Below are positions 1 to 64,000 of a DNA stretch of 64,000 nt, piece by piece. Source of the DNA: an uncultured Dehalococcoidia bacterium (GTDB taxonomy: Bacteria > Chloroflexota > Dehalococcoidia > Lucifugimonadales > UBA3495); assembly GCA_958295765.1 (NCBI GenBank), contig CATQHB010000002.1, forward strand, positions 2,032,091 to 2,096,090, read 5' to 3'. The position numbers and the translations under genes were made by a program. Positions within the stretch are counted from its first letter, which is position 1; each line of letters starts with the position of its first letter. A model generated the notes under the pieces. The model had not been told where the DNA came from and did not search any database. It worked only from the letters and a program-made list of their open reading frames with translations.

Positions 1-817
1 CGCGGAAGGGCCGCTGCGCCACCAGGGGGCAGTCGGCGGGCAGGGCGCCGCTGACGCTGTAAATCTTGGTGGCGTCCAGGGCTTCCTGCGGAGTCATCCG
101 GGGCAGAATGGAGGGCAGGGCGCGGGCCAGCATAGTCTTGCCGCTGCCCGGCGGGCCGTTAAAGAGGATGTTATGGAAACCGGCGGCGGCCACTTCCAAG
201 GCGCGCTTGGCGTGTTCCTGCCCCTTGATATGGGCCAGGTTGCTGCCGTTGGCCCGGTGGTGGTCATCATCAGTCAGTATCCCGCCGCCTTCCGCCGGGG
301 CAATTCGGGATTCCCCCAGCAGATGGCTGATTAAGGCGGCCAGGGTGGAAACGGGGAAAACCCGGATGCCGTCCACCAGGGCCGCCTCGGCGGCATCGGC
401 GGTAGGAACGTACACGGCGGCAAACCCCTGCTCCCGGGCCACCGAGACCATCGGCAGGACGCCGTTGGTATGGCGCAGGCTGCCATCAAAGGAAAGTTCG
501 CCCAGAAAGAGAGAGGGTTCGGCCGGCAGGTCAACCTGCCCGGAACTGAGCAGGATGCCGACGGCGATGGGCAGGTCGTAGGCCGGGCCGGCCTTTTTCA
601 GGTCGGCCGGGGCCAGGTTGACCGTGATTCGCCGCATGGGGAATTCGCAGCCGCTGTTGCGGAGCGCGGCCCGTACCCGCTCCCGGGCCTCCTGAACTGC
701 CGTATCCGGCAGGCCCACAATGTTGAAGGCGGGCAGACCGGGGGATATGTCCACCTCCACCTGAACGATAAACCCGTCTAGGCCGACTACGGCGCACGTT
801 TGACTCTTGGCTAACAT
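1..817 (-). CDS. comM: ComM/YifB Mg-chelatase-like AAA+ ATPase, N-terminal part (C-terminus lies beyond the window start)
   Basis: Absent from the ORF track because it runs off the edge. My reverse-strand translation from ATG (rc of 815-817) reads MLAKSQTCAVVGLDGFIVQVEVDISPGLPAFNIVGLPDTAVQEARERVRAALRNSG...HNILFNGPPGSGKTMLARALPSILPRMTPQEALDATKIYSVSG. This gives the typical ComM N-domain plus Walker A. Confidence 0.85.
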   Translation of the reverse strand, partial: MLAKSQTCAVVGLDGFIVQVEVDISPGLPAFNIVGLPDTAVQEARERVRAALRNSGCEFPMRRITVNLAPADLKKAGPAYDLPIAVGILLSSGQVDLPAEPSLFLGELSFDGSLRHTNGVLPMVSVAREQGFAAVYVPTADAAEAALVDGIRVFPVSTLAALISHLLGESRIAPAEGGGILTDDDHHRANGSNLAHIKGQEHAKRALEVAAAGFHNILFNGPPGSGKTMLARALPSILPRMTPQEALDATKIYSVSGALPADCPLVAQRPFR

Positions 818-901
818 CGCAAAACTCCTTGCGTTCCCGGACTTTTCCGGGAAAAGTTTTAGAAGTCAGCCAAAACTATAGAACAAATGGTCGGGTTCGC
901 G

Positions 902-1723
902 CTAGGGCCTGCTGACACTAATTTGCAACAGGTCGTCGGCCACGCTGACCGGGCCGCCAAATTCCCGCCGGGCCTCGTCAATCAGCGGTTGGGTATCCCG
1001 GTGAAAGGGGGTATCAATGTGGGTGAGGATGAGTTGACCGGCGCCGGCCAGAGCCGCGGCCCGGCCGGCTTCGGCGGCGGTGGAGTGGCCCCGGCGGTCC
1101 GTGCCTTCCTGGTCATCCTCAGTGCTCAACGCCTCGTGAATCAAGAGGTCAGCGCCCTGGGATGCTTCCACCAAGTTATCGCTGTAGCGGGTATCCCCGG
1201 AAAAGACTACCGAGATGCCCCCGGTTTCCACCCGCCAACCGACCGCCCCGCCGATGTGATTCACCGCAAAGGCGCTGGCCCGAACTTCGGTTCCCAGTTG
1301 AATCCACTGCCCGGTCTCAACCGGGTTCCAGTTCACCACCCGGTTGCCTTCCGAAGTGGTAACGCCGTCCTGGTCAACTTGGTGGGTGATGCTGGTGGCC
1401 CGGAAAAGACGTTGCACTCCTTCAATGCTGGGTTCCAGGCTGTGGATGACCAGGGGGGCCGCGTCCGGGGCGACCTGAGTGCGCCGGCCCTGGATATGGG
1501 GCAGCCCACCCATGTGGTCGCCATGCCGGTGGGACAACAGGACGTGCTCAAAATCCTCGGCATAGATGCCCAGCATAGCCCCGTGCCGGAGCGCCGAATT
1601 GCCCGAGGCGGCGTCCAGCAACAGCCGGGTGCCGTCGGCGCAATCCAGCACTATGGCGGTATGGGCGCGAAGGATACAGTTTCCCGCCCCGGTGCCTAGA
1701 AAGGTAACTTTAACGTCTGGCAA
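902..1723 (-). CDS. MBL-fold metallo-hydrolase (RNase Z-like)
   Basis: 273-aa ORF with the HRHGDHMGG (HxHxDH) metallo-beta-lactamase motif and an FLGTGAG N-terminus. Confidence 0.75.
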   Translation of the reverse strand: MPDVKVTFLGTGAGNCILRAHTAIVLDCADGTRLLLDAASGNSALRHGAMLGIYAEDFEHVLLSHRHGDHMGGLPHIQGRRTQVAPDAAPLVIHSLEPSIEGVQRLFRATSITHQVDQDGVTTSEGNRVVNWNPVETGQWIQLGTEVRASAFAVNHIGGAVGWRVETGGISVVFSGDTRYSDNLVEASQGADLLIHEALSTEDDQEGTDRRGHSTAAEAGRAAALAGAGQLILTHIDTPFHRDTQPLIDEARREFGGPVSVADDLLQISVSRP

Positions 1724-1845
1724 GGGTAAAGGCGCTCCTTCAGGTTAATCAGGTTAAATCAGTCCAGCCCGGCATCGCGCTGCAAGCCCTAATCCGGGCA
1801 AGCTATAATCCGGGGATGATTTCGCTCATCGGTAACACTTTTTAT

Positions 1846-1998
1846 CGCTCATGGTGAGCTTGTCGAACCATCCCGCCATCCTTCGACAAGCTCAGGATGA
1901 GCGGGGGAAGTGGCGATGTCTCTGCTCACCACTCCAACCCTTCTTACCGCTCATGGTGAGCCTGTCGAACCATCCCGTCCTTCGACCAACTCAAAATA
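1846..1998. repeat. Family A palindromic repeat, two hairpin units
   Basis: GCTCATGGTGAGCTTGTCGAACCA ... CCTTCGACAAGCTCAGGATGAGCGG at 1846-1904. A second, more degenerate unit lies at 1947-1998. Confidence 0.9.
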
Positions 1999-2031
1999 AT
2001 CAGGGCAGCCCGCGCCCACCGGACACCGGGG

Positions 2032-2679
2032 TTAATCCGGCTGCCGGCCCTCCTGGTCGGCCAGGCGGGCCTCCAGGCGCCGTTGTTGCAGGGATATGGT
2101 CAGGTCGCCCCGGGTGCGTTCCAGGACGCCGCGCATAGCGTCGGTGCTGCGGCGCAGGCCGGCGGTTACCGCCTCAGGGAAGTCTATGGTAACCAGGATG
2201 CCGTAAATCTCATCCATCAGCTCCATAAACTCCTCGCAATGCTCCACCGAATCCCGGCGCAGGGCGTCCAGGATGTAACGGCGCAGTTCCCCAATCACCT
2301 CGGCCATGCCGTTCAGGTACGCCGGCGCGTCAACCTCCAGGTCGCCGGGATGGGGAATGGCGCCCCGGGAGATGACCGCCAGGGTGATGTGGGCCTCGGC
2401 ATACTCCTTGCGCGCGTCGGACAGAAAACCGGCGAAGTAAATCTCCGGGTTTTCCTGGCGGATCGGCCGGGTCTCTTCCAGTCGGCGGCTGGCCTGCTGG
2501 AGCAAAAGGCCGGCCTCCTCAAACTCCCCGCGATGCACGGCGCGGATGGCGTTGGCTGAGCAGCGGATAACTTCCCGGGAAATCGCCAGGGCCTGCTCCC
2601 GGGCCTGGTGGCGCACCGTCAACAGGTCAACGGCTTCGGCGGCGATGTTGGCTAGTTCCTGATTGTAACGCGATGGCAT
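2032..2679 (-). CDS. Translin-family protein
   Basis: 215-aa helical protein. YLNGMAEVIGELRRY resembles the translin-family motif. The start overlaps the thiE stop (TAATG). Confidence 0.55.
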   Translation of the reverse strand: MPSRYNQELANIAAEAVDLLTVRHQAREQALAISREVIRCSANAIRAVHRGEFEEAGLLLQQASRRLEETRPIRQENPEIYFAGFLSDARKEYAEAHITLAVISRGAIPHPGDLEVDAPAYLNGMAEVIGELRRYILDALRRDSVEHCEEFMELMDEIYGILVTIDFPEAVTAGLRRSTDAMRGVLERTRGDLTISLQQRRLEARLADQEGRQPD

Positions 2680-3674
2680 TAAATCCGGCCTCCGGCTTGA
2701 CTGATGGCGGCCACCAGGCGGTGGGCAGCGGCTTCCGGCTCCGGGGCCAACCCTACGGCGGCGGTTACGCAGACGGCATCGGCGCCGGCTTCAATTACCG
2801 GGGCCACGTTTTCCGCGTTAATCCCCCCGATGGCGACCAGGGGAACCTGGGTTACGGCCCTAGCCTGGCGCAGGCGTTCCGGCCCCTGGGGGCCGCGCCC
2901 GCCGGGTTTGGTGGTGGTCGGGTAGATGGCGCCAAAAGCCACGTGGTCGGCGCCCATTTCCTGGGACTCGATGAGCAGGTCAATTTCCCGGTTGGAGCGG
3001 CCCAACACCTGCTCCGGCGCCAGCACCTGCCGGGCCTGGGCCACCGGCAAGTCGGTCTGCCCTACGTGAACCCCGCCGGAACCCACCGCCGCCGCCAAGT
3101 CCACGTGGTCGTTGACGATGAGCAGCGCATCATTAGCCGCGCACAACTCCTGCAAGTCCCGGGCCAGGGGGAGAATATCGCCCTTGTCCCGCCGCTTGTC
3201 CCGCAGTTGGAGCATCCGGGCGCCGCCCCGGACGGCGGCCTGAGCGATTTCCAACGGCTCCCGCCCGCCGGTAACCTCCGGGTCAATAATCACGTACAGC
3301 CCCCGAACCATACCGGCCTGCTCCCGCCGCCGGGCCGCGCCCAATTGCCCGGCCAGGGCCGCCAGGGCCTCGGCCAGCGCCCGGCCGGTTTCGGCCGGCC
3401 AGGGGGAATCGCCGCCCAGCGCGGAACGGGTATCCAGCGTATTCCGGGCCGTTTCCGTCAAGGCCAGCCCTTGGGCCAGAGTCAGCGGTTCCGCCGCAAG
3501 TTCCGGGCGTTCCGGGGGGGCAGTACCGCCGGGGCGCAGGGTTGCCGCCAAGTCCCTGAGCCGGTTGACAGTCGGCCCGCTTTCCGGCAAGGCGGGGCAA
3601 CCGGCAAGCAAAGCATCGAGGCAGCCAACCAGAGATTCCAGGAGAAAGTCGGGCAAGGCATTATGTTCGGTCAT
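2679..3674 (-). CDS. thiE: Thiamine-phosphate synthase with a ~120-aa Ala/Pro-rich N-terminal extension
   Basis: The C-terminal ~210 aa carry ThiE motifs (GLYVIIDP, LQLRDK, IVNDHVDLA, GVHVGQTDLP, LVAIGGI). An ATGA overlap with the upstream fmdB-like gene supports the long start. An alternative start is M122 at 3311. Confidence 0.85.
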   Translation of the reverse strand: MTEHNALPDFLLESLVGCLDALLAGCPALPESGPTVNRLRDLAATLRPGGTAPPERPELAAEPLTLAQGLALTETARNTLDTRSALGGDSPWPAETGRALAEALAALAGQLGAARRREQAGMVRGLYVIIDPEVTGGREPLEIAQAAVRGGARMLQLRDKRRDKGDILPLARDLQELCAANDALLIVNDHVDLAAAVGSGGVHVGQTDLPVAQARQVLAPEQVLGRSNREIDLLIESQEMGADHVAFGAIYPTTTKPGGRGPQGPERLRQARAVTQVPLVAIGGINAENVAPVIEAGADAVCVTAAVGLAPEPEAAAHRLVAAISQAGGRI

Positions 3675-4012
3675 ATATCAAGTTCCTTGGGGAGAGAACC
3701 TTGCCGGGCGGCGTCGATGTTGTCCCGCACCGACGGGGGCATCTCTACGCCATGCCGTTGAAAGCTCTCCTCCACGTTTCTGCCAATGTTGCGGGGGTCG
3801 CGGTAGTAGTCCAGGGGCGACGCTGCCCCGGATGCGGGGTATTGTTCTTGCACCGATTGGGTGGTCTTGCCCATAGCAAAGGTGGACATTCGGCGCTGCA
3901 TATCGCCGCTCTGACAGTGGGAGCAAACCGGGGTCAAGGCGGCGGCAATGGAACGGGTGAAAAATGAGGAAACCCGGTCGCAACTGCCGCAGCGATATTC
4001 GTAAATGGGCAT
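3671..4012 (-). CDS. FmdB-family zinc-ribbon protein
   Basis: MPIYEYRCGSC...CSHC CxxC-CxxC signature. Start moved to the MPIYEY Met (track ORF starts 5 codons upstream). Confidence 0.7.
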   Translation of the reverse strand: MPIYEYRCGSCDRVSSFFTRSIAAALTPVCSHCQSGDMQRRMSTFAMGKTTQSVQEQYPASGAASPLDYYRDPRNIGRNVEESFQRHGVEMPPSVRDNIDAARQGSLPKELDI

Positions 4013-4047
4013 TGCTGCACCTTCCAAAAGGCAGGCTAAAAGATGGG

Positions 4048-4470
4048 CTAACCGGCATCGCCGGCGCCGGCGTCCGTCCCGGCCCCGGTTCCGGCAGAAT
4101 TTCCGGCAGAGTTCCCGGTATCGGCCCCGGAGGAATCGGGGCGGTCAAAGGAACGGGGGCCGGTATGCAACTCCCGCCGCATCTCCTCAAAATCCGAGGT
4201 TACCTGCCCGCCCATTTCCTGCTTGATGCGGCCCATAAACCGGTCCAGGCTGGCCGGGCTGTCCTCATCCACGTCGGTCAGGGTTTCACCGCTGGGCGCC
4301 CAGTTCAGGCTTTCCCCCCAGGAACGGCGAAACGAAAAGCGGGAAACCAGCCGTTGCAAGTCGGAACCCCCACACCGGCCGCAAGCCCGGTCGGTATCCT
4401 TAGACCAGCTATAGACCAGCAGGGAATTAAGGTGCTGACAATCCGCGCAACGGTACTCATAAATGGGCAT
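4048..4470 (-). CDS. FmdB-family zinc-ribbon protein (tandem paralog)
   Basis: MPIYEYRCADC...CGRCGG followed by an acidic/low-complexity tail. Confidence 0.7.
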   Translation of the reverse strand: MPIYEYRCADCQHLNSLLVYSWSKDTDRACGRCGGSDLQRLVSRFSFRRSWGESLNWAPSGETLTDVDEDSPASLDRFMGRIKQEMGGQVTSDFEEMRRELHTGPRSFDRPDSSGADTGNSAGNSAGTGAGTDAGAGDAG

Positions 4471-4595
4471 TAACCGGCCACCACTCCCTTGCCTTCTCTT
4501 GCCGTTTGTTCCGGCTATTGTAGCACTAATGGGGGGCGGTTTTCACTATGGAGACACCCCAAGGTACTCTCAACCCTTGTTGGCATTATCATCGG

Positions 4596-4715
4596 GTAGG
4601 GGCGGGTTTATAACCCGCCCTGGCCCACAACGGCAAGGCAATGCAGGGAAACGGGAGTGCCGTAGTTGACATATTTCTCCGCCCGAGCCAGGGCGGGTTA
4701 CAAACCCGCCCCTAC
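4596..4715. repeat. Family B repeat, inverted pair
   Basis: GTAGGGGCGGGTTTATAACCCGCCCTGG (4596-4623) and its inverted copy CCAGGGCGGGTTACAAACCCGCCCCTAC (4688-4715). Confidence 0.9.
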
Positions 4716-4886
4716 CGGCCAACGAAACGTGGCATGGCAAGAATTTCCAATAGCCACTGCCAATAGCCAACAAATGTTGCCAATACCCTAATTCCCCCCG
4801 CATTTGTGCCGACTAGCGCCTGTTGTATAATGCAGGCAGCTAACTGCCCCAACGCTGCCCCAACGCCGACCTTTGAGGTGTCCGTT

Positions 4887-7676
4887 ATGGCCCAGGCTCA
4901 AGACGCTACGCTGCCCCTGTTCCGCCCCACGGAAGCGCAGCCTTTATTGCTGCTGATGGACGGCCATGCTATGGTGCATCGCTCCTTCCGGGCCATCTCC
5001 ACCCAGCGCCATCTCACCGTCTCGGCCACCGGAGAGGATGTTACCGGGGTGTACGGCTTTGCCAACGTCTTTCTGCGGGCCTTGCAGGACTGGCAGCCCA
5101 CCCATTGCGCCATTGCCTTTGACACGCCGGCGCCCACCTTCCGCCACCAGCGTTTTGAGGCGTACAAGGCGCAGCGGGAGTCGGCGCCGCCGGAGTTGCG
5201 CCCGCAGTTCGGGCGGGCCAAAGAGTTGATGCGAGCCTTTGGCGTCCCGGTTTACGAAATTGACGGCTACGAGGCCGACGATGTCATCGGAACCCTGTGC
5301 CGCCAGGCCGAGGAGGCCGGCCTGAACGCCGTAATCCTGACCGGCGACCGGGATACCTTTCAGTTGATTTCCCCCCAGGTGCGGGTTGACCTGTCTTACA
5401 GCATCCAGGAGCGGAAGGTGTATGATGAGGCCGAGTTAGCCGCCCGGTATGGCGGCCTCACCGCCGCCCAGCAGCCGGATTTCAAGTCTCTGTTGGGCGA
5501 TTCCTCCGACAACATCCCCGGCGTCCCCAAAATCGGGCAGAAGCGCGCTGTGGGCCTGCTCAACGACTACCATGACTTGGAGGGCATCTACCAACACCTG
5601 GACGAGGTGAAACCGCCCAGCGTCCGCCAGTCCCTCAGCGAGAACAAGGAACTGGCCTTTGCCAACCGCATCCTGACCACCATCTCCCGGGACGCCCCGG
5701 TGGAGTTGTCCCTGGACACCGCCCGCTATGGCCGGTTCGACCGGCAGCAGGTAGTCAGCCTGCTTACCGAGTTGGAGTTTTTCAGCATCATCCCCCGGCT
5801 GCCGGCGCCTACCCTGGAAATGGCCGGGGAAACGGCCGGTGGCGCCGGCGCGTCGGAAACGCCGGCCGCCAACGCTGCCGCCCCGACCGACTATGTAACC
5901 GTGCAGACCGAGGCACAACTGGAGGAAATGCTGGCCGCCCTCCGCGCGGCGGGCAGCTTTGCCTTTGACACCGAAACTACCAGCGTTGACCCCATGCGGG
6001 CCGAACTGGTGGGCCTGAGCTTTGCCACCGAACCGGGCCGGGCCTGGTACGTTCCCGTGGGGCATCAGGAAGGGGCGCAACTGCCCCTGGAGCCGACCCT
6101 GGCCCAAATCAAGGCCCTGATGGAAGACCCGGACTTAGCCAAGTGCGCCCACAACGCCAACTTTGACCTGATGATGCTGGCTAACTACGGCATCAACTCC
6201 CGCAACGTCAACTTCGACACGATGATTGCCGCCCACCTCTTGAGCAAGAACAACCTGGGGTTGAAGCAACTGGCCCTGGACTTGCTCGGCGTGGAGATGA
6301 CCCCCATCAAAGACCTGATCGGCTCCGGCAAGCGGCAAAAGACCTTTGACCAGGTGCCGGTGGAAGACGCCGCCCCCTACGCTGCCGCCGACGCCGATAT
6401 GACCGGACGCCTGCTGCCCCCCCTCCGCAACCAGGTTGAGCAGCAGGGGTTGGGGAACTTGCTGGCCGAACTGGAGATGCCCCTGACCCCCATCCTGGTC
6501 AATATGCAGCGCCAGGGCATCAAGCTGGACGTGGGGATGCTGCACGAAATGGCCCGGGACTTGAACGGCCAATTGCAGCAGTCCGAGTTGGACCTGTACG
6601 ATTCCATCGGCCATACGGTCAACATCAACTCGCCTCAGCAACTCAGCGACCTGCTGTTTCAGGAGTTGGGCCTGCCCAAGACCAAGCGCACCAAGACCGG
6701 CTATTCCACCGACGCCAACTCCCTGGAAGGGTTGAAGGCTTTTCACCCGGTAGTGGACAAAATTCTGGAGTACCGGCAAATCGCCAAGCTGAAGTCCACC
6801 TACGTGGACTCCCTGCCGGAAATGATTAACCCCCGCACCGGGCGGATTCACACCAGCTATAACCAGGTGGGTTCGGCCACCGGGCGGATGTCCAGCAGCG
6901 ACCCCAACTTGCAGAACATCCCCATCCGCACCGAGTTGGGGCGGCAGATACGGAAAGCCTTTATCGCCGAGGATGCGCCGGAGTGGGCGCTCTTTTCCGC
7001 CGACTATTCCCAGATTGAACTGCGGGTGCTGGCCCATCTCTCCCAAGACCCGGCCCTGCTGGAAGCCTTCCGCCGGGGCGAGGACATTCACGCCTCCACC
7101 GCCGCGCTGATGAACAACGTACCCATCAACGAGGTCAATTCGGAACAGCGGCGCATCGCCAAGGTATTGAACTTCGGGGTCATCTACGGCCTGTCGGCCC
7201 ACGGCATTTCCCAGCAGACCGGGTTCAGCCGGGAGGAGGGGGCCAGGTTTATTGAGACCTACTTCAACCAGTACCCGGGCATTTCCGGCTACCTGGAAGG
7301 GGTCAAGGCCCAGACCCGGCAGACCCAGTACGTGGAGACGCTGCTGGGCCGCCGCCGCTACGTGCCGGGAATCAGCGCCGCCAACTTCAACGAGCGCAAC
7401 GCCGCCGAGCGGATGGCGATAAATATGCCGGTGCAGGGCACCGCCGCCGACATTATGAAGCTGGCAATGATTCGGGTACACGACCGGCTGGCACGGGAAA
7501 ACCTGCGGGCGCGGATGCTGCTCCAGGTTCACGACGAACTGGTCTTTGAGGTGCCCAAAGAGGAAATGCCGGCCCTGCAAGCCCTGGTCTTTGACGAAAT
7601 GCCGGCCGCCATGGACCTGGACGTTACCCTGAAAGTGGACGCCAAATGGGGCGAAACCTGGGGGGATATGGAGTAG
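4887..7676 (+). CDS. polA: DNA polymerase I
   Basis: 5'-3' exonuclease N-terminus (LLLMDGHAMVHRSF, SDNIPGVPKIGQKRA), 3'-5' exo-like domain (FAFDTETTS), and Pol A motifs (DYSQIELRVLAH, QVHDELVFE). I prefer ATG 4887 because a TATAAT box (4826-4831) lies inside the GTG-4806 extension. Confidence 0.95.
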   Translation: MAQAQDATLPLFRPTEAQPLLLLMDGHAMVHRSFRAISTQRHLTVSATGEDVTGVYGFANVFLRALQDWQPTHCAIAFDTPAPTFRHQRFEAYKAQRESAPPELRPQFGRAKELMRAFGVPVYEIDGYEADDVIGTLCRQAEEAGLNAVILTGDRDTFQLISPQVRVDLSYSIQERKVYDEAELAARYGGLTAAQQPDFKSLLGDSSDNIPGVPKIGQKRAVGLLNDYHDLEGIYQHLDEVKPPSVRQSLSENKELAFANRILTTISRDAPVELSLDTARYGRFDRQQVVSLLTELEFFSIIPRLPAPTLEMAGETAGGAGASETPAANAAAPTDYVTVQTEAQLEEMLAALRAAGSFAFDTETTSVDPMRAELVGLSFATEPGRAWYVPVGHQEGAQLPLEPTLAQIKALMEDPDLAKCAHNANFDLMMLANYGINSRNVNFDTMIAAHLLSKNNLGLKQLALDLLGVEMTPIKDLIGSGKRQKTFDQVPVEDAAPYAAADADMTGRLLPPLRNQVEQQGLGNLLAELEMPLTPILVNMQRQGIKLDVGMLHEMARDLNGQLQQSELDLYDSIGHTVNINSPQQLSDLLFQELGLPKTKRTKTGYSTDANSLEGLKAFHPVVDKILEYRQIAKLKSTYVDSLPEMINPRTGRIHTSYNQVGSATGRMSSSDPNLQNIPIRTELGRQIRKAFIAEDAPEWALFSADYSQIELRVLAHLSQDPALLEAFRRGEDIHASTAALMNNVPINEVNSEQRRIAKVLNFGVIYGLSAHGISQQTGFSREEGARFIETYFNQYPGISGYLEGVKAQTRQTQYVETLLGRRRYVPGISAANFNERNAAERMAINMPVQGTAADIMKLAMIRVHDRLARENLRARMLLQVHDELVFEVPKEEMPALQALVFDEMPAAMDLDVTLKVDAKWGETWGDME

Positions 7677-7708
7677 GGGGGTAGGTTTGGGCGGATGCAA
7701 TGCCCTTG

Positions 7709-7925
7709 GTCATTCCGAGTCTGGCCGGGGCTTGTCATTCCGAGCTTGGGCGGCGTTTGTCATTCCGAGCGTAGCCGAGGAATCTAAAATGCCCGATGTC
7801 CAAACCGTTACTTACGGCAAAGATTTTAGACCCTTCGCTGCGTTCAGGGTGACATTTTATAGAGGTAGAGGGTTTTGTTGCATTTGGCGGGTAGTTCTGG
7901 ATTCCGGCTTTCGCCGGAATGACGG
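7709..7925. repeat. Family D repeats (three GTCATTCCGAG heads plus the inverted partner) followed by a family C arm
   Basis: GTCATTCCGAG at 7709, 7734 and 7759. GATTTTAGACCCTTCGCTGCGTTCAGGGTGACATT ends at 7856. CTGGATTCCGGCTTTCGCCGGAATGACGG lies at 7897-7925. Confidence 0.85.
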
Positions 7926-7946
7926 GCTGGAAAGAGGCAACACTTT

Positions 7947-8540
7947 ATGAAACCCTGGATAATTATTGCCGGTTTGTCGCTGTTGCTGCTGGCGACCTTG
8001 GCGGCGTGCAGCGCGCCGTCCGGGGAACCGGAGGCCCAGCTGCCGACCGTTTCAGCGTTTACCTGGGAAACGTATTCAGACGCCGCCGGGTCTTTTACCA
8101 TTGACATCCCCGACTACTGGCCGCTGGATGTGGTGGAAGTGCAGCCGGACGGTAAAACTTCTCTTACCCGGTGGAGTGTACGGAACGGTGAGGATTCCTT
8201 GCAGTTTTTCGTGGAGGTTGTCGCCCATTATAACCAGACCGGATGGGACTTCACCAGCGAGGAGAGGAGTAAGAATAACTTCGCCCACCTGAATACTATA
8301 TACGAAAGGCAGGTAGGAGTTCACTATATCGAGCCGCCGCATCCAATCCGCAATGGATGGGCCTACACAGTAGAGTTGGATGCTTACGAAGGCAAGCATT
8401 GCCGGGTCCGTTCCACTGAATACTTTGATGCAAAGCCGGGATGGACTTACGTTGCCACTGCCAGTATCTGCGCCGACGAAAATATCACCTATTACCTGGA
8501 TGGCAGGCAGGCGATTTTCTCCCTTACGCCCACCCCATAA
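7947..8540 (+). CDS. Hypothetical lipoprotein
   Basis: Signal peptide with lipobox LLATLAAC. No recognisable domain. Visibly lower GC than its neighbours. Confidence 0.6.
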   Translation: MKPWIIIAGLSLLLLATLAACSAPSGEPEAQLPTVSAFTWETYSDAAGSFTIDIPDYWPLDVVEVQPDGKTSLTRWSVRNGEDSLQFFVEVVAHYNQTGWDFTSEERSKNNFAHLNTIYERQVGVHYIEPPHPIRNGWAYTVELDAYEGKHCRVRSTEYFDAKPGWTYVATASICADENITYYLDGRQAIFSLTPTP

Positions 8541-8706
8541 GGCAGAAGGGTTATGTTCACTATTTGCTATATAATCTCTGTGCCAACTTTATTGCCCAGA
8601 AAGACCAGAGGTAGCGATGCCAAGCTACCCAGCAAATGCAACAGAACCAGGGAGGGGTATGGCGCCGGTTGCCAGGGCAATCGCATCATAAAACCGTCAT
8701 TATAAA

Positions 8707-8803
8707 CCCGTCGTTCCGGCGAAAGCCGGAATCCAGAACGCTTGATAGCCGGCCTGCTCTTTCCCCGGGGATTTCCTGGATTCCGGCTTTCGCCGGAACG
8801 ACG
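8707..8803. repeat. Family C repeat, inverted pair
   Basis: CCCGTCGTTCCGGCGAAAGCCGGAATCCAG ... CCTGGATTCCGGCTTTCGCCGGAACGACGG. Confidence 0.9.
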
Positions 8804-8910
8804 GTTGCTTATGTTACCCTAGTTGAGAAACGATTACCCGGCGCCGGTTGCCTAAATACGCCCCGACTTTAACCGACACTAAAACCGATTAAATCATCAG
8901 GAGGCCCTCC

Positions 8911-9789
8911 TTGGAACTACTCCGCAGCCTTATTTTTGTTCCCGGCAACCGGGCTAATATGCTGGAGCGGGCGCTGGCTTTTGACGCCGATATTGTTATG
9001 GTTGACTTGGAGGATTCGGTGCCGCCGGCGGAGAAGGTTGCGGCGCGGGAGTTGGCCGGCCAATGGGTTCCCGCCCTGCGCCGGGCCGGCCGGCGGGTGA
9101 TGGTTCGGGCCAACTCGCTGGATACCGGATTGACCGGGGAGGAACTGGCCGCCGTGATTTCCCCCGACCTTTACGGCGTCAGCGTGGGCAAAACCGAGTC
9201 GGCGTGGGACTTGCGGGAGTTGGAGCGCATCATCGCGCCGCTGGAAGCCGCCGCCGGCCTGGAATACGGCCAGGTCAAGCTGATTCCCTGGATTGAAAGC
9301 GCCAGGGCGGTTATCAACGTGAGCGAAATGGCCGCCGCCCTGCCGCGCATACCGGCCATTGCCTTTGGCGCCGAGGACTACACCAACGATCTGGGTATCC
9401 GGCGCACTGACGCCGGGGCCGAGGTTCACCACCCCCGGGCCGCCATTGCTATCGCGGCGCGGGCCGCCGGCGTCGCCGCTCTGGACAGCCCCTACGTCGC
9501 CTTTCAGAACCCGGAGGGGCTGGCCCAGGACGCCGCCGCCGCGCGTCAACTGGGCTACACCGGCAAGTTTGCCATTCACCCGGCCCAGCTTGCGGCCATC
9601 AATCAGGCGTTCAGCCCTCTGCCGGAGGATGTGGACTACGCCCGCCGGGTGGTGGCGGCGTGGGACGAAGCCGAGGCTGCCGGGCGCGGTTCCCTGGCTC
9701 TGGACGGCAAAATGGTGGACGTGCCGGTGGTCAAGCGCGCCCAAAACCTGCTGGCCCTGGTCGAGGCCATCAGCAACGCCGGCGGTTGA
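8911..9789 (+). CDS. HpcH/HpaI aldolase / citrate-lyase beta-subunit-like (CitE family) protein
   Basis: LRSLIFVPGNRANMLERALAFDADIVMVDLEDSV is a typical CitE/malyl-CoA-lyase-like N-terminus. TTG start with AGGAGG 7 nt upstream. Confidence 0.75.
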   Translation: MELLRSLIFVPGNRANMLERALAFDADIVMVDLEDSVPPAEKVAARELAGQWVPALRRAGRRVMVRANSLDTGLTGEELAAVISPDLYGVSVGKTESAWDLRELERIIAPLEAAAGLEYGQVKLIPWIESARAVINVSEMAAALPRIPAIAFGAEDYTNDLGIRRTDAGAEVHHPRAAIAIAARAAGVAALDSPYVAFQNPEGLAQDAAAARQLGYTGKFAIHPAQLAAINQAFSPLPEDVDYARRVVAAWDEAEAAGRGSLALDGKMVDVPVVKRAQNLLALVEAISNAGG

Positions 9790-9864
9790 CGCCGGCGCCC
9801 CGCCGCTACCTACCGAATGGATTATTTATAGCTATATCAATACATCAATACGCTGGAGCGGGCC

Positions 9865-10233
9865 TTGTCAGCCGACCGGATAATCTTGAAGGGAATGAGG
9901 TTCTACGGGTATCACGGGGTCAACCCGGAGGAAAAGGCCCTGGGGCAGTCCTACGTGGTTGACCTGGCCGCCGACATTGACCTGGCCCGGCCCGGCGCCT
10001 CTGACCGGCTGGAGGACACCGTTAGCTACACCTTGATGTACCGGATCGCCAAAGCGGTGATTGAGGGCGACTCCCGCAACCTGCTGGAGGCCCTGGCGCA
10101 AGACATAGCCGACCGGCTGCTGACCGAGTTGCCCCTGGCCGGGGTTCAGGTTCGGGTCAAGAAACCGGCCCCGCCGGTCAAGGGGTCGGCAATCCGGTAC
10201 GCCGCCGTAGAAATCTACCGCCGCCGTAGCTGA
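9865..10233 (+). CDS. folB: Dihydroneopterin aldolase
   Basis: 122 aa with ILKGMRFYGYHGVNPEEKALGQSYVVDL, typical of FolB. Confidence 0.85.
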   Translation: MSADRIILKGMRFYGYHGVNPEEKALGQSYVVDLAADIDLARPGASDRLEDTVSYTLMYRIAKAVIEGDSRNLLEALAQDIADRLLTELPLAGVQVRVKKPAPPVKGSAIRYAAVEIYRRRS

Positions 10234-10267
10234 AAACCGGCTTTCAATCCGTAAAAGGGAGTAAAAA

Positions 10268-12121
10268 ATGGGCATCCGCCGGCTGTTATTCCCGGTTCTG
10301 GCCGCACTGCTCCTGGCGGCTTGCTCCACTGCGCCCACGGCAACCCCGCCGGGCGGCGCCGATTCCCCGGTTTCCCCAACGGCGCCCACCGCCGGCGTTG
10401 TCGGGGAAACCGCGCCCGCCGCCGGCGGAATGTCCCCTACCGCCGGCCCGGACGCCGCAACCCGGCCGTCGCCCACCTTGTCCCCCCAAGTTGCGCCAAG
10501 CAGTAGCCCGACGCCGGCACCCACCGGAGAACCGGCGGCTACCCCTTCGCCCACCACTCAAGCCCCGGCAGAGGCGGCGCCCGCCCCAACAGAAGGGTCA
10601 ATAGCGTCAATACCCCAGGGCGGCCGGCTGATTCGGCTCTACTCCGACCCGCCTACCCTCGACCCGCACCTGACCACCGACGCCGGCTCGGCCGGCATCA
10701 TCGTTGAGGTGTTCGGCGGGCTGGTAACCATTGCCCCGGACTTGAGCGTAGTCCCGGATTTGGCGGAAAGCTGGGAACTCAGCCCGGACGGGCGCACCTA
10801 TACCTTCCACCTGCGGCCCGGCGCCCGGTTCCACGACGGCAAGCCGGTTACCGCTGAGAACGTGCGCTGGTCGCTGGAGCGGGCCACCGATCCGGCAACC
10901 CAGGCCCCGGTGGCGCAGCAGTACCTGGGGGACATCGTGGGCGTAACCGCCAAACTGGACGGAGCGGCCCAATCCATCCAGGGAGTGCGGGTCATTGATG
11001 ACCAAACCCTGGCAATCACCATTGACGCCCCCAAGTCCTATTTCCTCGCCAAGCTGACCTATCCCACCGCCTTTGTCCTCGACCGGGATAACGTGGCCGG
11101 CAGCGACGGGGAGAACTGGCTGGATCAGCCCAACGGCACCGGCCCTTTCCGCCTGGCCCAATATGACCTGGGGGAGACCATCCGGCTGACCCGCAACGAA
11201 AGCTATCACCTGGGGCCGCCCCATTTGGCTGAGGTGGAGTTTATCCTCAGTGGCGGCAACCGGATGATAATGTACGAGAACGATGAGATACACCTTACCG
11301 GGGTGGGCCTGGCCGACCTGGAACGGCTGCGCGACCCTTCCGATTCGCTGAACCCGGAACTGCACCAGTCGCCGCCGGATTTCTCCGTTTTCTATATCGG
11401 CCTGAACGTCAACGAGCCGCCGCTGGATGACCCCAAGGTGCGCCGGGCGTTGAACCTGGCCTTTGACCGGCAGACCATCGCCACCACGGTGTACCAGGAT
11501 TTGGTGAACCCGGCCAAAGGCATCCTGCCGCCCGGCTTTCCGGGGCATAATCCCGACCGGCCCGGCTATGAGTTCGACCCGGAAAAGGCGCGGCAGTTGT
11601 TGGCGGAATCCAGCTACGCCGGCCAACTGGATAGCCTGCCGCCGCTTACCCTGTCCATTCCCGGCAGCTTTGGCGCCGCCCTGCCCCTGTACCTGGAGGT
11701 GGTGATTCAGGAGTGGGCCAACCTGGGCCTGCGGGTGGAAATCCAGCAGACCGAGTACGCCACCTTTATCCAGGACTTGCACGACCGGCGGTTTCAGATG
11801 TTCGACTTTGGCTGGATTGCCGACTACCCCGACCCGCAGAATTTCCTGGACATTCTGTTCCACAGCGAGAGCCAGAACAACCATACCAACTACTCTAACC
11901 CGGTGGTGGACGATTTGCTGGAACAGGCGCGGGTAGAGCCGGACCAGGCCGCCCGGTTGCAAATGTACCAACGGGTTGAGGCGATGATCCTGGAGGATGC
12001 GCCCTGGGTGCCTACCTGGAATCGGGGAGAGGGTTACGCCCTGATTAAGCCCAACGTCAAGGGCTACCTGCTCACCCCCCTGGTGCTGCCCAAGCTGCGC
12101 TACGTTTACTTTACCGAATAG
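10268..12121 (+). CDS. ABC transporter substrate-binding lipoprotein, family 5 (DppA/OppA/NikA-like)
   Basis: Lipobox LLLAAC, a ~100-aa Pro/Ala/Thr linker, then a family-5 SBP body (LVTIAPDLSVVPDLAESWE, GTGPFRL). Confidence 0.85.
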   Translation: MGIRRLLFPVLAALLLAACSTAPTATPPGGADSPVSPTAPTAGVVGETAPAAGGMSPTAGPDAATRPSPTLSPQVAPSSSPTPAPTGEPAATPSPTTQAPAEAAPAPTEGSIASIPQGGRLIRLYSDPPTLDPHLTTDAGSAGIIVEVFGGLVTIAPDLSVVPDLAESWELSPDGRTYTFHLRPGARFHDGKPVTAENVRWSLERATDPATQAPVAQQYLGDIVGVTAKLDGAAQSIQGVRVIDDQTLAITIDAPKSYFLAKLTYPTAFVLDRDNVAGSDGENWLDQPNGTGPFRLAQYDLGETIRLTRNESYHLGPPHLAEVEFILSGGNRMIMYENDEIHLTGVGLADLERLRDPSDSLNPELHQSPPDFSVFYIGLNVNEPPLDDPKVRRALNLAFDRQTIATTVYQDLVNPAKGILPPGFPGHNPDRPGYEFDPEKARQLLAESSYAGQLDSLPPLTLSIPGSFGAALPLYLEVVIQEWANLGLRVEIQQTEYATFIQDLHDRRFQMFDFGWIADYPDPQNFLDILFHSESQNNHTNYSNPVVDDLLEQARVEPDQAARLQMYQRVEAMILEDAPWVPTWNRGEGYALIKPNVKGYLLTPLVLPKLRYVYFTE

Positions 12122-12188
12122 AACGCCCTCGCGCCGGCCCGTTCCCGGAAGGAGTGAGGCCGGGAGTGAGGGATAGAGAGGAACCTTG

Positions 12189-13808
12189 ATGCGGAATAAT
12201 GACATTGCGGCGGCTCGGGACTACCATGAGTCCACCAAGCTGGCCTATATCAACCTGGCGAACAAGCCGCCCCTATACAAGACTTATTCCGGGCTACCCA
12301 CCCAGCCCCTGCCGGACGACTTTCCCTTGCCCGATGCCCCAACCCTGGCGGCGGTAAGCGCCTTTGCGACCCCCGACTTTGCGCCCGGCGGGGAGGCCGG
12401 CGGGGGCCCCGAACCCGGATTGCCCACCCTGGCCCAATTGCTCTACTTTTCCGCCGGGGTAATCCGAACCGGGATGTTTCGGCTGGCGGGGGAAGTCCAC
12501 TTCCGGGCGGCGGCCTCGGCCGGCGGGTTGTACCCGGTGGAGACTTACCTGGCCTGCCGGGACCTGCCCGGATTGGCGGCGGGGGTTTATCACTTTTCCC
12601 CGGATACTTTCAGCCTGACCCAACTGCGCCGGGGCGACTACCGGGCCGAGTTGGCCGCTGCCGCCGGCGCCAATTCCTCAATCGCCGCCGCTCCGTTGAC
12701 CATCATTTTCACCACCGTTTTCTGGCGCAGTTCGTGGAAATACCGGACCCGGGGTTACCGCTACTGTTTCTGGGACAACGGCACCGTAGCCGCCAACCTG
12801 CTGGCCGCCGCCGCCGCCGCCGGCCTGCCGGCTCAGGTGGTCAACGCCTTCCTGGACCAACCGGTCAACGAACTGGTGGGGATTGACGGAGTGGGGGAGG
12901 CCGCCACCTGCCTGGTTCCCATCGGTCAAGTTGGGCCGGCGGCCAACGCCGGCACTCCGGCATCCGGCGCCACTGGACTGGAACCGATAGGGGGAACCTC
13001 GGTAATTACGGCGCCGGGGGAGATTGACTACCCGGAAATGCGGCAGATGCACGCCGCTACGCTCTTGACCGACTTAGCGGAGATAGCCGGCTGCCGAGGC
13101 GGGCTGGCGGCGCCGGTTCCGGCAACCCCCGGCGCGTTTTATCCGCTACGGGATGCTGGCGACGGCAGCAACCCGGCAACCTCCGCTCCTTTGGGCCAGA
13201 CCATCAAGGAACGCGGCTCTACCCGCCGGTTTGACCGCGTATCCATACCATTTACCAGCTTGAGCGCAATTTTAGACGGTTCCACCCAGGGGGTGCCGGC
13301 CGATTTCCTGAACGGCCCCGGCGACAGCCTGCTCAGTCTCTACCTAATCGCCAACGCCGTGGACGACCTGCCCCCCGGCGCTTATTACTTTTCTCCACAG
13401 GAAAAGGGCCTGGCCCAACTGAAAGCGGGGGCCTTCCGGGAGGAGGCCGGGCATCTGGGCTTTGAGCAGGCTTTACCCGCCGATGCCGCGGCGGTGGTGT
13501 TTTTTATGGCCGACCTGGACTTGATTTTGCAACGCTACGGCAACCGGGGCTACCGGGCGGCCCAACTGGAGGCCGGAATTGTCGGCGGCAAGCTGTACCT
13601 CAGCGCCCATTCCCTGGGCCTGGGGGCCAGCGGATTGACCTTCTATGATGATGAGGTAACCGACTTTTTCTCCCCCCACGCCGCCGGCAAAAGCACGATG
13701 TTCGTAGTGCCGTTGGGCGTAACCGCCGAGCGGAACCGGGTACGCCCCTTCCGCTCCCGAATCGCCATGAACCTGGATGCCCGCTCCCGGGGCGCGCGGC
13801 GGGGGTAA
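12189..13808 (+). CDS. SagB/ThcOx-type dehydrogenase (double nitroreductase-fold)
   Basis: N-terminal YHESTKL motif. Two nitroreductase-like halves; the second begins near RGSTRRF. Confidence 0.65.
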   Translation: MRNNDIAAARDYHESTKLAYINLANKPPLYKTYSGLPTQPLPDDFPLPDAPTLAAVSAFATPDFAPGGEAGGGPEPGLPTLAQLLYFSAGVIRTGMFRLAGEVHFRAAASAGGLYPVETYLACRDLPGLAAGVYHFSPDTFSLTQLRRGDYRAELAAAAGANSSIAAAPLTIIFTTVFWRSSWKYRTRGYRYCFWDNGTVAANLLAAAAAAGLPAQVVNAFLDQPVNELVGIDGVGEAATCLVPIGQVGPAANAGTPASGATGLEPIGGTSVITAPGEIDYPEMRQMHAATLLTDLAEIAGCRGGLAAPVPATPGAFYPLRDAGDGSNPATSAPLGQTIKERGSTRRFDRVSIPFTSLSAILDGSTQGVPADFLNGPGDSLLSLYLIANAVDDLPPGAYYFSPQEKGLAQLKAGAFREEAGHLGFEQALPADAAAVVFFMADLDLILQRYGNRGYRAAQLEAGIVGGKLYLSAHSLGLGASGLTFYDDEVTDFFSPHAAGKSTMFVVPLGVTAERNRVRPFRSRIAMNLDARSRGARRG

Positions 13809-13890
13809 GGGTGGTTCGACAGGCTCACCATGAGCGGATATTGTTATTGGCGCAGACTTGGCACTGGCCCCGACCCCATCCCCCGCCCGG

Positions 13891-13920
13891 TTGACATTGG
13901 AAAGGGCATTAGTATATATT
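13891..13920 (+). promoter_or_regulatory. Sigma70-type promoter for the ATPase pair
   Basis: TTGACA (13891-13896), an 18-nt spacer, then TATATT (13915-13920). It sits in an AT-rich patch ~125 nt upstream of the 14048 start. Confidence 0.5.
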
Positions 13921-14047
13921 CCTGTCTAGCTGAAATTGTCATTTTCCGATTAGTCAGTTCTTATCAGCCCGAACCGGCGCCGGCGGCTCGGCAAAGCTCC
14001 GGCTTGATTAAAGAGCCGTCCCTACATTGGCTTAAAGGATTATTGCT

Positions 14048-15037
14048 ATGAGTGTTGACACCAGCAACGTTATCCTGGAAGTTGAAGACCTCCAAACCTA
14101 TTTTTTCAATCGCGATTCAATAGTCAAAGCGGTGGACGGGGTCAGCTTCTTCCTGCGCCAGGGGGAAACCCTGGGCATTGTGGGGGAGTCGGGCTGCGGC
14201 AAGACGATGACCGCCCTTTCCCTGTTGCGCCTGGTGCCGCCGCCGGCCGGCCGGATTATCGGCGGCGCCATCCGGCTGAATGGCGATGACTTGCTGCAAA
14301 AGAGCGATGACGAAATGCGCCAGATTCGGGGGCGGCAAATCTCAATGATTCTGCAAGACCCCCAAACCTCCCTCAACCCGGTGTTCACCATTGGCAACCA
14401 GTTGATGGAAGCCCTGGGAATGGCCCGGCGGGAGGGCCGCAAGAATATGCTGACTCGGGCCGTTGACGCCCTGCGCAACGTGAACGTGGCGGCCCCGGAG
14501 CGGCGGCTGGAGGACTTTCCCCACCAGATGAGCGGCGGTATGAAACAGCGGGTGGTGGGCGCCATTGCCCTGTCCTGCGAGCCGGGCGTCATCATCGCCG
14601 ACGAGCCGACCACCGCCCTGGACGTTACCATTCAGTTGCAATACTTGAGACTCCTGAAGGACATCCAGGCCGAGACCGGCCTGGGTATCATTTTCATCAC
14701 CCACGATTTCGGCGTGGTCGCCCGGATGTGCGACCGGGTGGCGGTGATGTACGCCGGGCGCATCGTAGAGAACGGGCCGGTTCGGGACATATTCAACGCC
14801 CCCTCTCACCCTTACACCCGGGCCCTGATTGACTCGGTGCCCAAGCTGGAGGAGCGCACCGACCGGCTGTATTCCATTGAAGGGCAGCCGCCGTTGCTGT
14901 CCAATCTGCCCGTCGGGTGCCGGTTTGCCGACCGCTGCGAACACGCCCGGGACCACTGCCTAGCCGAATACCCCAACTCCTTCACCGTTAAGGAGGGTCA
15001 TACTGCCGACTGCTGGAGGTTGGACGAGTCATGGTAG
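14048..15037 (+). CDS. Oligopeptide/dipeptide-type ABC transporter ATP-binding protein (DppD/OppD-like)
   Basis: Walker A GESGCGKT, signature MSGGMKQR, Walker B IIADEPTTALD, and the oligopeptide-type C-terminal extension PSHPYTRAL. Confidence 0.9.
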   Translation: MSVDTSNVILEVEDLQTYFFNRDSIVKAVDGVSFFLRQGETLGIVGESGCGKTMTALSLLRLVPPPAGRIIGGAIRLNGDDLLQKSDDEMRQIRGRQISMILQDPQTSLNPVFTIGNQLMEALGMARREGRKNMLTRAVDALRNVNVAAPERRLEDFPHQMSGGMKQRVVGAIALSCEPGVIIADEPTTALDVTIQLQYLRLLKDIQAETGLGIIFITHDFGVVARMCDRVAVMYAGRIVENGPVRDIFNAPSHPYTRALIDSVPKLEERTDRLYSIEGQPPLLSNLPVGCRFADRCEHARDHCLAEYPNSFTVKEGHTADCWRLDESW

Positions 15038-16008
15038 AAACTGGTCAAGCCCTCATTGAGGTAAAGGACCTGAAAAAATACTTCCCGGTTACCAAGGGCC
15101 TGATTCTGATGAAAACCATCGGATACGTTCAGGCCGTCGATGAAATCAGCTTTTCCATCAATCAGGGGGAAACGCTGGGACTGGTGGGAGAATCGGGCTG
15201 CGGCAAGACCACCACCAGCAAGCTGCTGCTCCGACTGGAAAAGCCCACTTCCGGCCAGATAATGCTGGACGGCAAGGACATCCAGAACTTCCGCGGCAAC
15301 GAGTTGCAGGACTACCGGACTACGGTGCAGGCGGTTTTCCAGGATCCCTGGTCATCCCTCAGCCCCCGGATGCGGGTGCGGGACATTATCGCCGAGCCGC
15401 TGGTGGTGAACCGCCAGGTAACCCAGCAGGAGAAACAGGAACGGGTGGGCGAGGTGATGAGCCAGGTGGGGCTGCACGCCGAGCAGGCCACCAACTACCC
15501 CCACGAGTTCAGCGGCGGCCAGCGGCAGCGGATTGCCGTAGCCAGCGCCCTGGCCTCCTTCCCCAAGATGATTGTCCTGGATGAGCCGGTCTCCGCCCTG
15601 GACGTATCCATCCGCGCCCAGATAATGAACCTGCTGGTCGATTTGCAGGGCCAGTATAACGTCAGCTACCTGCTGATTGCCCACAACCTGGCGACCGTGC
15701 GCTATATGGCCCACCAGACCGCCGTAATGTACCTGGGGCAGATTGTAGAGTATGCGGAGACGGAGGAACTCTATCAGAACCCGCTCCACCCCTACACCAA
15801 GGCCCTGTTCTCGGCGGCCCTGCCCTCTCACCCGGACCTGGTACGGGAGGAGATAGTGCTGACCGGCGAAGTTCCTTCGCCCATCAACCCGCCCTCCGGC
15901 TGCCGGTTCCACCCCCGTTGCCCCTTCGCAATGGACAAGTGTTCGGAGGAGACGCCGGTGGACAAGGAAGTAGCCCCGGGCCACCGGGTTTCCTGCCACC
16001 TCTACTAG
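15031..16008 (+). CDS. Oligopeptide/dipeptide-type ABC transporter ATP-binding protein (DppF/OppF-like)
   Basis: GESGCGKTT, FSGGQRQR, VLDEPVSALD, PLHPYTKAL. It overlaps the previous gene by 7 nt. Confidence 0.9.
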   Translation: MVETGQALIEVKDLKKYFPVTKGLILMKTIGYVQAVDEISFSINQGETLGLVGESGCGKTTTSKLLLRLEKPTSGQIMLDGKDIQNFRGNELQDYRTTVQAVFQDPWSSLSPRMRVRDIIAEPLVVNRQVTQQEKQERVGEVMSQVGLHAEQATNYPHEFSGGQRQRIAVASALASFPKMIVLDEPVSALDVSIRAQIMNLLVDLQGQYNVSYLLIAHNLATVRYMAHQTAVMYLGQIVEYAETEELYQNPLHPYTKALFSAALPSHPDLVREEIVLTGEVPSPINPPSGCRFHPRCPFAMDKCSEETPVDKEVAPGHRVSCHLY

Positions 16009-16049
16009 GCCGGGGCCAAGCAGGCCCAACTTTACACCGGAAACTAAAA

Positions 16050-16080
16050 GGCCGGGGAAGTCATTCCCCGGCCCGTTTTC
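16050..16080. terminator. Bidirectional intrinsic terminator between convergent genes
   Basis: Perfect 10-bp stem GGCCGGGGAA / TTCCCCGGCC with loop GTCA. It is followed by CGTTTTC and preceded by an A-rich tract. Confidence 0.7.
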
Positions 16081-16108
16081 CGGTTGCCGATACTACTTGG
16101 AAAGCCGG

Positions 16109-16900
16109 TTACTCATCCCAGTCGGAATCGTCGCCGTCATTGCCGCCGTAGCTGCCCGACTCATCGTCGTCATCGTCCTCATCCAGTTCGCTCTCCTCCA
16201 GATACCGGAGCAGGTCGTTGTCCAGATAGATTCGGCGCTCCCCCTTGCCGCTGGTGGGGAAGGAGCAGATGTTGTGCAGGCTGGGGTGGCGATAGGTTTC
16301 CCGGATAGTTATGGATATGCCCCAATCGTTGACCCCGATAACGGCGGCCTCGTAACGGTTGCCGCCGTCAATGAGCCGCAGCAGGCGGCGGGCCAGCTTG
16401 GGTTCCACCTGGCCCAGGTATTCGTCGTCGCGCACATAGACCCGAATCGCCTGCTTTTCCACCACCAGGTTGGCCGGCTCTCCCGGGGCGACGCTGGCTA
16501 ACACCCGGGGCGCCGCCGGCTTTTGCAGCACCGTAGTGCCGGACTTGCCGCTCTCGGCGATAAACAGCCGGGGGACGCTCCCGGTCTTTCGGACCGGCTT
16601 GCCGCTGGCCGGAATGTCCTCCAACTGTTCCAGGCGGGTCAGGTTCTTTTTGGCGATGGTGTTGTAGGGGGCCTTCAGCACCACCTCGGCCAACACCTCC
16701 CGCGCCCGGCCGTATTCGTTAAGCTCCATAAAAGCCTTACCCAGCCGGTTCATCGCATCGACATCGTCGGAAAAGAGGGCCAGAATGGCCTGGTTCACTT
16801 CCGCGGCCCGCTGCCATTCCCCCTTTAAGGCCAGGGAAATGGCTTCCTTACTCCAATCCCGTCTCAGTCTGGATTTGTCCTCGGTCCTGGTCATCTCCAT
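16109..16900 (-). CDS. TPR-repeat protein with acidic C-terminal tail
   Basis: N-terminal TPR-like helices (AMNRLGKAFMELNEYGRAREVL). The central IRVYVRDDEYLGQVEPKLARRLLRLIDGG segment looks HIRAN-like (weak inference). The tail is EESELDEDDDDDESG...DDSDWDE. Confidence 0.55.
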   Translation of the reverse strand: MEMTRTEDKSRLRRDWSKEAISLALKGEWQRAAEVNQAILALFSDDVDAMNRLGKAFMELNEYGRAREVLAEVVLKAPYNTIAKKNLTRLEQLEDIPASGKPVRKTGSVPRLFIAESGKSGTTVLQKPAAPRVLASVAPGEPANLVVEKQAIRVYVRDDEYLGQVEPKLARRLLRLIDGGNRYEAAVIGVNDWGISITIRETYRHPSLHNICSFPTSGKGERRIYLDNDLLRYLEESELDEDDDDDESGSYGGNDGDDSDWDE

Positions 16901-17136
16901 CTCAGTTTGTCTCCAAAAAATTAAGAATAGTGCGAATAATGATTGCCCCGGTGGTCAACCCGAGATTACCCGGTAAAGAAAACCACCATATAGTAGTTAC
17001 ACTACCGGCCAACATCCGGTCAAGTCCATTTTGGGCATTTATTTAAGAATATACTGAAAATAAGTAAATAACTATAGCCGGGGTAAAAGCCGTTTATGGT
17101 AAGCGGGAAAATCAACCGGCCCCACTCCGCTAAAGT

Positions 17137-17255
17137 CCGCTCATGGTGAGCCTGTCGAACCACGCCACCCTATCCTGCAAGACATCCTTCGACAAGCTCA
17201 GGATGAGCGGGGCAGTCAACCCAAAAGTCCGCTCATGGTGAGCCTGTCGAACCAC
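17137..17255. repeat. Family A repeats (one hairpin plus an extra arm)
   Basis: CCGCTCATGGTGAGCCTGTCGAACCAC ... CCTTCGACAAGCTCAGGATGAGCGG, then a second CCGCTCATGGTGAGCCTGTCGAACCAC that overlaps the 3' end of the GT2 gene. Confidence 0.9.
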
Positions 17256-18003
17256 GCCACCGCCAGCGAATTTTTACCACCTCCCAGGCCATACCCAGCG
17301 AATCCTGAAAGAGGCGCACCTTGCTGCCCTCCCGGTAATACCAGTCGATGCCCACCTCCCGGACCGTCAGACCCATCCGGCGGGCCAGGTACAGCACCTC
17401 CACGTCAAAAGCGAACCCGTCCACCCGTTGCCGCTCAAACAAGTCCGCCGCAATCGCGCCCCGGAAACACTTGAACCCGCATTGCGTATCCGGGATGCCG
17501 GGCAGGGCCAGGGCTTGAATCAGCGCATTAAAGAACCGGCCCATCAGGTGGCGGTGGCCCGGCTCGCCGATGCGCCGGGAGTCGGCCAGTTCCCGGGAAC
17601 CCACCACAATATCCGCTCCCTCAACCTGCGGCGGCAGAAACCGCTCCACCTGCTCAATGGGCATAGACAGGTCGGCGTCGCAGAGGAACCGGTACTCGCC
17701 GGCGGCGGCCAGCATCCCCTGTTTTACCGCCCCGCCCTTGCCCCGGTGGGCCAGGGACAGCAGACGGATTTCCGGCTGTCCGGCGGCAAAGGCGGCGACC
17801 AGCCGGGCCGTAGCGTCAATGCTGCCATCATCGGCTACCACGATTTCCCAGGAGAAATTGCGCCCCTTCAGGAAGGCGGCAACCTGCTCCAGGGTAGCGT
17901 GAATCCGGGCCTCTTCGTTGAACGCCGGAATGACGACGGATAGAAAGGGCTGGGTCAAGGGGCCTCCGCGCTGAATAACGGGCCGGTGCACAGTCAACGC
18001 CAA
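17233..18003 (-). CDS. Family-2 glycosyltransferase (polyprenyl-phosphate sugar transferase-like)
   Basis: LSVVIPAFNEE, ADDGSID, CDADLS motifs. TTG start, so the exact start is uncertain. The last ~8 codons are encoded by a family A repeat arm. Confidence 0.8.
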   Translation of the reverse strand: MALTVHRPVIQRGGPLTQPFLSVVIPAFNEEARIHATLEQVAAFLKGRNFSWEIVVADDGSIDATARLVAAFAAGQPEIRLLSLAHRGKGGAVKQGMLAAAGEYRFLCDADLSMPIEQVERFLPPQVEGADIVVGSRELADSRRIGEPGHRHLMGRFFNALIQALALPGIPDTQCGFKCFRGAIAADLFERQRVDGFAFDVEVLYLARRMGLTVREVGIDWYYREGSKVRLFQDSLGMAWEVVKIRWRWRGSTGSP

Positions 18004-18161
18004 TAACTACACTTACGCACGGCGAGCCAACATCCGAGCACGGTGAGTCAACATCCGCTCATGGTGAGCTTGTCGAACCACGCCGCCCCATCCTGCGGGT
18101 ATCCTTCGACAGGCTCAGGATGAGCGGTAAGCGCAGGCATTGGCGCTGAATAACGGGGGAG

Positions 18162-19388
18162 TTATTCCTCCTCGTCAAGTTGGAAGCCCCGGTGCAGCAG
18201 GCGAACCGCATCGGCTACCTGCTCTTCCCGGATGATGCAGGAAATGCGAATCTCCGAGGTAGTTATCATATCAATGTTAATGCCACCCTCGGCCAGAATA
18301 CGGAACATCCGGGAGGCATAGCCTGGGGTGTTCTGCATCCCCGACCCGACGACGCTGACCGAGGCCAGGGTCGGGTCGCTGACCACCTCGGCGGCGCCCA
18401 GGGCCGCCAGGCCGGTCTCCACTTCCCGGATGGCCCGGGGCAGGTCGGAACGGGCGACGGTAAAGCTGATGTCGGTAGCGCGTTCTACGCTGGTGTTCTG
18501 CACAATGGTATCCACGCTGATGCCTACGGCGGCCAGCGGCTCGAACAGGGCGGCGGCCACGCCGGGCCGGTCCGGCACCGACCGCACGGTAATTTTCGCC
18601 ACGTTGGCCTGGTAGGCTATGCCGGTAACCTTAACCCGGTTTTCCATCCCTTCCATTTCCGCTACCTGATGAATCAGAGTTCCCGGCGCATCGCCGAAGC
18701 TGGAGGCCACGTAGATGGGCACCTGGTAGGCCGCCCCCAACTCGATAGAACGGGGGTGCATCTTGGCCCCGTAGCTGGCTAGTTCCAGCATTTCCTCATA
18801 GCCGACTTCGGCCAGCTTGCGCGCTTGGGGCGCCACCCGGGGGTCGGCGGTATAGATGCCGTCCACGTCAGTATATATGTCGCAGCGTTCCGCCTCCAGA
18901 GCCGCCGCCAGAGCCACGGCGGTGGTGTCGGAACCACCCCGGCCCAGGGTGGTGATGTCCAGGTCGTCGGTTATCCCCTGGAACCCGGCCACGATGACCA
19001 CCTTGCCCTCGGCCAGTTCGCTCCTGACCCGGGCCGGGTCAATCCGGTGGATGCGGGCCTTGCCATACATCGTATCGGTATGGATGCCGGCCTGGAAACC
19101 GCTGAGGGTAATGGCGTCATACCCCAGCCGGCGCAGGGCCATAGTCAGCAGGGCGCAGGATACCAACTCGCCGGTGGAAAGCAGCAGGTCCAGTTCCCGG
19201 GGATCCGGTTCCGGGGAGACGGTGCGGGCCAGGTCAATCAGGTCGTCGGTAGTATCCCCCATCGCCGAGGCCACCGCCACAATATCAGCCCCGCCGTCCT
19301 TGACCGCGCCAATCCGCCGGGCCACGTTCAGAATCTTCTCAGCGTCGGCCACCGAACTGCCACCGTATTTATGTACTACCAGCGCCAC
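18162..19388 (-). CDS. lysC: Aspartate kinase
   Basis: VVHKYGGSSV N-terminus, an amino-acid kinase fold and C-terminal ACT domains. GTG start. Confidence 0.92.
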   Translation of the reverse strand: MALVVHKYGGSSVADAEKILNVARRIGAVKDGGADIVAVASAMGDTTDDLIDLARTVSPEPDPRELDLLLSTGELVSCALLTMALRRLGYDAITLSGFQAGIHTDTMYGKARIHRIDPARVRSELAEGKVVIVAGFQGITDDLDITTLGRGGSDTTAVALAAALEAERCDIYTDVDGIYTADPRVAPQARKLAEVGYEEMLELASYGAKMHPRSIELGAAYQVPIYVASSFGDAPGTLIHQVAEMEGMENRVKVTGIAYQANVAKITVRSVPDRPGVAAALFEPLAAVGISVDTIVQNTSVERATDISFTVARSDLPRAIREVETGLAALGAAEVVSDPTLASVSVVGSGMQNTPGYASRMFRILAEGGINIDMITTSEIRISCIIREEQVADAVRLLHRGFQLDEEE

Positions 19389-19712
19389 GGTCTTGTTTAG
19401 CCTCTTTTAATCCAAGAATAGGCCCGAATATACCTTGATGAGTAATGCGGGATACACCGGTTTAACACGCCTAACCGCCCAACACGCCCAACCGCCCAAA
19501 CACCCTTAACCGCTCATGGTGAGCCTGTCGAACCACCCGTCCTTACATCCTTCGACAGGCTCAGGATGAGCGGGGTATTTGCCATTACGCCTATACCGCC
19601 CAACGCCTCTAACCGCTCATGGTGAGCCTGTCGAACCACCCGTTCATCCTTGCATCCTTTGACCGGATCAGGATGAGCGGGGCATTTGCACCAGAGAGAG
19701 AACGGAAATACC

Positions 19713-20642
19713 CTACCCCCCACCCACCACGTAGGCCCCTTGACTGGTTGGCCGGGTAACTTCCAGGCGGCCGGGGACTCCGGTAAGCCGGGCGGCCTCA
19801 AACATTTCATAGGCTACCGTCATTTCCCGGCCCTCGGTCAGGGCCAGCACCGTAGAGCCACTGCCCGACACGAACACGCCCAGGGCGCCGGCCGCCCGCG
19901 CCGCCGCGAAAATCGTTTTGACCGCCGGAAACAGGGGCTGGCGGTAGGGTTGGTGCAGCTTGTCCTGAGTCGCCACCTCCAGATACTCCGGGCGGTTAAA
20001 GCCCATTCCCGCCACCAGCAAAGCCACCCGGCCCATATTGAACACCGCATCGGCCACGCTTACCTGACGGGGCAAAACCGCCCGCGCGTCGGCGGTGGCG
20101 ATGCGGGTCTCCGGTATGAACAACACGGTATGCAATTCCGGGGGCGCCGGTATCGGCGCCGTGTATAGCTGGGGGCCATCGGACACCACCAACTGGAGGC
20201 CCCCCAGGACGGCGGCGGCCACGTTGTCCGGGTGCCCCTCAATAGTCGCCGCCATTTCCAGCAGTTCGTTGGGGGAAAAGAGGCCGCCGCACCGGGCGTT
20301 GGCCGCCACCAGCCCGCCGGCAATGGCGGCGGCGCTGCTGCCCAAGCCCCGGCTCAAGGGTATGGCATTATGGCAGCGCAGCCTGAGCGGAGGCATTTCC
20401 AGGGCGGCCTCGGTGTAAAGGAACTGCATCGCCCGGTAGGTCAGGTTGCCGGAGTCGGTAGCCAATTCCCCGGCTCCCTCACCAAAAACCTCTACGGACG
20501 GGGCATCTCCGGCGCCCGGCTCTGCCGGCAGCACTTCCAGCCGGTTCCACAAATCCAGCGCCATACCCAGGCAGTCAAACCCCGGCCCCAGGTTGGCGGT
20601 AGTGGCCGGCGCCATCACCTCTATTGGCTGAAAGTCGGTCAT
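19713..20642 (-). CDS. thrB: Homoserine kinase
   Basis: ANLGPGFDCLG and GLGSSAAA GHMP-kinase motifs. Confidence 0.9.
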   Translation of the reverse strand: MTDFQPIEVMAPATTANLGPGFDCLGMALDLWNRLEVLPAEPGAGDAPSVEVFGEGAGELATDSGNLTYRAMQFLYTEAALEMPPLRLRCHNAIPLSRGLGSSAAAIAGGLVAANARCGGLFSPNELLEMAATIEGHPDNVAAAVLGGLQLVVSDGPQLYTAPIPAPPELHTVLFIPETRIATADARAVLPRQVSVADAVFNMGRVALLVAGMGFNRPEYLEVATQDKLHQPYRQPLFPAVKTIFAAARAAGALGVFVSGSGSTVLALTEGREMTVAYEMFEAARLTGVPGRLEVTRPTSQGAYVVGGG

Positions 20643-20700
20643 AACTGAACCGTAAGAACCCCGTTAAACCTTAATAAGCTGCGCGGCCTGACCGCCGGAA

Positions 20701-20729
20701 AGTATAGCAACGGGTGGATACACTGGCAA
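20701..20729 (-). promoter_or_regulatory. Candidate sigma70-type promoter for thrB
   Basis: On the minus strand: TTGCCA, 17 nt, TATACT. About 55 nt upstream of the thrB ATG. Confidence 0.4.
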
Positions 20730-20965
20730 TATAACCAGATTCACCACCGGGACGATTGCAAAGGCGTGGAAGTTGACTATTACCGCTCATCCTGAGCTTG
20801 TCGAAGGATGGGGCGCCGATGGTTCGACAGGCTCACCATGAGCGGTTACAGGCTCACCATGAGCGGTTATTGTTGTTGGCGTTGACTTGACGCCGGCACC
20901 GGAAATTTCACCGGGTATTTCCAACATTCGTTGGTATTTCTTGCCGGGCCAGGCTGCGTTGGCCG

Positions 20966-21082
20966 GTAGGGGCGGGTTTGTAACCCGCCCTGGCTCAGGT
21001 GTCGGAGTATGCCAACTACGCCCACCCGTTTTCCGATATTCCCTGCCGTTGAACGACGGGCGGGTTACAAACCCACACCTAC
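20966..21082. repeat. Family B repeat, inverted pair
   Basis: GTAGGGGCGGGTTTGTAACCCGCCCTGG and GGGCGGGTTACAAACCCACACCTAC. Confidence 0.85.
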
Positions 21083-21164
21083 GCCGATGATACCACCAAC
21101 AGACATTGAGAATATCTAATTATCCTGAAAATCAACCGGCGCTACCTGGCAATCATCCCAAAGT

Positions 21165-22577
21165 TCAGACCGGGTTTGCCTGGGGCGCCGGGATGTGCAA
21201 CTGTTCCAGTTGGTCAAAGGCGGTGGGGTGGTGTCCGTTAGTCCCGTTTGCGCCATTAACGCCGTTGGCCCCGTTTGCGCCGTTGGTGTAGCGGGGGGGC
21301 AGTTGGGCCAGGCCGGCGCGGGCCGCCCGCAGGTAGTCCAGGGCCAGCCGGGGCAGCAGGAACTGTTGGCGTACCCGCTCCCGGGCCGCCTGGCCGATAC
21401 TTTCCCGCAAATCCGGGTTTTGCAACAACTCCACGATGCGCCGGCCACATTCCTCCGGGGAATCCACCAGGTAACCGTTCACCCCGTCCTCAATCTGCGA
21501 CCGGATGCCGCCGACGTTGCCGCCGATTACGGCCCGGCCTTTCCACATCGCCTCGGCAACGGTCAGGCCAAAGCCCTCCCTGGTGGACTTCTGCATCACT
21601 ACCAAGGAGGCCGTCTGAAAGGCGTTGACAATCCGGTCAATGGAATCGGGCAAATCCACCGGGTAGAAATAGGTGTGAATGTCCGGGTCGCCGGCGGCGT
21701 GTTCCCGGACGCTGTTCAGCACGTCCAGGGCCTCCGGGTCATCGGCGGCCTGGCTCAACCCCAGCAGGGCCAACTGCAAGCCGGGCGCTGACCGGCGCGC
21801 CTGGCGGTAGGCGTCAATCACCCCCCAGGGGTCTTTCCAGTAGTCAAACCGGGATACCTGGGTAATCAGGGGCCGCGCCGGGTCAATGCCCATAGCGGCG
21901 ACTATCTGCTGCGCCTCCACCCGGCTGAGGGGCGTATTCTTGGCGGTCAAGGGGTCAATGGAGGGCGGCACAATGGAAACCGGCGGGTGCCCATTCAACC
22001 CCGGCGGCACAAAATCGGGCAGGGAGAACACCAGGCCGTCATAGTGGCCGGTCAGCGGCGCCAGTGCATCCAAAACCTGCGGGTTGGGCGCGGTCAAGTC
22101 AATATGGCAAACCCAATACCGCAGTTCCGCAACCTGCTTGGGCAGCAGGGACGCCAACGGCAGCAACTGGGGGTCATGCAAAAACCACACGTCGGCGGCC
22201 AACGCCCGCTCCTGAATATCCTCGGCCACCTCTCCGATACACCGGAAATAGACCTCTAACTCCTCTGGCGACAGAGAACCCTCGGCCCCCTGGAGCAGGT
22301 TGTGAATCCGCTTGGTAATCTGGAAAAACCGGGGTTCCGTCGGGCTGACTACCACCCGTTCCGTTGCCACGCCCAGGGAGTTCATCAGCGGAACCAGGGA
22401 CTGGAGAATTTCGGCGACGCCACCCCCGGCGGCGGTGCTGTTGGCGTGGACAAAGCGCCGGCCTTTCAGCTCCTGGGCTAAAGTGGTCAGTTCGTGGAGC
22501 AGTTCCGGGGGGAGTAAGGAGGCGTAGCGGTCCAGGGCCATTTCCGGGTAGTTGATTCTCAGCAGCATTGAAGTCAT
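21165..22577 (-). CDS. Family-4 glycosyltransferase, trehalose-synthase (TreT)-like
   Basis: 470 aa. GT-B fold pattern (HANSTAAGGGVAEIL, EGFGLTVAEAMWKG). The C-terminal NGANGANGVNGANGTNG tail is encoded by short tandem repeats. Confidence 0.7.
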   Translation of the reverse strand: MTSMLLRINYPEMALDRYASLLPPELLHELTTLAQELKGRRFVHANSTAAGGGVAEILQSLVPLMNSLGVATERVVVSPTEPRFFQITKRIHNLLQGAEGSLSPEELEVYFRCIGEVAEDIQERALAADVWFLHDPQLLPLASLLPKQVAELRYWVCHIDLTAPNPQVLDALAPLTGHYDGLVFSLPDFVPPGLNGHPPVSIVPPSIDPLTAKNTPLSRVEAQQIVAAMGIDPARPLITQVSRFDYWKDPWGVIDAYRQARRSAPGLQLALLGLSQAADDPEALDVLNSVREHAAGDPDIHTYFYPVDLPDSIDRIVNAFQTASLVVMQKSTREGFGLTVAEAMWKGRAVIGGNVGGIRSQIEDGVNGYLVDSPEECGRRIVELLQNPDLRESIGQAARERVRQQFLLPRLALDYLRAARAGLAQLPPRYTNGANGANGVNGANGTNGHHPTAFDQLEQLHIPAPQANPV

Positions 22578-22748
22578 TTACCTGCCCTTAGGGTCAAGGA
22601 TTGGGGTGGTTTTATTCGTAGGAACCGGGGGGATACAAATAGGCATTATTCCACTACTACGGCGCAATCCGCAACCCTTTTGCCGCCGAATATCCAGGGG
22701 ATTCGTGAATATCAAAGGGATTGTTGAAAGCCCGGCAATTCGGGCCGC

Positions 22749-24623
22749 TCATTCTACGGTTACCGTTTTCGCCAGGTTGCGCGGCTGGTCCACGTCATAC
22801 CCTTTAAGCAGCGCGATATAGTAGGCCAGCAGTTGCAGCGGGATGGTCGCCAGCATCGGCGTCAGGTGTTCGGGGGCCGGGGGCAGGTACAACGCCTCAT
22901 CCACCTGGTCGGACAGTTCGGCGTCCCCTTCGGTCAGCACCGCCAGCACCACCCCTTCCCGGGCCTTAACTTCCCGGATGTTGCCGGCCATTTTGTCGTA
23001 CAGGCCGTCCCGGGGCGCCAGGGCCAGGGTCGCCATATTCCGGTCAATCAGGGCAATGGGGCCGTGTTTCATTTCGCCAGCCGGGTAGCCTTCGGCGTGG
23101 ATGTAGCTGATTTCCTTGAGTTTCAGCGCGCCTTCCTGGGCAATCGCCGCGTTGATGCCCCGGCCCAGGTAAAGGAAACCGCCGTAGCCGTTGAATTTGC
23201 GGGCCAGCCGCCGGTACTCGGAAAGGTCGGCCAGCATCTCCCCAATCAGCCGGGGCGCGCGGGCCAGGTCGGTTACCAGCCGCCGGGTATCCTCCGACGA
23301 CAGATGCGCGCGGGCTTGACCCAGGTAAATCGCCAGCAGGTGCAGGATGGTCAGGGAGGCAATAAAGGTCTTGGTGCTGGCTACGCCGATTTCCAGGCCG
23401 GAACCCATATACAGGGCGCCTTCGGCCAGCCGCGCCGCCTGGCTGCCTTCAATGTTGGACAGGGTAATCAGGCGCGCCCCCTGCCGCCGGGCCTCCTCCA
23501 TTGCCGCCAGGGTGTCCGCCGTTTCCCCCGACTGGCTGATGGATACCACCAGGGTATTGCGGTTCAGCAGGGGTTCCCGGTAGCGGAACTCGGACGCGCT
23601 CTCAATCTCGGCGGGCAGCCCGGCAAACTGTTCAATCCAGTGGCGGCCCACCTGGGCGGCGTTCAGACTGGTGCCGCAGCCTATCAGCGCCACCCGTTGC
23701 AGCGATTGGATTTCCGTTGCGTCCAGGGGGAAGTCGGGCAGTTCCACCCGGCCGGCCTCGAAGTTGACCCGTCCCCGCAGGGCGCCGGCCACCACCTGCG
23801 GCTGTTCCATTACTTCCTTGAGCATAAAGTGGCGGTAGCCGCCCTTATCCACCAGGGCATCCTCCGGGGCGACGCTGTGCAGTTCCTTGTCCAGGCTCGT
23901 TCCTTCTACGTCGGAAAAGGCGACGCCCTCCCGGGTAACCACCGCCATCTCCCCGGCATCCAGAAAGGCCACCGGCCAGGCAAACGGGCCGGAGGTTCCC
24001 GGCCCGGGGCGCAGGATGGGCAGGGCGGCCGGCAAGTCGCTGCCCACAATGCCCTGGCCGTCCCGGTGGGCAATGACAATGCCCCCGGCGTGGCCCAACC
24101 GCAGCGCGCACACCTTGTCCGGCTCCCCCTGGTAGATGGCGGCAACGGCTTGAGAGCCTTCCAGCAGCTTTCCCAGGCGGCGAAAGGCGGCGACAAAATC
24201 CAGCCCCTGGTGCATACCCTCCTCAATCAGGTGGGCGATGACTTCGGTATCCGTTTCCGAGGAAAAGGCGTGGCCTTGAGACAGCAGGCCCAGCTTTAAC
24301 TCCAGAAAGTTCTCGACGATGCCGTTATGCACCACGGCCACCTGCCGGCTGCACTCGGTAAGGGGATGGGCGTTAGCGTCGGAGGGCGGCCCGTGGGTAG
24401 CCCAGCGGGTATGCCCCAGGCCCACGGTGCCTTTGGGGGAATCGGCCTCCAGCCGGGTCAGCCCATTAACCTTGCCCACCGTCTTGCGGAGACGCAGCCG
24501 CCCGGAGGCGCCCAGCACCGCAATGCCGGCGCTGTCATAGCCCCGGTATTCCAGCCGCTGCAAGCCCTCCAGAATAATGGGCCAGGCCGCCTGGCTGCCA
24601 ACATATCCTACGATGCCGCACAC
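22749..24623 (-). CDS. glmS: Glutamine--fructose-6-phosphate aminotransferase
   Basis: MCGIVGY N-terminal nucleophile, two SIS domains, and a C-terminal NLAKTVTVE. GTG start 5 nt after GGAGG. Confidence 0.95.
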   Translation of the reverse strand: MCGIVGYVGSQAAWPIILEGLQRLEYRGYDSAGIAVLGASGRLRLRKTVGKVNGLTRLEADSPKGTVGLGHTRWATHGPPSDANAHPLTECSRQVAVVHNGIVENFLELKLGLLSQGHAFSSETDTEVIAHLIEEGMHQGLDFVAAFRRLGKLLEGSQAVAAIYQGEPDKVCALRLGHAGGIVIAHRDGQGIVGSDLPAALPILRPGPGTSGPFAWPVAFLDAGEMAVVTREGVAFSDVEGTSLDKELHSVAPEDALVDKGGYRHFMLKEVMEQPQVVAGALRGRVNFEAGRVELPDFPLDATEIQSLQRVALIGCGTSLNAAQVGRHWIEQFAGLPAEIESASEFRYREPLLNRNTLVVSISQSGETADTLAAMEEARRQGARLITLSNIEGSQAARLAEGALYMGSGLEIGVASTKTFIASLTILHLLAIYLGQARAHLSSEDTRRLVTDLARAPRLIGEMLADLSEYRRLARKFNGYGGFLYLGRGINAAIAQEGALKLKEISYIHAEGYPAGEMKHGPIALIDRNMATLALAPRDGLYDKMAGNIREVKAREGVVLAVLTEGDAELSDQVDEALYLPPAPEHLTPMLATIPLQLLAYYIALLKGYDVDQPRNLAKTVTVE

Positions 24624-24810
24624 AACGCCTCCGGGTAAATCCCCTCACCCCGGCCTTGCCGCGCCGGGATAAGCGGGGCCGGTAAAGGGTGAAACCTGCT
24701 TGAAAACAACAATTGGCCCAGGGGCGGCGCAAGTCTGCGCCGGGAACAGAATCCGATCACCGAACCAAACCCGCTCATGGTGAGCTTGTCGAACCACCCT
24801 ACCCTATCCC

Positions 24811-24838
24811 GTAGGGGCGTTTCGCGAAACGCCCCTAC
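24811..24838. repeat. Family F perfect 28-bp palindrome
   Basis: GTAGGGGCGTTTCGCGAAACGCCCCTAC, flanked by family A arms (24773-24960). Confidence 0.9.
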
Positions 24839-24955
24839 GTGGCACACTCCCCCATCCAACGGTTCATCCTTCGACCGGCTCAGGGTGAACGGGGATAGGC
24901 GTAACAAAACCCGCTCATGGTGAGCTTGTCGAACCACCCGCCCCTATCCGACAGT

Positions 24956-25969
24956 TCACCCTTCAACCGGTTCAGGGTGAACAGTACGAGGGGCCGGGGC
25001 GGGGCGGTTCACTATCTCCATTATAACCCGGGCCAGGGACTTGGCGTCGTGCCGCAGATAGACCCCGGCGGCCAGCACCGGGCGGGCAACTATCTCCTTC
25101 ACCACCTGGTCGCACTCCTCCCGGTCCAACTCCACCGGGTACTGCTGGTCGGCGGCGTAACGCTGCAACAGACGCGGGGGAAAGGGGCTGTCGTTGAATA
25201 CCAGGTAATCCAGCGGCCGGTCGGTGCCCAGGTAGTCCATCAGGGCCTTGACAAAGGTGGACGCCTTGAACCGGTCCGACTCCCCGGGCTTGGTCATCAG
25301 GTTGCAGATGTGAATTTTTACGGCGGGGGAAGCGTTTATCGTCTCCGCCACGTTCTCCACCAACAGGTTGGGCAGGACGCTGGTGTAGATGTCGCCGGGG
25401 CCGAGGATGATGGCGTCGGCCTGCTCAATGGCGTCCAGCACCGGCGGATAAACGTAGGCTTTGGGGTCGAGCCGAATATAGTCAATGCCGACGTCCAGGT
25501 TGACCCGCCGCTGGTCGATGACCGACTCGCCGGCCAGTTCCTCGCCGTTCTCCAGCCGGGCCACCAGGGTGGAGTGCGTCAGGGTAACCGGCAGCACCTG
25601 GCCCATAACCCCCAACAATTGAGAGGCTTCCTCAATGGCGGTAATCGTGTTGCCGGTAACTTCGGTAAGGACGGTGAGGAGCAGGTTGCCAAAGCTGTGT
25701 CCGCTGAGGCCGTTGCCGGAACTGAAGCGGTAGTCAAAGAGGCGGCGCATCAGGTTGCCCTGGGGGGTTTCGGCGGCCAGGGCCATCAGGCATTGGCGGA
25801 TGTCCCCCGGCGGCAGTTGCCCCAACTCATCCCGCAGCCGCCCGGAACTGCCCCCGCTGTCGGTCATCGCCACCACCGCCGCCAAGCTGCAATCCTCATC
25901 CCGCAGCCCGGTAAGGGTGGTATGACTGCCGGTGCCGCCGCCGACCACCAGAACTTTTTTCCTGCTCAT
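24956..25969 (-). CDS. YvcK / CofD-family (UPF0052) gluconeogenesis-factor-like protein
   Basis: VLVVGGGTGS and MTDSGGSSGRLRDE motifs. The last ~10 codons (TVHPEPVEG) are encoded by a repeat arm. Confidence 0.8.
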   Translation of the reverse strand: MSRKKVLVVGGGTGSHTTLTGLRDEDCSLAAVVAMTDSGGSSGRLRDELGQLPPGDIRQCLMALAAETPQGNLMRRLFDYRFSSGNGLSGHSFGNLLLTVLTEVTGNTITAIEEASQLLGVMGQVLPVTLTHSTLVARLENGEELAGESVIDQRRVNLDVGIDYIRLDPKAYVYPPVLDAIEQADAIILGPGDIYTSVLPNLLVENVAETINASPAVKIHICNLMTKPGESDRFKASTFVKALMDYLGTDRPLDYLVFNDSPFPPRLLQRYAADQQYPVELDREECDQVVKEIVARPVLAAGVYLRHDAKSLARVIMEIVNRPAPAPRTVHPEPVEG

Positions 25970-26051
25970 TTACCCTTGACCGGCCCGGGCCGCCCACCAA
26001 AAGCCGGCGGCCCTTTGTCCTTCAGCGAGGCTTTGGCTAATAGTTTTGGCT

Positions 26052-26081
26052 AGTATATGAACACCCTTTCCGCAATGTCAA
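26052..26081 (-). promoter_or_regulatory. Sigma70-type promoter for the yvcK-like gene
   Basis: On the minus strand: TTGACA, 18 nt, TATACT. The spacer is nearly identical to that of the promoter at 13891. Confidence 0.45.
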
Positions 26082-26145
26082 GGCGCCGGGCGGCGGGGTA
26101 TTCTCAACAGGAGTTGGTGTTCTGGCCCGAATACTCCGGCGGCCG

Positions 26146-26415
26146 GTAGGGGCGGGTTTATAACCCGCCCTGGCGACAGGGATTTTAGACCCTTCACTCC
26201 GTTCAGGGTGACATTGGTAAAAAGGCGCGCCCAAGGTTGTGTCAACAATCCCCAAGGCAATCGCAGCATAAACCCGTCGTTCCGGCGAAAGCCGGAATCC
26301 CGAACCCTCGGTAGCCGGCTCGTTCTTTTCCCGTAGGATTTCCTGGATTCCGGCTTTCGCCGGAACGACGGTTGACGGCGCCGGAACGACGGTTGACGGC
26401 GCCGGAACGACGGTT
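26146..26415. repeat. Composite repeat patch (families B, D and C, with a tandemly triplicated C tail)
   Basis: GTAGGGGCGGGTTTATAACCCGCCCTGG, then GATTTTAGACCCTTCACTCCGTTCAGGGTGACATT, then a family C inverted pair. It ends with CGCCGGAACGACGGTTGA repeated three times. Confidence 0.9.
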
Positions 26416-26567
26416 GTTTGGGGATTGCTTGGGTTGCCCCGGTTAAAACGTAATTGCCCTGACCAAACCCCAATCCGGGTTGAGCGCCGCCGCCGATAAA
26501 GGTACAATGGAGACCGCATCAGGGGCAGCGACACCAGAGGCAGCACACATCCGAAAAGAGGCGGCAA

Positions 26568-28238
26568 ATGTCCGGCAGCGCATCAAACAATCGGGAAGAC
26601 TGGCGGGAGAATACCCTGGAACCGGTCATCCGGCGGTTCCCGGAACGCCGGGAGCGGTTCCAGACCGACAGCGGCCTGACCATTGACCCGCTCTACGCCC
26701 CGGATGACGCCGCCGGCGATAGCGACGAATCCGGCCGGGGTATCGGCTATCCCGGAGAATTCCCTTACACCCGGGGCGTGCAGCCCAATATGTACCGGGG
26801 CCGTATCTGGACCATGCGCCAGTATTCCGGCTATGCCACCGCCGCCGACACCAACCGCCGCTTTCGCTACTTGCTGGAACAGGGCCAGACCGGGCTTTCG
26901 GTGGCCTTTGACCTGCCCACCCAGATTGGCTATGACTCCGACGCCCCCCAATCCCTGGGCGAGGTGGGCAAGGTGGGGGTGCCGATTTGCAGCCTAGAGG
27001 ATATGGAAACCCTCTTCGACGGCATCCCCCTGGACCGGGTCAGCACGTCAATGACCATCAACGCCACCGCCTCCATCCTGCTGTGCCTCTACATCGCCGC
27101 CGCCAAAGGGCAGGGGGTCGGCCCGGAAAAGCTGAACGGCACTCTCCAGAATGACATCCTGAAGGAATACATCGCCCGGGGAACCTATGCCTACCCGCCC
27201 CGGCCCTCGATGCGGCTGGTGGTGGACGTATTCAAGTATTGCGCCGAGCACATCCCCCGCTGGAACACCATCAGCATCAGCGGCTACCATATCCGGGAGG
27301 CCGGGGCCACCGCCGTCCAGGAGTTGGCCTTTACCTTTGCCAACGCCATCGCCTACGTGCAGGCCGCCGTGGACGCCGGGCTGCCGGTGGACGACTTTGC
27401 GCCCCGCCTGTCCTTTTTCTTTGTGGCCCAGAACAACCTGCTGGAGGAGGTCGCCAAGTACCGGGCCGCCCGGCGGATGTGGGCCAGAATTATGCGGGAG
27501 CGGTTCGGCGCCCAAGACCCTCGCTCCCTGATGCTGCGCTTTCACACCCAGACCGCCGGGGTAACCCTGACCGCCCAGCAGCCGGACAACAACCTGATTC
27601 GCAGCACGGTGCAGGCCCTGGCGGCCATCCTGGGCGGCACCCAATCCCTGCACGTCAATTCCCGGGACGAGGCCCTGGGCCTGCCCACCGAGGAATCGGC
27701 CCAGCTTTCCCTCCGCACCCAGCAGATAATCGCCCACGAAAGCGGCGTCGCCGACGTAGTTGACCCCCTGGGTGGTTCCTGGTACATCGAAAGCCTGACC
27801 GACCAGTTGGAGCAGGCGGCGCTGGACTACATTGACCGCATTGAACGGCAGGGCGGCGCGGTGGCCGCCATTGAGCAGGGCTTTCAGGCGTTGGAAATCG
27901 GCGAGTCGGCCTACCGCCACCAGCAGGAGGTGGACAGCGGCGACCGGGCCATTGTCGGGGTGAACCGCTACGTCAGCGACACGCCGCCGGTCGGCAACCT
28001 GCTGCGGGTGAACCCGGAGGTAGCCCAGCAGCAGGCGCAACGGCTGCAACGGCTACGCCGGGCGCGGGACAACGCCGCCGTCCGAGCGTCCCTGGCCCGG
28101 CTGGAAGAGGCGGCCCGCAGCACGGACAACACCCTGCCCCCTACCCTGGAGTGCGTAGAAAACTACTGCACCCTGGGCGAAATTTGCCAGGTATTCCGCC
28201 AGGTGTTCGGCGAACAGCAGGGGGAGTTGGCGTTTTGA
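26568..28238 (+). CDS. Methylmalonyl-CoA mutase-family large (catalytic) subunit, without a B12-binding domain
   Basis: [29 protein letters not shown] and [11 protein letters not shown] motifs of acyl-CoA mutase TIM-barrel domains. Confidence 0.9.
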
Positions 28239-28321
28239 TTTTTTTATAAACGCCGATGGCCTGGATTATCCCGAATAAATAATAGTCAGGGCGCGTTCCT
28301 ACAACCGTTATCATCCCTTAC

Positions 28322-28417
28322 AATGTCACCCTGAACGATAGTAGGGGTCTAAAAATCTGGCGATAAGAACCGTTCTGGACAGGGAATTTTTAGATTCCTC
28401 CCTGCGGTCGGAATGAC
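28322..28417. repeat. Family D repeat, inverted pair
   Basis: AATGTCACCCTGAACGATAGTAGGGGTCTAAAAATC ... TTTTTAGATTCCTCCCTGCGGTCGGAATGAC. Confidence 0.85.
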
Positions 28418-28491
28418 AGTGGTGGCCCCTGGTGGCACTGGCGGTTAAATCATTGGCGGTTAAAGGTTAAATCAAGATAGGGAGTAACGCT

Positions 28492-29646
28492 ATGCCGGAC
28501 CCGATGCTTAACGAAGAAGAACGGATGCTGCAAAACCTGGTTCGCGACTTTGCCGACCGGGAAATGGCGCCCCGCGCCCGGGAGGTGGATGAGAAGGAGG
28601 AGTTTGACCAGCAGAACTGGCAGGGTATGGCCCGGCTGGGAATTACCGGCATCAGCATCGCCCCCCAATACGGGGGCAGCGGCGGCGGCTACCGCCAGTT
28701 AGCCATTGCCGCCGAGGAAATCGCCCGGGGCGATGCCGCCGCCAGTACCGGCCTGATTGCCCACCTGTCCCTGGGCACCACCACCATCTACCGCTTCGGG
28801 AACGAAGAGCAGAAACAGCGGTTTATCCCCTCCCTGGCCTCAGGCCGGGGGGTAGCAGCCTGGGCCTTGACCGAACCCGGCGGCGGTTCCGACGCGGCAG
28901 CCCTGCAAACCTCGGCAGTGCAGCGGGACGGCACCTGGTTCCTCAACGGCAGCAAAATGTTCATCACCAACGCCGACGTCGCCGAGTCGATGGTGGTGTT
29001 CGCCACCCAGGACCGGGAGCAAGGCTACAAGGGCATCAGCGCCTTTGTCGTCCCCCGGGGCGCGCCGGGTATGCAGGTCAACCCGATGCACGGCAAGATG
29101 GGGATGCGGGCCTCCAGCACCAGCGAAGTGGTGTTCCAGGATACGCCGGTGCCGGCCGAAAACCTGCTGGGCGAAGAAGGCCGGGGTTTCCGCTACGCTA
29201 TGGAAGTCCTGGACTCCAGCCGGATAACTATCGCCGCCCAGTGCGTCGGCATCGGCCAGGCCGCCCTGGAAGAGGCGGTGCGTTACGCCCAGCAGCGGGA
29301 ATCCTTTGGCCGGCCCATCGCCCAGCACCAGGCCATCCAGTTTATGCTGGCCGATATGGCGGCAGCGGTTCACGCCGCCCGCACCACCACGATGCAGGCC
29401 GCCACCCTGAAGGATGAGGGCCGGCCCTTCATCAACGAGGCGTCCATCGCCAAACTCATCGCCTCGGAGATGTGCGTCAACGTTACCTCTCAAGCGGTGC
29501 AGGTTCACGGCGGCTACGGCTATTTCAAGGATGCCCCGGTGGAACGGCTGTTCCGGGACGCTAGGGTAACTACCATTTACGAAGGCACCTCCCAAGTCCA
29601 GCGGCTGCTCATCGCCCGGCAAACCCTGGCCCAATATCCGGTTTAA
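28492..29646 (+). CDS. Acyl-CoA dehydrogenase
   Basis: 384 aa with typical ACAD pattern (LTEPGGGSD, YEGTSQVQRLLIAR). Confidence 0.9.
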   Translation: MPDPMLNEEERMLQNLVRDFADREMAPRAREVDEKEEFDQQNWQGMARLGITGISIAPQYGGSGGGYRQLAIAAEEIARGDAAASTGLIAHLSLGTTTIYRFGNEEQKQRFIPSLASGRGVAAWALTEPGGGSDAAALQTSAVQRDGTWFLNGSKMFITNADVAESMVVFATQDREQGYKGISAFVVPRGAPGMQVNPMHGKMGMRASSTSEVVFQDTPVPAENLLGEEGRGFRYAMEVLDSSRITIAAQCVGIGQAALEEAVRYAQQRESFGRPIAQHQAIQFMLADMAAAVHAARTTTMQAATLKDEGRPFINEASIAKLIASEMCVNVTSQAVQVHGGYGYFKDAPVERLFRDARVTTIYEGTSQVQRLLIARQTLAQYPV

Positions 29647-29730
29647 GCCAGCAATTGCACTTGGGGCATTTTCACCCGGAGACACCGGGGCCGCAGGGAA
29701 AAGAAACCTTGTCAGGAGAGAAGGATAACC

Positions 29731-30156
29731 TTGAACGCCACGCCAATCTGCGCCGTTGACTACATCGACCACGTAGGGATTGCGGTAAGGGACATTGAGG
29801 CCGCCTTGAAACTGTTCAGCGAGGTGTTCGGCGCGCCCCGGCCTGAGGTGCGGGAACTGGCCGACCAGGGCATCCGGGGCGCGCTGATTCAGGTGGGCCA
29901 GACCCGGCTGGAAGTGATGGAGCCAACGGCGGCGGATACTACGATCGGCCGCTTTATCGAGCGGCGGGGCGAGGGCCTGCACCACCTGGCCTTTTACGTT
30001 ACCGACCTGCCCGGCAAGCTGCAAATCGTGGACGGGCTGGGCCTGGAGTTAATCGACCGGGAACCTCGAGAAGGGCTGTCCGGCGACATCGCCTTTATTC
30101 ACCCCCGCTCGGTGTTCGGCATCCTTACTGAACTGGTGGAAAGGCCGGCCGGGTAA
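29731..30156 (+). CDS. mce: Methylmalonyl-CoA epimerase (VOC family)
   Basis: IDHVGIAVRDIEAAL and GEGLHHLAFYV motifs. TTG start. Context with the mutase gene. Confidence 0.75.
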   Translation: MNATPICAVDYIDHVGIAVRDIEAALKLFSEVFGAPRPEVRELADQGIRGALIQVGQTRLEVMEPTAADTTIGRFIERRGEGLHHLAFYVTDLPGKLQIVDGLGLELIDREPREGLSGDIAFIHPRSVFGILTELVERPAG

Positions 30157-30538
30157 GTGGGGTTTTGCAAAGCCATGTAGGGGCGTTTCGCGAAACGCCC
30201 CTACCGGATAGGGACGGGTGGTTCGACAAGCTCACCAGTGGAACGGACGGCCGGGTAAGCAGGGTTTTGCAAAGCCACGTAGGGGCGTTTCGCGAAACGC
30301 CCCTACCGGATAGGAACGGGTGGTTCGACAAGCTCACCATGAGCGGATTTTGTTATTGGTCAGGAATTACACAGTTGATATGTCATTCTAACCAATTAGT
30401 CTGTCATTCCGACCGCAGGGAGGAATCTAAAATCCCCGGCCTTTGCCAATTTCCGGTTCCGGCAGAAACCCGGCTTATGAAGGAGTTTAGATTCCTCGCT
30501 ACGCTCGGAATGACATAGAGCTTTCCCCGGAATGACAT
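30150..30538. repeat. Composite repeat patch: a ~102-bp unit (family F palindrome plus family A arm) duplicated in tandem, then family D copies
   Basis: GTAGGGGCGTTTCGCGAAACGCCCCTAC at 30177-30204 and 30279-30306, each followed by GGTGGTTCGACAAGCTCACCA. GTCATTCC / GGAATGAC family D elements occupy 30382-30538. Confidence 0.9.
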
Positions 30539-30670
30539 AGAATTTCCCTCGGAACGACATCGACCTTTCAATATAGAACTTTCACTAATGCCGGGCTTTC
30601 AATGTTCTATAGCCACCGGCACAACGACATTATCCTGAACCGGACTGCTTGATTGTTGGGGGGGATAACT

Positions 30671-31708
30671 TTGCCGGCCCACGTTATTTATGGAGACAGT
30701 TTCCTGGTTTCCGAGGCGTTAAAGGGGCTGGAACGGGAGGCGGGGGCCGATGGGCTGCTGGAGGCCAACCGCCACCAGCTTAACGGCGGCCAACTGACCC
30801 CGCCGGAGTTGCTGGCCGTCTGCAACGCCCTGCCCTTTATGGATGCCTGCCGCCTGGTGGTAGTTACCGGGCTGCTGGCTACCCTGGAACGCCGGACGGG
30901 GCAGAGCCGGAGCCGGGGCCGAACCACCGCCGGCCGTTCCGCCCCGGCGGGCCGTGCTTTGGGCGCCTGGGACGGGTTGGCGGCGGCTATCCCCCAAATG
31001 CCGGATACCACCCGGCTGTTCCTGGTGGATCACGCCCTTGCCGAGTCCAACCCGCTGCTCCGGGAACTGAAAGGGGTAACCCAAGTTCAGGTTCAACACC
31101 TGCCGGCCCCCACCGGCGAGGCCCTGGCCCGCTACGTCAAGGGCCTGGCCCAGCAAAAGGGGGCCAGCATCAGCCCGGCGGCCATCAAAACCCTGACCGA
31201 CCTGGTGGACAACGACCTCTGGACCCTGGACCGGGAATTGGAAAAGCTGTCCCTCTACGCCGCCGGACGGGGGATTGAGGAGAAGGACGTTCAGGAGTTG
31301 GTCTCCCAAGTGCGCGAGGCCAGCATTTTCAACGCGGTGGACGCGATGATTGACGGGCGGCCGGCGGTGGCCCTCCGCCTGTTGCAGCAGCTACGGCAGG
31401 ACGGCGCGGCCCTGCCCTACATCATCGGAATGATTGAGCGTCAACTGCGCCTGGTGGCCCTGGCCCGGTACTGGTCCGAGCAGCGGGTTCCCCAGCAGGA
31501 ACTGGCCGGAAAGCTGGGCGTCCCGCCCTTTGCCGTGCGCAAGACGGTGGAACAGGCCCGCCGCAACCCCTGGCCGGACATCGACCGGCGTTACCAACGG
31601 CTCCTGGCGGCTGACCTGGCAATCAAAACCGGGCAGGTAGAATCGGAAGACCTGGCCCTGGAACTGCTGGTAGCCGACCTGGCCGCCCCCGGCCGGCGGT
31701 CAGCCTGA
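30671..31708 (+). CDS. holA: DNA polymerase III delta subunit
   Basis: HolA-like N-terminus (HVIYGDSFLVSEAL) and a helical C-terminal domain. I chose the TTG at 30671, which follows GGGGGGA; the track ORF starts at TTG 30653. Confidence 0.75.
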   Translation: MPAHVIYGDSFLVSEALKGLEREAGADGLLEANRHQLNGGQLTPPELLAVCNALPFMDACRLVVVTGLLATLERRTGQSRSRGRTTAGRSAPAGRALGAWDGLAAAIPQMPDTTRLFLVDHALAESNPLLRELKGVTQVQVQHLPAPTGEALARYVKGLAQQKGASISPAAIKTLTDLVDNDLWTLDRELEKLSLYAAGRGIEEKDVQELVSQVREASIFNAVDAMIDGRPAVALRLLQQLRQDGAALPYIIGMIERQLRLVALARYWSEQRVPQQELAGKLGVPPFAVRKTVEQARRNPWPDIDRRYQRLLAADLAIKTGQVESEDLALELLVADLAAPGRRSA

Positions 31709-31811
31709 ACCGTAGCCTTAATTCCCGCTATCATCCCCATAGGGACGAGTTATAAACCCGCCCCTACCATCTACCGGCACCGTTCCGGGTAAGCAATACC
31801 AGGAAAACCGG

Positions 31812-32786
31812 TCATTCGGCCACCATGGGGTTGTAGCAGGCGGCCCAATGGCGGGGCGCCAGCTCCTCCAGGGGCGGGCGCGGTTCCTGGCGGCATTGAC
31901 TCAGGGCCTTGGGGCAGCGGGGCAGGAAGGCACATTCCTCCGGCAGGTTCACCATATCCGGCGGGCTGCCCTGCAAGGGCCGCAGCCGCTTGCCCACGTC
32001 ATCCAGCCGGGGCAACGCCTGGAGCAGCGACCAGGTATAGGGATGCCGCGGCTCCCGGAACAGGGGGATAACGTCGGCCGTTTCCGCCAGGGCGCCGCCG
32101 TACATCACGGCGACCCGGTGGCCCATGTGGGCTACGATGCCCAGATCGTGGGTGATGAGCAGGACGGCCGAGTTCAGTTCCCGGCACAGGCCCTTCAGCC
32201 GCTCCAGGATTTCCGCTTGCAGCGTAACGTCCAGCCCCGAAGTGGCCTCGTCGGCAATCAGCAGCCGGGGCCGCATTACCAGGGCAATCGCCAGCATCAC
32301 CCGCTGGCACATTCCCCCGCTGAGGTTGAAGGGATATTCGCCCAGGATGCGCCGAGGATCCGGCAGCCCCAATTCCCGCAGCACTTCCTGGGCCATTCGG
32401 CTGGCCTCCCGGGAGGACTTGTCGGTGTGGGTCAGGATGACCTCTTCCAGTTGCGCGCCCACCGTCTGCACCGGGTTCAGGGCAGTCTGAGCGTCCTGAA
32501 AGACCATGGATATATCCTTGCCCCGGATACTCCGCAGATGCTCCGGGCTGGCCCGCAGCAAGTCCACGCCGTCAAAGATAATGCGGCCCTGCAACACCGA
32601 CGCCGATTGCGGCAGCAGGCCCATAATCGCCAGGGCCAGGGTCGATTTGCCGGCGCCGCTCTCGCCAACGATGCAGTAAATCTGATTCTCTTCCATGGAA
32701 AAGCTGACCCCGTTCAGCGCCTTCACCGGGCCGGCGACGGTTCCAAACTCCACGTACAGGTCTTCTACAATCAGCGACTCACTCAT
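31812..32786 (-). CDS. Oligopeptide-type ABC transporter ATP-binding protein (orphan, DppD-like)
   Basis: GESGAGKST, LSGGMCQR, LIADEATSGLD, PRHPYTWSL. Confidence 0.88.
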   Translation of the reverse strand: MSESLIVEDLYVEFGTVAGPVKALNGVSFSMEENQIYCIVGESGAGKSTLALAIMGLLPQSASVLQGRIIFDGVDLLRASPEHLRSIRGKDISMVFQDAQTALNPVQTVGAQLEEVILTHTDKSSREASRMAQEVLRELGLPDPRRILGEYPFNLSGGMCQRVMLAIALVMRPRLLIADEATSGLDVTLQAEILERLKGLCRELNSAVLLITHDLGIVAHMGHRVAVMYGGALAETADVIPLFREPRHPYTWSLLQALPRLDDVGKRLRPLQGSPPDMVNLPEECAFLPRCPKALSQCRQEPRPPLEELAPRHWAACYNPMVAE

Positions 32787-32805
32787 TTATCCCGCCTGCC
32801 AAGGT

Positions 32806-33486
32806 TTAACTTCCGGCTGGGTTTGCCCGGCGGCCGGCTCCGTTCAACACTTCGGGCCGGAACCGGCCGGCCTTGATTTCCCGAATCAGGTCGGCCAGGC
32901 CGCGGACCGGGCGCTCAAACCGGGTGGCGACGGTGCCCAGTTGCTCCAGGCGGTGGGCGTCGCTGCCCCCGGTGGACGCCAGGTTAAGGGCAGCCCCCAG
33001 GTCCCGGGAAAAGTCATTCTCCGCTGGCAGCCCGCGCCCGTTGACGCCCTCGATAGCGTCGCACAGGGAAAAGAAATTATCGGCGGCGGCCCGCTCCAGC
33101 ATTTCCGCTCTAGCCTGCGGTTCCCGGCCCGGCTCGGCCAGGAACCGGCGCCGGTAGGGATGGGCCGCCACCATTGCGCCCCGGCAGCGGTCAACCGACT
33201 GGCGCAGAAAGGCCGGCCGGTGCAGGCCAAAGACATAGCGCTCCAGGCCGAAAACCAGGATATGGCCGGCGTCAGTGTTGATTTCACTGCCGGGCAGCAC
33301 CAGAAAATCGTGCCGCCGGGACAAGGCTTGCACCGCGTCCAAAGGCCAGAAATCATCATGGTCGGTCAGGCAAATCCCGTCCAACCCCAAGTCTTTAGCC
33401 CGGTCGATGCAATCATCTACGCCGACAAAGCTGTCATCGGATTTGGGGTAGCTATGGGTATGCAGGTCAATCAGCAAAAGCAGCAA
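32806..33486 (-). CDS. PHP-domain metal-dependent phosphoesterase
   Basis: IDLHTHSYPKSDDS ... LTDHDDF ... GSDAH motifs of the PHP family. Confidence 0.75.
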   Translation of the reverse strand: MLLLLIDLHTHSYPKSDDSFVGVDDCIDRAKDLGLDGICLTDHDDFWPLDAVQALSRRHDFLVLPGSEINTDAGHILVFGLERYVFGLHRPAFLRQSVDRCRGAMVAAHPYRRRFLAEPGREPQARAEMLERAAADNFFSLCDAIEGVNGRGLPAENDFSRDLGAALNLASTGGSDAHRLEQLGTVATRFERPVRGLADLIREIKAGRFRPEVLNGAGRRANPAGS

Positions 33487-33630
33487 TCATAACTAAAGAA
33501 AGTTGGTCTGCCGGGCGGCTTGACCCGGCAGACCAATAATACCACAACCGCCGTTGCCGACGGGAGGTTACTTACCAATGAGCAGGGGCATCGCAGGGTA
33601 TTCTCAACATTTGTTGATATTAGTGCCGGG

Positions 33631-33749
33631 GTAGGGGCGGGTTTGTAACCCGCCCTGCGTTCAAGGGCAGAGACATCACCGGAAACGGGTCTGCCAGATC
33701 CGACCCATTCCTGCACCCAGGAAAGGGCGGGTTACAAACCCACCCCTAC
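33631..33749. repeat. Family B repeat, inverted pair
   Basis: GTAGGGGCGGGTTTGTAACCCGCCC and GGGCGGGTTACAAACCCACCCCTAC. Confidence 0.85.
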
Positions 33750-33816
33750 CCGATAATAATACCAACACCTATTGAGAATACCAGGGATGAGGTTATTGCA
33801 ATCGCAGCATACCGGC

Positions 33817-35982
33817 CTAACGGGGGATTACCAACCCCTCCTCCTCCAGCATCTCTACAATCTGGGATGCCCGGCTGCCGCCAATTTTCAGGCGGCGTTC
33901 CAGCAGCGAGCTGGTCAGGTGAGGGTTGCGCAGGGCCAGTTCCCGGGCCTTCTCCAGCATATCCTCGTCCCCAAAATCCTCGTCGTCCCCGTCCTCCTCC
34001 GAATCATCCAGGGATATGGGGGGCAGGGGCGGGCCTTTCTGGTCCAGCCAGAACTGTACCAGTTCCTCAATTTCCTCGTCGAACACCAGGGTGCCTTGAA
34101 CCCGCCGGGGCTTGGGGGAATCGTTATTCACCAGCAGCATATCCCCCTTGCCCAGCAGTTTCTCCGCGCCCACCGAGTCCAGGATGACCCGGGCATCCAC
34201 CTGAGAGGCAACGGCAAAGGCGACCCGGGAGGGAATGTTGGCCTTGAGCAGGCCAGTAACTACCTTGACCGAGGGGCGCTGAGTCGCCAGTACCAAGTGG
34301 ATTCCGGCGGCCCGGCCCAACTGGGCCAGCCGCACCAGGGACTGCTCAATCTCATAGCCGCCCACCAGCATCAGGTCGGCCAACTCATCCACAATCAGCA
34401 CCAGGTAAGGCATCTGCTCTTTAGACTTGGCGTTGAAACCGGCGATGTTGCGGACGCCAATCTCCGCCATAGTCTTGTAGCGACTGGTCATTTCCCGAAT
34501 CAGCCCCTTGAGCATCGGGCTGACATCATCCACGTCGGTGATTACCGGAACTATCAGGTGGGGGATGCCGTTGAAGGGGGTCAACTCCACCTGCTTGGGG
34601 TCCACCATCAGCATCCGCAACTGGTCCGGCGGCTTGGTCAGCAGCATCGAGGCGACAATGGAGTTGATGCAGACGCTTTTGCCGCTGCCGGTGGCGCCGG
34701 CAATCATCATGTGGGGCAGGGCGGCCAAGTCCATTGCCACCGATTCACCGCCGGCGTCGGCGCCCAAAGCGATGGGGAGACCGCCTTTATCGACGATTTT
34801 GCGGAAGTCCTGAGAGTCCATTACCTCCCGCATCGTTACCTTGCTGGGCGTCGGCGTCGGCACTTCCAGGCCGAGGAGGGCCTCACCGGGCACCGGCTCA
34901 AAGCGCAGGTTGGGCGTGCTGAGGGCCAGGGACAAGTCCTTTTCCCTGGCCAGGATGCTGCCCACCTGAACCCGCCGCCGCTCCCCCGCCTCGGCGCCGT
35001 CGCCGCCGGCCGGCCCCTTTTTCTGCACCCAGCCGGGCAGCAGGCCAAAGCGGACAATACGCGGCCCGGATTTGATGTCGGTAACCTCCACGTTCACCCC
35101 GTAGTCGGAGAAGGCGCTTTCGATGCCGGCCGCCATTTTCTTGAGCGGCTTTTCGTCGGTTTCGTGAGACTCGGACGGGGCCAGCAAGTCCAGGGACGGT
35201 AGCTGCCATTGGGAGCCTTTGACCGTTACCGGCGCCATAGTTGGCGGCGGAACCGGGGGTGATTCCGGGGCCGCTTTTGGCGCAGCGTCGGGTAGAGCTG
35301 GGACTGCGCCGCCCGACTTGTCGGTCAAGGCCACCCACAGGCGACCGGGCAGGGAAATTACCGCGCTCAACCAGCCGGGGCGGGTTTCCGGGTTGGCAAG
35401 GGCGCGCCCGCCGCGAACCAGCGACACACCCAGCCAGCGCAGGGCCAACGCCAGGTAGCAGGCCCCATACCACAGGCCCTTGCCCAGGGTGAGCAGGGCC
35501 ACCCGGTAGCCTTGTCCAACTTTCCGGGGGCTGACAAGCAGGGGAATTACCAGCGCTATAGGCAGCAGGCGGGCGATGCCCCAAAGCAGAGACTCGCCAA
35601 CCATTGCGCTGCCCCAGCGACCGCCGAGGCTGGCAAAGGACAAGGCGCCGTATCCGGCATTGAAAAAAGAAAGCGTCCCCACCGCCAGGGCCACCAGCCC
35701 GGCCCCGGCCAGCCACCAGTTCCAGGGCCGGAACAGCCAGCGCGGACGGTAGCGCAGGACGGCCAGGGCAGCCAGACTCCAGACCAGTACCGGAACCCAG
35801 CCATAGCCCAGGGCGGTGTAGGCCCGGCCCCGGAAGTCCTCATAAAGCCAAAGCACCAGCCCGGCCGCCGCCAGGACGGACAGGATGATGCAAAGGTCCA
35901 GAACCAGGAAAAACCGGGAGCGCAGCCGGGCGTTATCCGTTGCCGCCGCCGTCCGGCGCATAGGTTGCGCGGATTCCACCAT
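33817..35982 (-). CDS. ftsK: DNA translocase FtsK
   Basis: N-terminal TM helices, a Pro-rich linker, the motor domain (HMMIAGATGSGKSV, LVLIVDELADLM, ATQRPSV), and a gamma winged-helix C-terminus. Confidence 0.93.
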   Translation of the reverse strand: MVESAQPMRRTAAATDNARLRSRFFLVLDLCIILSVLAAAGLVLWLYEDFRGRAYTALGYGWVPVLVWSLAALAVLRYRPRWLFRPWNWWLAGAGLVALAVGTLSFFNAGYGALSFASLGGRWGSAMVGESLLWGIARLLPIALVIPLLVSPRKVGQGYRVALLTLGKGLWYGACYLALALRWLGVSLVRGGRALANPETRPGWLSAVISLPGRLWVALTDKSGGAVPALPDAAPKAAPESPPVPPPTMAPVTVKGSQWQLPSLDLLAPSESHETDEKPLKKMAAGIESAFSDYGVNVEVTDIKSGPRIVRFGLLPGWVQKKGPAGGDGAEAGERRRVQVGSILAREKDLSLALSTPNLRFEPVPGEALLGLEVPTPTPSKVTMREVMDSQDFRKIVDKGGLPIALGADAGGESVAMDLAALPHMMIAGATGSGKSVCINSIVASMLLTKPPDQLRMLMVDPKQVELTPFNGIPHLIVPVITDVDDVSPMLKGLIREMTSRYKTMAEIGVRNIAGFNAKSKEQMPYLVLIVDELADLMLVGGYEIEQSLVRLAQLGRAAGIHLVLATQRPSVKVVTGLLKANIPSRVAFAVASQVDARVILDSVGAEKLLGKGDMLLVNNDSPKPRRVQGTLVFDEEIEELVQFWLDQKGPPLPPISLDDSEEDGDDEDFGDEDMLEKARELALRNPHLTSSLLERRLKIGGSRASQIVEMLEEEGLVIPR

Positions 35983-36176
35983 TTTGACCCCCGAAAATAG
36001 TCAAGAATAATACCGATGGTAATATCCTAGCGGAGACGGGGGCAAAACTTAAAGGAAGGAAATGCCAGGGATTTAAGCAGTTCCGGGGAAGTTCAGGGAA
36101 AGCCGAAGCGGGGCATAGGCATCAAGTTAAGGCGGCACAGATACAAACAAGCCACTCAATCCCCAAGCCGCCTTAT

Positions 36177-36478
36177 CCGCTCATGGTGAGCTTGTCGAAC
36201 CACCACCCTGTCCTTCGACAGGCTCAGGATGAGCGGCTCTATGGGCTACCCAACCCGCTCATGGTGAGCTTGTCGAACCATCCGCACCACCCTTCGACAG
36301 GCTCAGGATGAGCGGCGCTATGGGCCACCCAGCCCGCTCATGGTGAGCTTGTCGAACCACCACCCCGTCCTTCGACAAGCTCAGGATGAGCGGTACTATG
36401 GGCCACTCAACCCGCTCATGGTGAGCTTGTCGAACCACCCACCCCGTCCTTCGACCAACTCAGGATGAGCGGCGCAAT
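36177..36478. repeat. Tandem array of four complete family A hairpins (period 78-79 bp)
   Basis: CCGCTCATGGTGAGCTTGTCGAACCA..CCTTCGACAGGCTCAGGATGAGCGG units start at 36177, 36255, 36334 and 36412. They are separated by the conserved linker C(T/G)CTATGGGC(T/C)AC. Confidence 0.95.
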
Positions 36479-36490
36479 GGGGCAAGCCGG

Positions 36491-38155
36491 TCAGACTTCC
36501 AGCAGCACCGGTACTATAGTGGGGCGGCGGCGGGCTTCGGTTTGCAGGAACCGGCGGACGCTGTCCCGGATTTTGTTCTTCAGCCGGTCTTGGCGGTCAA
36601 GCAACTCCGGGCTGTCGGTCAACAAATCGTCCACCAGGCCGGACAGGGTGCGGAAAAGGGCGTCAGTTTCGTTGGCCTCCATAAATCCGCTGGCAAGCAC
36701 CTTGGTCGGGCTGGCCGGGGCGCCGGTGTTCCGGTCAACGGACACCACCACCACCACCACGCCGTCTTTAGCCAGGGCGCGCCGCTCCCGCAGCACTTGA
36801 CTCTGTATGTCCCGGGCGCTGGGGCCGTCAATCAGTACCGGACTGGCCGAAACGGTTTCCACCACCTGGCCGCCGGACTCCGACAACTCCAGCACGTCGC
36901 CGTCCTCCAGCACGAAAATGCCGGCTTCCGCCACGCCCATATCCCAGGCCAGGCGGGCGTGGGCCATCAGGTGGCGGTACTCGCCATGCACCGGCACAAA
37001 GTAGCGGGGCTGGGTCAGGCTCAACATCATTTTCAGCTCTTCCTGGCTGGCGTGGCCGTGAACGTGAACCAGGGCAATCCGGTCGTAAAGCACCTTGGCC
37101 CCCTGTCGCAGCAGGTTGTCAATGGTGCGGCTGACCAGCAGTTCGTTGCCCGGAATCGGCGTTGCCGAGATTACCACCGTGTCGCCCTCCATCACGGATA
37201 CGTCCCGGTGGTCCTGATTGGCGATACGCACCAGGGCGGAGGTAGGCTCGCCCTGGCTGCCGGTAGTCAGCAGCACCACCCGTTCCGGGGGATAGCCCCG
37301 GATTTCGTTGAGGGAAAGCAGCAGGTCCGGGGGCAGGGACAGGTAGCCCATTTCGGCGGCCATGCTCACGTTATCGGCCATGCTGCGGCCCACGATACTG
37401 ACCTTGCGGTGGTGGCGCGCCGCCGCGTCGATAACCTGCTGGATGCGGGAAATGAGGGAGGCAAAGGTAGCCACCATCACCCGCCCGGTGGCGTCGCCGA
37501 TAGCCCGATCCAGGGAATCGGCCAGTATCTGCTCCGAGGGGGTGTAGCCGGGGACTTCCGCATAAGTGGAGTCGGAACACAGGAGCAGCACGCCGTCCTT
37601 GCCGTGCTGGGCCAGGGTATTCAGGTCAATGGTATGCCCGTCCACCGGCGTGTGGTCAATCTTGAAATCGCCGGTATGAATAACCGTGCCTAAAGGGGTA
37701 CTGAGGGCAATGCCCATAGCGTCGGGGATGCTGTGGCAAACCCGGAACCAACTGGCCTTAAAGTTGTCGCCAAACTGGTAGGAAACGTCCGGGTCAATCG
37801 GCTCCACCACCGCGTCCCGGGTGGCCCGGTGTTCCCGCAACTTTACCGAAATCAAGCCGTGGGCCAGCCGGGGAGCGTAAACCGGCACGTCCAGTTGGGG
37901 CAGGACGTGGGGCAGGGCGCCGATATGGTCTTCGTGGCCGTGGGTGATGAGGATGCCCCGAACCCGGTCGGCCCGCTCCACCAGATAGGAAACGTCGGGG
38001 ATAATCAGGTCAACGCCCAGCATTTCCTCAGTAGGGAATTGGACGCCGCAGTCAACGACGACAATATCGTCGCCGCACTCCAGGGCCATCATATTTTTGC
38101 CGATTTCGCCGAGGCCGCCGAGGGGTATAACGCGCAAGTTATGGTGATGATTCAA
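36491..38155 (-). CDS. rnj: Ribonuclease J
   Basis: LRVIPLGGLGEIGKNM, ITHGHEDHIGALP (MBL), plus beta-CASP and C-terminal domains. Confidence 0.92.
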   Translation of the reverse strand: MNHHHNLRVIPLGGLGEIGKNMMALECGDDIVVVDCGVQFPTEEMLGVDLIIPDVSYLVERADRVRGILITHGHEDHIGALPHVLPQLDVPVYAPRLAHGLISVKLREHRATRDAVVEPIDPDVSYQFGDNFKASWFRVCHSIPDAMGIALSTPLGTVIHTGDFKIDHTPVDGHTIDLNTLAQHGKDGVLLLCSDSTYAEVPGYTPSEQILADSLDRAIGDATGRVMVATFASLISRIQQVIDAAARHHRKVSIVGRSMADNVSMAAEMGYLSLPPDLLLSLNEIRGYPPERVVLLTTGSQGEPTSALVRIANQDHRDVSVMEGDTVVISATPIPGNELLVSRTIDNLLRQGAKVLYDRIALVHVHGHASQEELKMMLSLTQPRYFVPVHGEYRHLMAHARLAWDMGVAEAGIFVLEDGDVLELSESGGQVVETVSASPVLIDGPSARDIQSQVLRERRALAKDGVVVVVVSVDRNTGAPASPTKVLASGFMEANETDALFRTLSGLVDDLLTDSPELLDRQDRLKNKIRDSVRRFLQTEARRRPTIVPVLLEV

Positions 38156-38201
38156 GTTTAAGCCAATTCCTAACCGGTTCTGGACCGGTGCCGGTTGATT
38201 T

Positions 38202-38825
38202 CTAAAAGAGCGACATTTGTTCCGGCGGCGGCGTCTCTTCCACCACCGGCTCAGGCTGGAGAGCCGGCTGCCGCCGGGCCTCCTCCAGGATCGTGGGAAT
38301 CCTCTGAAAGTCTTCGACTATGGCGCTCCGCATTTCCTGCCGGTAGAGGGCCGCCGCCGGGTGCATTACCGGGTAGATACGCCGTCCGTCCCGCTCCCGG
38401 AGCCGGCCCCTGGCCCGGCTGATGCTTTCGCCGGGAAAGAACCGGGCCAGAGAAAACCGGCCCAGGGTAACGATGAGCCGGGGGTTAATCAACTCAATCT
38501 GGCGGTTCAGGTACTTGCTGCAAGCGCCAATCTCCGCCGGCAGCGGGTCTCGATTCTGCGGCGGGCGGCACTTGACCATATTGGCAATAAAGACCCGGTC
38601 CCGGCGCAGCCCGATTGAGGCCAGCAACTCATCCAGAAAACGGCCCGCCGGCCCGACAAAGGGACGGCCCTGCAAGTCCTCCTGAGAACCCGGCCCCTCC
38701 CCGATAAACATCAACTCGGCGTCAGCCGCGCCTTCCCCCGGAACTGCGTTGGTACGTCCCCGATGCAAGTCGCAATCGGCGCATCGGGAAACTAACCGGG
38801 CTATTTCTTCCAGGCTATCCATCAT
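38202..38825 (-). CDS. Uracil-DNA glycosylase, family 4
   Basis: CADCDLHRGRTNAVPGEG, FIGEGPG and GRPFVGPAG motifs. Confidence 0.88.
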   Translation of the reverse strand: MMDSLEEIARLVSRCADCDLHRGRTNAVPGEGAADAELMFIGEGPGSQEDLQGRPFVGPAGRFLDELLASIGLRRDRVFIANMVKCRPPQNRDPLPAEIGACSKYLNRQIELINPRLIVTLGRFSLARFFPGESISRARGRLRERDGRRIYPVMHPAAALYRQEMRSAIVEDFQRIPTILEEARRQPALQPEPVVEETPPPEQMSLF

Positions 38826-38921
38826 AGTTCACTGGCATAGTTCACTGGTGCAATGGTAACGCCGGCCGGGAGAGTCTGCCGGGGCAATCGTACCATAAAC
38901 CCGTCAAACCCGTCTCATAAA

Positions 38922-39018
38922 CCCGTCGTTCCGGCGAAAGCCGGAATCCAGGAAATCCCCCGGGAAAGAGCGATCCGGCACCGAGCGTTCTGGATTCCGG
39001 CTTTCGCCGGAACGACGG
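38922..39018. repeat. Family C repeat, inverted pair
   Basis: CCCGTCGTTCCGGCGAAAGCCGGAATCCAGGAAATCC ... CTGGATTCCGGCTTTCGCCGGAACGACGG. Confidence 0.9.
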
Positions 39019-39107
39019 TTGCCAAGGTTAAAAGGCAACACATCATCCCCACCGGAGATGAGCCAGAGGTAAGCACGAAAGCCGGCTAACTTGGAACAAC
39101 CGCCGGG

Positions 39108-39368
39108 TTACTCGCTGACGACGCCGTGCTCAATCAGGTAGCTTATGGCATCGCCAACCGTGCGGATGTTGGCGGCGTCATCGTCGGAGATTTCCACCTG
39201 ATTATCGTCGGTGGAAAACTCCTCCTCAAAGGCCATAATCAGTTCTACCAGGTCCAGGGAGTCGGCGTTGAGGTCATCGACAAAGGAGGAGCTTTCCTCC
39301 ACGTCCTCGGCTTCAACTCCCAGCTTATCCACCACGATGGACTTGACTCGTTCATTAACGGAGGCCAA
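39108..39368 (-). CDS. acpP: Acyl carrier protein
   Basis: 86 aa with the [20 protein letters not shown] phosphopantetheine-site motif. Confidence 0.92.
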
Positions 39369-39372
39369 AAGG

Positions 39373-39849
39373 TCATCCCCCTTCAGACGCAGGTTTATCC
39401 GGGTCCAGTTCTCCCCGGGACAAGGCCGCCATCACCGATCCCAGCACCCCGTTGACGAACCGGGCCGTGCTTTCGCTGCCGAAGACTTTAGCCAATTCCA
39501 CGGCCTCGTTAATCGCAGTCTTGGCGGGAGTGTTAGTATAGTGGAGCAATTCAAACAAAGCGATACGCAGGATGTTGCGGTCAACCGGCGACAGGAGCTG
39601 CACCGGCCAGGCCGGAGCGTAAACCTGGATTAACTCATCCAGCGCCGCCCGCCTTTCCTGCACGCCCCGCAGCAGCGTTTGAGAAAACGCCATTACGTCG
39701 GCTAGATCCTGCGGATGCAGCGGATTTTCTTCGGCCAGCCATTCCAAGGAGAACTCCTCAAAGTCCCCCCGGACATCGCTGGCAAAACCGGCCTGCAAGG
39801 CCATCATCCGCGCCGTCCGTCTCGGGTCGTTGGTTAATACCTTGGGCAT
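39373..39849 (-). CDS. nusB: Transcription antitermination factor NusB
   Basis: [13 protein letters not shown] ... [11 protein letters not shown] pattern. Start moved to M43 of the track ORF, which removes the overlap with fabD. Confidence 0.8.
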
Positions 39850-39904
39850 AATCACCAAAGGGCAGCCTGATGCCTGACTAAACTGCCCGGTTATTACCGA
39901 ATTC

Positions 39905-40867
39905 CTAGATTTCCTGGGTAAGTTTCCGTATGGAGGCCGGGTCCGACAGGGTAAAAGCCTCCACGTCCCGGTCAATGCGCTTAATCAAGCTGGACAGGAC
40001 CCGGGCCGGGCCAAACTCTACAAAATGAGAGGCCCCGGAGTCCACCATATAGCGAACCGACTGTTTCCACTGAACGCAATGGCACAGGCCGTTGACTAAC
40101 TCACTCCGCACCTGGGCCACCGTGGTTACCGGCTCGGCCAGGGAGTTGGCGATTATCGGCACCTCCGGGTCGCGCAACTCCAGTTCGGTCAGCGCCGCTA
40201 CCAGACCTTCCCGGGCGTGGCCCATCAGGGACGAATGAAAGGCGCCGCTCACCTTCAGCGGGACGGTCTTTTTGGCGCCCCGGGCGGCGGCCAGGTCCAT
40301 CGCGCGGGCGACGGCAATCTTGTCGCCGCTGATTACCACCTGGTCGTCGCTGTTCACGTTAGCCAGTTCCACCCCGGTCTCGGCGCAGATATGCTCAAAG
40401 GCGAACTCGTCCAAGCCGATAATCGCCGCCATCCCGCCGGGCCGGGCTTCGGCGGCCTCGTGCATCAGGCGGCCCCGCTCCCGGACCAGTTTCACCCCGT
40501 CCCGAAAACTGACCACCCCGGCGACTACCAAAGAGGTATATTCTCCCAGGCTATGGCCGGCAACGGATACCGGGCGGGGGTACTGGGAACCCAGGATTTC
40601 CTCCCAGGCCCGCCAACAGGCAATGCTGACCACCATAATAGCCGGCTGGGAGTTCATCGTATCCTGAAGGTCGCGGGACGGCCCCTCAAAGATTACGCGG
40701 GACAGGGAAAAGCCCAAGCTGTCATCGGCCTCTTCAAACACTTCCCGGGCCGCCGCCGACGTATGGAAAAGCTCCAGGCCCATACCTACCGCCTGCGAAC
40801 CCTGGCCGGGGAAAACGTAGGAATAGCCGGTATTATCTTGCGTATTCGTAATCGCCTCCACACTCAA
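39905..40867 (-). CDS. fabD: Malonyl-CoA:ACP transacylase
   Basis: YVFPGQGSQ and GHSLGEY active-site motifs. Confidence 0.92.
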   Translation of the reverse strand: MSVEAITNTQDNTGYSYVFPGQGSQAVGMGLELFHTSAAAREVFEEADDSLGFSLSRVIFEGPSRDLQDTMNSQPAIMVVSIACWRAWEEILGSQYPRPVSVAGHSLGEYTSLVVAGVVSFRDGVKLVRERGRLMHEAAEARPGGMAAIIGLDEFAFEHICAETGVELANVNSDDQVVISGDKIAVARAMDLAAARGAKKTVPLKVSGAFHSSLMGHAREGLVAALTELELRDPEVPIIANSLAEPVTTVAQVRSELVNGLCHCVQWKQSVRYMVDSGASHFVEFGPARVLSSLIKRIDRDVEAFTLSDPASIRKLTQEI

Positions 40868-40971
40868 CCCATCTTTCCATCTTTCTTAGTTGCGGAATTG
40901 CGGACGGATTATTTGCCGGCCGGCAGCATCCGGCGCCGGGATACCAGCATCGGCACCGCCGCAACCGGGAG

Positions 40972-41154
40972 TTACGCCTCTACGCCCACCACTTGCCGCC
41001 CCCGGTAGTAGCCGCACTGGGGACAGGCGGCGTGGGGCAATTTAGCGGTGCGACACCGCTGGCAAAGGGCGGGATGGAGCGGCTTCAATTTGTAGGAAGT
41101 CAACCGCCGCCCTCTTCTGGCTCGGGTTACCTTCTTGTTCGGCACTGCGCCCAT
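40972..41154 (-). CDS. rpmF: 50S ribosomal protein L32
   Basis: 60 aa. AVPNKKVTRARRGRR with a CxxC..CxxC zinc ribbon. Confidence 0.9.
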   Translation of the reverse strand: MGAVPNKKVTRARRGRRLTSYKLKPLHPALCQRCRTAKLPHAACPQCGYYRGRQVVGVEA

Positions 41155-41178
41155 AGTAAAGTTTCCTCTTCAGACCTT

Positions 41179-41703
41179 TCAGGCTTCGGATTCACGCAGC
41201 AAGGCCGCCAGGCCCGCCCAGCGGGGATCCCGCGTGCCTTCGCCGCACGTACAGTTCTCTTTGTTCAGGTCAACCCCACATTCCTGGCATAACCCGGAGC
41301 AGTCAGCCCGGCACAGGGGTTTGATTGGCTGCGCCGCAATGACGTACTGACGCAAAACCTCGGTCAAGTCCAAGACGTGGTTAGCGTCTATAATAGTCCC
41401 TTCGGTATCCGAGGGCAACGGCATCCGCTGCCCGGTGTTGACATCCACCCGGGGAAAGAACTCTTCCTCCAAGTCCAGTTGGGCGGCGTCAACAAATTCG
41501 TTCAAGCACCGGCTACAGGTCAGGGACACCCTGGCCCTGACGTTGCCCCGAACCAGCAAGCCCTGGTGGGTACGCAGGAACTGCATCCGTCCGGCCAGGC
41601 CATCAGGAGAATAACCGCCCCGGCTCTCCGGCTCCTGGTTCAATTCAACGCTGCGGGTAGCGCCGGTAGGCTCCTTCAGCAGTTGCGCCACGTTATATTG
41701 CAT
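41179..41703 (-). CDS. yceD: DUF177 / YceD-family protein
   Basis: 174 aa, C-terminal CxxxCxGLCxxCG pattern, and the conserved position upstream of rpmF. Confidence 0.8.
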   Translation of the reverse strand: MQYNVAQLLKEPTGATRSVELNQEPESRGGYSPDGLAGRMQFLRTHQGLLVRGNVRARVSLTCSRCLNEFVDAAQLDLEEEFFPRVDVNTGQRMPLPSDTEGTIIDANHVLDLTEVLRQYVIAAQPIKPLCRADCSGLCQECGVDLNKENCTCGEGTRDPRWAGLAALLRESEA

Positions 41704-41800
41704 CGCTTTTCAAAGAACGCCGCCGGCCGACCGTCCAGCCTCTCCGTGAAAATAACAGTAAAAGAAAATCAAGAGACGGTCCGCCGCTAAATTGGAAATG

Positions 41801-41831
41801 ATTATACGGGTATTATGTATGCTGCTGTCAA
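41801..41831 (-). promoter_or_regulatory. Candidate promoter of the yceD-rpmF-fabD operon
   Basis: On the minus strand: perfect TTGACA and TATAAT hexamers, but with a long 19-nt spacer. Confidence 0.35.
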
Positions 41832-41981
41832 GGGCAAGGGCCGGCAAGAAAACCGGATTTTGCCCTGGCAAGGCCGGTCCGGGCAAGAATTGGTATCTAT
41901 TGAGCCGCCCCGGAGCAGTTTCACCACCCTTACGGCCCGGCGCCCTTATGCCTCATTTACCCCCTGCCGGAACCGGCACCG

Positions 41982-42407
41982 CTAGAATGCGGCCGGCCCG
42001 CGCACGCCGTTGCGGATGTAGTCAACAATCTGCTGGGTAGAGGCGCCGGGGCCAAATACCGCATTTACCCCCATTTCGGCCAGCGGCTGCCGGTCTTCCT
42101 CCGGGACAATGCCGCCCAGCACCACCAGCACGTCATCCATTCCCTGCTCCCGCAGCAGGCGCATAATTTCCGGGAGCAACTCCATGTGCGCCCCGGAGAG
42201 GATGCTCAGGCCCAGCACTTCCACGTCCTCCTGAGCGGCGGCCTGGACAATCATCTGCGGCGTCTGGCGAATTCCGGTGTAGATTACCTCCATACCGGCG
42301 TCGCGCAGGGCGCGGGCGATGACCTTGGCCCCCCGGTCGTGGCCGTCCAGACCCGGCTTGGCTACCAGCACCCGTACCGGTCGGCTGTCTTGAACCATTG
42401 AAACCAT
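41982..42407 (-). CDS. Cobalamin (B12)-binding subunit of a methylmalonyl-CoA mutase-family enzyme
   Basis: [34 protein letters not shown] contains the DxHxxG B12-binding motif. 141 aa. Confidence 0.88.
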
Positions 42408-42495
42408 TGCTAACTATCCCCGGTTGGTTATTTCAGCGGGGCTGGCCGCTAACGGCGTCCCCGACCGCAACCATTTTAACTTATCCCGGCCCGCC

Positions 42496-42524
42496 TTGAC
42501 ACCCAATTGCGGGCTACGTAAGAT
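42496..42524 (+). promoter_or_regulatory. Sigma70-type promoter for tRNA-Arg
   Basis: TTGACA (42496-42501), 17 nt, TAAGAT (42519-42524). About 55 nt upstream of the tRNA. Confidence 0.5.
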
Positions 42525-42578
42525 TAGATTAGTCCCCGGCGCGCCGGGGGGAAACCCCGGCAACCCCGGTTAAATCAA

Positions 42579-42654
42579 GTCCCAGTAGCTCAGGGGACAG
42601 AGCGGCTGCCTTCTAAGCAGCGGGTCGCGGGTTCGAATCCTGCCTGGGACGCCA
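42579..42654 (+). tRNA. tRNA-Arg (anticodon TCT), CCA encoded
   Basis: Hand-folded cloverleaf. Acceptor GTCCCAG/CTGGGAC, D arm GCTC-AGGGGACA-GAGC, anticodon arm GCTGC-CTTCTAA-GCAGC, T arm GCGGG-TTCGAAT-CCTGC, discriminator G plus CCA. Confidence 0.9.
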
Positions 42655-42689
42655 CTTTTCCTACCGAACTTAATGCTGTAGAGCAAAGC

Positions 42690-43049
42690 TCATTGGGGTG
42701 GCGATGCTATAGCCAGCAACCGTTCGGTCAGGACAGCCGCTGAATCTCTACGTTCTGTTACTTCTTGAGTACTCAAGGCGCCATGGTCCGAATCAATATG
42801 CAAGCGCCTGGCATCAGCAAGTAATTCCAGCAGATTGTCATGACCCTCAGATTCCAGCCGTTTTACAACATTCTTCTTCTGCCGGTAATTCTCATACAGC
42901 CAGCCCCGTTGCAAGCCGATAGCATTGATAGCGTGTTTTACCGAACACCAGGTTATTTCCGCTCCCTGCAAGGGCCGGCCTTCCTCGAAAAGACGTTCAG
43001 CGGTCTGCGCGGAATCCCTGGATTCGGCAATGTGTTCCTCGGGCGTCAA
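42690..43049 (-). CDS. Small helical protein, PaREP1/HEPN-like (tentative)
   Basis: 119 aa, TTG start, lower GC. The pattern GAEITWCSVKHAINAIGLQRGW...ARRLHIDSDHG resembles the archaeal PaREP1-type family recalled from memory. Paralogous to the next ORF. Confidence 0.4.
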   Translation of the reverse strand: MTPEEHIAESRDSAQTAERLFEEGRPLQGAEITWCSVKHAINAIGLQRGWLYENYRQKKNVVKRLESEGHDNLLELLADARRLHIDSDHGALSTQEVTERRDSAAVLTERLLAIASPPQ

Positions 43050-43074
43050 TAGAACCCTACCTACCTCCGACCAA

Positions 43075-43410
43075 CTACAGGACTTCCAACTCTTTGATGA
43101 ATCTCTCCGCTATCGGCTGAGTGGACTTTACCTCGGCCATATCCATAAAATCGTACTTGATGTTATCCTGAAACAAGCGGCAAGCCCCTAATCCCGCGCG
43201 AAAACGCCGGTACGGGTTGGGGTTTTCCTCGTCCAGAAGGCGCGCTGCCTGGTCGAGGTCATCCTGGGTTTCGTGGGGCCAGCCCCGGCGAATGGCGAGG
43301 GCCACCATAGCCTGCTCGACCTCCTCCCAAATTCGGCGCGACCTTTCCAGCCGGGTGACCCGTTTCCGTTTCTTGACCGGCGCAGTGCCATCGTTATCAG
43401 ACATAGCCAT
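43075..43410 (-). CDS. Small helical protein, paralog of 42690-43049 (PaREP1/HEPN-like, tentative)
   Basis: Start set at MAMSDNDG, preceded by GAGGAGGAAAGGGT. It shares the AxxAxAxxRGW...(A/C)RL(H/F)xD core with its neighbour. Confidence 0.4.
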   Translation of the reverse strand: MAMSDNDGTAPVKKRKRVTRLERSRRIWEEVEQAMVALAIRRGWPHETQDDLDQAARLLDEENPNPYRRFRAGLGACRLFQDNIKYDFMDMAEVKSTQPIAERFIKELEVL

Positions 43411-43569
43411 ACCCTTTCCTCCTCTTGGCTTGCCCTGAATTATAGCATAAACCCCGCCCCCGTCGGCAAAAGAAAAGGGCCTCCGGGTAACCCCGAAAGC
43501 CCTCATTGGTATCGGTATTGGTATCGCCGCTATCGCCGTAAGCCGGCATCAGCCGGCCGAGCCGGCTAA

Positions 43570-44502
43570 CTAACTACCCTCGGCGTACTTGCCGGTTAGC
43601 TGGGGCGTGGTTCCTTCCAAGCCCTGGTCCATCCGGTCCAGGCGGGTTTCCCTGGCCCAGGTGCGCTTCAGGTCGTCCCGGAAGTTGAGGTGAAGGTTGC
43701 CCAGGCCCTCCACTTCCAGGTCAATCACGTCGCCGTCCATCAGGGAGCTGAGGCCCCGGTGATTGGTGCCGGTGGCTACGATGTCGCCCGGCTCCAGGGG
43801 GTGGATGGAGGTAACCCACTCCATAATCCGGGGAATCTGGTGGGCCATGTCGCTGGTGTTGTAGTTCTGCTTCACCTCGCCGTTGACCGACAGCCTTACC
43901 TGGCGGTTCAGGGGGTCGGTGAACTCGTCGGCGGTAACCACCCAGGGGCCGGTGGGCGCAAAGGTGGCCCGGGACTTCATCTGGTAGAAGGTGTTGCCCG
44001 GCGGCAGCACGCCCCGCGCCGACCCGTCAATGAAGTTCAGGTAGCCAAAGATATAGTCATAGGCGTCCTCCGGCTTCACGTTCTCGGCCCGCTTGCCGAT
44101 GACGAAGGCCATTTCCGCCTCGAACTCAAAGATGGTGGCCGGGATGTCCGGCAGATTTACCGTGTCGTCGGGGCCGATGATGCAGTGGGGGGACTTGAGG
44201 AAGGCGTTAATCGGGGCCGGTTCGTCCCGGGTGCCGTCCTCCATATAGTTGACCGCCATGCAGACGATGGTGTAGGGCTTGGGCAGGGGCGGGCGCAGTT
44301 GCACCGAGCTGAGGTCCACGCCGCTCTCCGCGTTGACCACCGCCTCGATGTTGCCCTGGTGGTCGCTCCAACCCTCAATCACCCGGTTAATCAGGTCCTG
44401 GGGCGACGTATGGGGGACGCTGCTCACGGCGGCGGAAACGTCCACCACCGCATCGCCCTTGACTACGCCCAACTTGAAATCGTCAAAGAAAACCAGCTTC
44501 AT
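43570..44502 (-). CDS. Fumarylacetoacetate hydrolase (FAH)-family protein
   Basis: 310 aa. IVCMAVNY..., FEFEAEMAFVIGK and GDIVATGT patterns of the FAH/HpcE family. Confidence 0.85.
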   Translation of the reverse strand: MKLVFFDDFKLGVVKGDAVVDVSAAVSSVPHTSPQDLINRVIEGWSDHQGNIEAVVNAESGVDLSSVQLRPPLPKPYTIVCMAVNYMEDGTRDEPAPINAFLKSPHCIIGPDDTVNLPDIPATIFEFEAEMAFVIGKRAENVKPEDAYDYIFGYLNFIDGSARGVLPPGNTFYQMKSRATFAPTGPWVVTADEFTDPLNRQVRLSVNGEVKQNYNTSDMAHQIPRIMEWVTSIHPLEPGDIVATGTNHRGLSSLMDGDVIDLEVEGLGNLHLNFRDDLKRTWARETRLDRMDQGLEGTTPQLTGKYAEGS

Positions 44503-44608
44503 ATCTACCTCTCTTGAATCAGGTCTTGAAACGGATTGCCGCCGGGCTGCGCCGGCCGGCGCTACGCCGGTTCGGGGCCGGCGCCGGGGTTCAGGTTAGA
44601 CCAGCGCG

Positions 44609-44998
44609 CTAGACCAGCACGCCAAACCCGGACACGGTGCAAAGCTCAATGCGGTTGCCGTCCAGGTCATTGATGTAGAACGCCTGCTGCCCGTCGTTGC
44701 GGGTCTGGATTTCCGTGGCCTCAATGCCCCGGCCGGTCAGATGCTCCCGGGCCGCCGCCAGGTCGTCCACCTCAAAGGCGGTGTGGTGCGACGGGGCGGA
44801 GGGCGCCTCCGGGTTCTCGATTATGTGAACCATGGCGCCGCTGGGCAGTTGCAGCCAATAGAGATGGTCGCTGTTGACCATCTTGGGAATCTGCTTCAGC
44901 CCCAGGATGTCCTCATACCACTTGAGGGCGGCGTCCTTGTCCTTCACGTTGTAAGTTATGTGGTTGATGTTCTTGAGCCTGATGTGGTCAGCAAGCAT
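44609..44998 (-). CDS. VOC-family protein (glyoxalase/bleomycin-resistance/dioxygenase fold)
   Basis: 129 aa. INHITYNVKD, HHTAFEVDD and LDGNRIEL metal-ligand pattern. Confidence 0.8.
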   Translation of the reverse strand: MLADHIRLKNINHITYNVKDKDAALKWYEDILGLKQIPKMVNSDHLYWLQLPSGAMVHIIENPEAPSAPSHHTAFEVDDLAAAREHLTGRGIEATEIQTRNDGQQAFYINDLDGNRIELCTVSGFGVLV

Positions 44999-45118
44999 CG
45001 CTGCCTCCTTTTCCGGTTTTGTTCCGCTTTTGACTGGCTGGCCCTATGATACCAGATGATACCAGCATTTGCCGGGTTCACCAAATAATTGGCCGGATTC
45101 CGGGATAATCGCGCTTAA

Positions 45119-45238
45119 CCCGCCATTCCGGCAAAGGCCGGCATCCGGAACGCTCGGTAGCCGGCCCGCTCTTTTCCGGGGGATTTCCTGGATTCCGACT
45201 TTCGCCGGAACGACGGTGGCTTGCGCCGGAACGACGGT
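45119..45238. repeat. Family C repeat (degenerate inverted pair with duplicated tail)
   Basis: CCTGGATTCCGACTTTCGCCGGAACGACGGTGGCTTGCGCCGGAACGACGGTGG. Confidence 0.8.
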
Positions 45239-45260
45239 GGCTTGGGTTGCCATAGTGGGC

Positions 45261-46256
45261 CTAGATACCCAGCACCCGCTCCAGGTTTTTCCACAGGATG
45301 GCTTCCTTTTCCTCCTGGGTCAGGCTTTGCAGGCCGTTGACCCACTCCACCGGGGAGTCAATGCCCATGTCATAGGGCCAGTCGCTGCCCAGAAAGATGC
45401 GGTCGATGCCGGCCGAGTCAATCATATAGCGCAGCACCGCCTCGCTGTGGGTGAGGCAGTCATAGTAAACCTTGTTGAGGTAGCTGGTGGGCGGCTGCAC
45501 TCCGTTGGCGCGGGCCTCGGAACGCACCTGCCAGCCCCGATCCATCCGGCCGGCGCCGAAACAGGCAAACCCGCCGCCATGGGCCAAGCAGACCTTCAAG
45601 TCCGGGAACCGGTCCAGCACCCCGCCAAAGACCAGGGTGGCAAAGGTAACCGCCCGGTCGGCCAGGTTGCCGATGGAGTTGTCGATACCGTAGCCCTTGG
45701 TGTCCCGGGGCGCGACAATGGTATCGTCCCCTTCCTGGTGAAAGAAAATCAGCGCGCCCAACTGCTCTACCGACTGCCAGAAGGGGGTAAAGTCCGGGTG
45801 ATCCAGGGTCTTGTTGTTCACGTGGTCGCTGATTTGCGCCCCCTTGAGGCCCAGTTGATTCACCGCCCGGTCCAGCTCGGCGATAGCGGCGTTCACGTCC
45901 TGCATCGGCAGGGTAGCCATACCGGAAAACCGGGCCGGATTGCTCCGGGCCAACTCGGCCACGTAGTCATTGCAGTCCCGGGCGATGGCGGCCCCCACTT
46001 CGGCCGGCAGGTCATAGTTATACAGGCCGACCCAGGTGGTCAGGACGTGAACGTCCACCCCCAGGGAGTCCATCTCGGCGATGCGCTGCTCCGGGGTCAG
46101 CGTATATTTGGGGTGCAGCCACTGGCGTTTGCCCTCCTGCACCAGAAACTGGCGCCCGTTGGCCTCCTGGCGGGTAAAGCCGTGCCACTGCTGGCCTTCC
46201 GGCAAATTAGCCGCCACCGCCGGGGCAATGTGGGCGTGGATGTCGATACTGCGCAT
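45261..46256 (-). CDS. Amidohydrolase-2 family (ACMSD/LigW-type decarboxylase or hydratase), paralog 1
   Basis: Start set at MRSIDIHAH (ATG with AGGAG upstream). The track ORF's 94-aa N-terminal extension is repeat-encoded. Has the HxH, HGGG and SDWP metal-ligand pattern. Confidence 0.85.
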   Translation of the reverse strand: MRSIDIHAHIAPAVAANLPEGQQWHGFTRQEANGRQFLVQEGKRQWLHPKYTLTPEQRIAEMDSLGVDVHVLTTWVGLYNYDLPAEVGAAIARDCNDYVAELARSNPARFSGMATLPMQDVNAAIAELDRAVNQLGLKGAQISDHVNNKTLDHPDFTPFWQSVEQLGALIFFHQEGDDTIVAPRDTKGYGIDNSIGNLADRAVTFATLVFGGVLDRFPDLKVCLAHGGGFACFGAGRMDRGWQVRSEARANGVQPPTSYLNKVYYDCLTHSEAVLRYMIDSAGIDRIFLGSDWPYDMGIDSPVEWVNGLQSLTQEEKEAILWKNLERVLGI

Positions 46257-46580
46257 ATTCAAGCTCCTGATTTTGGTTAAGCCGGGTGGTGGTTCGACAA
46301 GCTCACCATGAGCGGGTTGAGTATTCAAGCTCCTGATTCTGGTTAAGCCGGGTGGTGGTTCGACAAGCTCACCATGAGCGGACTGCGTAACCGCAAGCGG
46401 ACGGAGTAACTGCTGCGGACTAGGTAACTGCGAGCGGATTGGGCAACTGCCGGGGGAACACTCCAACCGGCAAGTCCCACCCCCGCCGCTCACCATGAGC
46501 GGATTGAGCAACTGCCGGGGGAACGCTCCAACCGCCAAGCCCCCCCGCCGCTCACCCTGAGCTTGTCGAAGGGTCTCAAA
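46257..46580. repeat. Local tandem duplications containing family A arms
   Basis: A ~66-bp unit ATTCAAGCTCCTGATT.TGGTTAAGCCGGGTGGTGGTTCGACAAGCTCACCATGAGCGG occurs at 46257 and 46323. A second ~65-bp unit (GAGCGGATTG.GCAACTGCCGGGGGAAC.CTCCAACCG) is duplicated near 46430 and 46497. Confidence 0.85.
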
Positions 46581-46586
46581 GGATCC

Positions 46587-47549
46587 TTAAATACCCAGCA
46601 AATTCTCCAGGTTCTTGCCCAGGATTGCCTCTTTCTCCGTTTGCGTCAGGCTTTCCAGGCCCAGCACCCAGGCTACCGGCCAGTCGGTGCACATATCAAA
46701 GGGCCAGTCGGTACCGAACAGCACCTTGTCGATGCCCACCGAGTCAATGAGCATCCGCAGGGCCGGCTCGCTGTGGGTCAGGCAGTCATAGTAGAACCGG
46801 TTAAGGTAAGTGCTGGGCGGCTGGGCGATGTTGGCCCGCGCCTCGGAGCGCACCTGCCAGCCCCGATCCATCCGGCCGGCGCCAAAGCAGGTATAGCCGC
46901 CGCCGTGGCACAGGCAAATCCGCAGGTCGGGGTACTTGTCCATCACCCCGCCGAACACAAAGGAGGCGAAGGTGATGGCCCGGTCGGCCAGGTTACCGAT
47001 GCTGTTGGGCAGGTGGTAGCGGTTCAGCCGGGCCGAAACTACGGTTTCCAGCGCCTGGTGAATCAGGATGACCGCCCCGGTCTGCTCGGCCACCTCCCAC
47101 AGGGGATAGAACTCCGGGTCGTCGTAAGTCTTGCCGTTCACCTGGTCATCAATCATCGCCCCTTTCAGGCCCAATTGAGTCATCGCCCGCTCCAGTTCGG
47201 CGGCGGCGGCGCCCACGTCCTGCATCGGCAGATTAGCCAGCCCCGCAAAGCGGGCCGGGTGGTCTTGCGTAAGCTGGGCCACGTAGTCGTTGCACTCCCG
47301 GTCCATCGCGGCGACGGTGGCGGCGTCCCGGTCATAGCAGTAGAAAACGGCGTTGGTGGAAAGGACGTGCACGTCCACGCCCAGCGAGTCCATATCGGTC
47401 AACCGCTGCTCCGGCGTCCACATCGTCCGGGGGACGCTCAAGTGAAAGTCATTGGCAAAGGCGGTAATGCCGTACCAGTCCTCCCCGGCCTCCAGGGCGC
47501 GAATATAACCCTCCGGGCTGATGTGGGCGTGAATGTCGATAGATTTCAT
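46587..47549 (-). CDS. Amidohydrolase-2 family, paralog 2
   Basis: MKSIDIHAHISPEG... 320 aa. The C-terminal half is nearly identical to the other paralogs. Confidence 0.88.
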   Translation of the reverse strand: MKSIDIHAHISPEGYIRALEAGEDWYGITAFANDFHLSVPRTMWTPEQRLTDMDSLGVDVHVLSTNAVFYCYDRDAATVAAMDRECNDYVAQLTQDHPARFAGLANLPMQDVGAAAAELERAMTQLGLKGAMIDDQVNGKTYDDPEFYPLWEVAEQTGAVILIHQALETVVSARLNRYHLPNSIGNLADRAITFASFVFGGVMDKYPDLRICLCHGGGYTCFGAGRMDRGWQVRSEARANIAQPPSTYLNRFYYDCLTHSEPALRMLIDSVGIDKVLFGTDWPFDMCTDWPVAWVLGLESLTQTEKEAILGKNLENLLGI

Positions 47550-47604
47550 TGGGTTGCTGCTCCTTGCTTTCTAGGTTTCGGCGGTGGGGTGGAAAGGGAG
47601 TCAT

Positions 47605-47808
47605 TTACGGGTTGCATAGTCCACACAGGTGGACATTCAACCCCGCCTCCTCAGCCGCTTCGATTGCCTCTTGCTTGGTATCAATAGGCCCAAGCCAATC
47701 GCCGTCCTGGGCCTGCTTATCTTGGGGTTGGCACCTTGGGTCGCTACTGATGAAAGTATGGATTGTTGCCCGCTTGGTTGGCTTATCCACGTTGACGCAG
47801 AAACTCAT
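47605..47808 (-). CDS. Small 4-Cys hypothetical protein
   Basis: 67 aa. Strong AAGGAGG 7 nt before the ATG. Cys at positions 4, 26, 62 and 65 (C-terminal CGLC). Lower GC. 36 nt downstream of the MTase-HNH gene. Confidence 0.55.
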   Translation of the reverse strand: MSFCVNVDKPTKRATIHTFISSDPRCQPQDKQAQDGDWLGPIDTKQEAIEAAEEAGLNVHLCGLCNP

Positions 47809-47844
47809 TTGACAACCTCCTTGTAACTGTAATGGGTGTATGCC

Positions 47845-49257
47845 CTACCGCCTGCGCCGGCGGCTACTCCGGCCGGCCGCCCGGCCCATACGCAGGTTGC
47901 TTTCGTTCCGCATATACCCGCTGGCTCGGTTATGGTCCTGCAAGCCAATCAGGGTGAATCGGTCCCGCTTTTCCTTGTTGCAGGGCGGGCATAGCAGGGT
48001 AAGGTTATCGTAGGCATCCGTTCCGCCTTGAGAGCGGGGATTGATATGGTCAACTTCCAGAACGCGGGTATCAAAGTTGTAATCCGCCCCGCAGCCCTGG
48101 CAGAAGGGGCCAATGTCCACCAGCAACCGGCCGTGCTGGGTACGTGGCGCCGGGTAGCGCTGGCCGCCCCTACCCGTTGGCGTGCGTAAAACCAATGTCG
48201 CCGTTTCTCCGCTGTCGGTACGCTGGGGCGGCGTGGTGGAGTAGCTAATATCGCCAAAGGTCAACGCTTGCTGCCCCCCGCGCTTGGGGCGACTCTCGAC
48301 GGCCAACCCCTCAGTTTCCAGGCGGTCAAGAACGATTTGGTACGCCTGATCCCAAATGTCCATTCCCACCCATTGACGCCCCAACCGCTCGGCGGCGATG
48401 GGCGTGGTGGCGCAACCACAAAAGGGGTCAAGGACTAAATCACCAGGGTTGCTACTGGCTTGGATGATGCGCTCATAAAGGGCCAATGGCTTCTGCGTGG
48501 GGAATCTGGTATTTTCTCGTTGGTTCGTTAAGGCAGCAATGCCTACCCACCAATCCTCTGGAACCTTGCCTTCCCCAAACCGTTCCTCAACCTCATCATC
48601 GTTGCGTCGCCCGGTATTTTCAACGGATGGGGCTATGATGCTCCTTTGGCCTTCAGCCCTACCTCTCCTTGCAAGCGTCTCATCATTGTAGGGAATTCGT
48701 ACAGCATCTCTACTGAATTGGGTTTGGTCAGATTTGGCGTAGAACAGAATGGTATCGTGCTTTCGGGGGAACCAACGCCGCGTGTTACTTGGTCCGGTAT
48801 AGGCCCAAACGATTTCGTTTCTGAAGTTACGCCGGCCAAAGATAGCGTCCAGCAGGCACTTGGCCCAAGCGTGGGCCGTATGGTCAATGTGCAGGTAAAG
48901 GCTCCCGTCATCCCGCAATATCCGGTGCATTTCCAGCAGACGGACGCCCAGCCAGCACAGGAACGCCCCCATATCATCGCCCCATACTTCCTTTGCCGTA
49001 GTAATGACACGATAGACTTCCGGCTCATCCCGCATTAAGGAAATAAGCCAATCATCGTGAATGTCATCCTGCCAACTCCAGCGGTCCTGGAAGGATGCGC
49101 CACTGGCAAGACTGTCGGGGGTAGCGTGGAAATCCCGGGACTTGTTAAACGGCGGGTCGGTGGCGATAAGGTTGACCGTCCCGGAGTTCATACCCCGCAG
49201 AAAGTCCAGGTTATCCCCGTGATACAGCGTCCGGTTGGCAAAATTGCGTTCCGCCAT
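47845..49257 (-). CDS. Beta-class N6/N4 DNA methyltransferase fused to a C-terminal HNH nuclease domain
   Basis: Motif IV IATDPPF lies N-terminal to motif I LVLDPFCGCATTPIAA (beta permutation). The C-terminus reads CQGCG...EVDHINPRSQGGTDAYDNLTLLCPPCNKEK (HNH with CxxC pairs). Start set at MAERNF (M18 of the track ORF). Confidence 0.8.
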   Translation of the reverse strand: MAERNFANRTLYHGDNLDFLRGMNSGTVNLIATDPPFNKSRDFHATPDSLASGASFQDRWSWQDDIHDDWLISLMRDEPEVYRVITTAKEVWGDDMGAFLCWLGVRLLEMHRILRDDGSLYLHIDHTAHAWAKCLLDAIFGRRNFRNEIVWAYTGPSNTRRWFPRKHDTILFYAKSDQTQFSRDAVRIPYNDETLARRGRAEGQRSIIAPSVENTGRRNDDEVEERFGEGKVPEDWWVGIAALTNQRENTRFPTQKPLALYERIIQASSNPGDLVLDPFCGCATTPIAAERLGRQWVGMDIWDQAYQIVLDRLETEGLAVESRPKRGGQQALTFGDISYSTTPPQRTDSGETATLVLRTPTGRGGQRYPAPRTQHGRLLVDIGPFCQGCGADYNFDTRVLEVDHINPRSQGGTDAYDNLTLLCPPCNKEKRDRFTLIGLQDHNRASGYMRNESNLRMGRAAGRSSRRRRR

Positions 49258-49439
49258 AACTTTCCCCTTTAGGCCGGTGGCTGCCGGTATAGTAATATGC
49301 CTAAACACTAAAGTAAATGAGCCAGCGTCACCACCGGGTAAGGCAGCCGTCCCCCTACAACCCCAACATCTTCTCCAAGTTCGTGACCGTGCTTTAGATA
49401 TTTGACAAGCAGGGGCATTTCCGACCTCGGCTTACGGAC

Positions 49440-49592
49440 CTACTTTTTCTTCTCGCACTCGGAGCATAGGGGTAGATACTGGTAACAGTCACATTGACAA
49501 AGATTGTCAATGTTGCCAATGTGGTAGCAGTCTCGATAGATATGGTTCTTGTTGTCGCTCTCGTGCATCGCCGAATGGAATTTGTTCTGCAT
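49440..49592 (-). CDS. Small Cys/His-rich hypothetical protein (50 aa)
   Basis: MQNKFHSAMHESDNKNHIYRDCYHIGNIDNLCQCDCYQYLPLCSECEKKK. AAGGAG lies 5 nt before the ATG. It sits in the most AT-rich coding-like segment of the locus. Confidence 0.4.
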   Translation of the reverse strand: MQNKFHSAMHESDNKNHIYRDCYHIGNIDNLCQCDCYQYLPLCSECEKKK

Positions 49593-49644
49593 AATTTCTC
49601 CTTTACTTCTTGATATGTTGGCAAAGCTGTACGGGCAGTTTACT

Positions 49645-49718
49645 CCGCTCATGGTGAGCTTGTCGAACCACCGGCCCGTGTCCTGCGGGACATCCTTCGA
49701 CCGGCTCAGGATGAGCGG
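49645..49718. repeat. Family A hairpin
   Basis: CCGCTCATGGTGAGCTTGTCGAACCAC ... CCTTCGACCGGCTCAGGATGAGCGG. Confidence 0.9.
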
Positions 49719-49758
49719 AGCGGGTAACTCGCACGGCTTTGCAACTGCCCGGCGGGAC

Positions 49759-50715
49759 TTACAGCCCCAACATCTTCTCCAGGTTCTTCCACAAAATGGC
49801 TTCCTTTTCGGCCAGGGTCAGGCTTTCCAGACCCATAACCCAGGACACCGGCCAGTCAATCCGCATATCGGCCGGCCAGTCGGTGCCCAGCACTACCCGG
49901 TCGATGCCCACCGAGTCAATCAGCATCCGCAGGGCCGGTTCGCTGTGGGTCAGGCAGTCATAGTAGAACTTGTTCAGGTAGGCGCTGGGCGGTTGGCCGA
50001 TGTTCACCCGCGCCTCGGAACGCACCTGCCAGCCCCGATCCATCCGGCCAATGCCAAAGCAGGCGTAGCCGCCGCCGTGGGCCAGGCACACCTTCAAGTC
50101 GGGGAACTTGTCCATTACCCCGCCAAAGGTGAAGGCGGCGAAGGTAACTACCCGGTCGGTCGGGTTGCCGATGGTGTTGCGGACGTGGTAGCGGGGCTGG
50201 CGCTGGGAGCCGATGGTCTGGCCGCCCTGGTGGATAAAAATCAGCGCGCCCATCTGCTCCGCCGCCTGCCAGATGGGAAAGAACTCCGGCTCGTCAAAGG
50301 TCTTGCCGTTCACCTGGTCGCCAATCATCGCGCCCTTGAACCCCAACTGACTGACCGCCCGCTCCAGTTCGGCGATGGCGGCCCCGGCGTCCTGCATCGG
50401 GATGGTCGCCAGGCCGGCCAGCCGTTCCGGGTAGTCCATGGTCATCTGGTAGATTTCGTCGTTGCAGTCCCGGGCGATGGCGGCGGTAACCGCCGGGTCT
50501 TTGTCGTACTGGTAAAACCCGGCGTTGGTGGAAACTACCTGGATGTCCACCCCCAGCGAGTCCATATCGGCGATGCGCTGCTCCGGCGTCCAGGCGTTGC
50601 GGGGATTGAACAGTTCCCCGTCGGCGGTGGTCATACCGTGCCAGTCCTGGCCGGCCAGCACCGCCCGCTGAAAACATTGGGGCGTAGAGTGGGCGTGAAC
50701 GTCTATACTTCGCAT
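49759..50715 (-). CDS. Amidohydrolase-2 family, paralog 3
   Basis: MRSIDVHAHSTPQC... 318 aa with the same ligand pattern. Confidence 0.88.
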   Translation of the reverse strand: MRSIDVHAHSTPQCFQRAVLAGQDWHGMTTADGELFNPRNAWTPEQRIADMDSLGVDIQVVSTNAGFYQYDKDPAVTAAIARDCNDEIYQMTMDYPERLAGLATIPMQDAGAAIAELERAVSQLGFKGAMIGDQVNGKTFDEPEFFPIWQAAEQMGALIFIHQGGQTIGSQRQPRYHVRNTIGNPTDRVVTFAAFTFGGVMDKFPDLKVCLAHGGGYACFGIGRMDRGWQVRSEARVNIGQPPSAYLNKFYYDCLTHSEPALRMLIDSVGIDRVVLGTDWPADMRIDWPVSWVMGLESLTLAEKEAILWKNLEKMLGL

Positions 50716-50768
50716 TGGTCTCCTTTTCCTTTAATGATGTGGCATAACTTGATGGTAAGGCGTAATCC

Positions 50769-51175
50769 CTGCTCATTTTGAGCTTGTCGAAGGACGGGTA
50801 GGGCGTAACCCCCGCTCATCCTGAGCTTGTCGAAGGACGGGTAGGGCGCAACTCCCGCTCATCCTGAGCCTGTCGAAGGACGGGTAGGGCACAACCCCCG
50901 CTCATGGTGAGCTTGTCGAAGGACGGGTAGGGCGCAACCCCCGCTCATCCTGAGCCTGTCGAAGGACGGGTAGGGCGCAACCCCCGCTCATCCTGAGCCT
51001 GTCGAAGGACGGGTAGGGCGCAACCCCCGCTCATCCTGAGCCTGTCGAAGGACGGGTAGGGCGCAACCCCCGCTCATCCTGAGCTTGTCGAAGGACGGGA
51101 TGGTTCGACAAGCTCACCATGAGCGGCCAGAAGCTCACCATGAGCGGACTGGTTCGACAAGCTCACCATGAGCGA
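50769..51175. repeat. 43-bp minisatellite (about 8 direct copies of one family A arm plus linker) capped by three opposite-type arms
   Basis: The unit CCGCTCATCCTGAGCCTGTCGAAGGACGGGTAGGGCGCAACCC starts at 50812, 50855, 50898, 50941, 50984, 51027 and 51070, with a degenerate first copy at ~50769. It is followed by TGGTTCGACAAGCTCACCATGAGCG arms at 51100-51175. Confidence 0.95.
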
Positions 51176-51199
51176 TACGAGGCCCTGGGGGCAACAGGG

Positions 51200-52156
51200 C
51201 TAGATGCCCAAAAGCCGCTCCATATTCTTGTAGAGGATGGCTTCCTTTTCCCCCATAGTCAGGCTTTCCAGGCCGAGAATCCAGGACACCGGCCAGTCAA
51301 TCGCCATATCGGCCGGCCAGTCGGTGCCGAAAATTACCTTGTCAATCCCCACGGTATCTATGAGCATCCGCAGGGCCGGTTCGCTGTGGGTCAGGCAGTC
51401 GTAGTAGAACTTGTCCAGGTAGGCGCTGGGCGGCTGGGCGATGTTGACCCGGGCCTCGGAGCGTACCTGCCAGCCCCGGTCCATCCGCCCGGCGCCAAAG
51501 CAGGTATAGCCGCCGCCGTGACACAGGCAGACCCGCAGGTCGGGGCAGGCGTCCATCACCCCACCAAAGACAAAGGAGGCAAAGGTAACGGCCCGGTCCA
51601 CCAAGTTGCCGATGGTGTTGTGCAGGTGGTAGCGGGGGTTCCGGTCCCGTACCAGGGTTCGGCCCCCCTGCTGATGCACCAGCAGCACCGCGCCCATCTG
51701 CTCCGCCGCCTTCCACAGGGGCATAAACTCCGGGTCATCGTAGGTCTTGCCGTTCACGTGGTCGTCAATCATGGCGCCCACAAAGCCAAGCTGATTGACG
51801 GTGCGGTCCAGCTCGGCAATCGCCAGCCCCACGTCCTGCATCGGGATAATCGCCATACCCTTGAACCGGTCGGGATAGTCCACCGTCATCTGATAGACCT
51901 CATCGTTACATTCCCGGTGCATCGCGGAAATAACCTGGGCGTCCCGCTCGTAGTAGTAGTAAAAGCTGAAGGTGGAAACGACGTGAACGTCCACCCCCAG
52001 GGAGTCCATATCGTCGATGCGCTGCTCCGGCGTCCAGGAGTTGCGGGGGCCGACGCGCATTTCGCCGGGCTTGACGCCGTGCCACTCCCGGCCCTCCCGC
52101 ATGGCCTGGATAAAACACTGGGGCGTCAGGTGAGCGTGAATATCTATGCTTCGCAA
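51200..52156 (-). CDS. Amidohydrolase-2 family, paralog 4
   Basis: Start set at the TTG (LRSIDIHAH) 6 nt after GGAGGTG, giving 318 aa like the paralogs. The track ORF extends 64 codons further upstream. Confidence 0.85.
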   Translation of the reverse strand: MRSIDIHAHLTPQCFIQAMREGREWHGVKPGEMRVGPRNSWTPEQRIDDMDSLGVDVHVVSTFSFYYYYERDAQVISAMHRECNDEVYQMTVDYPDRFKGMAIIPMQDVGLAIAELDRTVNQLGFVGAMIDDHVNGKTYDDPEFMPLWKAAEQMGAVLLVHQQGGRTLVRDRNPRYHLHNTIGNLVDRAVTFASFVFGGVMDACPDLRVCLCHGGGYTCFGAGRMDRGWQVRSEARVNIAQPPSAYLDKFYYDCLTHSEPALRMLIDTVGIDKVIFGTDWPADMAIDWPVSWILGLESLTMGEKEAILYKNMERLLGI

Positions 52157-52199
52157 GGTTGCCACCTCCAGGTTAAATGTTTTAGCGGCAGGGAAGCCG

Positions 52200-52994
52200 T
52201 CAGCTTTCCCCTTGACGCCGCCGCAGTTCCTCTTCCAGTTGGCGTACCCGGGCCTCGGCCCGCTGCCGGGCTTCCCGCTCGGCGCGCAGGGCCTCCCGCT
52301 CGGCTTGTAAAGCCGCTTCCCGATCACGCAAGGCTGCTTCCCGGTCAAACAATGCTTCCTCAGAGTCCGCCAGGTTGCGGAGGTAAGTGCTACTGGCCGG
52401 GTCGTAAAAGTAAAACCATTCCCTTTCCCAGCATAGGTACAGGTCCAACAGCGGACTGTACGACTTCAGGATACCGTCGGGTTCCGTGCTCAGCGGGAAT
52501 CGCTGATACTGGCCCTCTACCAGTTCTTCCCCTACCAACGGCTCCCCGTAGTATTCGCCCCCGGTTACGTCCAGCCGCCAATACTCCCTTACCCCGATTT
52601 GGGCGTAGATTCCCCGCTTCCTTCCAAAGTCCTCCCGCCCCGTGCTTTCCGACCCCACCTCCAACACCAGGTCCGGCGGCTTGCCCACTTCCCAGGGCAG
52701 GTATATCTTCCGCCGCCGAATTGCCTCTACGTCCACCCCCAGGGCCAGGTAGCAGTCGGGCATTACCCGCCGGTTCAGGTTGGCCGGGTCATAGCAGACG
52801 ATGGTGTTGCTGCCCAGGAAGTTCTCCCGGCTGCGTCCGCTCCCGGCGTAACGGGTGCTCAGTAGGGGCAGCAGTTCCTGTAGTATCGGGTCTTGATACA
52901 TCGAGTCCGGCAGCGGCTCCTTTTCGTCCGGGTTGTAGTCCAGGCTTGCGTAGTCGATTTCCGATACGTACCTGTAGGCCAGCTTGGTTGTCAT
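52200..52994 (-). CDS. Uma2-family (DUF820) putative endonuclease with a coiled-coil C-terminal extension
   Basis: PDxxL..G..E.....PDLVLEV.S pattern (VMPDCYLALG, PPDLVLEVGSEST, YAQIGVREYW) typical of Uma2. The C-terminus has REAALRDREAALQAEREALRAEREARQRAE heptad-like repeats. Confidence 0.7.
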   Translation of the reverse strand: MTTKLAYRYVSEIDYASLDYNPDEKEPLPDSMYQDPILQELLPLLSTRYAGSGRSRENFLGSNTIVCYDPANLNRRVMPDCYLALGVDVEAIRRRKIYLPWEVGKPPDLVLEVGSESTGREDFGRKRGIYAQIGVREYWRLDVTGGEYYGEPLVGEELVEGQYQRFPLSTEPDGILKSYSPLLDLYLCWEREWFYFYDPASSTYLRNLADSEEALFDREAALRDREAALQAEREALRAEREARQRAEARVRQLEEELRRRQGES

Positions 52995-53096
52995 TCCGCG
53001 CCTCCTGACGTTTCTGACCGCTTCGGGTTAATCCGGTTCCCGGCGCCTCGCCACCAATCCACCGCTGGACGGAGCCGGCGCCAACCGTGGTTACCT

Positions 53097-54050
53097 TTAA
53101 CCGTCAACCCCCAGCAGTTTCTCCATATTCTTCCACAGGATGGCTTCCTTCTCATCCTGGGTCAGGCTCTCCAGGCCCAACACCCAGGCCACCGGCCAGT
53201 CGATAGCCATATCAAAGGGCCAGTCGGTGCCGAACACCACCTTGTCGATGCCCGCCAGGTCAATGAGCATCCGCAGGGCCGTTTCGCTGTGGGTCAGGCA
53301 GTCATAGTAGAAACGGCTCAGGTAGGCGCTGGGCGGTTGGGGGATTTGCGGCAGGCGACCCACGTCCCAACTGCGGTCCATCCGGCCCACGCCGTAACAG
53401 GCGTAGCCGCCGCCGTGCGCCAGGCAGACTTTCAGGTCGGGGCAGGCGTCCATCACGCCGCCCATCACGAAAGAGGCGAAGGTAACGGCCCGATCCACCA
53501 GATTGCCGACGCTGTTGGGCAGGTGGTAGTCGCTGGTGCGGGGCCGTACCAGCGTCCCGCCGCCCTGGTGGATAAAGATGACGGCGCCCAGTTGCTCAGC
53601 AGCCTTCCACAGGGGCAGAAACTCCGGCTCGTCAAAGGTCTTGCCGTTCACCTTGTCGTCAATCATCGCCCCAATCAGGCCCAGTTCATTGACCGACCGC
53701 TCCAGTTCGGCAATCGCCAGGCCCACGTCCTGCATGGGAATCTGGGCAAAGCCCCGGAACCGCTCCGGGTAGTCCAGGGTCATCTGACGCACCTCGTCGT
53801 TGCACTCCCGGTGCATCGTGGCAATGGTCTGGGCCTCCCGGCCATAGAAGTAGAACTGGGCGCCGGTGGAGACCACCTGCACGTCCACGCCCAGGGAATT
53901 CATATCCTGGATGCGCTGTTCCGGCGTCCATTCCAGTTCCGGCTCAATATCCAGCGGACGGGGTTCCAGGCTGTGCCATTCCCGACCTTCCTTCATTGCC
54001 TGGATAAAAGCCTGGGGTGTTACGTGGGCATGAATATCTATACTACGCAC
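53097..54050 (-). CDS. Amidohydrolase-2 family, paralog 5
   Basis: MRSIDIHAHVTPQA... 317 aa. GTG start 5 nt after GGGAGG. Confidence 0.88.
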   Translation of the reverse strand: MRSIDIHAHVTPQAFIQAMKEGREWHSLEPRPLDIEPELEWTPEQRIQDMNSLGVDVQVVSTGAQFYFYGREAQTIATMHRECNDEVRQMTLDYPERFRGFAQIPMQDVGLAIAELERSVNELGLIGAMIDDKVNGKTFDEPEFLPLWKAAEQLGAVIFIHQGGGTLVRPRTSDYHLPNSVGNLVDRAVTFASFVMGGVMDACPDLKVCLAHGGGYACYGVGRMDRSWDVGRLPQIPQPPSAYLSRFYYDCLTHSETALRMLIDLAGIDKVVFGTDWPFDMAIDWPVAWVLGLESLTQDEKEAILWKNMEKLLGVDG

Positions 54051-54165
54051 CTGAACCTCCCGAATCGATTGGGCTGATTTGCCGCTTGATTATATGAGAT
54101 AAAACCGCCCGGTTCTACCTTTTGCCGGTTTTGGTATTTTCCCGCTGGTCGGCATTTTCGTCGGA

Positions 54166-54403
54166 GTAGGGGCGGGTTTGTAACCCGCCCTTGCCCACAA
54201 CGGCAGAATTATTTGGGTAACGGAGACAGCGTATCCAACCTATCCTTGCACTGGAACCAGGGCGGGTTATAAACCCGCCCCTACAATGCACCAGGGCCGG
54301 GTAAGGAACACCAACGCGTGTTGAGAATACCCCGGTTTTTCACACAGAGACGCAGAGACCCGGAGTTTCACAGAGAGTCTCTGCGATTCTCCAGGTCTCT
54401 GCG
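54166..54403. repeat. Family B inverted pair plus a family E palindrome
   Basis: GTAGGGGCGGGTTTGTAACCCGCCC (54166) and CCAGGGCGGGTTATAAACCCGCCCCTAC (54257-54284). CACACAGAGACGCAGAGACC...GGTCTCTGCG lies at 54341-54403. Confidence 0.85.
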
Positions 54404-54444
54404 TTAAAAGGAATCCCGCAGAGTAGAGCCGCTGCCCGGAACGC

Positions 54445-55365
54445 CTACCGCCCGCGCTGCCGGGGGTCGAACAGGTCCCGCAGGGCATCGCCAAAGAAGG
54501 CGAAACCCATCACGGTAATGGTGATGAAGACCCCGGGGAAGACGATAATCCACGGCGCCCGAGGCGCGTACTGGGCCGCCTGGCCGGTGAGCATCCGCCC
54601 CCAGGACGGGGTAGGCTCGGAGATGCCCAGTCCCAGGTAGCTCAAACCCGCCTCGGTCAGGATGGCGGTGCCGAACATTGACGACATTATAATCAGGAAG
54701 GGCGCCACCGTATTGGGCATAATGTGGCGCAACATCGTCCGCAAGTCGGAGGCGCCGATGGAACGGGCCGCCATGGTGTAGTCCGTTTCCCGGATGGCTA
54801 TGGTGGCGGAGCGGATAATCCGCACGCCCCGGGGCAGAATGGTGGCGGCAATTGCCATAATCACGTTGGGCAGGGTGTTGCCGAACACCGCCACGATGGT
54901 CAGGGCCAGAATCAGGTCCGGGAAGGACATCCACATATCCACCAGGCGCTGCACAATGGCGTCCACCTTGCCCATAAAGAAGCCGGAAATCAGGCCGATA
55001 ACCGCGCCGATCCCGGTGCCGGCCAGCACGGACAGGAAGCCCACCAGCATGGAAATCCGCGCCCCATGCACGATCCGGGAAAAGACATCCCGCCCGAAGT
55101 TATCGGTGCCGAAGAAGAACTCAAAGCTGGGCGCGTGCAGCACCGCCGTATAGTTCTGCTCCTGATAGGCGTAGGGGGCAATCAGGTCGGCAAATACGGC
55201 GGTCAGCACCATCACCACCACGATGAACAACCCGATGGTGCCCAGCAGTTTGTGCCGGAAGTAATAGACGTTGTATTTCCAGAACCCGGGCCGACGGGGC
55301 GGCTCCGCGGCCATCAGGTTCTCGCGGACGGCGTCGGCGCTGGTAGTCTCATTTTGAGTAGCCAT
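54445..55365 (-). CDS. ABC transporter permease (DppC/OppC-like)
   Basis: 306 aa, multiple TM segments, and an EAA-like loop (ASDLRTMLRHIMPN). Confidence 0.88.
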   Translation of the reverse strand: MATQNETTSADAVRENLMAAEPPRRPGFWKYNVYYFRHKLLGTIGLFIVVVMVLTAVFADLIAPYAYQEQNYTAVLHAPSFEFFFGTDNFGRDVFSRIVHGARISMLVGFLSVLAGTGIGAVIGLISGFFMGKVDAIVQRLVDMWMSFPDLILALTIVAVFGNTLPNVIMAIAATILPRGVRIIRSATIAIRETDYTMAARSIGASDLRTMLRHIMPNTVAPFLIIMSSMFGTAILTEAGLSYLGLGISEPTPSWGRMLTGQAAQYAPRAPWIIVFPGVFITITVMGFAFFGDALRDLFDPRQRGR

Positions 55366-55552
55366 TTTATCTCTCCCTGGACAAAATGCCGGATGCCACC
55401 ACCGGCGTCGTTAAACCTGAACCCAAATAATCGCCAGTAATCCCGGTCAGCCGTGCAACCTGCAATCGGTTCAATGGCCGGAGGCGGTTCAATGACCGGA
55501 GGGCCGGGCCGTAAGCGGCTCCTGCCCTCCTTTCCGGGCGGCCTGCCCCGGA

Positions 55553-56518
55553 TTAGGTGTACCGGATTCGGGGGTCCAGATAGGCGTACATCAAGTCCAC
55601 CACCAGGTTAGCCAGCAGCACCACCAGGGCGACGAACATTACGATGGCCTGAACTACCGGGTAGTCCCGCGCCGCTACGGCCTGAACGAAGAGCTTGCCG
55701 ATGCCGTGCAGGTTAAAGACCGACTCGATGATTACCTGGCCGCTCATCAGGAACACTACCTCAAAGCCGGCCAGAGTAGTTACCGGGAGCAAGGCGTTGC
55801 GCAGCACGTGCTGGCCCAGAATCTTGGAGCGGTACAGGCCCTTGGCCTCGGCGGTGCGGACGTAATCCTCCCGCAGCACTTCCAGCACCGAGGAGCGGGT
55901 CATCCGCAGAATTTCCGCCGAACTGCGCAGGCCCACCAGGAAAGCGGGCAGCAGCAGTACCGACAGGTTCCGCGCCGGGTCATCCCAGAGATGGCGGTAC
56001 TCGATGGGCGGTTTCCAGCCCCAGACTGCCACCAGAATTACAATCACCATCAGGGCTAACCAGAAGCCCGGCATGGCCTGCAAGGTCATACTGGAGGAGC
56101 GGAGGACATAGTCAATCCAGGTATCCTGCTTGACGGCGGAGATGACACCGCCCACCGTACCCAGGACAAAGGCCAGCGTTACCGCCAGAACCCCTAACTC
56201 AAAACTCAGGAAGATCCGGGGCGCCATACGGTCCCAGACCGGCTTGCGGTTAGTCCAGGAAATCCCGAAATCACCCTGGAAGAAGTTGCCCAGCCAGCGA
56301 ACATACTGCTGGTCTAACCGGCCGTCCAGCCCCAACTGCTCCCGGATTTGCTGAAACTGCTCGGAACTCGCGTCATAAGCCTCTCCTGGCTCACCACCCA
56401 GCAGCAAGGCCGTAGCGTAGTCACCGGGAATGGTGTGGAGCATGACGAAAATGAACAGGGAAACGCCAAAAGCGGTAGGGACAAAAAGGAGCAGGCGCTT
56501 GATTAAATAGGTTCTCAC
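55553..56518 (-). CDS. ABC transporter permease (DppB/OppB-like)
   Basis: RTYLIKRLLLFVPT N-terminus and a YVRTAEAKGL EAA motif. I prefer the GTG at 56518, 8 nt after GGAGG; the track start is at 56527. Confidence 0.88.
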   Translation of the reverse strand: MRTYLIKRLLLFVPTAFGVSLFIFVMLHTIPGDYATALLLGGEPGEAYDASSEQFQQIREQLGLDGRLDQQYVRWLGNFFQGDFGISWTNRKPVWDRMAPRIFLSFELGVLAVTLAFVLGTVGGVISAVKQDTWIDYVLRSSSMTLQAMPGFWLALMVIVILVAVWGWKPPIEYRHLWDDPARNLSVLLLPAFLVGLRSSAEILRMTRSSVLEVLREDYVRTAEAKGLYRSKILGQHVLRNALLPVTTLAGFEVVFLMSGQVIIESVFNLHGIGKLFVQAVAARDYPVVQAIVMFVALVVLLANLVVDLMYAYLDPRIRYT

Positions 56519-56649
56519 AGTATCCACCTCCCCGGGTGTTTGCCGAACTTATTGCCTGACCAGTTACTGGCCGGATCGAGTCGCCGATTGGGCCGATTGT
56601 ATTGCCTTACGCCGCAAGGGGTTGGCCGGTTCTGTCGGATTTGCGTCTG

Positions 56650-56677
56650 ATTATATAAGTTTTATGATTGCTGTAAA
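56650..56677 (-). promoter_or_regulatory. Candidate internal promoter for the permease genes
   Basis: On the minus strand: TTTACA, 16 nt, TATAAT. It lies in the 374-nt SBP-permease spacer. Confidence 0.4.
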
Positions 56678-56825
56678 GACCCGGACTGATACCGGCCGGT
56701 TATCGGCCCCGTTATCGCCTTGCCAGGCAGCCGCTATATACCGGTAGGGAACCCGAAAGTCGGCCCTGGACTGCCTTTATCGATACTTGAATCGATACTT
56801 GATTGACTGCCCTGGATTTATGACA

Positions 56826-56856
56826 TAGGCCACCCACCGCGCAAGTGAGTGGCCTA
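56826..56856 (-). terminator. 3' stem-loop after SBP-1 (terminator or mRNA-stabilising hairpin)
   Basis: In minus-strand RNA, UAGGCCACUCA-loop-UGGGUGGCCUA forms an 11-bp stem including one G.U pair. It is ~46 nt after the stop and the tail is not U-rich. Confidence 0.4.
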
Positions 56857-56901
56857 CGTTCAGTTGTTGGTTCCTATCCGATTTGAGCCGAACCGGGGGT
56901 A

Positions 56902-58791
56902 CTAGGCCCCACCGGGGACACCGGTAATCTGGCCGGCGTTGCCGCTGTCATCCTTGTGCGCCGGGTCGATCCACAGGTGCATAAACTTGAGGAAGGAGCC
57001 GTTGGGCGCCGGGAAGTGGGCATAGCCCCTGACCTCGGGCCAGAAGGATACCGCTTCCTGCTCCCAGTAAACCGGGAAGGAGCTGTACTGCTTCATCGCG
57101 GCCAGCTCAATCTGGTGGGCCAGCTCCAGCCGCTTGGCCTGGTCCAGCTCGGTCTGCGCCTGGTCCAGCAAGTCCACGATGGACTGGTCGCAGGGGCCGT
57201 TGGGCGTCCAGTGGTTGCCGGCGGAGTCGCAGCGCAGGAAGGCCGCTACCCCGGCGTTGGGGTCGTCGGCGGTAACGGTGCTGTTACCGGGTTTGAAGGC
57301 GCCCCAAGTGCCGCTTTGTTCCTGTTCGCGGTAAGCGATGGTCTCCACCAGGTCAAAGTCGGTTTGGATGCCGACCAGTCGCAACTGCTCTTGCAGGAAG
57401 GTAGCGCGAGCCTGCACCTGGGCGTCGGACTCTACGGTGAAGGAATAGGTCTGATCATAGTCGAAACCTTCAGCATCCAGGATTGCCTTGGCTTCGGCCC
57501 GGGTAGCATCCATATCCTCGGACACGCACCAGCCGGGGACGGAGCAAAGCTCGGCCTGGGACAGTTCCCAAGGGCTGCCGGGAGCATAGCCGAACCCGCC
57601 GGCGGCGCCGTGACCGTCCTGAAGCACCAGGATAGCCGCGTTACGGTCAATACTCATTATAACGGCCTGGCGCACCTTCGCGTTGTCAAAGGGCGCGTTC
57701 CGGGGGTTAATCCACAGCCGGAAATTGCCCCGGGTGGCCCGGATGACCGTCATAATCTGTTCGTGGTCCACGTAGGACTGGTACTGGCCCCAGTTACGAA
57801 CCCAATGCCAGTCGGTCTGGTGGGCCAACTGGGTGGCCTGCTGGGTGGACTCGTCCAGGATACCGTTGATTACCAACTCGTCCACGTAGGGCAGTTCCGG
57901 GATGTAGTAGTTGGGGTTCCGGTCGAAATACTGGGTGTCAATGCCTACCGACTGGCCGTCGCGCCACATAAAGGGGCCCAGGCCAACCGAGACATCCTGG
58001 AACATGACATCTTCGCCACCGGCCACGAACCAGGCCTTGTTGAAGATTTGCGCCCGGCGGTTGGACAGGGGGAGCAGGGGGATACCGGTCGGGCCGCTGA
58101 AGTTCATCGTCAGGGTCATATCGTCGGGGCAGCTAAGAGCGGTCACGTTGGCGAGACGGCTCTTCATATAGCTGGCGGTGATGCCTTCCCCGGTACGCAT
58201 GGTCTCAAAGGAGAACCGGGCGTCCTCACAGGTAAAGACGTCGCCGTTATGCCAGGTAGTTCCTTCCCGGAAATGGAAGTCCACGCCGTCCAGGTTGTCG
58301 TGAATATCCCAACTCTGGGCCAGTTCGGGAAGCAGGGGCGCGCCGGCGTCGTAGGGGTTCTCCATAACCAGCGTCGCGCCGGTGGGCATCCGATAGCGGT
58401 CGGTTACGCCGGAACCGGCGCCCCACGCGTTAGCGTGTTCCAGGGGGTCTTCGTAGTTAATGCGGAGCGTGCCGCCCTTGACCGGCTGGCCGTAGAAGTC
58501 CGTCGGGGGCTTCCAGTAATCGGCAAAAGCCATGGCGCCGGACTCGCTCTCCGCCATCATCTCACCGGCCGGCTCGGCCATCGCCTCGGGCACCGCAGTA
58601 GGTTCGGCCATCACCTCGGGCATGGCGGTAGGTTCAGCCATTGCCTCCGGGGCGGCGGGGGCCGCAGTCGGCGCCGGGGCGGCGGTGGGGGCCGGGGCAG
58701 CGCCGCCGCAGGCTACGACCGCCACGGCCAGCATCGCTACGATTGGCGCCAGTATCAGCGCCTTGGGTTTCCTTAACCAATGGTAGGACAT
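56902..58791 (-). CDS. Family-5 ABC substrate-binding lipoprotein, copy 1
   Basis: Start set at MSYHWLRKPKALILAPIVAMLAVAVVACGG (lipobox), 7 nt after GGAGGA. A Met/Glu/Pro-rich repeat linker follows, then a ~540-aa SBP body. 629 aa. Confidence 0.88.
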   Translation of the reverse strand: MSYHWLRKPKALILAPIVAMLAVAVVACGGAAPAPTAAPAPTAAPAAPEAMAEPTAMPEVMAEPTAVPEAMAEPAGEMMAESESGAMAFADYWKPPTDFYGQPVKGGTLRINYEDPLEHANAWGAGSGVTDRYRMPTGATLVMENPYDAGAPLLPELAQSWDIHDNLDGVDFHFREGTTWHNGDVFTCEDARFSFETMRTGEGITASYMKSRLANVTALSCPDDMTLTMNFSGPTGIPLLPLSNRRAQIFNKAWFVAGGEDVMFQDVSVGLGPFMWRDGQSVGIDTQYFDRNPNYYIPELPYVDELVINGILDESTQQATQLAHQTDWHWVRNWGQYQSYVDHEQIMTVIRATRGNFRLWINPRNAPFDNAKVRQAVIMSIDRNAAILVLQDGHGAAGGFGYAPGSPWELSQAELCSVPGWCVSEDMDATRAEAKAILDAEGFDYDQTYSFTVESDAQVQARATFLQEQLRLVGIQTDFDLVETIAYREQEQSGTWGAFKPGNSTVTADDPNAGVAAFLRCDSAGNHWTPNGPCDQSIVDLLDQAQTELDQAKRLELAHQIELAAMKQYSSFPVYWEQEAVSFWPEVRGYAHFPAPNGSFLKFMHLWIDPAHKDDSGNAGQITGVPGGA

Positions 58792-58959
58792 TCTCAAATC
58801 CTCCAAGTCTTCAGTTGGTTGTAGTTCCCTTAAAATTGCGACAATTGCCATCCGGGTAACCCCAATGACAACCAGAAAAAATGTACGCTAGGCAACTCAC
58901 CTCCTACTACTAACCTTCGGCTAAAGATATATAATAATTCGGTTAAACGCCCGACAAAG

Positions 58960-58975
58960 ATTGCCGTAAGGCAAT
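58960..58975. promoter_or_regulatory. Perfect palindrome ATTGCC-N4-GGCAAT over the predicted transcription start of SBP-1 (candidate operator)
   Basis: ATTGCCGTAAGGCAAT overlaps the -10 box by 3 nt. An 11-nt copy, ATTGCCTTACG, recurs at 56601-56611 in the permease leader. Confidence 0.4.
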
Positions 58976-59001
58976 ATATACTTGCCCGCCCCCGGTGTCA
59001 A
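58973..59001 (-). promoter_or_regulatory. Sigma70-type promoter of SBP-1
   Basis: On the minus strand: TTGACA, 17 nt, TATATT. About 175-nt leader. Confidence 0.55.
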
Positions 59002-59248
59002 TAGCGGGGCCGCCGACTGCCGGGGATTTTTTTGACTGTCCATTAAACCCGATTTTCCACTCATCCTAGAAAATAATCCGCTCAGCTCATCCTGCTAACC
59101 AGTCCGCTCATCCTGAGCCAGTCGAAGGAGGATAGAGCGGGATGGTTCGACAAGCTCACCATGAGCGGTTATAGCAATTATTCACCATGAGCGGGTATAG
59201 CGGTTATCTTCACCTCACGGGCGGTCATGGGCGGTTATCTAATATAAG

Positions 59249-59285
59249 ATATGGGCCACCCTCCTTGCGGATGGGTGGCCCATAT
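59249..59285 (-). terminator. 3' stem-loop after SBP-2
   Basis: Perfect 13-bp stem ATATGGGCCACCC / GGGTGGCCCATAT with an 11-nt loop, ~56 nt after the stop. It shares the GGCCAC(C/T)CA core with the SBP-1 hairpin. Confidence 0.5.
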
Positions 59286-59340
59286 CCGGTTGCCGGTTGC
59301 TATCGTTCAGAGTTCAGCCGTTCCGCCGAACCTGAACTGC

Positions 59341-61230
59341 CTAGACCCCGCCGGGGACACCGGAAGTCTGACCGGCGTTGCCGGTGTCGTCCTTGTGGCC
59401 TGGGTCAATCCACAGGTGCATAAACTTGCGGTAAGAGCCGAAAGGCGCCGGGAAATGGGCATAACCCCTGACCTCGGGCCAGAAGGATACCGCTTCCTGC
59501 TCCCAGTAAACCGGGAAGGAACTGTACTGCTTCATCGCGGCCAGCTCAATCTGGTGGGCCAGGTCGCGCCGCTTATCAGCGTCCAACTCGACCTGGGCCT
59601 GGTCCAGCAGGGCCACGATGTCCAGGTCGCAAGGCCCGTTGGGAGTCCAGTCGTTACTGGTGGAGTCGCAGCGCAGGAAACTCGACACGCCGGCGTTGGG
59701 GTCATCGGCGGGGACGGTACTGTTGCCGGGTTTGAGGTCGCCCCAAGTGCCGCTGGCCTCCTGCTCCCGGTAGGCAATGGTCTCCACCGAGTCGAAGTCG
59801 GTCTTGACGCCGAGCAGCCGCAGTTGCTCTTGCAGGAAGGTAGCGCGGGCCTGCACCTGGGCGTCGGATTCTACGGTGAACAGGTAGGTCCGGTCAAAGT
59901 TGAAGCCTTCCGCTTCCAGAATCGCCTTGGCCTCGGCCCGGGTTGCCTCCATATCCTCGGACACGCACCAGCCGGGCACCGAGCAAAGTTGATCCTGGGG
60001 CAGTTCCCAGGGGCTGCCGGGGGCATAGCCGAACCCGCCGGCGGCGCCGTGACCGTCCTGGAGTACGGCGATGGCCGCGTTGCGGTCAATGCCCATAACG
60101 ATGGCCTGGCGCACCTTTACGTTGTCAAAGGGCGCGTTCCGGGCGTTAATCCACAGGCGGAAGTTGCCCCGGGTGGCCCGGATAACCGTCATAATCTGGT
60201 CGTGATCCACGTAGGCTTGATACTGGCCCCAGTTACGAACCCAGTGCCAGTCGGTCTGGTGCGCCAACTGGGTGGCCTGCTGCGTGGACTCGTCCAGGAT
60301 GCCGAAGATAACCAGTTCGTCCACGTAAGGCAGTTCCGGGATGAAGTAGTTGGGGTTCTTCTCAAAGTGCTGCTCGTCAACGCCCACCGACTGGCCCTCA
60401 GACCACATAAAGGGGCCAATGCCCACGCTGGCATCGGTGAACATCGCCTCCTCGCCACCGGCCTGGAACCAGGCCTTGTTAAAGACGATGCCCCGGCGAT
60501 TCGATATGTTGAGCAAGGGGATTCCGGTGGGGCCGGTGAAGTTCATCTCCAGGGTCATATCGTCCAGGCAGGACATTTCCTCCAGTATGACGTGAGCCAG
60601 ACGGCTCTTCATATAGCTGGCGGTAATGCCGTTCTCCGTAATCATTGTCTCAAAGGAGAAACGGGCGTCCTCGCAGGTAAAGACGTCGCCGTTGTGCCAG
60701 GTGGCGCCCTCCCGGAAGTGGAAGGTTACGCCGTCCAGCCCATCGTGAATATCCCAACTCTTGGCGAGGTCGGGAACCACCGGCGCGCCGGCGTCGTAGG
60801 GGTTTTCCATCACCAGTGTGGCGCCGGTGGGGCCACGGTAGCGGGAAGAGGCGCCGGTAGCCGCCCCCCAATCGTTGGCGTGTTCCAGGGGGTCTTCGTA
60901 ATTTATGCGGAGAGTGCCGCCGTAAACCACCGGGCCGTAGAAGTCCGTCGGGGGCTTCCAGTAATCGGCAAAGGCCATGGCGCCGACCTCAGGCTTAGCC
61001 ATCATTTCCCCGGACGGCTCGGCCATCGCCTCGGGCATGGCCGTAGGTTCAGGCATTGCCTCCATCATAGCGGTAGGTTCGGGCATGGCTGTCGGCGCCG
61101 CCGTGGGCGCCGGCGTCGCGGTAGCGGCTGCGCCACAGGCCACCGCCGCCAGAACCAACACTATCAGCATTGGCGCATAGAGTAGTCCCTTGGGTTCCTT
61201 CAACCTTTGTTTCACCCATTGGCCGGACAT
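59341..61230 (-). CDS. Family-5 ABC substrate-binding lipoprotein, copy 2
   Basis: Start set at MSGQWVKQRLKEPKGLLYAPMLIVLVLAAVACG, 7 nt after GGAGGA. 629 aa. About 80 % identical by eye to copy 1. Confidence 0.88.
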   Translation of the reverse strand: MSGQWVKQRLKEPKGLLYAPMLIVLVLAAVACGAAATATPAPTAAPTAMPEPTAMMEAMPEPTAMPEAMAEPSGEMMAKPEVGAMAFADYWKPPTDFYGPVVYGGTLRINYEDPLEHANDWGAATGASSRYRGPTGATLVMENPYDAGAPVVPDLAKSWDIHDGLDGVTFHFREGATWHNGDVFTCEDARFSFETMITENGITASYMKSRLAHVILEEMSCLDDMTLEMNFTGPTGIPLLNISNRRGIVFNKAWFQAGGEEAMFTDASVGIGPFMWSEGQSVGVDEQHFEKNPNYFIPELPYVDELVIFGILDESTQQATQLAHQTDWHWVRNWGQYQAYVDHDQIMTVIRATRGNFRLWINARNAPFDNVKVRQAIVMGIDRNAAIAVLQDGHGAAGGFGYAPGSPWELPQDQLCSVPGWCVSEDMEATRAEAKAILEAEGFNFDRTYLFTVESDAQVQARATFLQEQLRLLGVKTDFDSVETIAYREQEASGTWGDLKPGNSTVPADDPNAGVSSFLRCDSTSNDWTPNGPCDLDIVALLDQAQVELDADKRRDLAHQIELAAMKQYSSFPVYWEQEAVSFWPEVRGYAHFPAPFGSYRKFMHLWIDPGHKDDTGNAGQTSGVPGGV

Positions 61231-61391
61231 AAAGCCATCCTCCAAGTGTTGACTTTTTGACAAAGGAACAATGGTCTCCGCGGGGACTCAAGGCACGAAA
61301 ATATATCCGCTAGGCAATCCACCTCTCATTCAAGATTCGGTTCCGCATTATATAAGAGTATTTCTTGCGTATTTTAGACAATTTTCATCAT

Positions 61392-61420
61392 AATATATAT
61401 CTCTATGCCATATATGTCAA
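61392..61420 (-). promoter_or_regulatory. Sigma70-type promoter of SBP-2
   Basis: On the minus strand: TTGACA, 17 nt, TATATT, embedded in a very AT-rich ~150-bp patch. Confidence 0.55.
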
Positions 61421-61581
61421 CAATATATCGCTATATAGTGCAGTATTATTGATCTAATTCGTTATTCCGAACATCCTGAGCCGGTCTAAGGGTGAAGGGA
61501 TGGTTCGACAAGCTCACCATGAGCGGTTATAGCAATTATTCACTATGAGCGGTTATGCGGTTACACCTGGCAACCACCGCC

Positions 61582-61680
61582 CCCGTCGTTCCGGCGAAAG
61601 CCGGAATCCAGGAAATCCTCGGGGAAAGAACGAGCCGGCTACCGCAGGTTCTGGATTCCGGCTTTCGCCGGAACGACGGG
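61582..61680. repeat. Family C repeat, inverted pair
   Basis: CCCGTCGTTCCGGCGAAAGCCGGAATCCAGGAAATCC ... CTGGATTCCGGCTTTCGCCGGAACGACGGG. Confidence 0.9.
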
Positions 61681-61835
61681 GGCGTTAATGACGGGTTGCC
61701 GGAACGACGGGTTTATGGTGCGATTGCCCGGCTATCATCCCCGGAAATAATTGACCTGGCCTACTATTAGTAATATGCTTATAGCAATGTGCCTTTTCAG
61801 TCATTTTTAGTCAATCGAGCTGGGCAAGGAGTCTG

Positions 61836-62426
61836 ATGAGTTTTAGCGGAAACCGGGTAATTAACGGGCTGCTGGCATTGGCGGTAGTGGCCGGGGGCGT
61901 GGCCGCCATTTATCCTATCGCCAAGCTGAGCCTGCTTTTCCTTTATATTGAGCCGAACCCTCGGCATATGCCCACCGACCTGACCGGTGAGGCGGTAGGC
62001 TGGACTATTATCGGGACGCTGACCGGGCTGATAATCACCGTCATTCTCGAAACGGTCATCTGGCAAAGCCGGGAAAGTTTCTGGGCCAGGTACAAGGGCC
62101 TGATCCTGAGCAGCATCGTTTCCCCCATTGCCGGCGGCGCCCTGGGCGTAGCCTTCGCCGTTACCCTGGCCCGCAGCTTTACCGTCGACGCCCAGGCCAT
62201 TACCTCCACCGAGTTGGGCGTGCTGGCCGGCGGCACGGCCGGCATCCTGGGCGCCGTAGTCGGAATCACGGCCGGCGCAATCCTGCGCCGCTACGTGCTG
62301 AGCCTCTACCGGTTGCCGGATACCGGACAGCAGCAGTTTTCCCTGGACTCCAACTCTAACCATAATCATAACGACGCCAACGGCGCCGGCCGGCCGGCGA
62401 CCAGCAGGAGACGCCATGCGGGATAA
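61836..62426 (+). CDS. Hypothetical membrane protein
   Basis: 196 aa with about four hydrophobic Gly/Ala-rich segments. AAGGAG upstream. Its stop overlaps the aldolase start. The antisense 280-aa ORF looks like a shadow. Confidence 0.5.
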   Translation: MSFSGNRVINGLLALAVVAGGVAAIYPIAKLSLLFLYIEPNPRHMPTDLTGEAVGWTIIGTLTGLIITVILETVIWQSRESFWARYKGLILSSIVSPIAGGALGVAFAVTLARSFTVDAQAITSTELGVLAGGTAGILGAVVGITAGAILRRYVLSLYRLPDTGQQQFSLDSNSNHNHNDANGAGRPATSRRRHAG

Positions 62427-63198
62427 TACCCTCAAGCAAAAACTGGAAGCCGGGAAGGCGGTTTTCGGCGTGATGATTACCTTCCCTTCGGCCCCGGTGG
62501 TGGAAATGCTGGGCGCCCTGGGCTTTGACTGGGTACTGATTGACAACGAACACGGCTCCATTACCGTCGATAACTCGGAAGACCTGGTGCGCGCCGCGGA
62601 ACTCAGCGGCATCGCCCCCATCGTCCGGCCGGTGGGCAATCAGCCGGAAATCATCGCCCCTTTCCTGGACCGGGGGGCCTGGGGCGTCCAGGTGCCTCAC
62701 GTCAACACCGCCGCCGAGGCCCGGGCCGCCGTGGACGCGGTCAAGTATTACCCGGAAGGGCATCGGGGGATTTTCAGCCGCAGCCGCCCGGCCGGCTACG
62801 GCTTTTCCGGCGCCACCGCCGATTATGTTAAGGATGCCAACCGCAACACCCTGGTTTGCCTGATGCTGGAGGAGGTGGAGGCCATCAATAACCTGGAGGA
62901 ACTGGTTACGGTGCCGGGCGTGGACGTTTTCTTTATCGGCTCCGGCGACCTGTCCCAATCCATGGGCTACCCCGGCCAGCAGACCCACCCGGAGGTTCAG
63001 GAACAGATGGAGCGGGGCGTGAAAATCATCACCGACGCCGGGCGCATCGCCGGCGTAAGCTGCCCGGACAACCTGGTGCCCAAGTACCTGGACCGGGGCG
63101 TGCAGTATTTCCACGGCAACGTCGGCAACCTGCTCCAGACCGCCAGCGTGGACTACCTCCAGGCGATGCGTTCCGCGGCGGCCTCGGCCGGCCTCTAG
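62416..63198 (+). CDS. HpcH/HpaI-family 2-keto-3-deoxy-acid aldolase
   Basis: LKQKLEAGKAVFGVMI, DWVLIDNEHG, VRPV and GVQVPHVNTAEEA-like motifs typical of HpaI/GarL aldolases. Confidence 0.82.
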   Translation: MRDNTLKQKLEAGKAVFGVMITFPSAPVVEMLGALGFDWVLIDNEHGSITVDNSEDLVRAAELSGIAPIVRPVGNQPEIIAPFLDRGAWGVQVPHVNTAAEARAAVDAVKYYPEGHRGIFSRSRPAGYGFSGATADYVKDANRNTLVCLMLEEVEAINNLEELVTVPGVDVFFIGSGDLSQSMGYPGQQTHPEVQEQMERGVKIITDAGRIAGVSCPDNLVPKYLDRGVQYFHGNVGNLLQTASVDYLQAMRSAAASAGL

Positions 63199-63254
63199 GT
63201 TCCGTATCTACATCATCCACATCGACAAATAAGATAGCAAAGAGAGGGAATAAA

Positions 63255-63602
63255 ATGGGAGTTTACCGGTTGTTCACCGGCGACGACGGCGAGAGCCACA
63301 TTGAGGAACTGGCGGCGGACGCCTTGAAGGAGATTAAGCTGGAGGGGGCGCAGATGAACTTCAGCGTGTCCGAGCGGGAACCGGGGCATTTCTCCGACTA
63401 CCACCCGGCGCCCCGCCGCCGCTGGCAGGTCGGGCTGGTGGGCCGGACGATTATCGGCCTGAGCGACGGCACGTCTCACGAATTCGTCCCCGGCGACGTC
63501 CGGCTCATTGAGGACACCACCGGCCGGGGCCATACCACCACCTACCCCGACGGCTTTATGATTACCTTGCAGGTAACTCCAGCGGAGGATATTCGCGGGT
63601 AG
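63255..63602 (+). CDS. Small cupin-fold protein
   Basis: 115 aa. The pattern HPAPRRRW..G......DG....F.PGD....ED..G.GH is typical of single-domain cupins. Confidence 0.55.
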   Translation: MGVYRLFTGDDGESHIEELAADALKEIKLEGAQMNFSVSEREPGHFSDYHPAPRRRWQVGLVGRTIIGLSDGTSHEFVPGDVRLIEDTTGRGHTTTYPDGFMITLQVTPAEDIRG

Positions 63603-63680
63603 GCTGCCTCCTTTACTATCGGGCATTTCCGGGGCCGGGCCGGCTTGACGCCGGCGCCGGCCCTTATTTATTTGTGCGGC

Positions 63681-63976
63681 GTGGTTCGACAGGCTCACCA
63701 TGAGCGGATTTGTTATCAGTTCGCCATACGCGGATTTAACCAGCTTGACTCACCCCGCTCATCCTGAGCTTGTCGAAGGACGGCCGGATAAGGGTGGTTC
63801 GACAGGCTCACCATGAGCGGATATTGTTCCTTGCCCGGCCCGGCTCCGGTGATTTGTAGGGGCGGGTTTGTAACCCGCCCTGGCTGAGGCACGGGAACCG
63901 GTCAGCCAGGGGGCACTTCCGTTTGCCGGACGGTCATTGCCGTTGAACGCAGGGCGGGTTATAAACCCGCCCCTAC
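63681..63976. repeat. Family A arms followed by a family B inverted pair
   Basis: GTGGTTCGACAGGCTCACCATGAGCGG (63681), CCGCTCATCCTGAGCTTGTCGAAGGACGG / GGTGGTTCGACAGGCTCACCATGAGCGG (63756-63820), and GTAGGGGCGGGTTTGTAACCCGCCC (63856) with its inverted mate ending at 63976. Confidence 0.85.
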
Positions 63977-64000
63977 CCCGGTGGTAATACCCCAAGGCAA

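Follow-up and report, generated by a model that had tools for sequence, protein, structure and literature searches.

A candidate single-gene restriction-modification enzyme that joins a beta-class DNA methylase to an HNH nuclease in an uncultured Dehalococcoidia bacterium

[quoted passage not shown] The gene for the fusion is genuine and undamaged, and belongs to a large, uncharacterised family of one-protein methylase-HNH fusions that occur alone. The three-gene operon that the fusion seems to form with two small Cys-rich genes is a chance product of a recombination hotspot.

The locus and the architecture of the fusion protein

The window analysed in this work is a stretch of 64,000 nucleotides, in which the initial annotation had described three co-oriented ORFs on the minus strand between amidohydrolase paralogs, AT-richer than the flanking DNA and with strong SD sequences at both small ORFs. 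All these observations were confirmed: the ORFs lie exactly where they had been placed, the GC content drops to 0.49-0.58 over positions 47400-49800, compared to 0.60-0.65 in the flanks, and both SD sequences were found. The following features are considered below.

46587-47549, minus strand: downstream flanking Amidohydro_2 paralog, a core gene (Pfam E 4.3e-47)
47605-47808, minus strand: 67-aa ORF, with AAGGAGG 7 nt 5' of the ATG
47845-49257, minus strand: MTase::HNH fusion ORF, 470 aa counted from the ATG
47959-48102, minus strand: HNH nuclease core, PF01844 (aa 387-434, Pfam E 3.3e-13)
48331-49176, minus strand: N6_N4_Mtase domain, PF01555 (aa 29-310, Pfam E 1.8e-44)
48511-48813, minus strand: hypervariable segment predicted to recognise the target (about aa 150-250), flanked by motifs IV-VIII and motif I
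49356-49382, minus strand: 27-nt relic of the upstream amidohydrolase gene, corresponding to its 3' end (repeat family D8)
49440-49592, minus strand: 50-aa ORF, with AAAGGAG 5' of the ATG
49643-49720: REP-like palindromic element with arms 49643-49667 and 49696-49720 (inverted repeat I24, repeat families D5/D6)
49759-50715, minus strand: upstream flanking Amidohydro_2 paralog, a core gene (Pfam E 5.1e-44)

Both flanking amidohydrolase genes are syntenic in sister genomes, with 97% nucleotide identity for the downstream one, and six syntenic loci from one metagenome (L081-L084, L088 and L089; sample ERZ19489113, whose 'ptg'-type contig names suggest long-read assemblies) were compared with the window. 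The REP-like element is placed between the upstream amidohydrolase gene and the 50-aa ORF and recurs between the other genes of the paralog array. The 27-nt relic is 93% identical to positions 49760-49786; its interpretation as a target duplication of the fusion was rejected because the repeat brackets the segment with the 50-aa cassette instead. In L084, the genuine 3' end of the amidohydrolase gene directly adjoins the fusion, and the similarity to L081, which is of the window type, starts exactly at this point (position 3879 of L084, position 3877 of L081). A scan for promoters and terminators performed no better than on shuffled sequences, and an Rfam search of positions 44000-54000 gave no match.

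The fusion ORF, previously given as 471 aa, is indeed real and intact, although this length is one codon too many; a GTG start makes a longer reading of 487 aa possible. The assignment of a beta-class motif order and a C-terminal HNH domain is supported by Pfam (PF01555, PF01844) and by the positions of the motifs: DPPF of motif IV (aa 35-38, positions 49147-49158) precedes VLDPFCGCATT of motif I (near aa 276-286, with DPFCGCATT at aa 278-286 and FCGCATT at aa 280-286), and the recognition segment lies between the two, which is the arrangement characteristic of the beta class. Among the best 120 of more than 8000 homologs, DPPF is kept in all 120 and DPF[CA]GCATT in 119. The FCGCATT form of motif I is an unusual variant of the canonical FxGSGTT, for which SAM binding is assumed, and it aligns with GSGTT of M.BceJIV. 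The sequence and fold matches of the MTase part in the PDB are the beta-class m6A MTases RsrI, MboIIA, BceJIV and CcrM, and the methylase is probably of the N6-adenine type.

The C-terminal module of about 140 aa that bears the HNH domain contains the core pattern CQGC ... DH ... N ... CPPCN, followed by an Arg-rich tail, and no further domain was detected in it. The two CxxC pairs and the D-H ... N ... N residues expected of an HNH nuclease with a beta-beta-alpha-metal core are all present, and C387, C390, D404, H405, N419, C424, C427 and N428 are invariant in the alignment A1 (26 sequences). The HNH motif is kept in essentially all of the best 120 homologs, and the Arg-rich tail in 102 of them.

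Two small genes that are not partners of the fusion

The initial annotation had taken the fusion and the two small ORFs as a candidate three-gene module, with the Cys-rich proteins of 50 and 67 aa as possible controllers or sensors. Co-orientation, tight spacing and strong SD sequences are all compatible with such a module, the 50-aa gene lies beside the fusion in five of the six syntenic loci that carry the fusion, and both small ORFs look like real genes. Indeed, they appear to be genuine genes with no assigned function rather than chance reading frames, because the frame is kept in five to six diverged alleles, dN/dS is mostly 0.15-0.6 and the model of the 67-aa protein is confident.

For the 67-aa gene, dN/dS is 0.15-0.87, and C26, C62, C65 and H17 of the protein are conserved in relatives; thus, what had been described as a 4-Cys ORF is a real ORF in which only three Cys are conserved. 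The AlphaFold (AF2) model of this protein has a pLDDT of 87.7 and a beta-beta-beta-alpha-beta topology; a fold search with the model yielded nothing significant in the PDB (best E 0.83) or in BFVD (best E 0.15), and an MbtH-like fold (8gic_D, TM about 0.5) was rejected as not significant. The 50-aa gene has a conserved, indel-free frame and a conserved SD, and the protein keeps five Cys (C22, C32, C34, C43 and C46) and three His (H6, H10 and H17); dN/dS is 0.14-0.6 between diverged alleles, the near-identical pairs among L081-L083 having too few changes for a judgement. An ATG-extended reading of this ORF would comprise 70 aa and enter the repeat element, whereas sister genomes call the other form, and the gene is called as 50 aa in L081-L084.

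Several lines of evidence make the three-gene module hardly credible. Neither small protein has a match in Pfam, NCBIfam, PADLOC or PHROGs, and no helix-turn-helix (HTH) was detected in either. Among 5.8 billion proteins, each small ORF has only three clusters, all of them from the same lineage, and an exact-sequence look-up found neither small protein of the window, nor P0001, on record. A tblastn search of the small ORFs against 80 related fusion loci gave no significant match, and profiles run with hmmsearch --max against these 80 loci and three viral loci gave no match at all; the profiles did not bear out a p67 match located just downstream of the fusion in L055 (E 1.1). Fusion homologs are thus routinely found alone, without the small ORFs, which is the very finding that the initial annotation had named as refuting the module.

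The syntenic loci uncouple the three genes as well. The 67-aa gene goes with the conserved right flank, where it closely precedes the amidohydrolase gene; it persists in L088, where the fusion is lost, and is missing from L081, where the fusion is kept and positions 47572-47835 of the window have no counterpart. The 50-aa gene is carried by a cassette of about 182 nt that varies in position: it is upstream of the fusion in the window, downstream of it in L084, and missing in L088 and L089. A controller or sensor role is not supported, as no HTH or other known domain was detected in the small proteins and they are not conserved beside the fusion; in operons with C proteins, a conserved small HTH gene adjoins the RM genes, and no such gene was found here. 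The small genes are unrelated, lineage-specific neighbours that share a recombination hotspot of the amidohydrolase paralog array with the fusion.

Distribution and variability of the fusion family

The same two-domain architecture is found in 119 of the best 120 listed homologs, and more distant representatives also combine the MTase and the nuclease in one polypeptide. At least 589 loci were located in GTDB species genomes, and the neighbourhoods of the best 80 were compared. The hosts are MAGs of Dehalococcoidia, Phototrophicaceae, Aggregatilineales, Poribacteria, Acidimicrobiales, Arenicellales and Chromatiales, which are probably sponge-associated. Outside the recognition segment, a Poribacteria copy shows 64-74% identity to the window protein. 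Because of such identity levels between phyla, we infer cross-phylum horizontal transfer, and the family appears to have spread among Chloroflexota, Poribacteria and other MAGs. PADLOC and NCBIfam recognise the separate domains only. Our literature search found no paper on the MTase-HNH architecture, although REBASE may already list the family as a putative enzyme, and no family member for which methylation or cleavage had been shown.

Nucleotide similarity between the window and the 80 related loci runs from the ATG to the stop codon only. In an all-against-all clustering of the flank ORFs, no protein family was present in more than 13 of the 81 loci; recurrent small clusters among these ORFs are apparently antisense or edge artefacts. 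As already claimed in the initial annotation, no separate restriction enzyme, specificity subunit, integrase or transposase accompanies the fusion. Hence the family has no conserved partner gene. A genome often holds several copies, with two to three in each of eleven genomes among the best 80 loci.

These observations have to be weighed against a second interpretation, in which the fusion is a selfish mobile gene of the size of the ORF: breaks made by the HNH domain would aid its own insertion or retention, in a homing-like manner or through post-segregational killing, the methylase would protect the carrier, and defence would be at most a side effect. What the loci have in common is precisely the ORF, and neither an integrase or transposase nor terminal repeats surround it; the insertion contexts are diverse, and several copies can reside in one genome. 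Decayed copies also occur: a 69-nt HNH relic is left in L088, and the copies in L058, L070 and L077 are apparently disrupted (truncated or split reading frames). Nevertheless, we regard this interpretation as unlikely. The flanks differ between loci, where a homing endonuclease would have one conserved cognate site, and no common target sequence was seen at the insertion sites, which speaks against classical homing into a cognate empty allele; moreover, the 27-nt duplication brackets the 50-aa cassette and not the fusion. Since a selfish gene would require the same motif-directed methylation and cleavage chemistry, it differs from the single-gene RM enzyme mainly in the assumed beneficiary.

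A phage source is far less probable than a selfish gene. The initial annotation had listed a phage-derived moron among three possible roles, to which an anti-restriction methylase from a former prophage can be added; the region is AT-richer than its flanks, phages often encode MTase domains and likewise HNH domains, and a full-length relative with 39% identity is encoded on a single IMG/VR contig. However, in searches of 50,697 phage and 72,556 plasmid records no match extended over 80% or more of the protein, and no PHROG family spans both domains. A moron would be expected among phage genes and to have phage relatives, but the genes that flank the fusion are metabolic and syntenic, and none of them is a phage gene.

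The variation within the family is concentrated in one part of the protein. In the alignment A1, abundant indels are confined to the recognition segment, which could be aligned for no more than 30 out of 53 sequences (median identity 45%), and at least 11 TRD groups can be distinguished among 43 proteins. At the locus of the window itself, this segment has been replaced allelically: it is only 21-23% identical to those of L084 and L089, and the N- and C-terminal parts of the same proteins are 89-97% identical. Altogether, three fusion alleles (that of the window, which L081-L083 share, and those of L084 and L089) and one deletion (L088) are found at the same chromosomal locus in co-occurring strains of one metagenome. 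These comparisons show, at the level of sequence, that the putative recognition segment is hypervariable and allelically exchanged and that the predicted catalytic centres of both domains are conserved.

Predicted mechanism and relation to known systems

Under the single-gene RM scenario, the MTase would read a short DNA motif via the variable segment that separates motifs IV-VIII from motif I, methylate this motif on host DNA, and also position the C-terminal HNH domain, which itself has no recognition domain, to cut DNA with unmethylated motifs. One HNH site would cut one strand, and a double-strand break would need two molecules. The solved beta-class relatives have several chains per crystal entry and act as dimers or oligomers. 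Only the MTase-internal segment varies, and presumably it is the one specificity module for both activities. A swap of the segment would change methylation and cleavage specificity together because one recognition segment would serve both, and such a joint change would explain the free diversification of the family. Methylation, cleavage and the coupling of the two are predictions from domain content and conservation, and the HNH domain could serve otherwise, for example, in nicking or mobility.

The latter option leads to the interpretation of the fusion as a solitary orphan MTase, with the HNH domain acting as a nickase or a DNA-binding module for repair, recombination or regulation. It would account for the lack of a separate restriction enzyme nearby, and one HNH site on its own would leave a nick, not a double-strand cut. 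In addition, a LexA-box-like GAACGTGTATTC is located about 55 nt upstream of the fusion in L052, L059 and L063, which hints at damage-linked expression in some copies; with 3 of 53 loci, this motif was rejected as a general feature of the family. On the other hand, regulatory orphans typically keep their specificity, whereas here the segment varies extremely and has been swapped among strains that occur together; multiple copies and the inferred cross-phylum transfer are both typical of defence or selfish systems; and the catalytic residues of the nuclease are invariant. On balance, an orphan MTase seems to us slightly less probable still than a selfish gene.

The systems most similar in logic to the proposed single-gene RM enzyme are Type IIC/IIG enzymes (MmeI, BpuSI, Eco57I and the atypical BtgZI). 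These likewise carry a nuclease and an MTase on a single polypeptide and do without a conserved partner gene; both activities presumably depend on one and the same recognition module, and a conserved framework carries a recognition part that differs between members. In Type IIG systems, R and M specificity change together, which allows wide divergence (PMC4081073), and allelic TRD substitution has been documented in Type IIG genes (PMC2853133); as in the fusion family, recognition domains can be substituted allelically and several copies per genome are possible (PMC4081073; PMC2853133). The build is different. Characterised single-chain RM enzymes consist of an N-terminal PD-(D/E)xK nuclease and a gamma-class MTase (NPPY/F/W), with BtgZI as the sole exception cited in a 2014 review of Type II systems (PMC4081073), whereas in the fusion an N-terminal beta-class DPPF methylase is followed by an internal recognition segment and a C-terminal HNH domain. 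The sequence relationship between the two is limited to the generic MTase fold. The atypical character of a beta-MTase/HNH enzyme, already pointed out in the initial annotation, is thus borne out (PMC4081073). Among the three roles proposed there, that of a compact Type IIC-like RM system fits best, for the fusion alone; the part assigned to the small proteins falls away.

The catalytic chemistries have counterparts elsewhere. M.MboIIA is a beta-class m6A methylase and among the closest solved structures of the fusion MTase (1g60), and R.MboII counts as a restriction enzyme of the HNH type (PMC4081073), so that MboII and the fusion share both chemistries; however, MboII consists of two proteins, each with its own DNA recognition, as opposed to one chain, the HNH part of which lacks a recognition domain of its own. 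The Mod subunits of Type III systems (EcoP15I, Mbo45V), which are among the PDB and PADLOC matches of the fusion, are also of the beta class, with a central variable recognition domain between conserved blocks, but Type III systems need a separate Res helicase-nuclease; none is encoded near the fusion, whose nuclease is the fused HNH domain. HNH models or chains of IscB, Cas9d/Cas9 and McrA score against the fusion HNH (CxxC...DH...N...CxxCN). IscB and Cas9 are targeted by a guide RNA and McrA by a modified-DNA reader, and in the fusion the methylase is the only candidate for this role.

Taken at its broadest, the proposal is that the family represents a class of single-chain RM enzymes with an exchangeable internal specificity cassette, spread horizontally across phyla in what appear to be marine-sponge microbiomes; we consider the chances of this to be about even. 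In a bolder version, the bare ORF would itself be the mobile unit, moving by its own HNH cuts. Sponge microbiomes show an enrichment of RM systems (PMC5099237; PMC11410982), and the family may account for part of the excess of RM genes that has been reported from sponge symbionts. If the fusion does cut and methylate at a site that a single exchangeable segment reads, it would be a second, independently evolved Type IIG design, made from other building blocks in about 470 aa. The family could then yield new specificities, as well as enzymes for nicking or cutting that might be re-targeted via cassette swapping, and the three specificity alleles and one deletion in one metagenome would amount to a natural experiment in strain-level immune diversity.

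The fusion gene and its amidohydrolase surroundings

Two Amidohydro_2 paralogs enclose three co-oriented minus-strand ORFs at 47605-49592, where the initial annotation had placed them with their motifs, and the region is, as it stated, AT-richer than the surroundings (GC 0.49-0.58 vs. 0.60-0.65 in the flanks):

49759-50715, minus strand, Amidohydro_2 paralog (Pfam, E = 5e-44)
49440-49592, minus strand, 50-aa ORF with the Shine-Dalgarno (SD) sequence AAAGGAG
47845-49257, minus strand, 470-aa fusion ORF with PF01555 and PF01844 (Pfam)
47605-47808, minus strand, 67-aa ORF with the SD sequence AAGGAGG
46587-47549, minus strand, Amidohydro_2 paralog (Pfam, E = 4e-47)

The large ORF is real, its product being 470 aa long rather than the 471 given originally, a trivial detail. 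In Pfam searches, the protein contains an N6_N4_Mtase domain (PF01555, aa 29-310, E = 1.8e-44) followed C-terminally by an HNH domain (PF01844, aa 387-434, E = 3.3e-13). Because DPPF (aa 35-38) precedes FCGCATT (aa 280-286), the methyltransferase shows the beta-class motif order, so that the proposed single-chain fusion of a beta-class methyltransferase with an HNH nuclease holds. By sequence and fold, the methylase part is closest to the beta-class m6A enzymes M.RsrI, M.MboIIA, M.BceJIV and CcrM, and the HNH part is similar to the HNH domains of IscB, Cas9 and McrA. D-P-P-F in motif IV, as opposed to S-P-P-F, points to N6-adenine methylation, which suggests that this is the modification made by the fusion.

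The surrounding minus-strand array (43570-54050) consists of at least five Amidohydro_2 paralogs with 70-80% nucleotide identity among themselves, after which come genes for a glyoxalase-family protein (44609-44998) and an FAA hydrolase (43570-44502); it looks like an expanded catabolic operon in which the paralogous amidohydrolase 3' ends probably drive local rearrangements. The gaps between the paralogs (50711-51140, 46256-46560, 49643-49720 and 45180-45240) contain REP-like palindromic elements with the core TTCGACAAGCTCACCATGAGCGG and its complement, including a 43-nt-period tandem array of 7-10 copies as well as 65-66-nt and 21-nt repeats; these elements cause long spurious ORF extensions, as in the 425-aa reading at 45261-46538, whose N-terminal part is of this kind. 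Also inside the array, at 52200-52994 on the minus strand, lies a gene of the Uma2 family (PF05685, 'putative restriction endonuclease', E = 2e-13), and in sister loci the equivalent site has one or two genes of this kind. A second presence/absence polymorphism in the array is a gene for a 95-aa GIY-YIG protein (Pfam, E = 1.6e-15) found in an amidohydrolase spacer of sister genomes (L081 6504-6791, L083 6760-7047, L088 6393-6680 and L089 6387-6674), equivalent to the gap near 46250-46560, where the window and L082 have repeat elements only.

Gene content of the syntenic loci

Six loci syntenic with the window, all from metagenome ERZ19489113, have the same flanking amidohydrolase genes, 91-97% identical in nucleotide sequence; the content between these genes differs.

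Content between the flanking amidohydrolase genes in the window and in sister-genome loci (L081-L084, L088 and L089)
Window and L082: 50-aa gene, fusion, 67-aa gene
L083: 50-aa gene, fusion, uncalled 67-aa homolog
L081: 50-aa gene, fusion; no counterpart of window 47572-47835 (67-aa gene)
L084: fusion directly after the amidohydrolase gene, then 50-aa gene, secreted trypsin-like protein, HTH_73 gene, 69-aa homolog
L089: 106-aa ORF, fusion, 67-aa gene; no 50-aa gene
L088: 105-aa and 190-aa ORFs, HTH_73 gene, 66-aa homolog; fusion lost except for a 69-nt relic of its HNH core

It follows from this gene content that the three genes come and go separately: the 67-aa gene goes with the conserved right flank, a movable cassette of ~182 nt carries the 50-aa gene, and presence or absence of the fusion is independent of both. 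The three-gene module that had been proposed is extremely improbable, given that the small ORFs are uncoupled in the syntenic loci and absent from 80 related loci, both by tblastn and in profile searches that also covered three viral loci. The controller role suggested for the small Cys proteins is likewise not supported, since the syntenic loci uncouple the genes and neither protein has a domain match in Pfam, PADLOC, NCBIfam or PHROGs.

Both small ORFs appear to be real genes: 5-6 diverged alleles retain frame and SD without indels, and dN/dS is mostly 0.15-0.6. Each protein forms 3 clusters among 5.8 billion proteins, all on large contigs of the same lineage. The confident model of the 67-aa protein (pLDDT 87.7) has a beta-beta-beta-alpha-beta topology with no significant structural neighbor in PDB or BFVD. 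The conserved residues (H17, C26, C62 and C65 in the 67-aa protein; H6, H10, H17, C22, C32, C34, C43 and C46 in the 50-aa protein) suggest metal sites. In comparison with L083, L084, L088 and L089, ~40% of the residues encoded by the 67-aa gene differ, with dS reaching about 1.0, whereas the adjoining amidohydrolase gene is far less diverged between strains (97% nucleotide identity).

Positions 49356-49382 are a 27-nt copy of the amidohydrolase 3' end, in agreement with L084, where the genuine end of the amidohydrolase gene directly precedes the fusion. This copy is the trace of a rearrangement that put a repeat element and the 50-aa cassette upstream, and was accordingly rejected as a target duplication of the fusion. 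The variable island of L084 also encodes a 530-aa trypsin-like protein (5567-7159; Trypsin_2, E = 2e-22) that seems to have a signal-like segment at its N-terminus and a linker rich in Pro and Thr and, on the opposite strand, the 78-aa HTH_73 protein (7156-7392); in L084 and L088, the 67-aa and HTH_73 genes form a divergent pair.

Distribution of the fusion family

A protein search yielded at least 8000 homologs of the fusion, and the two-domain architecture is present in 119 of the 120 best (58-100% identity); at least 589 loci were detected when GTDB species were scanned with one genome each. MAGs labelled Dehalococcoidia, Phototrophicaceae, Aggregatilineales, Candidatus Poribacteria, Acidimicrobiales, Arenicellales and Chromatiales harbor the 80 best of these, with 11 genomes contributing 2-3 loci apiece. 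Poribacteria mostly live with sponges, and the taxon mix and bin names suggest that the fusion-carrying MAGs are marine-sponge symbionts. The SB06xx bin series is among the sponge-associated Entoporibacteria (PMC7883664).

Between the window and these 80 loci, nucleotide similarity starts within 5 nt of the fusion ATG and stops at the stop codon, the flanks are unrelated except in small subgroups, and in all-against-all clustering of flank ORFs every family is confined to 13 of 81 loci or fewer, those that recur appearing to be artefacts; therefore, the fusion gene has no fixed partner gene. Such sharp borders would also fit a selfish ORF-sized element, a reading that we consider unlikely and under which the chemistry would be the same as in a single-chain restriction-modification (RM) enzyme. 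A phage moron is highly improbable: IMG/VR contains one full-length relative (39% identity), coverage of the protein stays below 80% in every phage and plasmid record, and no PHROG family covers both domains.

In the subgroup of fusion loci L052, L059 and L063, which includes copies inside one Dehalococcoidia genome, GAACGTGTATTC occurs ~55 nt upstream of the ATG and resembles the Gram-positive-type LexA box GAAC-N4-GTTC (background rate 0.003 per 120 nt); this motif is absent upstream of the window fusion gene.

When the C-terminal 142 aa served as query in an exhaustive HMMER search, remoter relatives (31-59% identity) were again methyltransferase-HNH fusions of 450-550 aa, and the same HNH module was also found N-terminally in proteins without a further recognized domain. 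In such proteins of 340-550 aa (P0145, P0149, P0153, P0161 and P0141), the module has 50-59% identity and the remainder has no Pfam match, P0141 additionally showing zinc-ribbon matches; such proteins may represent distinct nucleases, restriction or modification-dependent, with a common cleavage module.

Conserved centers, a variable recognition segment and the proposed function

In a 26-sequence alignment, the first 150 and last 220 residues are strongly conserved, and substitutions and indels abound between motifs IV-VIII and motif I, in the presumed recognition segment. Against 53 parsed relatives, the window protein has a median identity of 71% in the N-terminal block and 78% in the motif-I block, and the recognition segment is alignable in only 30 (median 45%); by this segment, 43 proteins divide into at least 11 groups. 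Of the 120 best homologs, all 120 retain DPPF, 119 retain motif I, and essentially all retain the HNH Cys pairs with the D-H, N and N residues, the regex misses being spacing variants and one frameshifted copy. Given this retention, both catalytic centers are under purifying selection, and the recognition part is diversifying. An orphan methylase with an HNH domain not used for restriction is slightly less likely than a selfish element, the catalytic HNH residues being so well retained. The Arg-rich C-terminal tail (GRAAGRSSRRRRR; window 47848-47890) is present in 102 of the 120. A second subfamily has another C-terminal end and a far more divergent linker-HNH module (33-43% identity), so the C-terminal part also exists in at least two versions.

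Measured against the window protein, the fusion alleles at this chromosomal site show 95-97% identity N-terminally and 89-90% C-terminally but only 21-23% over the recognition segment, which is exchanged allelically as a cassette. Allelic recognition-domain substitution is documented in Type IIG genes (PMC2853133), and in the MmeI family, R and M use one specificity module, so that specificity changes safely (PMC4081073).

The fusion combines one chain with two conserved catalytic centers, a single exchangeable recognition segment, no partner, and multiple copies per genome with relatives in several phyla. Since Type IIG enzymes are described as having the same combination, we favor, with a probability of roughly 0.6, a single-chain RM enzyme, in which both activities, methylation and cleavage, and the link between them are inferred: the methylase part would read and methylate a DNA motif and place the HNH domain for cutting unmethylated DNA, probably with two fusion molecules needed for cleavage. 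The logic would be that of Type IIC/IIG enzymes, but the parts differ: their usual build is an N-terminal PD-(D/E)xK nuclease with a gamma-class methylase, the cited exception being BtgZI with an alpha-class methylase and a PD-(D/Q)xK variant (PMC4081073), whereas the fusion joins a beta-class methylase to a C-terminal HNH. The MboII system divides these two chemistries between separate proteins, and Type III Mod has the beta-class layout in common with the fusion but requires Res. The build was rightly called atypical: neither the 2014 review (PMC4081073) nor a 2025 review mentions it, and a literature text search returned no description of methyltransferase-HNH fusions.

The window gene is one of thousands of members of an uncharacterized family that is apparently rich in specificities, and a single metagenome with differing alleles at one site offers a clean natural experiment.
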